A DNA stretch of 64,000 nucleotides from the NCBI GenBank assembly GCA_964016885.1, contig OZ024745.1, positions 72,540,001 through 72,604,000 of the forward strand. Direction: 5' to 3'. Shown piece by piece: positions 1 through 64,000 of this stretch. A program made the translations under genes and the position numbers. Numbering within the stretch: the stretch's first letter is position 1; the number at the start of each line of letters is the position of its first letter. Under the pieces are notes generated by a model. It saw only the letters and a list, made by a program, of their open reading frames with translations. It did not search any database and was not told where the DNA came from. Source of the DNA: Eledone cirrhosa. Lineage: Eukaryota.

Positions 1-53
1 TGAGTACTTTGGTGCGTTATGGTCCACCTGGTTCCTTACCACATTTCCTTCGT
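1..53 (+). mobile_element. 3' tail of TA-embedded HHR element family F1 (window-truncated)
   Basis: TGAGTACTTTGGTGCGTTATGGTCCACCTGGTTCCTTACC matches tails at 593-646, 26308-26362 and 32280-32333; abuts (TA)n. Confidence 0.75.
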
Positions 54-1000
<947 letters not shown>

Positions 1001-1282
1001 CTTCTCTATACGTGTGTGTGTTCATTTCTATATATAGTCCATATTTACCTATGCTGCGTCAGGTAATTTCTAATTACTTCCCTTCTGTCATAAACTAGAC
1101 ATGACAAACACAATGTATTTCATGAGATATGATTGTCGCCCCGTAACCATATCACTGATTACGTTCACCATCCCACACATAATTCTGCTGAACAGCGTAC
1201 TCACTCACTCACACACATGCGAATATATATGAAGATATTTTTTGAAGTAATATTCTCAACGAAGAAATTATTATATAACGCT

Positions 1283-1387
<105 letters not shown>

Positions 1388-1521
1388 TGTATAATTATAT
1401 ATATATATATATATACGTATATATAATGGAAAATTTGAACAGGAACAAAACAGAGAGGCAGTACAACGAATGTTTATTAATTTCACGCTATATATATATA
1501 CGTACGTATATATATATATAA

Positions 1522-1586
<65 letters not shown>

Positions 1587-1676
1587 TATATACGTATATA
1601 TATGTACGTATATATATATACATATATATATACGTATATATATATATATATATACGTATATATATATATATATATA

Positions 1677-1895
1677 ACCTTGGTCTTCCTCTTCTAGTGT
1701 GTCCATGTAGGGGCTCCCAAAGGACCACTCCTCTCTGTCACTTTTGAGCTGACCTTTAAAATGCTCCCATACAGCTCTGAGTTTTTCATTCTCAGTGTAC
1801 ACTGATTAATGTTCAGAGCCATCCTCAGCATTCTCGTGTAGCACCCATCCACCACCTGAGTAAGTTTCTTGTTCAGTGTCCAAGTCTCAGACCCA
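1677..1895 (-). mobile_element. RTE-clade LINE RT C-terminal fragment
   Basis: Minus-strand translation [30 protein letters not shown]...[14 protein letters not shown], typical RTE post-RT motifs; related copy at 48300-48570. Confidence 0.8.
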
Positions 1896-2960
<1,065 letters not shown>

Positions 2961-5426
2961 CTCTTTTACTTTTTACCTGTTTCAGCCATCCGGCCGAAAC
3001 AGTTTGGCCGCTGGTGTAAGAGGTAGTTTGTTGCTGCTGCCCTTAGGCTTCCCTCGTGCCTTGCTGTGGGCTCATCCGGGATCCTGGATAACAAGGTGTC
3101 GAGATGTTTCTTGAAGACATCCACCTCCACGTCATGCAAATCTCTCAGATCCCTCGGCAGCTTGTTGAAGAGTTGACGGCCCTTGAATCCCAGGCTATTG
3201 CAATACCTGCTCCTTATTCTAGATGTGGAAGACGGAACCTTTGGCACCACACAGTGACGTGCTGTTCGACGGTTGGTCCAGCTCTTAATGCCAAAGTTTG
3301 GTGCTAGTCCCTCCAGGATTTTCCACATGTAGATCACTGCGTATCTCTCCCATCTTCGTTCCAAGGAGTAGAGGTTGAGTTCCTTCATCCTCTCCCAGTA
3401 GCTTGTCCCCTTCATCGTGGCAATCCTCTTGGTGTAGCTTCGCTGGATTGCCTCAAGCTCCGTGGTTAGTTTGACACTATGGGGTGACCACAACTGGGAG
3501 CAGTAGTCCAGGCGGCTTAAGACAAATGTCCTCCATAGTGTGAACTTGGTGTCTCGGTCTCTTGTTTTGAAAGTCCTCAAGATCCAGCCAGGGAGTCGTC
3601 TGCACATTGTCGCCACTTTCATGATGTGTGAAGAAAAAGATGCATCATCGCTCATGTCTATGACCAGGTCTCGTATCGATTTTGACACGGGGATATCGGT
3701 CCCTCCTGGTCCTGTGTAGTTGTGTTCTACTATATTTGTGTTTGCAGGTTTGTTTGGAGGTTTGTATTGTAGGGCTTGGAATTTGCCAGCATTAAACTGC
3801 ATGTTGTTTTCTTCCGCCCATTTGTATATGGTATCCAGATCCTGCTGTAAAAGGGCAGCGTCAGCCGGGTTTTTGATTGCCTGTGCTACCTTAGTGTCAT
3901 CAGCATAGCTAGTGAGGGATGTTGGTGTATGTACTACAGAGGGCATGTCTGAGAGAGCCACCAAAAACAGTAGTGGTCCCAGGACTGTCCCCTGGGGCAC
4001 CCCACTTGTTATTGGTGTTTCCTTTGAGAGGGCCCCATTTGCTGCGACTGCCTGGCTTCTGTCCTTTGCCACTCACCTACTTTTCCAGTTATGCCGAATC
4101 CGTCTAGTTTGTGACATATCATTCCATGGTCGACCTTGTCAAAGGCCTTCGCAAAGTCAAGATATATCACGTCCACATGTGAGCTGTCTAGTAGTTATTT
4201 CAGTACCCAGTCGTAGTGATGTACCAGCTGTGTAAGGCAGCTTCTTCCTGGGCGGAAGCCATGTTGCGTGCTAGTCAGGCGGTCATTTTCCTCGAGGAAA
4301 GTGATCAGTTTCTTTCTGACGACTCGCTCCATGACCTTACTGATATGCAACGTCAGGGAGACTGGCCTATAGTTTTTGGCCTCCGCTCTGCTACCTCCTT
4401 TATGGATAGGGTATATTGTACCTTCTTTCAGCTCCCTGAGTAGTACACCGCTAGCCAAGGAGCTTCTGAAGAGCATCTTCAGTGGAGTTGCTAAGGCCCG
4501 CTTACATATTTTTAAGTTAACTGCTGGGAATCCATCAGGTCCAGCAGCCGAGTCTGTTCTAATTTCATCAATGGCGTACACCACATCCTCCTCCGTTATG
4601 TCTATGTGGTTGATGGTTGCCATTTCTTCATGTAGTGTTGTGGCATCAAAGAACTCCTCTGGCTTCGTTATTTGCATGTGCCTCAGTGGACATGTGAACA
4701 CCTCTTTTGTACTGTTCGTTCAGTATTTCACATATCTCTTGGGGGTTTTGGTTAATGAATCGTCCGTATGGAAGAGTGGCCCAATCTTGCAGTGTACCGA
4801 GGCAGTTTCTTTTGCAAATTTAAAGAAGGCCTTAGGGTTTGTTTTAATGTTTTCTATGGCCCTGTTCTCTTTCCTTGCCCTCTCATTTTCATGGGAAAGT
4901 TTGAGTGCAATCTCGGTGCCAAGTAGTGCACATTTGAAATAGGATTCCTTCTTGTTTTTGTTTTCTTGTTGACTATTCAACTGGTTTTAGAGCTTGGTTC
5001 TACGTCTCATGAGGATTTTCCTATCTCTGGGAATAAGATTTTTGTGTCTGTTTGCCTTTTTCTCCGGGACAAACGTTTTGCATGTATAGTTGTCATGAAG
5101 TGTTGAAATTGTGTGTTAGTGTCTTGTGTGGCGGTGTTTTCATTCCATGTTTGCTTCCGGATTTCTGTCTTAATCTTTTTCCAGTTAGCTTTGTAGAAGT
5201 TAAGGTTGGATAACGTCCCGGAGCTTGTTGGTGGTTATGTCACTGTTGGTTCACTCGGACCGCATATCATTAGCTCTACTAAGTTATGATCCGAGAGAAT
5301 TGTTGGTGTCACCTTTACATTGTGGATGAGCACTTCGTTGTTTGTAAAACAGAGATCCAGGACATTTTCACCTCTTGTTGGGAGGAGTATTGCTTGCTCC
5401 ATGAACAGCCTGTGTGTGAGGGCCAG
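2961..5426 (-). mobile_element. 5'-truncated, frameshifted CR1/L2-type LINE (APE endonuclease end plus reverse transcriptase)
   Basis: ORF pieces [19 protein letters not shown] (APE end), SAAGPDG, NYRPVSLT, QHGFRPGRSCLTQL, SGVPQGTVLGPLLF, YADDTK, SRLDYCSQLWSP; flanked by (TA)n. Confidence 0.92.
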
Positions 5427-5440
5427 TATGTATATATATG

Positions 5441-5475
<35 letters not shown>

Positions 5476-5519
5476 GTATGTATATATATATATATATGTA
5501 TATATAAATATATGTATAA

Positions 5520-5580
<61 letters not shown>

Positions 5581-5594
5581 TATATATATATATG

Positions 5595-5625
<31 letters not shown>

Positions 5626-5700
5626 ATGTGTATATATATATGTGTATATATATGTATATATATATATGTGTATATATATATATGTGTATATATATATAGT

Positions 5701-5767
<67 letters not shown>

Positions 5768-5769
<2 letters not shown>

Positions 5770-6373
5770 CGTTTCTGAATTTGTTTAGCAAGATTCTTTA
5801 TCTGAAATCGTGTGTTGAAACCGATATTGTTATACTTTGGGAGGGTCTACACACAGAAAAGACGCAATGTTTAGACAAATTACAGAGGCAATAAACATAA
5901 AAGAATTACAACCAAAATTAAATAGAAAATATGAGTGGAACAGCAACATCACAACTTACAATTAAGGACAAAATGAAAAGACACACACACATAGAACAAA
6001 CAACCAACCAGTAACATGTAAATAAACAAATAAATAAATGAACATAAACACACACAGACACCCGGATGTGGCGCATGCGCAGACTGAGCACACAACACAC
6101 ACACAGAAACAAAATGGCGTAGGACAGAACAAAGGAGAGGCACAGAAACAAAGAAAGGAATCCCCAGTCACCGAAGAGGTCACAGAGTGTGTGACGAAAG
6201 AACTATGACAATATATAAACAACTATCTGGTTGTGGAACTAACCAACCAACCAACCAACCAGAAATTTATAAATTTATAAATTTATTATAAACTTATTAT
6301 AATAAATTGAATTGAAAGAAGCTGGTGCGTGTGTTTCTTATTGGCAACATGACCCTCCCAAAGTATAACAATA
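5768..6373. mobile_element. TA-embedded element with a short internal inverted repeat
   Basis: ATATTGTTATACTTTGGGAGGGTC (5824-5847) is the reverse complement of GACCCTCCCAAAGTATAACAATAT (6351-6374). Confidence 0.5.
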
Positions 6374-6389
6374 TATATATATATATATA

Positions 6390-6622
6390 AATGAAAGTAT
6401 AGACATTATTGTGAGCGTGAAGCCAACAGTATTTCATAATATATAAGTGACTATAACGTCAAAATGGAAAAATAATTAACGTAACATGTGGGAAAATAAT
6501 TCAAACTCAATTAAAAAGAAAATCAAGACTTAGATTTATCCACAGAATTTTGTGAAATCCAGGGAAAAATCAATAGAGCCTTAACTCTTAATAAAATAAA
6601 GTTTAAATACTCATCCTTCAAT
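6390..6622. repeat. Dispersed TA-embedded repeat, inverted copy at 25870-26122
   Basis: GAAGCCAACAGTATTTCA...AAGTGACTATAACGTCAAA...TACTCATCCTTCAA is the reverse complement of 25870-26122. Confidence 0.75.
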
Positions 6623-6857
6623 TTGGAAAAACTACGCGAAAAGCGCGGCGTCGCGTAACCTAACGGGTAGGTATGCCGGGGGAAACTTGGACGCCGACCG
6701 ACGACGGCGCAAACCACCACCCCACTCTCAAGAGCGTGAAACTAATAAACCTTTGTTCGTACTGCCTCTCTGTTTTGTTCCCGTTCCATTTTTCATTATA
6801 TATATATAGTTATATATATGTGTGTATATATATATATAGTTATATATATATATATAT

Positions 6858-7578
6858 AGTAGAATAATCGAGTATCGAAAAATCGGCGCACGAGTCCACA
6901 ACAAACAAAATTCGATATGAGCGGCAGAGTGCTCCATAATTTGGATAAATCAGAGCTATAACTATCGTTAAAATACCGTCACACACAGAACAATTCTATA
7001 ATCAACCGCACGGTCGAAAATTTGCGATCCGGAAGATTCGGGACACTCAGATAAAAAATCTCAATAAATCAATAAATTAAATGAATGTAAAAAGCATACC
7101 CGGACCCGCTAGGAAGATGTTAAATCTAGCTTCTTGGGTTTCTGTAAATCCTTAAACTGCTCTCTATCAGCTCACATAAAAATATATAAGACTTCTAGAT
7201 ATCAGCGGACAGGAAATTTACTTCTTCAACGAGATTTGTCCAAACGAATGAAATGGCATAACCCAAGCTAAATACGCACATGGAATTCGGCAAGGGAGAT
7301 AACCTCTACATCCGCGAAAACTATTCAGGAAAATGTGGAAATACACATATCGAATAAGAGTGCTCAATAGACATGTTAAAATAAACAGGAGCTATTCATC
7401 ATTTAATAGAATCGACAAAAAATGAACAATAAAATTAACTGGTCAATAGCTAAGTCTAGAGCTAAATATAGTAGAATAATCGAGTATCGAAAAATCGGCG
7501 CACGAGTTCACGACAAACAAAATTCGATATGAGCGGCAGAGTGCTCCATAATTTGGATAAATCAGAGCTATAACTATC
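6858..7578. mobile_element. TA-embedded element with ~110-bp terminal direct repeats (pseudo-LTR-like)
   Basis: AGTAGAATAATCGAGTATCGAAAAATCGGCGCACGAG...CAGAGCTATAACTATC at 6858-6966 and again at 7470-7578. Confidence 0.65.
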
Positions 7579-7771
7579 ATATACATATATAACTATATAT
7601 ATATACATATATATACATATATAACTATATATATATACATATATAACTATATATATATACATATACATATATAACTATATATATATACATATATAACTAT
7701 ATATATATATATATGCATATATAATTATATATATATATACATATATAACTATATATATATATATACATATA

Positions 7772-7815
<44 letters not shown>

Positions 7816-7847
7816 TAACTATATATATATATATATATATACATATA

Positions 7848-7889
<42 letters not shown>

Positions 7890-7917
7890 TATATGTATAT
7901 ATATATATATATAGTTA

Positions 7918-7955
<38 letters not shown>

Positions 7956-8461
7956 TATATGTATATATATATATAGTTATATATGTATATATATATATAA
8001 TTATATATGCATATATATATATATATATAGTTATATATGTATATATATATAGTTATATATGTATATATATATAGTTATATATGTATATATATATAGTTAT
8101 ATATGTATATATATATAGTTATATATGTATATATATATATAGTTATATATATATATATATATATAGTTATATATATATAGTTATATATGTATATATATAT
8201 ATATATGTATATATGTATATATATATATATATAGTTATATATATGTATATATATATATATAGTTATATATATGTATATATATATATAGTTATATATATGT
8301 ATATATATATATATAGTTATATATATGTATATATATATAGTTATATATATGTATATATATATGTAGTTATATATATGTATATACATATAGTTATATATAT
8401 AGTTATATATATATATATAGTTATATATGTGTATATATATATTAATATATATATATATTAA

Positions 8462-8531
<70 letters not shown>

Positions 8532-8551
8532 TATAAAAAATAACAGATTAA

Positions 8552-8602
8552 AGTTTAAGCACAGAATCGCTGCTTTCACCCTTAACAGGATCTTCTGAAA
8601 CT
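8552..8602 (-). ncRNA. Hammerhead-like motif, CAGAAGA core variant (family F2)
   Basis: Minus strand AGTTT CAGAAGA TCCT GTTAA GGGT GAAA GCA GCGATTCTG TGC TT AAACT; same fold at 26750-26800, 31591-31641 and 62216-62266. Confidence 0.6.
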
Positions 8603-9367
8603 AAAAAAATCAATCTGTGAACGCAGAAGTATATATATTGAAAAACGTTGCAATCGAAGTAAAACAGGAAGACGATACTTTGGTTCGTGGAAACGTTCAC
8701 TGGCAAAGAACGGAAAAACGAAGATATACGCCATTATTTGGAGCGGTGAAAAACAATTACACGCAAAGACAAAACCACATCCTCATAAACTTTTCCAACA
8801 GTTTATATATGCCAATGGAGAAGGAAAGAATGTCTGCGATCTATTTGGGGTCATTCATAAAACAGTTACCTGGAGTGTGTAGATGCAAGCTTCTAGCTCC
8901 ATGGAGGAGATTCTGTTCCCTTTATTTGTCGCAGTTTGTTGCCTTTTAATATTTTTTCGACGATGAGTATTTAGTCTCTCGTTCATTTAACTACTTGGGT
9001 CTCAGGTAGAATCCGGAGGGCATTCTACGTTTATGTGACAAAGTTGGGCCTTGGATTTACAGATAAAATCCATCCGATGGACTTACAAACAGTTTTCGTC
9101 TATCTAGTTTCACACACAAAAATAGGAAGGATCTGAATCTATTGTAAAGACGCTTGCAATGGATCGAATCCAGGGCCTCATCATTAGACGCGAATTTTTT
9201 TTATCACTCAGCCATGATCGTGTCTAAATTTATATAATAAACATTTTATAAATAGAGGACATGATGGTCGATTGGGCCGAAGAAATTATTAGGATTCCTT
9301 GGATTCTTGCTATTACTATGAATTCCATTCGTCTAGCACTTTATTTTTGTATGTATACACATGTGAA

Positions 9368-9633
9368 TGGAGGCACGTAGTCTAGTGGTAAGGGTGTTGG
9401 ACTTACGATCATAATGTCGTGGGTTCGATTCCTGGGTTGAGCAAAACACTTCATTTAACGTTGCTCCAGTATACTCAGCTGAAAATGAGTACCGGCAATA
9501 TCTGGAGGTTTAACCCTGTGATGAACTGGAGTCCTGTTCAGGGGAGAGTCTTGTACTCTCAGTCGCTTCATGCCATGAAACCGAGATAAGCACCGGCCAA
9601 ATGAGCCTTCTGGCTCAAGACAGACTTTAAACT
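9368..9633 (+). mobile_element. tRNA-derived SINE family S2
   Basis: A/B-box head (TAGTCTAGTGG...GGTTCGATTCC) and a body matching the copy at 34112-34399. Confidence 0.8.
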
Positions 9634-9646
9634 AAGATATATATGT

Positions 9647-9890
9647 GAAGGCGCGTTGCTTTGTGGTTAGGGTATTCGGTTGACGTAAGGCTGTGAGTTC
9701 GGTTGTGTCCTTGAGCGTTGTGTCCGTCAGCAAGACACTTTATTTCATGTTACTCCAATCCACTCAGCTGGCAAAAATGTGTTGGATCTGTAGTTCGAAT
9801 GCTCAGCCTTGTCACATTCTGTGTCACTGTGAATATCCTCTGAGAACTACGTTAAGAGTACACGTATCTGTGGAATGCTCAGCCGCTTGT
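9647..9890 (+). mobile_element. tRNA-derived SINE family S3
   Basis: tRNA-like head; TGAGAACTACGTTAAGAGTACACG tail shared with 10230-10400 and 14900-15250. Confidence 0.65.
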
Positions 9891-11384
9891 AAAAATGTCT
9901 TACGCCTGCATTAATTGCAAAATATAGTTTATTGGCTACGATTCCTCTAAATTACTTCAACAGAAACACACTTTAGTGAATACAATCATCTCCAGACATA
10001 AACACATATAAATAAGTGATAATACACATGATAGACGGACATTTGAATATGTTTTATTTTGTTTACATCTCTTTATATAAATATTTATATACACCTATAA
10101 ATGTCTGCGTCCGTTTATAAATAAATATAGATGTACGTGATTATATGTCCAAGCTTTCGGTTATTACAGTGATTGCTATAATATTGTGCGTATTTTTGTC
10201 AGTGTGCATGTGTATATATGTACGGTTTGAATCGTTGAAAGCATATGGCTTAATGGTAAGGGTTTGCAACCTTACGCACGTGCGTTCAATTATCGCATTC
10301 CAGTCGGCAAAGTAGACTTGTACACTGACTGTGTCTCGCTGAATCGTTCTGAGAACTACGTTAAAAGTGCACGTCTGTGGAATGCTCAGCCACTTACACG
10401 GCAATTTTACAAGCAATTTACCTCTTAATTAAAAAAACTGAAAACGTAAAACGTCTTTCAATTTCTCGTTTTTCTTTCACATTATTTTCATCTTCTTCTT
10501 CGCGCACTTATTCTTGTTGGGGCAGAGTCCTGAAATACTCCTTCCAGCGGGTCCTGTCAGAAGCAACCGTCTTCAACTGATCCGGCTGGATCCCCTAGCA
10601 TGACAAGCCAAGCTCAGGGATGTTATCCAGCCGTCGTAAGAACTTTTTCTATCGTTTTCGGAAACTCGAACGCAAATACGCTCACGCACACGTGCGCCCA
10701 ACCAACTACGCTAATAGTTGTACGACATTTTGCACAATAGCATCGGCGCCTGAAAGATAGACATGTCCGAGCTTCTTATAAAATATATATACATATTCAT
10801 CATTTCAGTTTTAAATGAACATATCAGACTCTTATTTTTCTTACGCATATAGAAGCACTATAATTACGTCGATATCATTCACCAAACTTCAGATACTAAA
10901 TACTAAAATAATAGCATTTCACTTCACTTCAGATTTAAGTTTAAGGAACTTCCTATTTTCTTTTTATAAATCCTGATTGAATTTTCTTCCTGATAAAAGA
11001 ATTGACAGCAATGCGATATGGATTCTTACTTTAGGCCCCCTTCATATGGCCTACACTGAGGGCGAGAGTGGTGGAAGTGAAATAGGCCTAACCGTTTGAA
11101 CGGTATTTCTTTTATCGATCCCAAAAGGATGAAAGGCAAATTTGGCCCCTGTAGGATTTGAACTCACAGCGCAGAGAGCAGGGAGTGAATATCGCAAAGT
11201 ATTCTCTCCGACACCCAAACGACTCTTATGATAATCCACCGCTCTTATGATCATTTCTAATTTAGACACAAGACTCGCAATTAGGGGTGGGGAGAGTCGA
11301 TTATACCGACTTCTGTACTTTACAAGTATATTACGTTATTTACCACAGAACGACGAATTTAAATGTAATGAGTGATAAGTAAAT

Positions 11385-11570
11385 AACTGTTTCTACTTTA
11401 GGCACAAGGCCAGCAATTACCCAGTGCATTACTGGTACTTTATTTTATCGACCCCGTAAGGATGAAAGGCAAAGTCAACCTCGGCGGGATTTGAACTCAG
11501 ATCGTAAAGGGACGTAATTATGCTGGAAAGCATGGCGTCCGACTCTCTACCGATACTGCCAATCCACCAA
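11385..11570 (-). mobile_element. tRNA-derived SINE family S1
   Basis: Reverse complement of GGTGGATTGGCAGTATCGGTAGAG...GAGTTCAAATCCCGCCGAGG...GTAGAAACA. Confidence 0.9.
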
Positions 11571-12009
11571 GCATTTATCTGACGTTCTAACGGCTCTGCC
11601 GATCCAGCGCCCTTATCTGACTGATAATAAAAGCAAACACTTCCTTCCGGTAATAAATATATCGTTGTGTGTTTATTTCCAGGTGAAAGTGCTGAGTTTA
11701 TTAGTATTTTAGATTTTATTAATAAAACATTTGATACATACGGTTTGACCTTACTAATTGCTTACGTGAAATATTTAACGTTAAGCTACATAAATATTTA
11801 ATTGTAAATACTCTATATGTTATTGTATATCACCGTTAGACGATATTTCTCTCAAGTAAAATTTATTCAAATGATCCGTACATGAGCGAGTAAGTTGTAT
11901 AGTTAATGATTAAATGTTTATTTACAAGATTACAACTGAATCCAATGTTAACAGATACATTATATAAATTAATTAGATATAAAAAATTTGTCATATATGT
12001 ATGTGTATG

Positions 12010-12047
<38 letters not shown>

Positions 12048-12051
12048 CATA

Positions 12052-12440
12052 CAGGGGCCGTGGAACTGAGGGGCCAAGGAGGGCCATGCCCCCCCCCATA
12101 ATTATATTTTTCTCGCCAAATTACCCCCAAAAAAAACAAAAAAACATCTATTTGTATATGCACTACAAATTATGTACATGAAGATATAGCGAGGGGGGAA
12201 GAGTTTGGTGTTAATTGATATAGATAGGGGAATTGGAAGAGAGTTCCGTGTAGTAGATATAGAGAGGGGAAGAGTTTGGAGTTAATTGATATAGAGAGGG
12301 GGATTGGAAGAGGGTTCCGTGTAGTAGATATAGCGAGGAGGATAGTCTGGTGGTAATGAATAGAGTGAGAGGATTGACAGAGATAGGTATTGATAGATAT
12401 AGAGAGGGGGAGAATGGTGTACATGAAGGGGATATAAGTG
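12052..12440. mobile_element. Non-autonomous DNA transposon end (CAGGGG-type TIR) plus GA-rich minisatellite
   Basis: CAGGGGCCGTGGAAC...GCCCCCCCC...CTACAAATTATGTACATG; homologous starts at 15351 and 16923; reverse end TTCCACCGTCCCTG near 17180-17194. Confidence 0.55.
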
Positions 12441-15350
12441 TGGTGGTACGGTTGATATTCTGGAACTGGCAGAGGGCAGGAGGTAAAACAGATCAAGAAT
12501 ACCTTTGGTTGAAGAATATGGACAGCATTCTTTCAAATTTGGAGCTGACCTCGGAGGTATTGAGGGAATGAGTAAATGGATTTGGTGCGTATAGGATGAG
12601 GGGAGAAATAGTGGAGATAAAAGTTGAGAAATGGGAGTTAGTGAGCTTGTTGAGGTCAGAAATGGACAAGGTAAGGGTGTTGATGGTGATGGAGATATCT
12701 ACAAAGATAATTAAGGTGACACTTATGATGGATTGAAATTGATTATTGCTAGAGATGATGGTATCAAGCGGCTCGTTGGTGAGTGTGTTACCACTGGTAC
12801 AACAATCATTAGAGCCACTGCACGACGCTTAGCTGGGTCCAGTGAATTAGGTAAATGTCTGTACCTGTATTTAACCAATGAAAACGTTTCTCTAATTTCG
12901 GCAACTTTGTATCTTTGTATTCTCCAGAAGATGTTATGGCGTGTGAGGATTTAATTGACTAGGCATAGAAAGGTAATGGTTTAGGTTCGGTATGGGGTGG
13001 CATTTTTGGAAGTGTTTAACAGTTGATATACTGTGGCTGTGTGAGACAATCGTGTAGAATGGTCTAATGTTCGTGAGAAATGGAATTTTGGAATGGCCTG
13101 GAGAAAGATGTTAGAATTTTAGGTCATGGTTGATGTCATTAAAGTGAGTGGGTGAGGCAAAAGCGAGAGTCAATGGAAGATTTTTGATGTACGTTTGGGG
13201 AACAACAGCTGGCGGTGATATTGTTGCCTGGTTTGTGGGTTCCTCGAAGTGAAATGATGGGAATGCGGGTTGAATCTCATTAAAGTTAGTGGCGGGAGTA
13301 GTATACGTTAGAAGAGATTATTACATCTATGGTTGCAAAGAGTAGCTTCTATTTGTAACTCTTGAAGAGTGTTGTGATGTGTTTCTTGTTTGTAGATGTC
13401 AGTCTACCAAATCAGGAGTTGTTAAGTGGTTGCATTCTGTGCATATGGAGTGGATGGTGTCACACACAGAATGCGTTTGTATGACGGGAGGACAGGGAGT
13501 CTGTAAAGTTATGCAACCACATTAAGAGATGGAAGTTAATTTGAAAACCTTGTGATATTATGTCACAACAAGTCTTTATGTGCATATATTTATATAAATT
13601 CTTTCTGACCATTCATCATATGAACAAGTTGGCAGTTTTCTTTCTTTAGAATATTTTCACTAACTAACCCAAGTCTACGAAAAATAAAATATATGTAATA
13701 GGTAATATCCTGATTCAGTCATTTATAAAAGGTTTCGGTAAATAAAAAAACCAGGGAGGTGTGGACACCAAAGCCAGGCTGCTATAGCTAGTATTTACTC
13801 TAAGCTGTCAACATCTAATATAATCCAAATTTCCTCCAAATTTGGTACTACATTACATTACACGCAATGACGTCGTCGGTAATTTATTATGCGCTCTCTT
13901 CCGGGACCTTATGAAATCTAATTAATAGCAGCTGTGCAAGGATTTCAAAAGTTAAATAAGATTTTTTTGAAAACGAAATTTTTTTTTTATTCGGTAAACC
14001 ATCATAGCACAACCTTTTCTGTAAAAAAAAAAGAAAGTTAGATGTTCAAAACATTATTTCGATTATATGATTGCTGTCAGAACAATGATTTTTAACAGAT
14101 GACAACAGATGTTTGAAGTTTCTTCTTTTTCTTCTTGATCTTAATCATAATCATGATCATCACCGTCCCCACCCCTCTTCTCCCGTTCTCATCAATCAAG
14201 TTAATGCTTTATTCTAATGTTGGAACATACTCAGTGGAATATCTCAATCTAAAACACAGCTGTGTGTATGCGTTTGAGTGCATTTGTGTATGTGCCTGTA
14301 CGTTGAAAAAAAAACTAACTACTTTAATCTCTTCTACTTGAAATGCATGTATCTTCAATATTAAACACTGGTACCCATGTAGCACGTATTAGCAGAATCG
14401 TTAAAATGTCGTGGAAAATATCTTGGGGGTATTGAATTACGTTATGAGAATAAAATCTCTAGAAATTAAATTCTCTTTTCATTCCTCTGGGGCTGTTAAA
14501 ATAAAGTTATAGTCAAGTACCAATCAACTATGATCTATATAAGTGACCATACCACTCCCCAAACTTTGAGATTACGTATTTGTCTTAGAAATCAATAGTA
14601 ACTACTAACAATGGAGTAACTATTTATGTATTTCAAGTTTTATTCTTCGTAGGTTTTGTTTTTCTCATTAGATTCTCGCTGTCTTTTACCAGGATAGATA
14701 CAAAGAACTATACGCTTTCTCTATAAATGAATGGCGTTTGTTAGTATAAACAAATTCTATGAAAGAACGAATAGACACGATTATAACTAGATGCTTCGTG
14801 GTACTTTGTCTGAAACTCTGACAATCCACAGCCCTTAGAAATTCCATGACTTACAATTTTTAACTCCTCATTGTCTAGAAAGAGACAAACAAATCACTTG
14901 TAGCATGATTGACTGGTTAAGAAGCTTTCTTCGGAAACATAAGATGCCGCGTCGGGGCCACTGCGCGACACATTAGGCAAGAGTAATTTACCATGAAACC
15001 GGGTAGATGTATGCTTAGTGAATGAACTTGGCTAGATAGAAACTGTTTAGAAGCCCGTCTGATGAACTGTAGCTGTATTTCAAAAATCCAGCCTTGTCAC
15101 ACGCTCTGTCATACTGAATTTCCGAAGGAATTACGTTAAGAGTACACGTGTCAATGAAATTTTCAGGTACATACGTGTTCCATTTCCGAGCAAGCTGTTC
15201 CGTTGGTTAAATAACTGTACTACTCATCGTCGAAATTAACTGATGTCCATGACACAATTTTCATAACACGAACCTAAGACTTTCCTAAATATTTTACATT
15301 AAGGGATTCAATGTCAAAGAAACAATCAATCTCCATTACCTTCATATATA

Positions 15351-16130
15351 CAGGGGTGATAGAACAGAAGGGGCCATGGGGGGGGGGGAGCATTCCCTCC
15401 TCCCGCAGTGATCATATTTTTTCCCTCAAACTACCAAAACACTCATCTATTTGTATATGCGCTACAATTTATGTACATGATATGTAGCGACAGATGGGAG
15501 AGATAGCTATAGATATAGAGAAGGGAAAGTGTTGTATGGTTGATGTACAGAGGGAGAGAGTTTGGTTGTAATGAATAGAGGGAGAGGATTAATAGAGACA
15601 GGTATTGATAGATATAGAGAAGGGGAAAGTTTGGTAGTGATGGATAGAGTGAGAAAGAATGAGATAGAGTGTTGTATGGTAGATATAGAGAGGGGTAGAG
15701 TTTGGTGTTAATTGATATAGAGAGGGGGGTTGGAAGAGAGTTCCGTGTAGTAGATATAGAGAGGGGAAGAGTTTGGAGTTAATTGATATAGAGAGGGGGA
15801 TTGGAAAAAAGTACTGTGTATTGCTATAGAGAGACTTAGAGTTTAGGGTTGATTGATATACAGAGGGGGATTGGGAGAGATAAGTGTAGATATTTATCGA
15901 GCGTGAGACTGTATTAGTCTTAGATATAGAGAGTGGGATGAGAGTGGCGGTTTCGTGGTGGATGTAGAGAGGGGTAGTTTGGTTTTAGAAGATACAGCGA
16001 GGGGTATTAAATGAGAGTTTTGTGTGATAGAATAGAGAGGAGGAGAGTTTGGTGGCGCTCTCGGGTCCCAAATAATAGGAGGGATGGAAATAATGGGGTG
16101 GGGGCTTGTGAAATCAGTAATTGTATAGTG
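15351..16130. mobile_element. Second copy of the CAGGGG element with GAGAGGGG-AGAGTTTGG minisatellite
   Basis: Homologous to 12052-12440. Confidence 0.55.
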
Positions 16131-16214
16131 TACGTTCGTAAATATGGGATTTCTTGTAATGTTCTTCTTTTGTCATATATAATGTTTTTTTTTATTATTA
16201 TTATTAGATTCTGA

Positions 16215-16408
16215 GGGTGGTGAATTGGCAGTATCGGTAGAGGGTAGGACGCCATACTTTCTAGCATAGTTACGTCCCTTTACAGTCTCAGTTCAAATCC
16301 CGCCGAGGTTAACTTTGCCTTTCATCCTTACGGGGTCGATAGAATAAAGTACCAGTAATGTACTGGGTAATTGCTGGCCTTGTGCCTAAAGTAGAAACAA
16401 TTATTATT
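16215..16408 (+). mobile_element. SINE S1
   Basis: Near-identical to other S1 copies. Confidence 0.9.
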
Positions 16409-16742
16409 AGATTCTCTAGCTGCAGTATCACTTACAATAAAATTTCACGTAAGATAGATTAGCAAAATTTAATTAGCGGAGGTGGGTGGTGGAATAAAAC
16501 TCAATGCGGGTGGAATCTGACAAATTAATAAGCGGGTAATTAATATTACTTAAAATCTGAAAGTACGTGAATTATTGACGGACATAAGAATGGAAACTCA
16601 ATTTCGAAGTAGGTTTTAAATATTCATTTATTATGGCTAAGTCTTGTTACTCTGGAGTCTCACCTGCTTACTCACCAGACAAGACGGGTGATCCTGTGAG
16701 TGCGCAGGTGGAACTTTAGAGTAACAAAGCTCACATATAGCC

Positions 16743-16786
<44 letters not shown>

Positions 16787-18014
16787 AGTGTGTGTGTAGA
16801 TAAAGAGAGAGAGATGAATAAATTGGGTATAATACCAGTTTATTACCAAATGCGAAGAAGATCGATATATGAACACAGTAGGAAAGGGCACAGACAATAT
16901 TTTTTTTTAAATTATATATATACAGTGGTGGTGAAATGATAGGGCGCGGTGCATGCTTCACTCCAATAATTATATTTTACTCCCCAAACTACCAAAACAC
17001 AATCTTTTTAGTTATGCGCTACAATTTATGTACATGTTATGTTTATCGCATATCGACGTTTTCTGACCATTTTAGAGTGAAAGAAAAAACTAACCCCTAC
17101 AACTAAATTGTCCAAATTAGCCCCCCCCCCCCCCCCCCACACACACACACATACACATCCTAAAAAATGTTCAGAAATGCTTCCACCGTCCCTGGTACAA
17201 CATAATTTACGCAGTTGCTTGATCTGTTAAGAATAGCAGCTAAATCTACCTAAAAAAATCACATTGCCTATATTCGTCTTAGATAAACATTCTGAAGAGA
17301 AAAAAACAAGACGGCATGACTACGGTTTTAACAACAGAGCTGCTTCAGTACTAAACAACTTCGGAGGCATTTAAACTTCGCAGATACACATTACTATCTT
17401 CTTTAATCGGAGGAAAATTTATATTGCTGAACTATTATGTTGTAAATTATATTCCTAAATAATATATTTACACCTGAATAAATGTATAGTACGATTAAAT
17501 GTATAGTACGTAGACAATGAAAAATGTGTATTATAAAGTTCAAATATTTAAAACCAAACCTCCCTGTCCACCATGTAAGAGTAAGAAAAGAATAAAATAT
17601 GCCCCTTCATATTGAAAGGCAAATACAGTAAGCAAGCAGGAGTAATGTTTAAAATATAACCTTGATAGTTTAAATAATATTTCAGTGTACGATCTTCTGA
17701 GATTGTATTGCATCATGTAAGAATGTGTTGAAGGAAAATCTACAGAAAGTCACTGGCACGAATCAATATAGTTAATGGTTCTCACCCGTTCCCCAATACA
17801 TAAGCACTTTTATAACCTTATATTTCGACAGGCTTTTTTATAACCTGATGAACTGTTATTGTGTCATTGAATATAATCAGTGAAAGTTTATTTGACCGCT
17901 TACCCTTATGTCATTTATCGTTTCAAACAATCTATGTAGAGTCCTTTGCTCTCAATTCTCACTTCCCTCTATCACACACACATACACACACATACATACA
18001 CGCATACACATATG

Positions 18015-18084
<70 letters not shown>

Positions 18085-19667
18085 AATGCACACACACAGA
18101 CACATGCACACACACAGACACATGCACACAAACACATGCACACACACACACACATATACCCACACTGACACAGATGCTTCGAAACTATAAAAACAATAAA
18201 TAAACGGTTAAGTGGTGCTGGCATAGTTTTTGTTTTAAATGGAGGTTGAATGTGTAAAATTAGACGGATAACGGAATGAAGGTATGAATTAGATTGAATG
18301 TCAGAGACAGATAGACAAAAGGAAGGGATAGAAAGCAGATAGAAATTAATAAAGGAGAAGGAAGGATAATATAAAACTTAATGAGTACAAACAGAAATAA
18401 AACAGCAGAAAAATATGAATACGATTAAAGGAAAGATAAATGAGAAGGACAGAAATAAGCAGAGATGTGGAACGAGACAGGAATATCTAAACAGACAAAA
18501 ACTAGACTCTAGTAGGCGGAAGCAAACATAAATATATAGGTGATAATGAAAACGGAAGCATTTGAGTTAAGAACGATGGCAATATATGTAACATTGCTTC
18601 ACCATCTGCTGTCTGTGTTTTGTTCTTGTATCGTTTCAAACAATCTATGTAGAGTTCTTTGCTCTCAATTCTCACTTCCCTCTATCACACACACACGCAC
18701 ACACAGACACACACACGCACACGCACACGCACACATGCACACACATACACATACATACACGCATACACATATGAACACACACACACACACACATAAATGC
18801 ACACACACAGACACATGCACACACACACATATTCACACACTGACACAGATGCTTCGAAACTATAAAAACAATCTATGTAGAGTTCTTTGCTCTCAATTCT
18901 CACTTCCCTCTATCACACTTGATGTAGATAATGTCTAATTCATGTAGATCTTGCCGATCACGGCAAGGCTGCTTCGGGGTACTTGCACTTTTTCTACAAA
19001 GTTATTTCGCTAACTATTAAACAACACTAAAGATTTGGTATTCTTAATTGTGCAACATATATTCGTGTATCTCGTTGCATAATGTAGATTGCTTCAATAT
19101 ATATATATTATTTGCAGCTTCAGGGGATTTTTTAAAGCTTTTCTTATCCGTAGAGAAAAGAACAAGTTATCTTGTATAAGATCACAGAAAATATTATTGA
19201 ATGAATAGCTAATGTTTTTGAAAATATTTCTCTCCCAAAAGTCAGGGGGTTAAAAGAGAAAAAGAAACTAATCAAAATATACTGCTGTAAGGAATACGAA
19301 GATATGTACCTTCTGGTTTCCCTGAGTAGTTGCGATATGTGTGTCTGCATTCCGCGTGTTTGGCCCTGCATAAGCGTTAGTTAGTTTAGATACGATAATA
19401 AATTATAATAAATGATAACATTTTTGATAAGCATGTTGAGGTAAAAGAAGGACCACCCAAGTGCAAGTGCTGTTGGAGAACTGTCAATAAAAATGTGAGT
19501 AAAACAAGGAGCCACCAAACCCCCGAAGGCACGGTACAGGAGACGAGAGAAGAATAGCCGAATATCAATTGGTAGTGTTTTACAAATGATCAATAATAGA
19601 TTTATTGCCTATATTGTAACACTGCATATTGAATATATATATACATACACGCACACATACACACATG

Positions 19668-19722
<55 letters not shown>

Positions 19723-19840
19723 GTACGTTATTCCGGGTTGAATCGGAGGTAATCACAGTAACTACCAAATCAACTTTTTAAATGGAAGTTGCATTATTAT
19801 AAGGTATGTCAAAATTATTTATAAAACAGCTTATGTATTG

Positions 19841-19906
19841 TATTTTGTCTGAGGAAGGCATACCATATTTTTAATATGATATCCCAGAAATATATATAAC
19901 GAAATA
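19841..19906 (+). ncRNA. Type I hammerhead motif (family F3)
   Basis: TATTTTGT CTGAGGA AGG...CATATT/AATATG...CCA GAAA TATATA TA ACGAAATA; homologous to 47988-48053. Confidence 0.6.
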
Positions 19907-20034
19907 AATATGGTTTTATAAATATAGTTTCCATTTGTTTAATATCGTAAACCTACTCCAGAAACTGTTGAGTGCTTTTATATCAGTTATAAAATATTTA
20001 CTCGTTGTAACCCAACAATCTTAAATAAAACTTT

Positions 20035-20085
<51 letters not shown>

Positions 20086-20089
<4 letters not shown>

Positions 20090-20303
20090 TTAATATAGAT
20101 GAGATTCTACAGGACTAGAACTGTTTCATTCTTTAGAAATCATCAGAAATCATTTAGAAATCATCATGATTCCTGATGATTTCTAAAGAATGAAACAGTT
20201 CTAGTCCTGTAGAATCTCATCTATATTAAAACTTTTATACTCTGCAATGTATTGAGTACCTTACTTACTGTGGTTACCTCCGATTCAACCCGGAATAACG
20301 TAC
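20086..20303. mobile_element. Foldback HHR element (family F4): minus HHR 20103-20151, plus HHR 20168-20216, then 3' tail
   Basis: Plus strand GATTC CTGATGA TTTC TAAA GAAT GAAA CAG TTCTAGTC CTG TA GAATC; inverted copy immediately upstream; flanked by (TA)n; decayed relative at 49520-49650. Confidence 0.8.
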
Positions 20304-20363
<60 letters not shown>

Positions 20364-20510
20364 AGGAGTTGACGGACCCAGCGTATTTATCAATGCCAGG
20401 ACCGGTTGTATCTCAGCGTACTCAATAGGTAATGTAAGATACATTCCCAGAGTATACACATAGTTATTTGCTTCAATACAACACACGTAAAACGGGTGCA
20501 TATAATAGTT

Positions 20511-20595
20511 CCCGGACTCGAGTTTCGGCCACACTTAATGCAGCAGTAAGGTGCACTGCACCCTCTGTCTGCATGTATGTGGCTTCATCGGCGGG
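20511..20595 (-). ncRNA. Type I hammerhead motif, CCGATGA core variant (family F5)
   Basis: Minus strand CCCG CCGATGA A GCCACA...TGTGGC C GAAA CTCGAG TC CGGG, inside TA-flanked element 20361-20810. Confidence 0.7.
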
Positions 20596-20808
20596 TATCG
20601 CCTAATCAATAACGAATCGGTCGACAGAATCCAAACCCCAGCCCATGCCGGCTATGATTGTTTGTGACAGCCGACACAGTAAAGTGGTTAGCAACTGGAA
20701 TCCGATACAATTCTGTCCCTCGACTAGCCACCGATTTACAAACTTTACGTGGTGGCGGGGGAATAGAAAACAAATCATAGTTGTTGTAAGGTTGCAATAA
20801 ATGCGTCC

Positions 20809-20860
<52 letters not shown>

Positions 20861-20862
<2 letters not shown>

Positions 20863-21348
20863 TAGAATTGGCCCTCTGAAATAGCAATATATATATGGAT
20901 GTATATATAATGTATTTTGCAATACACTTTATTCTTAATTAAAAGCATTTTGAAGACCGTATGCTATTGTTTTAGAGTAGTGACAAATTCACTTACTTTA
21001 ATCTCAGCAAACAGGGGAGATAAGCCGACAAGGCCTTGTTTCGCTTTTGTTGAAGCTTATCAAGGCTAACTACCCCTCCTGTCTACTGAGATTACTGATG
21101 TTATATTCTTATAGAATTCTAGTAAATAATCAGGAACTGATTATACAGAGCGATTGTTGGTCAGGCAGAAATTAAAAATTAGAATTGGAGCTCTGAAATA
21201 GCAATATATATATGGATGTATATATAATGTATTTTGCAATACACTTTATGCTTAATTAAAAGCATTTTGAAGACCGTATGCTATTGTTTTAGAGTAGTGA
21301 CAAACTCACTTACTTTAATCTCAGCAAACAGGGGAGATAAGCCGACAA
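20861..21348 (-). mobile_element. Retrozyme-like element, ~1.5 copies of a 317-bp unit; HHR at 21023-21067 with U3-A8 core
   Basis: ATTAGAATTGG at 20861 and 21178; minus strand AGCC TTGATAA GCTT CAACAA AAGC GAAA CAAGGCCTTG TC GGCT. Confidence 0.8.
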
Positions 21349-21685
21349 TATGGTGGCTGCCAACTCGTTTTCGAGTACGGCCACTACTTTATATCCATGT
21401 AGGAAAACCCCTACCGATGCGCTGAATGAGTGTGACTTTTTAGTCCAGCCAGCGACTTGAAAACTCTGGTACAAACACTACACTTGTGACAATTATTGAC
21501 ACATAGTGCTGGGTCCATGGTACCATGTGACGACAAGTGCAGAGAGATCTCCAGATATAAAGCAATGCCTGTGCCGTGAAGCTTTTATAGTGAGCACATC
21601 CATCTAGTGTTTAGTGATCTACACGATAAAGGCACCCAGTACACGCTTTAGGGTTTGGTGATTGGAAGAATATCCAGCTCTAGAA

Positions 21686-21727
<42 letters not shown>

Positions 21728-22544
21728 CTCTCTCTCTCTCTATATATATATATATACCCCTCTAATTCTCCCACACTATTGTAGAGTTTCCATCATTGCA
21801 CATCTTCCCTCTTACTCACATTATCTGTTCATCTCTCACTCTTCTAAATGTCCTTGTATCTTATCTGGTACTCATCTGTCTGCCTGATTGGTATCTTGCC
21901 AACAGCTGAATATATCTCTCCCACATATATATTTATCTCTCAATTCCATTTCGCTTTACAATTCTCTATTGGTATAGTCACTGCATTTGATTCGACACTG
22001 CATTTTGTCACAACGATATTCTAGAATTTTGTCTCTCGTCTTTTTACCATTTTTTTGTTACATGAGAAGACGGAAGCACTTAACAAACATACCCTTGGTG
22101 TTGAGGGTTGTTCTATCTACGGGGTGTATAATAACCCCGCAGTGACGCCCCCCCCCCCCCAATTGGCAATTTTTATTGTTTATTTATAATTGTTAAATGT
22201 TATTACACACTTCCATTTAACCCCCCCACCCCTCCTCCTCTATCGCATGTCTTCTAACGTCCCATTTCTTGTTCGTCCTTGTGGCAAATAAAGAAATCTA
22301 TCTCTTCCTCTCATATTATCATCCCACCTATATTTCACTGTCTGCTAGCGTGGCTGCCTGACAAATAACTACCTCCCTTTCTCTCTCACTCACCTATGTA
22401 TCAATCCAAGCGATCTCTTGTTATAATACATTTTCTCTTTTATACCCGTCTCACCACAACCATTGCTTGCTCTTTACACATTTCAATAGTATGATGTAAA
22501 AGGGTAAACATGCCACCTAAAAGAAATGAGACGTGACTTATATA

Positions 22545-22602
<58 letters not shown>

Positions 22603-22839
22603 ATTGGGGAGGGCGAGAGAGATGGAGCGGATGACAGTGGGAGTTCGGCGGTTCCACGTTCGGACCATATCCATGTGGTTGTGTTCATTATCTATAGAGT
22701 TCATTCTATTAGTCGATAAATTGTTAATGTATGTCTTTAAGAAGGGTTTAACACGGCATATTTTTAACGGTATATTTGCTTTAGTGTCAGTCATTAAATT
22801 AAATTAATTCAACAGTTAAACACACATAGGAATAATAAG

Positions 22840-23335
22840 GTTGTTACCAAAGAGCCAGAAGATTGACAAGTCAACCCTAAGTATGACTAGTAGCACTAGG
22901 AAAGCCATGAACGACACCTCACCTTTTAAACTTTGATTTTAAAAGTAGGTTTATAATTATTAATTTTCATTAAACTTCCGTAGCCGTCTCGGTGGCCTAG
23001 TTGGGGGGAATCGTAGACGTGGGTGAACTTGGTCTGAAGTTCGATCCTGGTTGGGAGTAGGGTTCCCGGTAAACCTTTTCAGTTTTTTTCGATGGGATGT
23101 AAAATAAAAACTGAAACAGGTTACATGTACCTCTTGACCAGGATTGAAACCAAGACCAGGATCTCCACCGTCTCTAGTACTTGCCGCTGAAGGTCTACTG
23201 AATGTTCATACTTATAAACCTGCTTTCAGAATTTTCAATACAAAATGATGTGGTGTCGTTCATGTCTTTCTTAATGTTGTTGCACCTGCTTCGGGTCGAC
23301 ATCTAAATCATTTGGGTGTTCCATAAACTACATCT
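22840..23335. repeat. ~500-bp imperfect palindrome (foldback/MITE-like) with tRNA-like arms
   Basis: GAAAGCCATGAACGACACC vs GGTGTCGTTCATGTCTTTC; AGTAGGTTTATAA vs TTATAAACCTGCT; GTTCGATCCTGGT vs ACCAGGATTGAA; centre near 23090. Confidence 0.6.
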
Positions 23336-23468
23336 TTGTTTTGGTTCTCATCTATCTAGACTATATTTTTCCAGTAATCCATGTCTCATTTCTGCCGCAC
23401 CTCAATTCGCCCCCCTCTCTTTCTCTCTGTGATATTTGAATCTACTATGATTTGGGCTTACCTTATAC

Positions 23469-23520
<52 letters not shown>

Positions 23521-23762
23521 TGGCATGTCAGTTAGATTCAAACTTATACTGTATATACTTTATATACATTATAAACTCTTTTTAAAAAGAATTGTCCTCA
23601 TTTTTTCAATAATGTCCTTTTGACGAATCAAAGAAAGGAAAATTAAAAGAAAAACAGACCCTAAAATATGTTTTCCGTGCTATTTCCAACTTCACCTTTT
23701 CTCTATAACCACTGCTTGGCTTGGTATAGAACCTTACTTCCCTTTTCAAATATATATATATA

Positions 23763-25855
23763 TTGGAATAAATGCTCTGAAATAGCGATATATATGTGAA
23801 TATAGACATAGAATATTCGAAAATATTCTGTATGTTTATAATAAACATTTTGAAGACCTAATCGCTATAGAATAGAATACGTCACGTATTACAATTAGAT
23901 TCTCGATAAAAGCAAGGGAAGTAATCTACACGTTTCATTCTTGTTAGAAATCTTCAGGACTACATATCCAGTGCTTTTATCGAGAATGACACAGCTAGAG
24001 ACTTATAGAATACTTAGCTGTGTACAGGAACTGGTTTGAAAGAGCGGTTGCCGGTCCGGCAGAAATTAGAAATTGGAATAAATGCTCTGAAATAGCGATA
24101 TATATGTGAATATAGACATAGAATATTCGAAAATATTCTGTATGTTTATAATAAACATTTTGAAGACCTAATCGCTATAGAATAGAATACGTCACGTATT
24201 ACAATTAGATTCTCGATAAAAGCCTATAGCGATTAGGTCTTCAAAATGTTTATTATAAACATACAGAATATTTTCGAATATTCTATGTCTATATTCACAT
24301 ATATATCGCTATTTCAGAGCATTTATTCCAATTTCTAATTTCTGCCGGACCGGCAACCGCTCTTTCAAACCAGTTCCTGTACACAGCTAAGTATTCTATA
24401 AGTCTCTAGCTGTGTCATTCTCGATAAAAGCACTGGATATGTAGTCCTGAAGATTTCTAACAAGAATGAAACGTGTAGATTACTTCCCTTGCTTTTATCG
24501 AGAATCTAATTGTAATACGTGACGTATTCTATTCTATAGCGATTAGGTCTTCAAAATGTTTATTATAAACATACAGAATATTTTCGAATATTCTATGTCT
24601 ATATTCACATATATATCGCTATTTCAGAGCATTTATTCCAATTTCTAATTTCTGCCGGACCGGCAACCGCTCTTTCAAACCAGTTCCTGTACACAGCTAA
24701 GTATTCTATAAGTCTCTAGCTGTGTCATTCTCGATAAAAGCACTGGATATGTAGTCCTGAAGATTTCTAACAAGAATGAAACGTGTAGATTACTTCCCTT
24801 GCTTTTATCGAGAATCTAATTGTAATACGTGACGTATTCTATTCTATAGCGATTAGGTCTTCAAAATGTTTATTATAAACATACAGAATATTTTCGAATA
24901 TTCTATGTCTATATTCACATATATATCGCTATTTCAGAGCATTTATTCCAATTTCTAATTTCTGCCGGACCGGCAACCGCTCTTTCAAACCAGTTCCTGT
25001 ACACAGCTAAGTATTCTATAAGTCTCTAGCTGTGTCATTCTCGATAAAAGCACTGGATATGTAGTCCTGAAGATTTCTAACAAGAATGAAACGTGTAGAT
25101 TACTTCCCTTGCTTTTATCGAGAATCTAATTGTAATACGTGACGTATTCTATTCTATAGCGATTAGGTCTTCAAAATGTTTATTATAAACATACAGAATA
25201 TTTTCGAATATTCTATGTCTATATTCACATATATATCGCTATTTCAGAGCATTTATTCCAATTTCTAATTTCTGCCGGACCGGCAACCGCTCTTTCAAAC
25301 CAGTTCCTGTACACAGCTAAGTATTCTATAAGTCTCTAGCTGTGTCATTCTCGATAAAAGCACTGGATATGTAGTCCTGAAGATTTCTAACAAGAATGAA
25401 ACGTGTAGATTACTTCCCTTGCTTTTATCGAGAATCTAATTGTAATACGTGACGTATTCTATTCTATAGCGATTAGGTCTTCAAAATGTTTATTATAAAC
25501 ATACAGAATATTTTCGAATATTCTATGTCTATATTCACATATATATCGCTATTTCAGAGCATTTATTCCAATTTCTAATTTCTGCCGGACCGGCAACCGC
25601 TCTTTCAAACCAGTTCCTGTACACAGCTAAGTATTCTATAAGTCTCTAGCTGTGTCATTCTCGATAAAAGCACTGGATATGTAGTCCTGAAGATTTCTAA
25701 CAAGAATGAAACGTGTAGATTACTTCCCTTGCTTTTATCGAGAATCTAATTGTAATACGTGACGTATTCTATTCTATAGCGATTAGGTCTTCAAAATGTT
25801 TATTATAAACATACAGAATATTTTCGAATATTCTATGTCTATATTCACATATATA
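23763..25855. mobile_element. Retrozyme-like 310-bp tandem array: ~1.5 inverted units (23763-24223) joined to ~5.25 direct units (24224-25855), one HHR per unit
   Basis: TCAAAATGTT recurs at 24241, 24551, 24861, 25171, 25481, 25791; HHR GTAGTC CTGAAGA TTTC TAACAA GAAT GAAA CGTG TA GATTAC at 24441, 24751, 25061, 25371, 25681 (+) and 23921-23963 (-). Confidence 0.9.
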
Positions 25856-26118
25856 TATATATATATATATTGAAGGATGAGTAATTAAGCTTTATATTAA
25901 GCTTTATTTAAGCTTAATTTATTCTGAGTTAAGACTCTATTGGTTTTTCCCTGGATTTTACAAAATCTGTGGATAAAATCTCTGTCTTGATTATTTTTTA
26001 ATTGAGTTTGAATTATTTTCCCATATCTTACGTTAATTATTTTCCACTTTGACGTTATAGTCACTTATATATTTTGAAATACTGTTGGCTTCTTGCTCAC
26101 AATAATTTCTATATTTTC

Positions 26119-26164
<46 letters not shown>

Positions 26165-26167
<3 letters not shown>

Positions 26168-26362
26168 AAAATGTTCAAGACCCCGACGGCAGAGCTGAAG
26201 TCGTTTCGACGGCTATTTCTGGTCCAGAAATAGCCGTCGAAACGGCTTGAGCTCTGCCGTCGGGGTCTTGAACATTTTCCTATTACCCATTCTACTACCC
26301 TAAGTATTGAGTATTCTGGTGCGTTATGGTCCACCTGGTTCATTACGACACTTCCTTCGTTA
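26165..26362. mobile_element. Family F1 foldback copy (palindrome 26165-26281 plus tail)
   Basis: GGAAAATGTTCAAGACCCCGACGGC...GCCGTCGGGGTCTTGAACATTTTCC; contains the HHR 3' half GAAACGGC..GCCGTC GGGG. Confidence 0.8.
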
Positions 26363-26749
26363 TATATATATATATTTATATATATATATATTTATATATA
26401 TATATATTTATATATATATATATTTATATATATATATATATATGCTATAAAGCTGACGGCCGTATGTAGGTAACAAACTTTCCGCCAAACGGCTGGACCA
26501 GACAGCACCAAATTTGCACCATAGATGTAATTTTTTCCAAGTAATTTTGTTAAAAGATTAAAGACATTATTTAAATATTCACTTCTTTAAAATTTCAAAT
26601 GTCAACACTTCCGGTTATACGTCATTCCTCACTTTTTCTTATGACGTCGCACAACATTCCCCTCTTTTTCTTAGTCTGTATGTCAGGCTGTCTGCATTAG
26701 ATAACGTTTTTCGAAATATTTACTTCTGCGTTCACAGACTGATATTTTT

Positions 26750-26800
26750 AGATTCAGAAGATCCCGTTAAGGGTGAAAGCAGCGAATCTTTGCTTAAACT
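26750..26800 (+). ncRNA. Hammerhead-like motif, CAGAAGA variant (F2)
   Basis: AGATT CAGAAGA TCCC GTTAA GGGT GAAA GCA..TGC TT AAACT. Confidence 0.55.
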
Positions 26801-27699
26801 TTAATCTGTTATTTTAATATATATATATTCGTGTACAGATATTTTTGCATACACAAAAACAAAAACCTATTTCTTTAACTCGTTTGGAAGCCTCGACAAT
26901 GCAGATGAGTAAATCTCCGGGTAACAAGATCCGGTGGTGGAGAGAGAGATGTAAGTGAGTGTACGTTGAGATGCGTGGCGTGTATAAGACTGTAACATGT
27001 AGAGGAATGAAGGAAAGATCGTAAAGGATAAAAATAAAAATAACAATACGAGAAAGATATATCTTGGGAGAGATTTAATTGGCCCTATATATTTCGGATT
27101 CACATCCATCAACTGGGGTTTTTTCCGGGGGTGGGGGGTGGGGGGGTTGTCTGTCGGAATGTTGTGAAACGTGTCTTCCGCTGTTCGTTGTTTTGAATAT
27201 CCGAGGTATTCAGCAGAGCGCGCTTGCGCGTGAAATTGGGTCGGTCAGGCAGAGGTCAGCGGCCGAAGTAGTTCTTTCAATTGTGGGAGTGAGGTGGCGC
27301 TAGCTGTCAGTCCATTCTCTGCCTGTTTGGTGAATGTTACTGTGTGTGTGTGTGTGTGTGCGTGCGTTGTTGTCTCGCTTGAGTGTGTGTGCGTGTGTTG
27401 TTGCCTTGTTCCTCTGTATTGGCAGTGTAGTATGTTCGTATGGTGGAATGCTACTGTGTGTGTGTGTGTGTGCGTGTGTTGCTGTCTTGCTTGTGTGTGT
27501 GTGCGTGTGTTGCTGCATCGTTTAACTTAAACCAACCACCTCATTTCGCTTCTCTTGGATCGGTTGTTTAATTGTGGCCCTAGGCGTTTGATCCAAAGTG
27601 CTTCCTTAATACGTAACGTGCCAACGTTTCTTTCTGTCGCTAGAATTGTGACAATGGGCTTTCCGTCTTTGTTTCCGCATTAGGCTATTTATTTCACGA

Positions 27700-28291
27700 A
27701 AACATAGACGGCTTATCGTCATTGTTACTGTTCGAAGTTAGCGGACCACAGTCTTTCCAAGATCTGAGAACCATCAAAAGCCATCAATGTTCCACTTAGC
27801 GTTTGGCTTGCCATATGCGTGGTATGTTACACGATGACAGCCATTGGCACCTCACCCTGCAAGAAGCAACAACTGCTAAAGTCCCTTCTCAGCTGCGAAA
27901 ACTCTTTGCTATTATGCTGCACAACTGCGATCTCGCCGACCCTCTCGCAATGTGGAACAACCACCGCGAAAGTCTAGCTGAACACTTCGTCCACCGAACA
28001 CACAGACACAATCCGAACGTAACATACGATGTCGTTTACAATGAGGCGCTCATTTATCCTGGAGATTGGTGGTAGGCCTCTAAGTCACTACAGCTTTCCT
28101 GCTCCTGACTGGAGTGTCCAGAGGTCAACGTCTACAGAGCTTCTCCACGAGACGAGCTACGAGATCAGTGATTCTCCCATGGTCAATTGTATGTAGGATG
28201 CTCTAGGGTGAGCTCACCAAACAATCTATTCATCTTTGCTCGGGAGGGCCGAACAAAAAATATTGTTTACTCTGAGGCTCTAACAATGTAA
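27700..28291 (+). mobile_element. Internally deleted Helitron Rep/helicase remnant
   Basis: LLLFEVSGPQSFQDLRT...ACHMRGMLHDDSHWHLTLQEA...PSQLRKLFAIML (pre-helicase region) fused to FSHGQLYVGCSRV...TKNIVYSEAL (PIF1 C-terminus, 28172-28291). Confidence 0.88.
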
Positions 28292-28672
28292 TTTAAATAT
28301 TTTCTGTTACTTAGAATTTCCATTGTGGTTGTAGAAATTGTTGTTTGTTAAAATATTTGTTCTCTGTTCAGCCTTTATTGTTGTAACTATCAACTTTCTT
28401 TAACGTACTGGCTGCTGAACCGGGGAATCCTAAAAACTATTCAAATCCAACATCAGAGCACGTAGCCAGGAAAACATGGGATAAGGTTGTGAAGACCTAC
28501 CTTAAAAAACTAAACCTCGCAACAGAAATGACTAAAGACCGCGAGTGCTGGCGTTATGTTGTGCTGAAGAAGACTCGACCTGCAACATACAATGTGGCCT
28601 GACCTACCCTCGTATCCACCTGTCCACTACCTCTCACAAACACATATTCCCAAAACGACTACACCACCCTCA

Positions 28673-28731
<59 letters not shown>

Positions 28732-29113
28732 CTCTACACATTCCTAGCCGCTGCCCCCTTGTGAAGTAGTTGGTGATGGGAAAGGCATTCAGCAGTGGAG
28801 GGTTGGCCAAACAATGGATTGGGAGAACTCTTCAGTAGTGTCAAGCAGATGTCAGCTTCCCTAGTGTTTTACTGTTCTACGCTGTAGAGACACCCAGTAC
28901 AAGCTGTAAAATGGTTGATGATAGGAAAGACTTCCAGCTGTAGAAAGGTTGCTAAACAAAGGTCATGGGGGATCCCTCGGTCATGTCAAAGACATAACAG
29001 CCTCCCTAGTGTAGGTGAGCTACACGATAAACGCACTCATTATACGGTGTAAAATGTTTGGTGACAGGAAGAGTATCCAGCGGTATATATATATATATAT
29101 ATGTGTGTGTGAA

Positions 29114-29163
<50 letters not shown>

Positions 29164-29980
29164 TGCGCGTTGTGTGTGTATGTGTGTATGTATGAATGTA
29201 TATATGTATGTATTTCGACGACTTTTACTCTGAAAAAAGGATATATTGTGATCGACGAAACTAATAATTGTTGCATCTGCAACGGTTTATGCCTTAAGTT
29301 GTTTAAATGTCTGTCGTAACAAAAATATTCATCAAAGATTAGAATGGAATATATATGCAATTAACAAAAATGTTTACAACAACATGTTGCCTCATATGGA
29401 TATAATTGCAGTTACGAACCAACGTCAATTTGAATCCCATTATACTATGTTAAAATAAAAGGATGCGTTACACAATGAAGTCTTGTATTCCCTGTGTGAA
29501 ATTACGATGAGATTATCAAAGCAGCAATTGTAGAATATCATTGGCCAAACTTGATCTGACACTAAACAACACTAACATCATTACAATTACCGCTGCAATT
29601 ATGGCGTTAACGCTCCATAATCTCCCTTATTATCTTCCTAATTTAACAAAACATGACATTTGAATTCAAAAATTATTTTTATGACTAGTGTGTCCGTGTT
29701 GCCAAAAATAAGGAAAATTTTAATAATTATAAAGAATGCCTTTTAAAAGGAAATACAATATTTCTTTGAGCCTATCACTTAGACAGTTCGTGTAATCTTT
29801 CCGCCTCTTATTTTCATTCAATCAATCACAAATACTCTACCCCTGTTTGTTACATTAGTCAAGCGTGACAAATAAATACCTCACTCTGCTATTCACATTT
29901 TACTCCTGCTACTGTCATTCACGTGTAATCGCTCATGTTCCGTGTATGAACATAAATAAATAAAATAATATATATATATA

Positions 29981-31200
29981 TGTAAATATGGTGATAATGG
30001 AGCTGCGGCGTTGCAAATGGGATACATATGAAAAAGTGAGTCCTCATCAGTGACCCTCCAACCGTCCTCGGCATTTCATCGCTTTAAGGGCCATATGCCT
30101 TAGGTTGGTGCGAACAACGGCTAAAAAAAGTCGTTGGGACACGTAAATAAGGGGGGGACATTAGAGTAACAACAAAAGGGTTATAGCAACGGAAAGTGAG
30201 TAGAAATAGACAAGTCCCAGATCTCTATGAATATAAACTCTGTGAAATCGTGAACAAGAGACGAAAGACCATCGAACCTGGTAGAAATGTGAGCAAGGAA
30301 AGAATTTCGCCCAAGTTCGACAGGGGGGAAAAAGGAGAGAGAGAGAGAGAACGAAAACTGGTCTACGAATTCGGTAAACGCAAGTTTTGTGAAGTCGCAG
30401 ACGAAAGAGAGAGAGAAAAAAAATTATTACCAGCTCGGTCAAGACTGCGCGAGAAAAGAATTACACACAGGTCAAACTTGAAGGAGGAGGAGGAAAGAGG
30501 AGGAGGAGAGGTAGTGACAGAGAATGAGTGAGTGAAAGTTGAGGAGAGGGTAACAGAGAGGAAACTGCTAAAAGTGGTAGAGATACAAGGAACGAAACAG
30601 ACAGGCAGCATGGAAAGTATATGTGTAAATATGGTGATAATAGAGCTGCGGCGTTGCAAATGGGATACATATGAAAAAGTGAGTCCTCATCAGTGACCCT
30701 CCAACCGTCCTCGGCATTTCATCGCTTTAAGGGCCATATGCCTCAGGTTGGTGCGAACAACGGCTAAAAAAAGTCGTTGGGACACGTAAATAAGGGGGGG
30801 GGGACATTAGAGTAACAACAAAAGGGTTATAGCAACGGAAAGTGAGTAGAAATAGACAAGTCCCAGATCTCTATGAATATAAACTCTGTGAAATCGTGAA
30901 CTAGAGACGAAAGACCATCGAACCTGGTAGAAATGTGAGCAAGGAAAGAATTTCGCCCAAGTTCGACAGGGGGGAAAAAGGAGAGAGAGAGAGAGAACGA
31001 AAACTGGTCTACGAATTCGGTAAACGCAAGTTTTGTGAAGTCGCAGACGAAAGAGAGAGAGAAAAAAAATTATTACCAGCTCGGTCAAGACTGCGCGAGA
31101 AAAGAATTACACAAAGGTCAAACTTGAAGGAGGAGGAGGAAAGAGGAGGAGGAGAGGTAGTGACAGAGAATGAGTGAGTGAAAGTTGAGGAGAGGGTAAC
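29981..31200. repeat. ~645-bp direct tandem duplication (~1.9 copies) between (TA)n tracts
   Basis: TGTAAATATGGTGATAAT.GAGCTGCGGCG at 29981 and 30624; the two units are nearly identical. Confidence 0.9.
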
Positions 31201-31364
31201 ATATATATATATATATATATAAATTTAGAAGAACAAAACCAGGTTTCACATTGAAGTTTTTATTGATTAGCCTCAGTTACGAACGTTTCACAGATGAGTG
31301 GCTCAAGATCCATATTTGTGTTATGGACCCGACTTCATCAGGCTTGTTAATCAGACAAAACCAG

Positions 31365-31440
<76 letters not shown>

Positions 31441-31444
<4 letters not shown>

Positions 31445-31660
31445 ATAATAATAAATTTGAAGACTAAAATCCAAAGAGGGCTCGATAAGGATAAATATAT
31501 ATCAAATATATAAGAACCGTCTTCCTGTCTTCCTCCGATTGCAACGTTTATTTGAAATGTTTACTTCTGCGTTCACAGATTGACTTTTTTAGCTTCAGAA
31601 GATCCCGTTAAGGGTGAACGCAGCGATTCTTTGCTTAAACTTTAATCTGTTATTTTAATA
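31441..31660. mobile_element. Family F2 element: inverted tail plus HHR-like motif 31591-31641
   Basis: Tail matches 62105-62184; body matches 8530-8660 and 26700-26820. Confidence 0.7.
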
Positions 31661-31822
31661 AATATATATATATATATATATATATTAGAAAGTGAGGTCT
31701 TTTTTACAAAATGAAAAATAACCGAGGTGTCCTACACGAGTGAAAGTATAAAGAAAAAAAGATGAAATCGAAAATGCAACTGGAGTCTTATTTTAAAAGA
31801 AATATATATATTTATTTGGTTC

Positions 31823-31858
31823 CTTTACCGGTTTCGCAGTTCTTCTGCTTTTCAAAAG
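31823..31858 (-). ncRNA. Minimal type I hammerhead, U3-A8 core (family F6)
   Basis: Minus strand CTT TTGAAAA GCAG AAGAA CTGC GAAA CCGG TA AAG. Confidence 0.6.
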
Positions 31859-32003
31859 TAGAGTTGAGATGGAGGGTTTGTGGTTTTTCTCACATCTGGT
31901 TGGTCTCTGAATGTTACTTGTTTTATATGGAAAAAAGTGGCTCGAAATGCCAGGTTTTTAGAGAAATAGATATATATATATATATACATACATACACACA
32001 CAC

Positions 32004-32056
<53 letters not shown>

Positions 32057-32068
32057 TATATATATATA

Positions 32069-32118
<50 letters not shown>

Positions 32119-32132
32119 CTATATATACCAAG

Positions 32133-32196
<64 letters not shown>

Positions 32197-32199
<3 letters not shown>

Positions 32200-32333
32200 A
32201 ACAAGTAAGACCCCGACGGCTTGAGCTCAGCCGTCGGGGTCTTACTTGTTCCTATTACCCACTCTACTACCCTAAGTATTGAGTACTTTGGTGCGTTATG
32301 GTCCACCTGGTTCCTTACCACTTTACCTTCGTT
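32197..32333. mobile_element. Family F1 foldback copy
   Basis: Palindrome centred on GAGCTC near 32223, followed by the F1 tail. Confidence 0.75.
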
Positions 32334-33189
32334 ATATATATATATATATATACCTCTTGCGATTCTGTAATAATGCTTTTCACCATATAACTCCTGCTGG
32401 GATCCAGATAAGGATGGGTTAAATGTGTCATGTCGGGTTAGATAAATCAATCACTCCCTGCAATATACAACTAAAGTCTAATTGTTAACTTCATATAGAT
32501 TCTTTTGAAACACCTATCACCTACTTTCATTTTTTATACCCAATCACCTTTATTTGTCAACTTAAACATTTGTATGTTTGTATCAAATTCCTTCTTTAAA
32601 ACTATAACATATCGGTCGTTTAATTCTTTTGTTATCTCTCACAGCTTTTTCTTTCTTTTTATTTATTCTTTCTGACTTATGTTGTTTTCTTTACTTCCTT
32701 TCATCTCCTTTTCTTTCATTAGTCTATTCTTACTTCTTTTTACCTGTCATTCTACGTTGCAGTTCTTTTACTGCCTTCATTTATTTGTTTGTTTCTTTCT
32801 TTCTTTCTTTCTTTATTTCTTCCATCATTCTTATATTTATTTCTGTCTTATTTTTTACTTTTTGTCTTTGTTTCCTTCCTTTCTTTTCCTTACACAAATA
32901 CAGGAATTAAATGTATCTTTGTCTACAACTCCACTCATCCTTCTTTCTCTATATGAATATTTTCCCTGTTTTTTTTTTGTGCTTGTTCATTCTTCGTGTC
33001 CCATTTGTTCTATTCCAACATTTTTCTCATCATTTGTCAACCCCTATTTTCATTCCGCTTCAAATATAAATGGGATTAATCCTATGTAAAGAAGGCATAC
33101 GTAGTTTTAGTTCACTCAAGTATATATGTATATAAATATATAGGAAAAGAGTCGGGACCCCGACGGCTGAGCCCCGGCTGTTTCGACAG

Positions 33190-33234
<45 letters not shown>

Positions 33235-34111
33235 CTCATTAATAACATCTGAAGGCTGGACTGGAAATTTCTTTAGAATTTTAATATTATATTTACATTT
33301 ATATATAGGGTATGCATACGCACATCTATCTCTTAACAATCAGTTCTACAGGGATGAATACATTCACATTTATATAGTTAAGGATATGTATGCTTAAAGC
33401 AATAGATATACCTGTTTGTCAGATACACTTTATTTACAAAAGACTATTTCTATTTTAACGTCGAACATGAATTTGTCACAAAGGACGTGCAAATATAATC
33501 ACATACAGGAAATGGACTATGGAAACGGAAACTTACATAAAATAGCTTATTATTAGAAGGGAGGAGTGAAGCATTAGTATACCTAATAAAATGCTGTGGT
33601 TTGCTTGAAGCATTGTATATAATATATATATTGTGGAAAGTGATATATGTAAGAAGGCTAAAACAATGCAAAATGGAGGGTAAGCTGAAAAAGTTGGTTT
33701 ACTGGTAATCTTTTTTTTTTTTTTCGTCCTAATATTTCAGGACTTAAAATTCCCTTCGTCAAAATATTAGGAACTCTCAGAAAAACGTTTCGCTTTATTT
33801 GCTTTGAAATTTGTTTCACAAGACACACGATTCGATTGTTCTTAGAGAATTAATTTCAATATAATATTATCGATACTTATTTCATCGACCCTGAAATTAT
33901 GAAAGAATAATTCAGATAGAACACTGATGTGATTGCAACTAGAAAATGGAGAGACAAAACGTAATGCATTTGACATCATTCATATTTTTACATCCTTCCC
34001 TATGTATGTATGTATGTATGTATGTATGTATGTATGTATGTATGTACGTATGTATGTATGTATGTATGTATGTATATGTATGTATATGTATATATATATG
34101 TATGTATGTAT

Positions 34112-34399
34112 TGGAGGCACGTGGCCTTGTGGTTAAGGGTGTTGGACATACGGTCATAATGTCGTGGGCTCGATTCCTGGGTTGCATGTTGTGTTCTTGA
34201 GCAAAACACTTCATTCACGTTGCTCCAGTATACTCAGCTGAAAATGAGTACCAGCAATAGCTGGAGGTTTAACCCTGCGATGGGCTGGCGTCCTGTCCAG
34301 GGGGAGGGGGTCTTCTACTCTCAGTCGCTTCACGCCATGAAACCGTGATAAGCACCGGCCAAATGAGCCTTCTGGCTTAAGACAAACTTTAGACTTTAG
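34112..34399 (+). mobile_element. SINE S2
   Basis: tRNA head plus body matching 9368-9633; short AACTTTAGACTTTA tail. Confidence 0.85.
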
Positions 34400-34428
34400 A
34401 TGTATGTATGTATATATGTATGTATGTA

Positions 34429-34504
<76 letters not shown>

Positions 34505-34627
34505 TATATATATACATATATAAATATGTATATATATACATATATATATGTATATATATACATATATATATATGTATATATATACATATATATATATATG
34601 AATATATATACATATATAAATATATAT

Positions 34628-34658
<31 letters not shown>

Positions 34659-34676
34659 CATATATAAATATGTATA

Positions 34677-34752
<76 letters not shown>

Positions 34753-34797
34753 GCATATATATATATATACATGCATATAAATATATATAAAATCACA

Positions 34798-34922
<125 letters not shown>

Positions 34923-34926
34923 ATAT

Positions 34927-34969
<43 letters not shown>

Positions 34970-35275
34970 ATATATTATATATTATATATATATACGTGGA
35001 TTTTTTATTAACTTGGATACAAATTAACAATAATAGGTATGAATTATATTTAAATATATATTGAATTCAATCCAGAATAAAACTGTTTTAAGAATCAAAT
35101 TACAGGAAATATTATTGCTTTGATACTGACATTGATTCCTGGCTATGTATTTAAATACACACAGAGACATTCAACGTTTATTTGACAACATATGAATGCA
35201 CAATTGTAAATATCGATTGTTTGGCTTCGTTCTGTTAATTATTTTATAACACTATTGTTTTTATTTTTATTGCAG

Positions 35276-35440
35276 GGTATTTTTGAACCTGTATTTTCCA
35301 ACTGGGCGCCATGGAGTGCCTACGGCCCCTGTATGAAGACGTGTGGTCAAGGGATTTCATTCAAACGACGCATGTGTCAGAGTCGTAAACAGGACGATTG
35401 CCCTGGAGAACATACCAAATATAGAATATGTAACGACCAG
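35276..35440 (+). CDS. ADAMTS-like/punctin-papilin-type protein, exon encoding thrombospondin type 1 repeat 1
   Basis: Polypyrimidine-TGCAG acceptor, CAG|GTAAAT donor, 165 nt, phase 0/0; WAPWSAYGPCMKTCGQGISFKRRMC...CPGEHTKYRICNDQ. Confidence 0.92.
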
Positions 35441-35914
35441 GTAAATATATTTCAAAATATTCCTTGTTGTCTCCTTTAGTTTTACAATACTAAATCTCAA
35501 TAATAAGCCCATGCCTGTGCTATATAAGGTACATTGATAATACCTGCTATTTGTTTGAGAGTTGCAGAACTTATCGTCTGTAATGAACATCAGCAAGAGC
35601 TTCCATGTATTATCTAATAAGACAATATTTAACGACAATAACATATAAAAATGTTAAAGATCTGCATCATACAGCCATATTTTCAAATCAATTCTCAACT
35701 TAAACACCAATACAACTCACCATATACTGCTAGTCTTCATTGCCAATCCTACAAGAAGTTCTGGGTTCTTTTCTTCGGGCACACACATATATATATATAT
35801 GATTCAGGTTTGCTCTTGTTTCTCTATAAGTAAATAAAATGCACCTCATTATGGAGTAGTGTTGTCATATACCAAACGTTTCTGCTAACAACCACATTAT
35901 TAGTATGAAATAAG

Positions 35915-36108
35915 GGCGGTGGATTGGTAGTATCGGTAGAGGGTCGGACGCCATGCATTGCAGCATAGAATTTCGCCCTTTTATGATCTGAGTTCAAATC
36001 CCGCTGAGGTTAACTTTGCCTTTCATCCTTACAGGGTCGATAAAATAAAGTACCAGTAATACACTGGGATAATTGCTGGCCTTGTGCCAAAAGTAGAAAC
36101 AATTATTA
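35915..36108 (+). mobile_element. SINE S1 (intronic)
   Basis: Matches S1; further copies at 36819-37013, 39717-39897, 41683-41870, 41892-42122. Confidence 0.9.
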
Positions 36109-38754
36109 GTATGAAATATTACTTAAATTGGAATATTGTTTCCTTTCCTGCATGTCCTGTTAAGGCTTCTGTCATTTGGTTACTCTTGTTATACTTGCAA
36201 GGATCCTCTTCAGTATTCGTGCTGCGTTTTCCACTACAATTGTTTAAGGAATCTGTCATACAGAGAACTGAACCTCATTAAGTCTAGATATCATTCACAG
36301 TACATGAACCAGTAAACATTGACATTTCACCTATTTTATCAACTAAGAATTTATACTCTTTGAAATGCCTTTATTCTTTCGGGGATACGTTAAATAGAAG
36401 CCTTTTGAAATGCCTCCAGTCGGCATTGCGATCATTAGCGCGTCAAACTATTCTATTTGTACTCTCCTTTTAAAGATGTGATGTTATATCTCCTTTATAT
36501 ATAAGAAACAATCATTTTGTCCGTCTTTCTCTCTATTCATGCATGCATATTGATATGACGGAGATGTTGATTTAATTACGGTGTTGGAATATTAGCCAGA
36601 TACCAATAGAAAAAAAGCCTTAATAGGTAAGGGAACCTGAGCACTGATAGCAAAATCCCGACACACATACTGCAAGGTATCTCGTTCAACGCTCTAACAA
36701 TTCTATTTACTTATAGGCTGAGATTGGTACATTATTTACTGATTCTACAAAGAATCTTATTCGAAAATCTGAGATTTCAAATTCGTGGCCTTAAAGTGAC
36801 CAAAACCATTATTTATTAGGCGGTGGATTGGCAGTATCGGTAGAGGGTCGGACGCCATGCTTTGCAGCAAAGAGTTACGGCCCTTGCCATTCTGAGTTCA
36901 AATCCCGCGGAGGTTGACTTTGCCTTTCATCCTTACGGGGTCGATAAAATAAAGTACCAGTAATACACTGGGTAATTGCTGGCTTTGTGCCAAAAGTAGA
37001 AACAATTATTTATTAGAAGTATATTTTATGTAGCTTAATTTTAACAGACTTTAAATGACTAGTGTCATTCTACAAAACTTACAACAAGCAATTTACGTTC
37101 TACACACAAATTTAAATAAAATTCCGAATGGAAAGAAATGATTTTGATACTGATTGTTGGAAGCTATATCTTTAAATAAAAATAATCGTTTAGAGTTTAA
37201 AGCTACATTTCAAATTTCAATTTCAATTGCAATATTCAATTAAAATCTGTATTTTGTCGGAGCAAAACTAACGATCCATATGTTACCAGATCAGATCTGG
37301 TAGCGCAGATCAAAATAATTTAATCCGTGAACACCTCTTTATTCAGACAAATTGTATTTAGAATTGCATTATCAGATATACCTTAACTTCGTTTATACAG
37401 ACAGTAGAATGTGATTAAATATATATTTGGTTGCTATTTCTAGCTTCTCGTCAGATAGAAAAAGGGAAGTGTGGCTTTAATTCCTACGAAAAGGCATTCC
37501 CTGGAATCTACCACGTCATTCATGTCTGTTACCAGATAGGTTTACCATTTATACACATCAGTTTTAAGAAAGGTAATTCAGGTCGACTTCCAGTGTTTAA
37601 AATCTAGTCTGGTAACATTTTCTAAATGTTTTTTAATGGTTTGAAACAGTTTGGTTTCATAATCAGACATTTTCCCTCTAGAACATGTGGTATTTCCATA
37701 AGATACTTGAATACTTGTAAATATATATTATTAATAATTGTTAATGTAAACATATACAATACCCACGAAAATCTCTCGGTGTCTAAAAAAACACCCAACA
37801 TTCCAATCAAAATTCATATTGTTCTAGCTTAGTTTAAAGATGTGTACTGATAAAATGAGGCAAGGGCATTTTAGATAAAAATGTATATATATTTACTGAC
37901 TTGTTGACACATTTAACGTAATATCACACTAAATATACAATTACCTCATTAAACGAATTATCAGCATTTTAACATATAAACCACCCTATTATTAGTAGAT
38001 TAGGAGTATTTGTGACTCACTTACATCAACAGATATTAAACATGCAAGTAGAATATTGATATAAGCATTATACAATTCACACAATACATTCAGATCACTA
38101 CTACTTGGTAGTTGATATAAAGTAGATTACGAAACTTTTTATAAAGTATAGATATATTTTTATGTCATATATTATAGTCAAAGACACATATTTAAATTGT
38201 GAAACTTTACATAGTTAAATATTCGAGAATAATGGACATTTGTACAGAAATATGAGGTAATTTATATACGTACATCTTAAATTCAAAAGAACCATGTAAA
38301 ATATATGTTTTGGTGTGCTGAAAGATAAAAGTTTAATTTCTTTAAAATTATATATTAAATGAATTAAAATCAAGACATCCCATGGAGGCAATAAAAGACA
38401 TTAAAAGAAAAACATTTATAACAAATTTAAAATACAAATATACAAAATTCCAAATGGATAAAGCTTCGTATACTCAGTCATGTTGAATTATGCCTGGCAG
38501 ATAGATTGTCTAAGTCGTCGTATTGCTAACGAGCGGCATCATAGATACGTATCGCCTTCTGTCATAAGTAGTATGATGGAATCGTAAGAGTACCACCATC
38601 ATATACGTCTTGGGAACTTTCAACCTGGCGAGGCCCTTCCCCACTACATGTTTGCACACCACCGATTTCTTCGGTAAAAAGAGATAGATAAATAACAGAG
38701 AGAAAGAGGATGGAGAGAAGGATGCGAGAAATACATACACCCCCCCCCCCCCCA

Positions 38755-39028
38755 CCGCAAGGTGGTCGTAGAGGTGCCACGGCAAAAAAGCACCCAGCCC
38801 ACACTGTAAAGTGGACGTGTAGGCGCCACGAAAAAGCACCCAGCACTCACTGTAAATGAGGTTGGTGTTAGGAAGGGCATCCAGCTGTAGAAATCAAGCC
38901 AAATCAGTTCCTGTATGAGCAAGGCATGGTCAGCCGACCAGACACTGCCCACAACAGGACAACCCGTCTAATCCATGCTAGTGTGGAAGAACGGACGTAA
39001 AACGGCGATGATGATGATGATGATGATG
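38755..39028 (+). mobile_element. SINE/LINE-tail element with (GAT)n tail
   Basis: GTTAGGAAGGGCATCCAGCTGTAGAAA...GGACGTAAAACGGCGATGATGATG; related motifs near 21660 and 28920. Confidence 0.6.
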
Positions 39029-40741
39029 AGAAGAATCGATCCCCAGTACTGGACAAATATGTTTTTATAGAACTCGGAAAGATGAAAGGACGGGTTTGAA
39101 CGCAGAGAGCGCGAGAGAGCCGGCACGAACAACGCAAAACATTCTATTTGATGTTCTAACTATATGCTGCCTTGTTTTGAGTAGAAATTAAGTGTAATAA
39201 AGTGAAACTAAATTTTAGAGCTAATAACAGCGAATATGTGGTCTATAACTTAACTGACCACAAACCACTCAAAATCGTTGGAGGTGCCCGTCCCACTCTA
39301 ACGAGTTTCTAAATTCCAGTACATCGGATCGCTCATGGCAGACTGACAACATGGTGGTGTTGCTATGGAAAATACTCAATATTAGGAAGAATAGAGTCTT
39401 CATGGTGACAACTGCGACATTCTTTTCTGCAGGTGCGACTCTCGATGGGTGATCCTGTAGCCTTCAGTCTCAGATGGATGTAGAAAATATTTATGTTATC
39501 CCCCTCGGCCTGTGGCTTGAGGAAAGACATTCTCAGATTGTTACCATTATCTGTGACATTCAAAGTTTCCTAATAGTAAAATCATTATCTGGAAGTAGGC
39601 TTATGGTATGGTGACTCATAATCGTCTTACTTAAACCATGGCCAAGAACCTGATTGACGACAATGTTACCACTTGTTCTGATAAACTTAGAACACTGATG
39701 AAAACATTTGCGTTTCATTGCAGTATCGGTAGAGGGTCGGACGCCATGCTTTGCAGCACAGTTACGTCCCTTTACGGACTGAGTTCAAATCCCGCCGAGG
39801 TTAACTTTGCCTTTCATCCTTACGGGGTCGATAAAATAAAGTACCAGTAATACACTGGGATAATTGTTGGCCTTGTGCAAAAAGTATAAACAATTATCAA
39901 ATTGTAGTAAGTTTTTTATATTTTATGTGTTTCCTTCTAGTTAAAATTTGAAATGCTTTTACAATCTACGACGTGGTTAAAGTGCTTCATCATTAAATGT
40001 AAGGTCACAGCCGAACCACATTACTAGAATTATTCTGTTAGCGGAGATTTGGCAAACCGCACAACACTAATTGTCTAGTTTCCCTGACAGAGAATATAGA
40101 GCAACTCGTGTTGTTACATAATTTACTATATTTTGAAAATGTTTTGTGAGCATCGTGGTAGAAGAGATGAAGCCATATGAGTTAATTAAGGCTTTCTCTC
40201 ATGGTTGAACATATGTATATGGATTTGTGCCTCACTAAGTATTAAAATATCAAATATATATTTCCGAGATGTTTAACACTTTTTCATATCTCTCTATAGA
40301 TATTAATGTATATATATATATATATATAATATAAGATCAAAAGATGGTTAAAGGAGTTCCATGTATTTTATTATGCGTATTTCAAAAACAAACATCATCA
40401 TGCAATAATATTTATGTTTTCATCAGATAAAACAGGAGAACATGATATGAAGGCTAAAAAACACTTGTGGATAGTGCAGTTGATTTAAAACTGAGAGTCA
40501 TACTCGTATGACTCTAAAACCCGGTCCGTCTGTGTGGTTACATACAGACTAGCTGACACTCACTGTAAAGTGTCTAGTGAAAAACTGAGTACATGTACAT
40601 ATGTATACATGTGTGTATTTATATGCATACTAATACTTCCGTATACATATGTAGATGTACACTTTAACTTAATTGTTTAAGCGTCAGTCATACAAAAGTG
40701 AGTTAGAAGCGAAACGAAATTTAATTTCGTTTCGTTATTTG

Positions 40742-40855
<114 letters not shown>

Positions 40856-40919
40856 CATGTGATCGTGTTACCCAAATATTCTTCGAACAATATATTCCAT
40901 AGTATTCTTTATTCTACAG

Positions 40920-41147
40920 GAATGTCCTGGTGCAGGTCATGATGTTAGAAAGTCACTCTGTCAACGATATAACCAAGTTGCACATAAAGGAAAATACTTA
41001 TCATGGACTTCATTGGTGGAACCAAACAACATATGTACACTGATTTGTAAAGCTAATTCAGGTGGACACGTTGTAAAGCTGCAATCTGTTGACCTGGATG
41101 GTATTGAATGTGGTAATGGATCTTACTGTCTTGGTGGAAAATGCTCT
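40920..41147 (+). CDS. ADAMTS-like exon: Cys-rich domain
   Basis: TTCTACAG acceptor, TCT|GTAAGT donor, 228 nt, phase 0/0; ECPGAGHDVRKSLCQRYN...WTSLVEPNNICTLICKA...DGIECGNGSYCLGGKCS (not in ORF track). Confidence 0.92.
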
Positions 41148-43072
41148 GTAAGTATTTTAGGAAATTTCTAGCCTTCAAATCATCTTTGTAGAATCTCAGA
41201 TTACACAATTATGAAAGGATGTGTCATTAATAATTTGGAAAGATATATACTTATCCCACTGTATCCCTTTCATCATTCGCGTCGGTCTTCTGTCTCAGAT
41301 TTACACCTCTTTCTGTTCCTTTATACGTTAAGTATTTTATTTGTATGCCTGAAAAAAAAAGAGAAGTACACGTTCAAGATATTAAATCAAATTCCTACGT
41401 TAATACATTTCTCTTTTCATTTCCCATCCATCTGTTTCTCTCCCCGATTTCACAAACATTGAAAGAATCTTCTCTTATGTCGTTATACCAACAACCCAGT
41501 TATACAAGCATATATACCCGCACCTCACCATACACACAAAGATTTATATTACTACTAATGCATATCTTTCGCAATCCCATTTTTATATGAAAATAGTAAC
41601 CACTGCTATATATGGATTTAAATCAGTTTTCCTGGAAAAAGATTAGAAAGATGGTGACTATATCGTATATGTTTCCTTGTGAGTGGATTGGCAGTATCGG
41701 TAGAGGGTCGGACGCCATGCTTTCCAGCATAGTTACGTCCCTTTACGATCTGAGTTCAAATCCCGCCGAGGTTGACTTTGCCTTTCATCCTTACGGGGTC
41801 GATAAAATAAAGTACCAGTAATGCACTGGGTATTTGCTGGCCTTGTGCCTAAAGTAGAAACAATTACTAGTAACATTAAAAGACAGTGAGAGCGGTGGAT
41901 TGGCAGTCACGGTAGAATGTCGGACACCCTGGTTCGTGGCATAGAGTTACGGTCCTTTACGTTGTAAGTTCAAATTCCGCCGAGGTTAGGTTACTTTTGC
42001 ATGTTATCGTTACGGGATCGATAAAATAACGTACCAGTCACGCACTAAGGCCGATTTAATCAAGCCCCCCCCCCCCCCCCAGTAATATTGCTGGCCTAGT
42101 GCCTAAATTTGAAACCATTATTAAAAGACAGTCTTTACTTCTTTCACTAAATAGCAGAAAATAGTAGTGTAAGGGGTGAAAGTATAGAAACGGAAATTTA
42201 AGAATCGAAAATCTGTATCGTATCAGTTTAGATTGATATATTCAGCTATGATTGAATCAGACCATTTTAGAATAAATGTGCTAACATTAGAAGATTAATT
42301 ACCATTACTGCTTGTGTTAACCTAATAAATTGTGATTAATTTTCGAAACGATATACTTTTTTTCTTTTCTAGATTTTCGTATTAGTTACTTGCTACGTAA
42401 CATTAATAAAAAAAAGGTTGTGATTAATTTTGACTAAGCTAATAGGAAGTAAGCCATACTTATGCTATAAATTAAACATTTTAAAACATATACTAGAGAA
42501 CATAATCACTACAAAAGTTAGAGCAGTTTTTATATTCGGTAAGTTCTTTTATCATCTGGTAGAGTGTTTTGCAGTATTCGCTCCGGCTCTTTGCACTTTG
42601 AGTTCTAATCAGGCTAAGGTCAACTTTGTATTTCATCTTTTCGAGATCAATAAATAAAGTGCCAGTTCAGAACTGGAGTCAAATCTTCCACTATATCTTC
42701 TTTTTTTTCACTTCCTCTATTTCACTTTCTCTCCCCCTCTGGAAGAAACCGACTGTGTACAGACCTGGAAAGGACTGAGCTCCACCAGGTTTAACATGCC
42801 TAAGACACACGCCGTGTCACGAATGTGCCCCTATAACTCCACGAGTGGTGACTGATTAAACAAATGATTCGTTTATATGTTATTATGTTAACGAATCTAT
42901 AGTAACTGAGGTATGTTTAACATTTCATTCATTAAGAAGGCCATGCACAAGCGGTGCAAATTGAAAAAAAAAAAAGAAATATTTTTTAAGTCAATGTCTT
43001 CATCAGTGTTATGGATACAGAAGATAATGAGTTCGTGGTAATTATATTGAAATGATTCTCAATTTTTTGCAG

Positions 43073-43228
43073 ACTGTCGGGTGCGATAAGGTATTTGGAT
43101 CGAATACTGTTGTCGACATATGCGGAGTTTGTGGCGGTGTTAACGCTACATGTGATCTCAAGTCAGGGACTAAGGCTGGAAAATACTACTGGAAGACAAC
43201 ATGGGGTCCGTGTTCTGTGACATGTGGC
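43073..43228 (+). CDS. ADAMTS-like exon: end of Cys-rich domain plus start of TSR2
   Basis: TTTTTTGCAG acceptor, GGC|GTAAGT donor, 156 nt; TVGCDKVFGSNTVVDICGVCGGVNATC...YYWKTTWGPCSVTCG. Confidence 0.92.
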
Positions 43229-45609
43229 GTAAGTAATTTAAATTGATTCACCCATATCTTTGGACGTCTATTTAAATTTGAAATGTATGTATCCCAACGG
43301 AAATAATCAATAAACGTTGAGAAAAGCGAGAGGTGTGGGGGGGGGGGATGTTGATAGAGACACCTACAAAGAATCAAGAGTGAGATGAAGGATTCCATTT
43401 CTTTCAAGCACCTTTTTCACGTTTTACCGTGTCCAGGCGTACTTTACCCAATTTTATCAACTCTTATGTATGGTGATCAAATATTTATTATGGTCACTTG
43501 CGTTGTGGCGCACACATTTCAAATTTTAAATGTTCCCCAATTCTACTTAAGCGCTTATATTTAAATATGTTTGCGCTTATATTTAAATATGTTTGTGTTA
43601 TGAAACACATGTATCTACATAAACTTGTATTTTCTAATTATAAACAATTCATCCTAATTTGCAGTACGGTGTTGAAAACGATGACACGGAAAGGAATTCC
43701 AGACGTTCGCGGCGGGAGGATTGGATAGAGTAATTAGTGCAGTGTATGGGAAGAGGGACAGAGCATGGGTGATGAAAAGAGGGATCATTAATTTGCCATG
43801 TGAGTTCAAAAGGAACTAGGATGCAAATAGCTCACTCTGAAAAACAGAGGCCGTTTTAGTACAGAAGAAATAGCAGAGTGAGAAGACTGGGATAGCAAAC
43901 ATTTGCCAATCAAGTTTCTTTTTAATGAGGTATGGAATGTTCGTGTATGCAACAATTACACCATCACAACTGTGGGAACTGTATTTCATTGTGGATTTCA
44001 GTTGAATTTTATAAAGAGTCAGCAACTATTTGGAGCTGAAATATTTTCTGGCCTTAAAGAAGTGTAAGACTTTATCAGTATAAAAGTGAAGACGGTTTTC
44101 ATACTCTGTGGGTTATGTTACAAATGAATTTATAGTAACTGACAGGGTACCAAAAGACATAACTGGCCGCCGAAATTAGACATTTAATTTCAAACAGTCG
44201 ATAATCAATGATTCTTCGACCCTACAGCCTTGGATTTCAAATGAGATACAAAACAGAATGCTACATTTTAGTTCACAGTTCAACACTCCAATTCTGCTTC
44301 TTTTGGGGCAAGGCAACCTCATGTGACACTGCTGGCGTAATGAAGAGACTTGCCGCTGAGTACTCTTCTGTTGAAGTCTATCTATTCAAGTCATCTGTGT
44401 GCGGTGACCGTTAATACACAAACTTCTGCTCTGTCTACATCACGTTTTGTTGATCTCTTCCACGTTGTCAAATCGACTTTATTTCGCTGTACCCGCCAGG
44501 CTATATTCGCAGCCTTACATCACTTTCCTGCTCAGCTAGACGATGTTACAGAGAAAGCGTCGACACACACACGCGCACAAACATACACACGCGCACACCC
44601 ACACACGTACACACCTACATACACAGACACGCACGCACACAGACGCACACGCACACACATGCACACACACACGCAAATGAGAATAGCAAGCTTTTTCGGC
44701 GATTATATTTTCTATCTTCTTATCTTTGTTTAGTATTTCAATGTTTTACTTGGCTTTTTTTTTGACAACCGTGTATTTGGTTAATTAACATTTTGGGAGT
44801 GTCGTAGGGTCAATAAAAAAAACAGTTGTCGGAAAAAAGTACTTATAACAATTAAAACATATTAACAACATTTATTCAAGTATTAATTAACCTATTGAGA
44901 GTATGAATATTATGAGGATATGCGTGAATTTAAGTTTGTGTACGTGTGTGTGTATGTGTACGACAATACAAAGCACGTTATCAAGTTGTATTTTGTAAAT
45001 GGTTGTGGATATTAAGCCCTTATTATCTTATTGAAATTAACTATAATTTGGGAGCATATATAAACATCAATTTTATCTTGTAAATATATATAATTTTGGG
45101 TGCGTATAGAATGAATTACAATTATTTCAGTGGTGGTACAGACGTTCCAATTATTTTGTCAAAAATGTCATTGATATTATTGATATAACCACAACAAATA
45201 TATTTGATAGTAAACTAAGAATTCCTATTACATATTTTTAAAAAGTGGCTCGCTGATATATTAAGTTCTTACAATTATACAAAATTCTATACAATTCACG
45301 TTAAAGAAATTTAAAATTTAAAAGATAAAAATATTAACAACAAATAATTATATAATACTATGTATATATATATATAAATCACATATATTTTTATTGTTTG
45401 ACCCGAATTACTTGGTCGTTTGTTTTGGCTATGCGGATGATTTGTTCAACCATCATCTCACTGTATTTGGCCCTTAACGTATGTTGCAGCTCTGATTCAT
45501 ATGAATCATCGAGCGCTTGCCACACATCTCGGAGATTGATTTTCGTTAATTCCTGAGCTGAAATACGATTCTCGCTAATTTATATTTGTATATATATATA
45601 TATATATAG

Positions 45610-45645
<36 letters not shown>

Positions 45646-45791
45646 GAAAATGTTCAAGACCCCGACAGCAGAGATCAAGCTATTCGACGGCTATTTCTGG
45701 ACTGAATTAGATTTTTAGCGTGGTAATAAATAGCCGAACTTTTCAAGGGGTAATCCATATATGGCCATGTGATAATCATGCAGACACACAC

Positions 45792-45872
<81 letters not shown>

Positions 45873-45898
45873 AATGCAAACAAACACACAAATACTTA

Positions 45899-45932
<34 letters not shown>

Positions 45933-46051
45933 GTGTGTGTGTGTGTTAAGTATTTCCGTAGAATGGTAAAGGAAAGATATTATTTTAACTTAGCCTCACT
46001 TTCATTTCTAATAGATATTAATTTATATCCAAATTATATCTAAAACATAAC

Positions 46052-46125
46052 TATTTCATCTGATGAATGAGCTGGACGTTTCTGTAAGGATCATCTAGTT
46101 TCCTGAAACCTTTGGTAATGGAATA
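46052..46125 (+). ncRNA. Type I hammerhead motif (family F7)
   Basis: TATTTCAT CTGATGA ATGAGCTGGA...TCTAGTTTCCT GAAA CC TTT GG TA ATGGAATA. Confidence 0.7.
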
Positions 46126-46149
46126 ATTATATTGTGTTGTTTATTTATT

Positions 46150-46335
46150 CGGTGGATTGGCAGTATCGGTAGAGGGTCGGACGCCATGCTTTCCAGCATA
46201 GTTACGTCCCTTTACGATCTGAGTTCAAATCCCGCCGAGGTTGACTTTGCCTTTCATCCTTACGGGGTCGATGAAATAAAGTACCAGTAATGCACTGGGT
46301 AATTGCTGGCCTTGTGCCTAAAGTAGAAACAAATA
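46150..46335 (+). mobile_element. SINE S1
   Basis: Matches S1; further copies at 50367-50549 (-), 56092-56313, 56318-56540, 60388-60538. Confidence 0.9.
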
Positions 46336-46357
46336 TTAAATATATATATATATATAT

Positions 46358-47662
46358 AGTGGTAGAACACTGGAAGGTAATATCCGTAGTGGTAGAGCAC
46401 TCAGTCCATGGGACGAGTTAGGTAGAAGTGGTTACACAACAGTTAGTTCACCATACCGAGAACAATAGTTTTACCTTAGCGGATCCTGAGCTCGTAATGG
46501 ACATGGTTATACAGAACAGAAAGGACAACCGTACGAACGCGCATGCGCAGAAACAATCACTTCACGCAGGCAATACTAAATTGCGTGCGAGAGGTGTAAG
46601 GGAGATAACTGCGAAAGTCCGAAAGGTTTCTAGTTGATAAGAAAATTAGGATGTTGTTGTAATTCATTCTGGAGCTTTGTAGTTATGTAAGAGGTGTTTC
46701 CAGACGTGTGGACAACGTGTGAAGAATTCAATACTCGTGTTTAGGCAATCACTATTGCGTAATCTCTTTAGAATATTTATTCGTTCATCAAAACATAGTC
46801 CACACGACGGATTGCCCCTTGCTTATGGCTTGGACTTAGTGATGGCTTTCCATTGAGTGGAGTAGTCTATACTTGAGTCCTTGAGGGACCATACGTGGCT
46901 CGCGAATTTCATGTTCTTAGTGTAGGAGTATCAAGACCGACAACACCAACCGTCCTCAGAGCAACACCCCACCAGGGTGCTCTTGCCGTAAGCCCGAAGC
47001 TTATCCCCTTCAACAGCAATGCAACACACCCGCTGTAGTTTATGAAGCTGTGGTCACTTCCAACCGACCAAATCAACCGCAGGAGGTCAAATCCTATGTG
47101 GGTATGGCGGAGGGCCGATTTAAGGAATGCTTCCTGAACCAGCAGTCGACCTTTAGGTACCCGGACAGACGTTCATCCACGAAACTCGCGAGCCACGTAT
47201 GGTCCCTCAAGGACTCAAGTATAGACTACTCCATTCAATGGAAAGCCATCACTAAGTCCAAGCCATACGCAAGGGGCAATCCGTCGTGTTGACTATGTAT
47301 TGATGAACGAATAAATATTCTAAAGAGATTACGCAATAGTGATTGCCTAAACACGAGAAATGAATTCTTCACATGTTGTCCACACGTCTGGAAACACCTC
47401 TTACATAACTACAAAGCTCCGGATTGAATTACAACAACATCCTAATTTTCTTATCAACTAGAAACTTTTCGGACTTTTGCAGTTATCTCCCTTACACCTC
47501 TTGCATGCAATTTAGTATTGCCTGTGTGAAGTGATCGTTTCTGCGCATGCGCGTTCGTACGGTTGTCCTTCGTGTTCCGTATAACCATGTCCATTACGAG
47601 CTGAGGATCCGCTAAGGTGAAACAATTGTTCTCGGTATGGTGAACTAAGTGTTGTGTAACCA

Positions 47663-47665
<3 letters not shown>
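46358..47665 (+). mobile_element. 5'-truncated Penelope-like element with inverted pseudo-LTR arm; GIY-YIG remnant at 46921-47427
   Basis: CSCRKPEAYPLQQQCNTPAVVYEAVV...SYVGMAEGRFKE...STKLASHVWSLK...C*LCIDER...LNTRNEFFTCCPH; 46426-46910 is the reverse complement of 47181-47665; (TA)n on both sides. Confidence 0.88.
47597..47634 (+). ncRNA. Minimal type I hammerhead in the PLE 3' UTR
   Basis: CGAG CTGAGGA TCC GCTAA GGT GAAA CAATTG TT CTCG; identical at 49384-49421; mutated inverted copy at 46457-46494. Confidence 0.8.
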
Positions 47666-48570
<905 letters not shown>

Positions 48571-49191
48571 AGGTTTTTATGAAGGTCTCACTTTCACACC
48601 GACGGGCTTTCCCTCATCTTCTCCATCTCAGTATGGATCTGGCTAAGAATCACCCTGTTAAGTGTCTTTGGCATAAGTAAGCTTCTATTTAGAACATAAG
48701 TTGACAACAAGTTTTAAAAGAAATTTACGATAGAAGATTTAATATAAGGATAAACATTTTAAATTTAGCAGTTTTGTATCATAAACCCAAGTTGGTTTCG
48801 GGCGGAATGGTATCAAAGGGGTTAATCTGACTTCAAGATTTATTTAGAAACCACTCTAATAAAGTTGCGGATGTAAATCTGTTGACAATTACTTTCTGAT
48901 ATGATCAAACTTTATGAAAAATGTCCAAGAGTAACAAGTGAAAATAAACATCATGTGTATAGTATTATGAACAAAATGTAAATATATTCGTGTCAACCAC
49001 ATTATATGCACGGTCATAAAACATATATTATCTAAGTCAGAAGGAATCCAATATTTAAATAGGTTGTTAGTGAGAGAAGATGTTTCTTTTCCTGTTGTTA
49101 AATGAAGCTGGCATTTATTTTCTTAGAGCAACGCCGAGTGGTTAATAGTACCAAAATGGAAAAAATGTGCAGTCGAACTATAACACACACG

Positions 49192-49224
<33 letters not shown>

Positions 49225-49227
49225 ACG

Positions 49228-49261
<34 letters not shown>

Positions 49262-49263
<2 letters not shown>

Positions 49264-49448
49264 GTGCTAGAACACTGGAAGGTAATATCCGCAGTCATAG
49301 AGCACTCAGTCCATAGGACGATTAGGTAGAAGTGGATCCTCAGCTCGTAATAGACATGGTTATACGTATAACAATGTCCATTACGAGCTGAGGATCCGCT
49401 AAGGTGAAACAATTGTTCTCGGTATGGTGAACTAACTGTTGTGTAACC

Positions 49449-49452
<4 letters not shown>
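49262..49452. mobile_element. Short foldback derivative of the PLE 3' end (inverted tail plus HHR 49384-49421)
   Basis: Matches 46358-46510 and 47585-47665; TA-flanked. Confidence 0.8.
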
Positions 49453-49511
<59 letters not shown>

Positions 49512-49694
49512 TAGAGGATACCTGAGTGAAATCGGGGGTAACCACAATAAATAAGGTACTCAATACACGATTACAGTGAAAACATTCCTGATGATTTATT
49601 ACTAATGTAATAGTTGTAGTCCTGTAGAAGTCATGTCTATATTAAATTTTCGTTGTATATGTTAAAACGTGATATGTGTGTGCGTATATATGCT

Positions 49695-49769
<75 letters not shown>

Positions 49770-49772
<3 letters not shown>

Positions 49773-50344
49773 TGTATATATAGTATATCTGGCGATATAC
49801 TGTATGTTTAATTAAAAACATTTTGAAGACTTTGCGCTATTATTTTAAAGTAGTGAATATGTCACTTACTTCTTTTTTCAACAAGAGAAGGGAGATAAGC
49901 TGACAGATCTGTTTCACACCATTGGTGTTCATCAGAGCTTAGCAATCGCCGACCTTTGTTGAAAATGATAGACGCTGGATTCTTATAGAATTCTAGTAAT
50001 AATCAGGAACTGATTATACAGAGCGATTGCCGGTCCAGCAAAAATTGAAAATTAGGATTGGTGCTCTGAAATAGTGATGTATACATGAATGTATAGTATA
50101 TTTGGCGATATACTGTATGTTTAATTAAAAACATTTTGAGGACCTTGAGCTATTATTTTAAAGTAGTGACTATGTCAGCTTATCTCCCTTCCCTTGTTGA
50201 GAAAAGAAGTAAGTGACATAGTCACTACTTTAATATAATAGCGTAAGGTCTTCAAAATGTTTTTAATTAAACATACAATATATTGCCAGATATACTATAC
50301 ATACATTCATGTATAAATCGCTATTTCAGAGCACCAATGCTAAT
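49770..50344. mobile_element. Retrozyme-like element (317-bp unit, minus strand) with inverted arm from 50177; HHR at 49896-49941
   Basis: GAATGTATA at 49770 and 50087; minus strand TAAGCT CTGATGA ACACC AAT GGTGT GAAA CAGATCTG TC AGCTTA. Confidence 0.88.
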
Positions 50345-50830
50345 ATATATATATATATATATATATATAACTGTTTCTAGTATTGGCACAAGGCCAACAA
50401 TTACCCAGTACATTACTGGTACTTTATTTTATCGACCCCATAAGGATGAAAGGCAAAGTTAACCTCGGCGGGATTTGAACTCAGAATGGCAAGGGCCGTA
50501 ACTCTATGCGTCGAAGCATGGCGTCCGACCCTCTACCGATACTGCCAATATATAACGAAGGAAGTGTGGTAAGGAACCAAATGGAGCATAACGCCTCCAG
50601 ATTTCTTTTTCGCCTGCTTTCTACCTAGCCTAATTTCATACACACTCCTTAGAATTTGGTGTATAGAATTCACTTTCAACGCTTGACCGGCTCCACCAAC
50701 TCCCTCATTGTTCTACAGGAAAGTTCAGCCACCCCCACCTCCCGCCCACCGCCATGAAAGATTTAATTGTGTTTACAAGAAATGTTGATCAATCCTTTTG
50801 ACAACTACGATCTTCCAATATAAGGAATTA

Positions 50831-50923
50831 CCCCTTGAAAAGTTCGGCTATTTATTACCACACCAAAAATTCTAATTTAGTCCAGAAATAGCCGTCGAAA
50901 CGGCTTGAGCTCTGCCGTCGGGG
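50831..50923 (+). ncRNA. Complete family F1 hammerhead, U3-A8 core, long stem II
   Basis: CCCC TTGAAAA GTT CGGCTATTT...AAATAGCCG TC GAAA CGGC TTGAGCTCT GCCG TC GGGG; decayed minus copy at 45660-45750. Confidence 0.75.
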
Positions 50924-51761
50924 AAAAACATTTCCTATATGTATATATATATATATATATATACACACACGTGTGTGTGTTTTAACATATCAACGTGAGA
51001 ATTGAAAACGAATATCAGTTAAAATATATGAACTAAATACAAAGGAAATTATAAAGGAAGTTTGATATCACAATTAAAGTTAAAATATGAAATAGTTTAA
51101 CCAGAAAATCCCATTGGACGAATCAGTGCTGCAGAAGTCATTTCAAATATGTACAATAACTCACATATACGCACAGTTTAGAAATTTTCTTATCCGCCAT
51201 TATATTAACCAGACGTATAAGGATAACAATTAAATCAGAAAACAAGTATAAAAAATAAACGAAAAGAAACGATTTTCCCATAAACCTCGGTGTCAGGTTC
51301 AGTACCGTGTGTTTAAATAGAAAGTATTGAAAACAATATTTCAGCCCACGTATAAATATATATATATATATATGTAAATTTTGAGTATATGTTCATTTTT
51401 TACCGATACCCTAGTATGCAGAATGGAGCACTCGACGATGTGCGCAGGTTGGTTTGGCTACTCCGGAGTAATGTAAAATAAAATAATTAAGTCAAATATT
51501 TAAAATTTGGCTTCGTTTATTAGTGTAAAATAAAATAATTAAGTCAAATATTTATATGTATATATATATATGTATGTGTATGTGTGTACATGCATACATA
51601 CGAGTACACTACACACACACATACACACATATATATACATATATATATTGAGAAGTATGAGAGATATGTAAATATGTGCTGAAAACTACTTGAGGGCTAC
51701 CTTAGATTAATAATAAATGAATCTAAAAACAAATAGATACAAAATAATATATATATATATA

Positions 51762-52577
51762 TCTGTATATATATAAAATTAAGTATGTGTGTGTGTCTGT
51801 GTGTCTGTGTATTACCTATGGGGTCTACATCTTACGACCGATTTTCATGAAACTTTACAGGCTCATAGATTAGTCATCGGGGAGTGTATATATATCAGAG
51901 TATCGTTTTTTTTTTTATTCCGGGGTCATTCTGCAGATAAACATCGATAGGAGGGGGGGGGGGTCTTTTTTTTAGGTATCAAAAAATAACATTTTAGGCT
52001 CTAGCTCCCACATTTATTCCCCGATTTCGTTCAAATTTTAAAGCAAAATAGAATTTATCATTGCACATCCTGTAATGGCTTTATACTTTGCATTTGTTGT
52101 TCAGAGACGGCGTGGCAGCCGCTCAAATATTAAAAAATACCACTTTTATACTCAAATTTCCACTTTTTCGGCACTAGCTCCCACATTAATCAACCTACTT
52201 TGTTCAAATTTTACACTACGCTAGATCTGATTATTTCACGTCTTAAAGTCGCTTTACATTTTGGATTGTTTGTTCAGGAACGGTGTGGCAGCCGCTTAAA
52301 TATTCGAAAATAATACCTTTTCGTTCAAATTTCCGCCTTTTCGGCTCTAGCTCCCACATTTTTCAAACGATTTCGTTCAAATTCGAAACTTCCTCCCCCA
52401 GCATGCCCCTTCGTCAGTCACCCGCGTTTCTCAGTGATAGAGGTGATCACCACCCTCCCCGCATGGCCTGTGTGTGGCCTTAGATGAGTCATCGAGAAGC
52501 AGTTGCTAAGATCAACACCTTTTCATCAAAGCAGATATTATTTTACCTACCCAGGCCACGATGAGTACTGCTGCTAG
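51762..52577 (+). mobile_element. Non-autonomous Helitron-like element
   Basis: 5' TC-TGTATATATATAAAA, (GTCT/GT) microsatellite, three ~170-bp internal repeats (GGCTCTAGCTCCCACAT at ~51997, 52170, 52343), 3' CTAG followed by T. Confidence 0.65.
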
Positions 52578-52604
52578 TATATATATATATATATATCATC
52601 AGGA

Positions 52605-52735
<131 letters not shown>

Positions 52736-54854
52736 CGTGCGTGCGTTTACCAAGCCTATTGGTTAATTGTAGACTTTAACGAATCGGGATGAAATGATTG
52801 ATAATGGTTTAAATTGCATTCGACGTAGATTCAAGTAATCGCATAGCCCCTGATGTCAATTGCTACTCATTATGCAAGAGGAGGGTTTGTTTTAAGGGTA
52901 ATGAATTAATTTCAACGTATACAGTATTGTCTGTCGAAATAAGTTGAGTTCTATTATTTTATGTTTGGAATACCTAGCGATATGGCATTTCACCGTAAGA
53001 CAGAAGTTACTACATTCATCCATTCATAAAACCTGTGCCTAATATATAATGATAGACGTTCTTTTTATTTTGTCTTTTCGTTTCCAAATATATTTCGAAA
53101 GTGTTGGGGTGTTCTCTATGCATCAGTGACAACATGTGTTGTTTTATAGGAACAGGCGAAATTTGAACGACTGTACTTTGAGTCAAGTATATTTTGATAT
53201 GTTGTTAATGAGAACATCTTTTTAGATATGAATTGAGATGTCTGTTTTGTTAATTGCATATCCGATTCTCACTGTCTTGTTTTGTTTGTAATTAGTTTGC
53301 ATTGTGGCACTTCAAGGCAAATGGAATATTCTCTGTGCAACTGCAGCAAACCTTTTCTTTTGTTCTTGTTGAACAGCTGTATGTAGCTGTTCTTTGTTCT
53401 GAACAGTTGTTGGCATTTGTGCTCGCTCGAGAAATATTTTGATCAGAGAGATAAAATGTAATGCTAGAGTGATTTTACATTAATTTTACATGAGAGGTCT
53501 TACGATATATTATTTCTTTTCATAGTATCTTAAGGCGGATGCTACTCGTTGCTGGCAAGTTCTTAATGCATTCCGAATATTGTTTGCGTTCCCTATATTG
53601 CTTCGTCGTAGTTATAAAGTATGATATGGGGGAACATTTCGCTGATGTATCAAGCGACCATCTAAATGCTCCCTTGTTTCTTCTTTACTAATGCTGTTCA
53701 TATTGATGTTAAAATTATTGTCTTTTATTTTACTGCTTTAAATTATTGTTATTACAATCACTTCTTTTGCATCGTAATCTGGAGAAGATGGGTAGTTCAT
53801 GTAGTTCGCAGACTGGTGAGGTGTGTGTGTATTGTTTGTATTGGGGTGTGTCTGTGTGTTTATGTGTGCGTGTATGTGTGCATGGCAGCTGCTTCGTTTC
53901 AAATGTTCGAGAAATACTCTAGTGTGCTTTGCATTGTGTCAGTACTTGTACAAAACTGATGTAAATTCTTGCATTGAAAAGAAAAACTAGCCTTTGAAAT
54001 GTGGATGATGGTAAGTTATATATATGATTTTAAGAAGAAATAGCCTTATTGTTTGTTATTTGTGAAAGTTGCTAGGGTGGTGAATTTAGTGGACTGGTTA
54101 CAAGGTTGGGATAATGCTTTGTGGTATCTGTTCACATTCTTTATGTTCTGAATTTAAATTTCAATGAGGTAAACTTTGCATTAAATCATTCCGGTATCGA
54201 TAAAATTACGTAACATTCAAATACAGGTATCGATTTATTCGACTTTTCTCTCTCCTCAAATTGTTTGTCATATGCTTAAATTTAATACCGTCTTTGAGGC
54301 AGTTACCGTAATCGTATTCATACGTTATTAATTATTGTTTTTTGGCATATCACGTGACGAATTGGCAGAGTCATTAGAACGTCGGATAGAATGTTTTGCG
54401 GTATTCTGTCCGGTTCTCTGAGCTCTGAGTTCAAAACACTCCGAGATCAACATTGTCTTTCATCCTTTCGGGGTGGATAAAAAAGTATCAGAACTGGGAT
54501 CGAACTTTCTTCGCTCCCTCTCTCTCTCACCTTCACCTAGAGACTAGATGGATAAGCTCTGCAGGATTTAAAATATCACTACTGTACCCATGCGACTCCA
54601 TTAGAAGTTACGGTGCCATAAATACATTGTTTTAGCTCTGCCGTTCATATATATCTACCATCGATACAATTGTCATAAACCATAATGTGTGACCACGTTT
54701 TATTGTCTAATTTCTTAACCACATGAATGGTTATTTTATAATCGTTTTCATTGAAGTCTCTACTTTTTTCATAGTAATATATATGACTAGGTTAAGATAA
54801 CTTATTAAAATCATCACATGTATGCTACTTGATTTTCTGTCTTTTTTCTCATAG

Positions 54855-54988
54855 ACTGGTTACAAAGAAGCTGACCTGCAGTGTGCTAGTATAAGATCGG
54901 GAAGGCCTGTGGAGCAAAGCCATTGTGTTCAAACACAAGGATGGATAGTGACCAGAAAACAGTGTAGCATGCCATCTTGTGAAGCAAC
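54855..54988 (+). CDS. ADAMTS-like exon: remainder of TSR2
   Basis: TTTTTTCTCATAG acceptor, AC|GTTAGT donor (phase 0/2); TGYKEADLQCASIRSGRPVEQSHCVQTQGWIVTRKQCSMPSCEA continues CSVTCG in frame. Confidence 0.85.
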
Positions 54989-57659
54989 GTTAGTAACAGA
55001 ATATCTTTTCATTGTTATTATTGATAATTTTACTACTAATATGATACCTTATATTTCAGCTGATTAATTATTTGATTACTATATTAATTTTAGTAAACTG
55101 TTTCTTTAATTCTGATATTTGGATTTGATCGTAATTTGATTGTAAGAAATATCAGTCTATATATGCTTATGTGGATTTACAAGTGTATATGCGTATAAGT
55201 CGATATACTGTGGATATATGTGTGTATGTATACTTTTCGGACATAGAAACAGAAATAAAAGTGAGTAGCTCAATAACAATATAACGAGTTTTCTTGAAAG
55301 TGGGTTGTGTGTTTACGACATCGAATTCATTCATATCTATGGAAAAATCTTTAATGAAAGTAATGTGGTGGCATATATTAAGTGTACATTTGTAAGCTGG
55401 TTTGTTATAACAGGTACACATATGTCTTCTATTATACATATTATGTACGGTTATAACCAGCCTGACCTCCATATAAACATTCAACAATTATTACCAACAA
55501 TAAGATTTTATGAATAAGAATTTAAAAGAAATAGTATGAATGTCAACTTGAGTACATTATTTTACGAGCTACTGTGTGACAATAGGTTTTTGTATAACTG
55601 AATGAATACACACACATACACTTATACATGTATTTATGTATAGTGTGCAAATTCAGATAGAATGTTTTGCGTCATTTGCTTCATCTCTCTGCACTCCGAG
55701 TTTAAACTCATCCGAGGTCGATAAATAAAGTATGTGTTATTTAAAAATTAATTTTATACACGTGTTTTATACGAGTATTTAAAAAGATTGCTTCGCAATC
55801 ATAAGGTCGTCGGTTTGAACGAACTGCGTGGCATGTTGAGCAAATGTTTTTACCGTCAACCCAACACTTAGAGTGGAAGTGAATATGCAGAAACTTCATA
55901 GAAACCAGTTGAATGAATAAATTTGAAATTCAAACATCCAGACGTATTACACACTGTATCATGCTGATTCGGTTTGGAAATACGTTAGAAATATTTATGC
56001 TATACGCTAATCACGAGTTGATCGAATAGCTGAATGCCCATCACGGAAACCAATGGAGAATCTATCATCATTTTTATATTATTATTATAAGTGTGGTGGA
56101 TTGGCAGAAACGGTGGAGCGTCAGACAACATTCTTAGTGGCATACAGTTATGGCCCTTTACGTTATGAGTTCAAATCCCGCCGAGGTTAACTTTGCTTTT
56201 CATCCTTACGGGATCGATAAAATAAAGTACAACTAATGCAATGGGGCCAATTTAACTGACTTTCTCCTCCCCCAACATTGCTGGCCTTGTGCCTAAAGTA
56301 GAACCAATTATTATGAGGGTGGTGGATTGACAGTATCAGTAGAGTGTCGGACACCATATATCACTGCATAGGGTTAAGGCGCCTTACGTTCTGAGTTCAA
56401 ATCCCGCCGACGTTAGCTTTACCTTTTATCCTTACGGGGTCGATAAAATAAAGTACCAGTAACGAAATGGCGTCGATTTAATCGACTTTCATCTTCCCCA
56501 ACATTGTTGGCCTTGTGCCTAAAACAGAAACCATTAAAATTATTATTATCTATAGATGACAATTTAAAGGGTCTTCTAAATGAATGTTTCTTAATTGATA
56601 TTTTATACCTATGTGGACATTTACTCGCCATATGCATAGCCAGTTTTGTGTATGTTGATATAATAGATGTATTTTTATTAAGTACTACATTTATATCTTA
56701 GAAAAGGATTATTGATTCCCCTCTATCTTTGGCTTATTTACATTCGGCATGGAAACGCGATAGAAAAACGGTCATTTTGTAAATCTTTCTTTAATTTATC
56801 AATTATGGTTATGTATATGTTACAATGTGCTCTGTGTTTGATTCCTTACTTACAGTATTGTGGTATACTGAACTTCCAAGTTAGAAAATATAACAAAGTC
56901 ATACTAAAATATAAACACACAAAATTTACACCTAGTACGTGTTTGATGTCTTCATTTTCATTGGTCTTCATTGTTAGGCGTCTTTTGTACCCGTGAAAGT
57001 GTTATAGCCATCTTACCACGTTATCATAAAAAGCTCCTTCATACTGATAAACAAGAAATAATCAATAAACGTGAGGAAACATCTAAAGTACCTACATACT
57101 ACTTACGTATTCTCTGATTCTGAGATTATATAGTTTAATGGTTAGTAGGTCATAGATTTCAGTGTCACCGACTTCATACGTTTGTAGCGGGAAGAATAAC
57201 CCATTCATTTTATATTCATGGGAAGATGAACATAGTCCTTGTTTAATTGATTGGTGTTATCTCCATCATATCTCTACCGGTTCAACCACAGATTTGCCCC
57301 AGAAATACAAACATTGTAATTCATGTAGATAGACACCGATTCATTCATCAGATCCTAGATATTTTTAGAGAGGTTTAAATAATATGCATGATACCTAGAA
57401 AAACAATATCCTGAGACAGTTCAATCACCGTGACAAAGTGTTTGGTTACAGGTGTGTCGTGTGAGAAAACATTACATTACTAACACAGCGATAAGATAAA
57501 ACAGTTATATGCTAATATTCATATAAGGTAAGGGAGAGGACCGGAAAGGATTAAAAAAAAGGGAGAGAAAAGGAAGACAGTAAGAGAGGAGAGAGAATAT
57601 ATAGAAAAGAGTTGAGAAGCGAATCAGAGAATAGATGGAACAGGAAGAAGAAAAACATT

Positions 57660-58287
57660 GACAGAGAGAGAGAGAGTGTGGGGGAGAAGGAGAGACGGGG
57701 AGAGAGAGCGATTAAGAGAGAGGGGGTGGGAGAGAGAGAGTGAGTGAGTGAGAATGAGAGAGGAGAGGGAGAGAGAGAGACAGACAGAGAGACAGAGTTA
57801 GAGAAAGAGAGACATAGAGAGAGAGAGAGAGTGTGGGGGAGAAGGAGAGACGGGGAGAGAGATTAAGAGAGAGAGAGGAGTGGGAGAGAGAGAGAGAGAG
57901 AGTGAGAGAGATTAAGAGAGAGGGGGTGGGAGAGAGAGAGAGAGAGTGAGTGAGTGAGAATGAGAGAGGGAGAGAGAGAGACAGACAGAGAGACAGAGTT
58001 AGAGAAAGAGAGACAGAGAGAGAGAGAGAGAGAGTGTGTGGGGGAGAAGGAGAGACGGGGAGAGAGATTAAGAGGGAGAGAGGAGTGGGAGAGAGAGAGA
58101 GAGTGAGTGAGAATGGGAGAGGAGAGAGAGGGAGAGAGATTAAGAGAGAGGGGGTGGGAGAGAGAGTGTGAGTGAGTGAGAATGAGAGAGGAGAGAGAGA
58201 GAGAGAGACAGACAGAGAGACAGAGAGAGAGAAAGAGAGAGAGAGAGAGACAGAGACAGAGAGATGCAGAGAGAGACAAAGACAGAG

Positions 58288-58340
<53 letters not shown>
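57660..58340. repeat. (GA)n-derived compound minisatellite
   Basis: Recurrent GATTAAGAGAGAGGGGGTGGGAGAG and GAGTGAGAATGAGAGAG units. Confidence 0.9.
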
Positions 58341-58687
58341 CACTGCGTATGTTGTTTATTTTTCAGAGTTGAAATAATTACAAAGTGAGAAAAAGGAGAC
58401 TAGGGTGGAGTATAGAAGCAATGGGATAAAAAGGAAAAACAAAGACGTTAGACTGAGATGATGGGAGAGAGAGAGGGAAAATATAAGAAAAAGAAAGAGA
58501 GATAACAATAGGTTATGATCGAGAGCTTTTCATTATTTATTATTCCCGAAATTTTCAGGGTGGGTTTCTATGAAGTTATTCCCATATAATTTTACACCTA
58601 CATTACTTCACACACGATTGGGTATCTACACAAATATATATACACACGCACACACACGTATATATATACATATATATCTATATATAT

Positions 58688-58766
<79 letters not shown>

Positions 58767-58907
58767 GTATATATATTTACGTTTGTTCTCAAAGTAGTAA
58801 GTCTTGTACATCTATTTGTGTGTGTATGTGTACGTATATATATACATATATATATTTATATTTATATATATATATACATATATACACACACACATATATA
58901 TATATAT

Positions 58908-58963
<56 letters not shown>

Positions 58964-59041
58964 TATATATATGAATATATAATATATATATAATATATTT
59001 ATAATATATATATATATATAATATATATATAATATATATAT

Positions 59042-59135
<94 letters not shown>

Positions 59136-59141
59136 TATATA

Positions 59142-59189
<48 letters not shown>

Positions 59190-59990
59190 TATATATGTAT
59201 ATATATATATATTTACATATGTGTATATATGTGTACATATGTGTATATGTACATTCATAATAGCATTATAGTTTATATGAATATGCGTATTGAGAAAAGA
59301 AAAAAAGTAAACAAGAACTATAGCAAGTAGGGAAGGGAAAGAGATAATAATAGTGGCTGAGGGTTGCATTATCATCGCTTTGTATATACATTTTCTGCTT
59401 CTCCAATGAAATACGGATGCGTATAGAGAAAGGTCAATTGTCGTCAAATATAGTCTGTCCCTTGGTTTGTCAAATACATAGTATGTTTGCAGACCGCCTG
59501 CATGGCTTTACTGTATGTTGTATTCTGTCAAAACTTTATCACCAACAACAGCAGCAGCAGTAACAACAGAAACAATACATTATAATAGAAGAGAGTAGAA
59601 GAGAGAGAGAGAGAGAGAGAGAGAGTGAGTGTGTGGAAGAGACAGAAAGAGCGATAGAGAGAGACGAAGAAGAGTAGCAGTGAGTGTCGTCTGGTACGAT
59701 TGACGTAGAGGAAAATGATACTTGAAGTGGTTAGCTGTTTTATCTTTTTGCCGGGCGGAACATTATCTCTGTGGAATAGTATTATACCAAGGAACTTGAA
59801 TGAAAATGAATTCCATGGGCACTTCCGGTAAGGAAACAAAAAAAATATGCAAGAATTTTATATTATAATTATAACTGAAGATCTATCAGATTGGAAGTTT
59901 ATTTAAATATGTGCATATGTGTAAAATGAATTAGAGAAAAGAAAATGACGAGTGAAGGAGGAAGGAGGGCGTTAGAAATTGCCATAAAAC

Positions 59991-60023
<33 letters not shown>

Positions 60024-61269
60024 GATTTGTTATTGTGTTTTTGTGTCGTCTGGTGAAAGAAGTTTCATTCACAACTAATAATTGATGTGACATTAATGAA
60101 TGGAATTGACAAAAAAATGTAAGGGGAATAAAAGGAGTAGAAGGGCAGATATTTAAAATGAGAGGGAGTATAGAAGGGGACGAAGGTTCAAATAAGGGGC
60201 ATATATTAGAAAGGCCAAGCTTAACATGAAGATTAAATAGAAAACAAACAAAATAATTGGGTAATATAAGAGAAAGCCATAACAGTGACTAAACACAACA
60301 AAAATACAGGAAAAGAAGGGAAGGGAGAGAGGAAGGGAAATTGGGCGAGAGGGATGTGTGTTGTTTATTCTCTGATCTACCATTACTTTTGCAGCATAGA
60401 GTTACGCCCCTTTATGATCTGAGTTCAAATCCCGCCGAGGTTAACTTTGCCTTTCATCCTTACGGGGTTGATAAAATAAAGTACCAGTAATGTACTGGGA
60501 TATTTGCTGGCCTTGTGCCAAAAGTAGAAATAATTATTTACATATATAGTAGTTGTTATTTTTTATTCGTTGGCAGCATGACTCAAAGTATAACAATATA
60601 GTATATAACTTTGATATCTTCGATAGGTTTCGGCCAGAATTAGCCCAGGCCATGTCTAACTTAATAGCACCACCTGGCAAAAAGGAACAGATTTTTATAA
60701 ACATCATAATCACTTTTAAACTAATATGCATATCAATGCATCTACATATATGCTAACACACACACACGCATATACTCATACACATATATATGTATTTACA
60801 GAGGCATATATATATAAATACATATATGGATATGTTAGTATATTACATATTATATACATGTGTGACGCGCGCGCGCGTGTGCGTGCATATCTTCATCCTC
60901 GTAAGTCTGAAACTAATAAGATTGTGTTTTTGCATCCCTGTATTTGTGTTGCCACCATTTCTTTAACTATATATATAGAGAGAAAGAGAGAGAGAGAGAG
61001 AGAAAGAGAAAGAAAGAAAGAGAGAGAGATGTAAAATCCCAACCGCGGCACCAACCAGTTCCGGCTTGTCTCAGCATCTCCCCTTGCATTGAGAACCCCC
61101 ATGATTGGTGGTCTCCCCAATATCAACACCACAGCCTCTCTCTCTCTCTCTATCTATCTCCCCCCCCTCTCTCCCTCTCTCCCTCTCTCTGTATATATAT
61201 ATATAGTTAAACAAATAAAACAAAACAAACCAAGGGATGCAAAAAACACAAAGCCTTGTTAGAATCGCA

Positions 61270-62104
<835 letters not shown>

Positions 62105-62105
<1 letters not shown>

Positions 62106-62290
62106 GTAGTAATAATAAATTTGAAGACTAAAATCCAAAGAGGGCTCGATAAGGATAACTATATATCAAATATATAAGAACCGTAGAGCAAATATATATT
62201 AAAATAACAGATTAAAGTTTAAGCAAAGAATCGTTGCTTTCACCCTTAACGGGATCTTCTGAAACTAACTTAATCTTCTGAAACTAAATT
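62105..62290 (-). mobile_element. Family F2 element with HHR-like motif at 62216-62266
   Basis: Minus strand AGTTT CAGAAGA TCCC GTTAA GGGT GAAA GCA ACGATTCTT TGC TT AAACT. Confidence 0.7.
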
Positions 62291-62456
62291 AATAAATATA
62301 TATATATATATATATCCAAAATTAAGATAATCAAAATGATGGGTGTCATGCCAGAAAGACATGCGCCATATCACCCGCAAAATAAGGTCTAAGATTCTAA
62401 CGAATAGGTCCGAGCATTTTATAATTCTCCTGTGAATATTCATGTTTATTTATAGT

Positions 62457-62496
<40 letters not shown>

Positions 62497-64000
62497 TAAT
62501 TTAGTTTCAGAAGATTAAGCTAGTTTCAGATGAAATAAGTAACAAAAGCTGATTAATGTGAGAACGCTTATAGTAAAAGTATATGCATGTAAACGTATAT
62601 ATATATATATATATATATACGTTTACACGCATAAACTTTTACTATAAGTGGTCTCACATTAATCACCTTTTGTTACTTATTTCATCCCAACTAACTATCT
62701 ATCCACACCCTCAAATGAAAAACATATCGTTGAATTCTGACGTTCATAACACTACGTTGCATTTTAACCTATCTAATATCTCTTCACGAGAAGTGCATCT
62801 ATTCAAGAACTCATTTACAAAACTAATTCCACTCTTCTGCAGTCACATTAACTCTTGATATCAAGCCACATCAAATAGCGACTGGTTCTACAATACAATT
62901 TATATTCATATTTTTTTCGAAAAATATAGCATCATAATTCCATATAAAGAATATTTAAGTTTTGATTCAAATACCATCTGAAAATATGACAAAGTTCGTT
63001 ATATTTCCATATCTCTCCCTTTACTTTTATTTTTAAGATTGAAAACCGTTTGTTTTAAAATCTCTCTATATATTTTAAAGCCTTTCATCATAATTCTATA
63101 TACGAATCGTTGAGTTAATGCTCCAAACACCATCAACGTAATTGTATTCCTAGACCTTGTCCATTCTTTTATTATTTCTTGTATCTTTCTCAGGTCGAAT
63201 TTCTCCAGTGTCAACCTCATCTTTTATGTCACCTGTCCTGAAATCAGTTATAATGACTATATAACTACTGCGATAGTTAAGAAGAAAAATATTGTTTATG
63301 GCAGTAACTATAGTAGTAGTAGTGATAATTGTTAGTTCAATAATCTTCTTTTGGCGTCTAGGCAATAAATATTTTCCTTTTTGTTCGTATATGAGAATTC
63401 CTTTTATAGGCCACAATGGCGCTCGACGCTGGGGATAATACAAGGACGAAAAACTAGAAATAGCCTGTTGTAACTCATGAATTTATGCTGCTGCTGCTTC
63501 TGCTAATAATAATAATAAAGAAAATAATGATAAGGATAATAATAATCCTCTGTAGGCCAAAAAGCCTGTATATATAATAAAATCGTGTCATACAAAAGAT
63601 ATTTTAATACGTGTGTGTATGTATTAATAATGAATAGTTGTAGAAAAAAATAGGCAATACAATATAAGACATTTTAGAAATTTATTAAGCAAAAGAAATG
63701 CAAATAAATACAAATAAGGCCAAACCATCCATGCAGGTGTAAAGAGTTGCCTGGGCATAATGTAGGCATAATAAAAGCAAACTACGGTTGCAAATCACCA
63801 GCAAATTTTTACAAATTCTATCTTAAGTTCGAGCTGAGCTGAGCCGTAAATTGAAGCAATCGCTCTGCTGTCGATATACACATCTGACAAAGTAATTAGT
63901 AGACATCTATATTCTAGGGTCACCTGGCAGTCGTCTTCATCTCCTCCTCAGACAAAACAATATTTAGTTCATGTTTTTAAAAGCTATGAACACGTTTCTA

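Follow-up and report, generated by a model that had tools for sequence, protein, structure and literature searches.

Metazoan non-LTR retrozymes, in the available portions of the published accounts, are dispersed multi-copy families of non-coding, AT-rich tandem units of 150–450 bp that carry one type I hammerhead each, and PLEs have been proposed as their mobilisers. The 310-nt family of Eledone cirrhosa described here resembles them in both unit and dispersal. For the metazoan elements, a circle copied as multimers has been proposed (PMC7229834 and PMC7761336, in the sections available). A link between retrozymes and Penelope elements has been drawn from co-occurrence and terminal-repeat similarity; the accessible part of that preprint leaves the mechanism open and reports no cleavage for 8 of the 9 elements predicted in Xenopus (bioRxiv 10.64898/2026.07.22.740005). 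Expression and cleavage are shown for coral, mussel and axolotl retrozymes in the available text of three sources (PMC7229834; PMC7761336; bioRxiv 10.64898/2026.07.22.740005); in the 310-nt family both are putative.

The second comparison is with Penelope-like elements (PLEs). As in the 310-nt family, insertions of Neptune, Poseidon and Naiad elements carry an inverted, 5′-truncated copy at the 5′ end and a tail of 30–40 nt at one end only of the inverted insertion (available parts of PMC8557442, PMC3846280 and PMC11167929). In vitro, a Penelope protein cuts and extends both strands, and the tail lies between two RT start sites (PMC11167929). Ribozyme cleavage was not needed by the anole element, and uncut RNA was the main substrate in vitro (PMC11167929). 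Head-to-head PLE insertions were explained in 2013, in the portion of the paper available, by self-priming on antisense RNA (PMC3846280), and the later insertion steps were called 'yet to be validated' in 2024 (PMC11167929). As far as the available descriptions go, the 310-nt family is also like endonuclease-positive PLEs in its (TA)n or AT-rich targets, its two internal RT start sites and its hammerhead motif. Unlike the PLEs described there, it has no ORF, and it consists of nothing but a 310-nt repeat that was copied over and over in each arm.

The window locus and its hammerhead units

The array lies on contig C5 of a 3.0-Gb genome, in AT-rich and (TA)n-rich surroundings within the 64,000-nt stretch of DNA that was analysed (the window). 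TRF reported a period of 310 with 5.3 copies and 100% matches at 24224–25856, and a script comparison resolved this interval into 5.27 exactly identical 310-bp units. To the left is an exact inverted copy of 462 bp (1.49 units), joined blunt, 5′ end to 5′ end. A preliminary description of this DNA, made from the sequence, had proposed about 5.25 direct units joined head-to-head at 24223/24224 to about 1.5 inverted units, and the measured figures and exact identity bear this out; its extent and junction also stand, while its start moves from 23763 to 23762, a difference of one ambiguous TA base. The coordinates of the features are listed in Table 1, with unit positions numbered from the predicted ribozyme cut.

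Table 1. Features of the 310-bp array in the window, and candidate partner frames elsewhere in the genome
Feature	Position	Strand	Comment
Left arm, 1.49 units	23762..24223	-	Reaches site B (unit ~163-165) on the outside and unit position 14 on the inside
Right arm, 5.27 identical 310-bp units	24224..25856	+	Reaches unit position 57 on the inside and site A (~130-139) on the outside
Blunt 5′-to-5′ arm junction	24223..24224	.	Presumed meeting point of two cDNAs
Penelope-type 'tail' (unit ~130-165)	23762..23797	-	Terminal on left arm; missing at end of right arm
Left (TA)n target	23750..23761	.	
Right (TA)n target	25857..25870	.	
Type I hammerhead, copy 1	24441..24483	+	Predicted cut after 24477
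Hammerhead, copy 2	24751..24793	+	
Hammerhead, copy 3	25061..25103	+	
Hammerhead, copy 4	25371..25413	+	
Hammerhead, copy 5	25681..25723	+	
Hammerhead, inverted arm	23921..23963	-	
16-bp stem around hammerhead	24417..24505	+	24417-24432 pairs with 24490-24505; closes predicted monomer fold
Long open Neptune-type RT frames	L099:3809-6622, L101:1275-4562, L102:3722-5629		Two with Pfam GIY-YIG match; candidate active partners

The array contains no internal ORF as long as 40 aa, and the three listed ORFs cross or lie beyond its edges, in keeping with the lack of coding capacity suggested earlier; the element thus does not encode the RT and endonuclease that define an autonomous PLE. The outer ends were also correctly placed in (TA)n, which adjoins the array on both sides, and a target duplication is unreadable at this locus because both sides are pure TA. 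The left and right flanks differ from each other, and more than 100 loci have the same architecture with distinct junctions and target duplications, so that an assembly or long-read fold-back artefact is a negligible explanation. A near-perfect palindromic repeat beside (TA)n at 26166–26282 of the window, with similar copies in many loci of the family, is possibly MITE-like.

Five copies of the motif GTAGTC-CTGAAGA-stem II-GAAA-CGTG-TA^GATTAC are found on the plus strand and one on the minus strand, with CTGAAGA at 24447, 24757, 25067, 25377 and 25687 (plus) and at 23951–23957 (minus). Each unit has a helix I of 6 bp, CUGAAGA, a helix II of 4 bp with a 4-nt loop, and GAAA; the first pair of helix II is U-U instead of G-C, and helix III has only 2 bp, within ACGUGU with its palindromic loop. 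The core CUGA(A/U)GA is intact in 572 of the 574 hammerhead copies read. The predicted monomer fold has an energy of -72.5 kcal/mol (z -5.21), with none of 100 shuffles as good, and includes the 16-bp hairpin stem enclosing the hammerhead, which the preliminary description had noted together with the motif in each unit. In the array, Rfam gave no match at the gathering score and only Hammerhead_HH9 below threshold (15.3 bits, E 1.9), and it is therefore motif anatomy and conservation across the family, rather than Rfam, that support the ribozyme call. The microRNA matches that Rfam gave at the junction are merely the inverted arms.

In anatomy the units agree with the canonical type I motif of Metazoa, for which cleavage as a dimer is described in the available text of PMC4209133. 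By motif, each unit is a canonical dimer-type type I hammerhead with predicted cleavage. With a helix III of 2 bp and a palindromic loop, cleavage would need two hammerheads, and so a multimeric RNA, and a monomer circle would consequently be spared.

End sites and arm pairing across the family

A first set of 39 loci (the window and 38 from 39 candidates scored among 186) comprised 32 two-armed loci, 6 single-armed loci and 1 that was unclear beside a gap. Two-armed loci without exception have a minus left arm and a plus right arm, as extension of each target 3′ end into cDNA would predict. The ribozyme-sense 3′ ends point outward into TA-rich DNA, and the 5′ ends meet internally at scattered positions. 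Outer ends occur at two sites only, A and B, 33–37 nt apart, an offset equal to the 30–40 nt of PLE tails that are looked for in PLE cargo; the head-to-head, inverted and 5′-truncated copy and the targeting of microsatellites, likewise looked for, are also present. Site A has an apparent position of 137–139 and, after removal of target-derived TA, a true start at about 129–130; site B has an apparent position of 164–172 and a true start at 163 or 166–167. Copying starts at these fixed internal sites, about 130 and 163–167 nt downstream of the ribozyme cut, and not at the cut.

The two sites are paired in a strict manner. In the first 217.8 Mb of contig C1, all 62 divergent end pairs are A+B (33 BA and 29 AB; p 1.8e-19 under independence). 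Forty of the 65 unpaired ends in the same region were examined, of which 27 belong to two-armed loci with both ends read (27/27 A+B), 11 are single, 1 is two-armed with its far end out of range, and 1 runs into a gap. The two-armed loci of the first set are likewise A+B (32/32, three of them overlapping the 62 pairs), and a further set gave 3 A+B loci, 3 single-armed loci and 1 irregular two-armed locus (L220). Regular two-armed loci read were therefore A+B in 121 of 121 distinct cases, with no AA or BB. Single-armed insertions number 17 in the two main sets (6 and 11), in addition to the 3 of the further set. The exclusion of AA and BB is simply explained if the template is a monomer circle, since this has only one A and one B. 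On a multimer, which would offer many A and B sites, AA or BB pairs should be possible unless the protein enforces adjacency.

Most loci are two-armed with fixed A and B ends and a tail, whereas published retrozymes are described, in the text available, as head-to-tail arrays; the word 'inverted' gave no match in the available text of PMC7229834 and one, in the reference list, in that of PMC7761336. The inverted arm is the norm for the 310-nt family, and a second priming event explains it better than a rearrangement. In L1 twin priming, both target ends prime on one RNA and the cDNAs are joined, giving a 5′ inversion; this is an occasional outcome, and uses the poly(A) end and a variable internal site of a linear RNA. 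In the 310-nt family, by contrast, the two-armed form predominates, with both sites fixed, and the arms copy the same sequence repeatedly.

Target duplications of 12–13 bp that include a non-TA marker base were found in 9 loci (L036, L043, L058, L067, L143, L151, L152, L217 and L221), compared with the more than 4 bp expected of retrozymes when a duplication is present. In 5 loci (L038, L044, L056, L141 and L154) a marker base near the end was not duplicated. The target of L221 is AT-rich DNA outside a microsatellite. Target letters often replace element letters at the ends of insertions, as imperfect annealing of 3′ overhangs to the RNA would produce. One of the B starts, site B1, has only about 2 nt in common with (TA)n, so that the ends look protein-positioned.

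The 54 arm junctions examined include 34 that overlap by 1–16 nt, 8 that are blunt and 12 with inserts, and the mean microhomology of the 42 without inserts is 3.7 nt (0.76 by chance). Such microhomology, together with identical haplotypes in the two arms (see below), would also arise if a single priming event gave a cDNA that folded back and was copied as the second arm, to be captured by the other target end, a scheme akin to that of PMC3846280. Near-symmetric junctions are seen in 6 of the 54 cases, as this scheme would produce, but 3.7 are expected by chance. Neither arm type is longer (medians of 3.3 and 3.1 units, p 0.82), and folding back gives no reason why the second arm should always end at the other site, nor does it fit the protein-positioned ends or the extension of both strands in vitro (PMC11167929). 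It is accordingly an improbable source of the second arm. Penelope-type priming at two sites on one RNA very probably accounts for the paired arms.

Both arms exceed one unit at 42 of 54 loci. Repeating sub-patterns within the arms of L031, L047, L049 and L051 indicate that some arm length is due to later duplication.

Variants and the nature of the template

Haplotypes were compared in 55 two-armed loci, leaving aside 5 short or degraded loci of the first set. In 54 of the 55 the two arms agree in haplotype (shuffle mean 15.2, maximum 26). Among the recurrent variants, 61 are fixed in all units of both arms and none is fixed in one arm only, with 7 partial and 13 scorable in one arm only. Six substitutions and one insertion, each private to one locus among the 55 sampled, are fixed in all 3–18 units of both arms. 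About 9 private fixed variants would be expected in 55 loci if a random monomer were drawn each time, at a minor-allele rate of 5.5e-4. The variant of the window itself, which makes the palindrome wobble-paired, occurs in 21 units genome-wide: all 6 in the window, all 14 on C151, and 1 elsewhere.

These patterns bear on whether arrays could have grown from linear monomers, by repeated 5′-to-3′ template jumping in the manner of telomerase, or mainly by DNA duplication after single insertions. Block duplications are visible in the four loci named above, yet duplication can neither carry variants across the inverted junction nor create the A+B rule. As for jumping, the cut site was traversed 496 times with no indel tied to a single pass, and no more than 2 of the 108 inner ends fall within 3 nt of the cut, so that neither scars nor stops accumulate there, which also speaks for a circle; moreover, haplotypes are unmixed within arms despite the existence of 18. 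Growth by either route is very improbable.

The same twin priming at A and B might instead have used uncut linear or multimeric circular read-through RNA, with the ribozyme incidental. Uncut RNA is the dominant substrate of the anole protein (PMC11167929), and donor arrays are nearly homogeneous, so that both arms would have the same haplotype anyway. One locus, L158, carries a variant restricted to the first turn of each arm, in register, the pattern that a linear or multimeric template would give. A multimer copied by both arms should, however, leave in-register variants common to them, and this was found for only 1 of 50 minor alleles. Uncut RNA also leaves unexplained the rare variants fixed in all 7–18 units of both arms, and an incidental ribozyme does not account for the way in which fixed hammerhead variants avoid the catalytic core. 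Eight fixed variant sites lie in the hammerhead, at N7, in loops or where pairing is kept or improved, and none in the core, which by sequence gives modest evidence of selection. An uncut template is therefore unlikely, and a monomer circle is, overall, probably the RNA that was copied.

Helix I of locus L141 (G000:C1:61292800-61302700) shows an A>G change that is confined to the final two turns in the B arm but occupies all seven turns of the A arm; a template switch, RNA editing during copying or later conversion may be responsible. Like the L158 variant and the block duplications, this allele switch counts against the monomer circle. A-to-I editing was considered as a general source of variants and set aside, the excess of A>G (6, compared with 1 T>C, among 19 fixed sites) being too weak.

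Family size, relatives and a proposed mechanism

The preliminary description had called for a count of genomic copies. An exact 30-mer across the cut site matched the hammerhead 16,358 times genome-wide (control 0), with 8,226 matches forward and 8,132 reverse in the full count; an apparent minus-strand excess was a ranking effect. Exact end patterns numbered 1,243 for A and 1,213 for B (controls 0), and the 100 A ends counted in C1:1-217.8 Mb stand for as many as 127 loci. Extrapolation from C1 and from the end counts gives an estimate of roughly 1,500 insertions in the genome. Copies are mostly 98–100% identical, with an older subfamily at 94% and relatives at 72–80% also present. This dispersed, multi-locus and recently mobile family is a young non-LTR retrozyme of known class, as the earlier description had proposed for the window; the tail, the 12–13-bp target duplications, the A+B rule and the variants fixed across units all support it.

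The window contains two older relatives. One (20856–21284, minus strand) has a period of about 275 bp, 72–75% identity and a degenerate hammerhead, and ends at the B site in (TA)n. The other (about 49770–50360) is two-armed, with 78–80% identity over the shared module, its A end on the left and its B end on the right. Five loci (L104, L106, L110, L111 and L118) represent several further repeat families that carry hammerheads; in one of them helix II is almost the same as in the 310-bp element, and the genome looks rich in such families. A short interspersed repeat in the flanks of L055 and L092 is one that we take to be typical of octopus genomes.

Twenty public runs (18 organism labels, 17 studies) contain at least half of the words of the element, and no RNA runs are among those listed as containing its sequence. 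One run (X1) also contains repeats that flank the element, and two others (X2 and X3) gave a single cyclic contig of 340 nt, with 3–4 differences and no real flank match, which a circle or a tandem array would fit equally. These near-identical sequences may be host traces, or may come from related species or horizontal transfer.

Autonomous frames with RT and GIY-YIG domains (938 and 636 aa, with a CX4CxxC linker) are present in the same genome, and in a Neptune-like RT + GIY-YIG family all three inverted pairs have one arm with and one arm without the family's own tail. Among 73 GIY-YIG loci (about 8 families) of 10,597 candidates, none was an autonomous element with a homologous terminal repeat. 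A match beside a GIY-YIG frame at L070 proved to be a related retrozyme inserted at the end of the element, and not its terminal repeat. In one family of the type of the long open frames in Table 1 there is a hammerhead whose cut lies at similar distances from the ends (118 and 171 nt). At L033:4314-4675, a retrozyme arm is joined, without TA, to the 5′-truncated 3′ end of a young Penelope-like family (copies 98–99% identical, 1,055 candidates). A chimera of two RNAs is possible at L033 but was not counted, since the equivalent side of L039 is unique, older DNA.

Taken as a young non-LTR retrozyme, the family was probably inserted by a PLE RT/endonuclease that cut (TA)n and primed both DNA ends on a single, likely circular, 310-nt RNA. 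Array transcripts would self-cleave as double hammerheads and be ligated into monomer circles. The PLE enzyme would make a staggered cut with 12–13-nt 3′ overhangs, one annealing at site A and the other at site B of the same RNA; both RTs would then go round the circle a varying number of times, displacing strand as they proceed, and the two cDNA 3′ ends would join, often through short microhomology, and be filled in. Penelope-type mobilisation and rolling-circle copying had both been suggested for the window, and family-wide both are supported by the tail, the 12–13-bp target duplications, the A+B rule and variants fixed across all units.

A broader reading, towards which the balance tilts somewhat, is that every two-armed insertion would preserve the trace of a single monomeric RNA circle that two Penelope RTs, primed on either side of one cut, copied at the same time. 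On this view the head-to-head inversion and one-ended tail of PLEs generally would follow of necessity when a dimeric enzyme primes at two sites on one RNA, and the 310-nt circle would be a minimal cis-acting substrate for rolling-circle integration into animal DNA.

The class and the circle model are already published, and the A+B pairing rule was not found in the literature searched. Tails, inverted arms and haplotype sharing were likewise not found for retrozymes in that literature, on which subscription papers and supplements (e.g., S9 of PMC7229834) may bear.

How non-LTR retrozymes are mobilised, and why PLE insertions are head-to-head with a one-ended tail, are both open questions in print, and a young 310-nt family of a thousand loci allows both to be read from DNA. 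It offers testable numbers (start sites 33–37 nt apart, overhangs of 12–13 nt, one A and one B per event, and one template) and defines a tiny RNA substrate for comparing circular and linear templates in vitro. The value of the family is that it records the Penelope insertion mechanism with unusual clarity.
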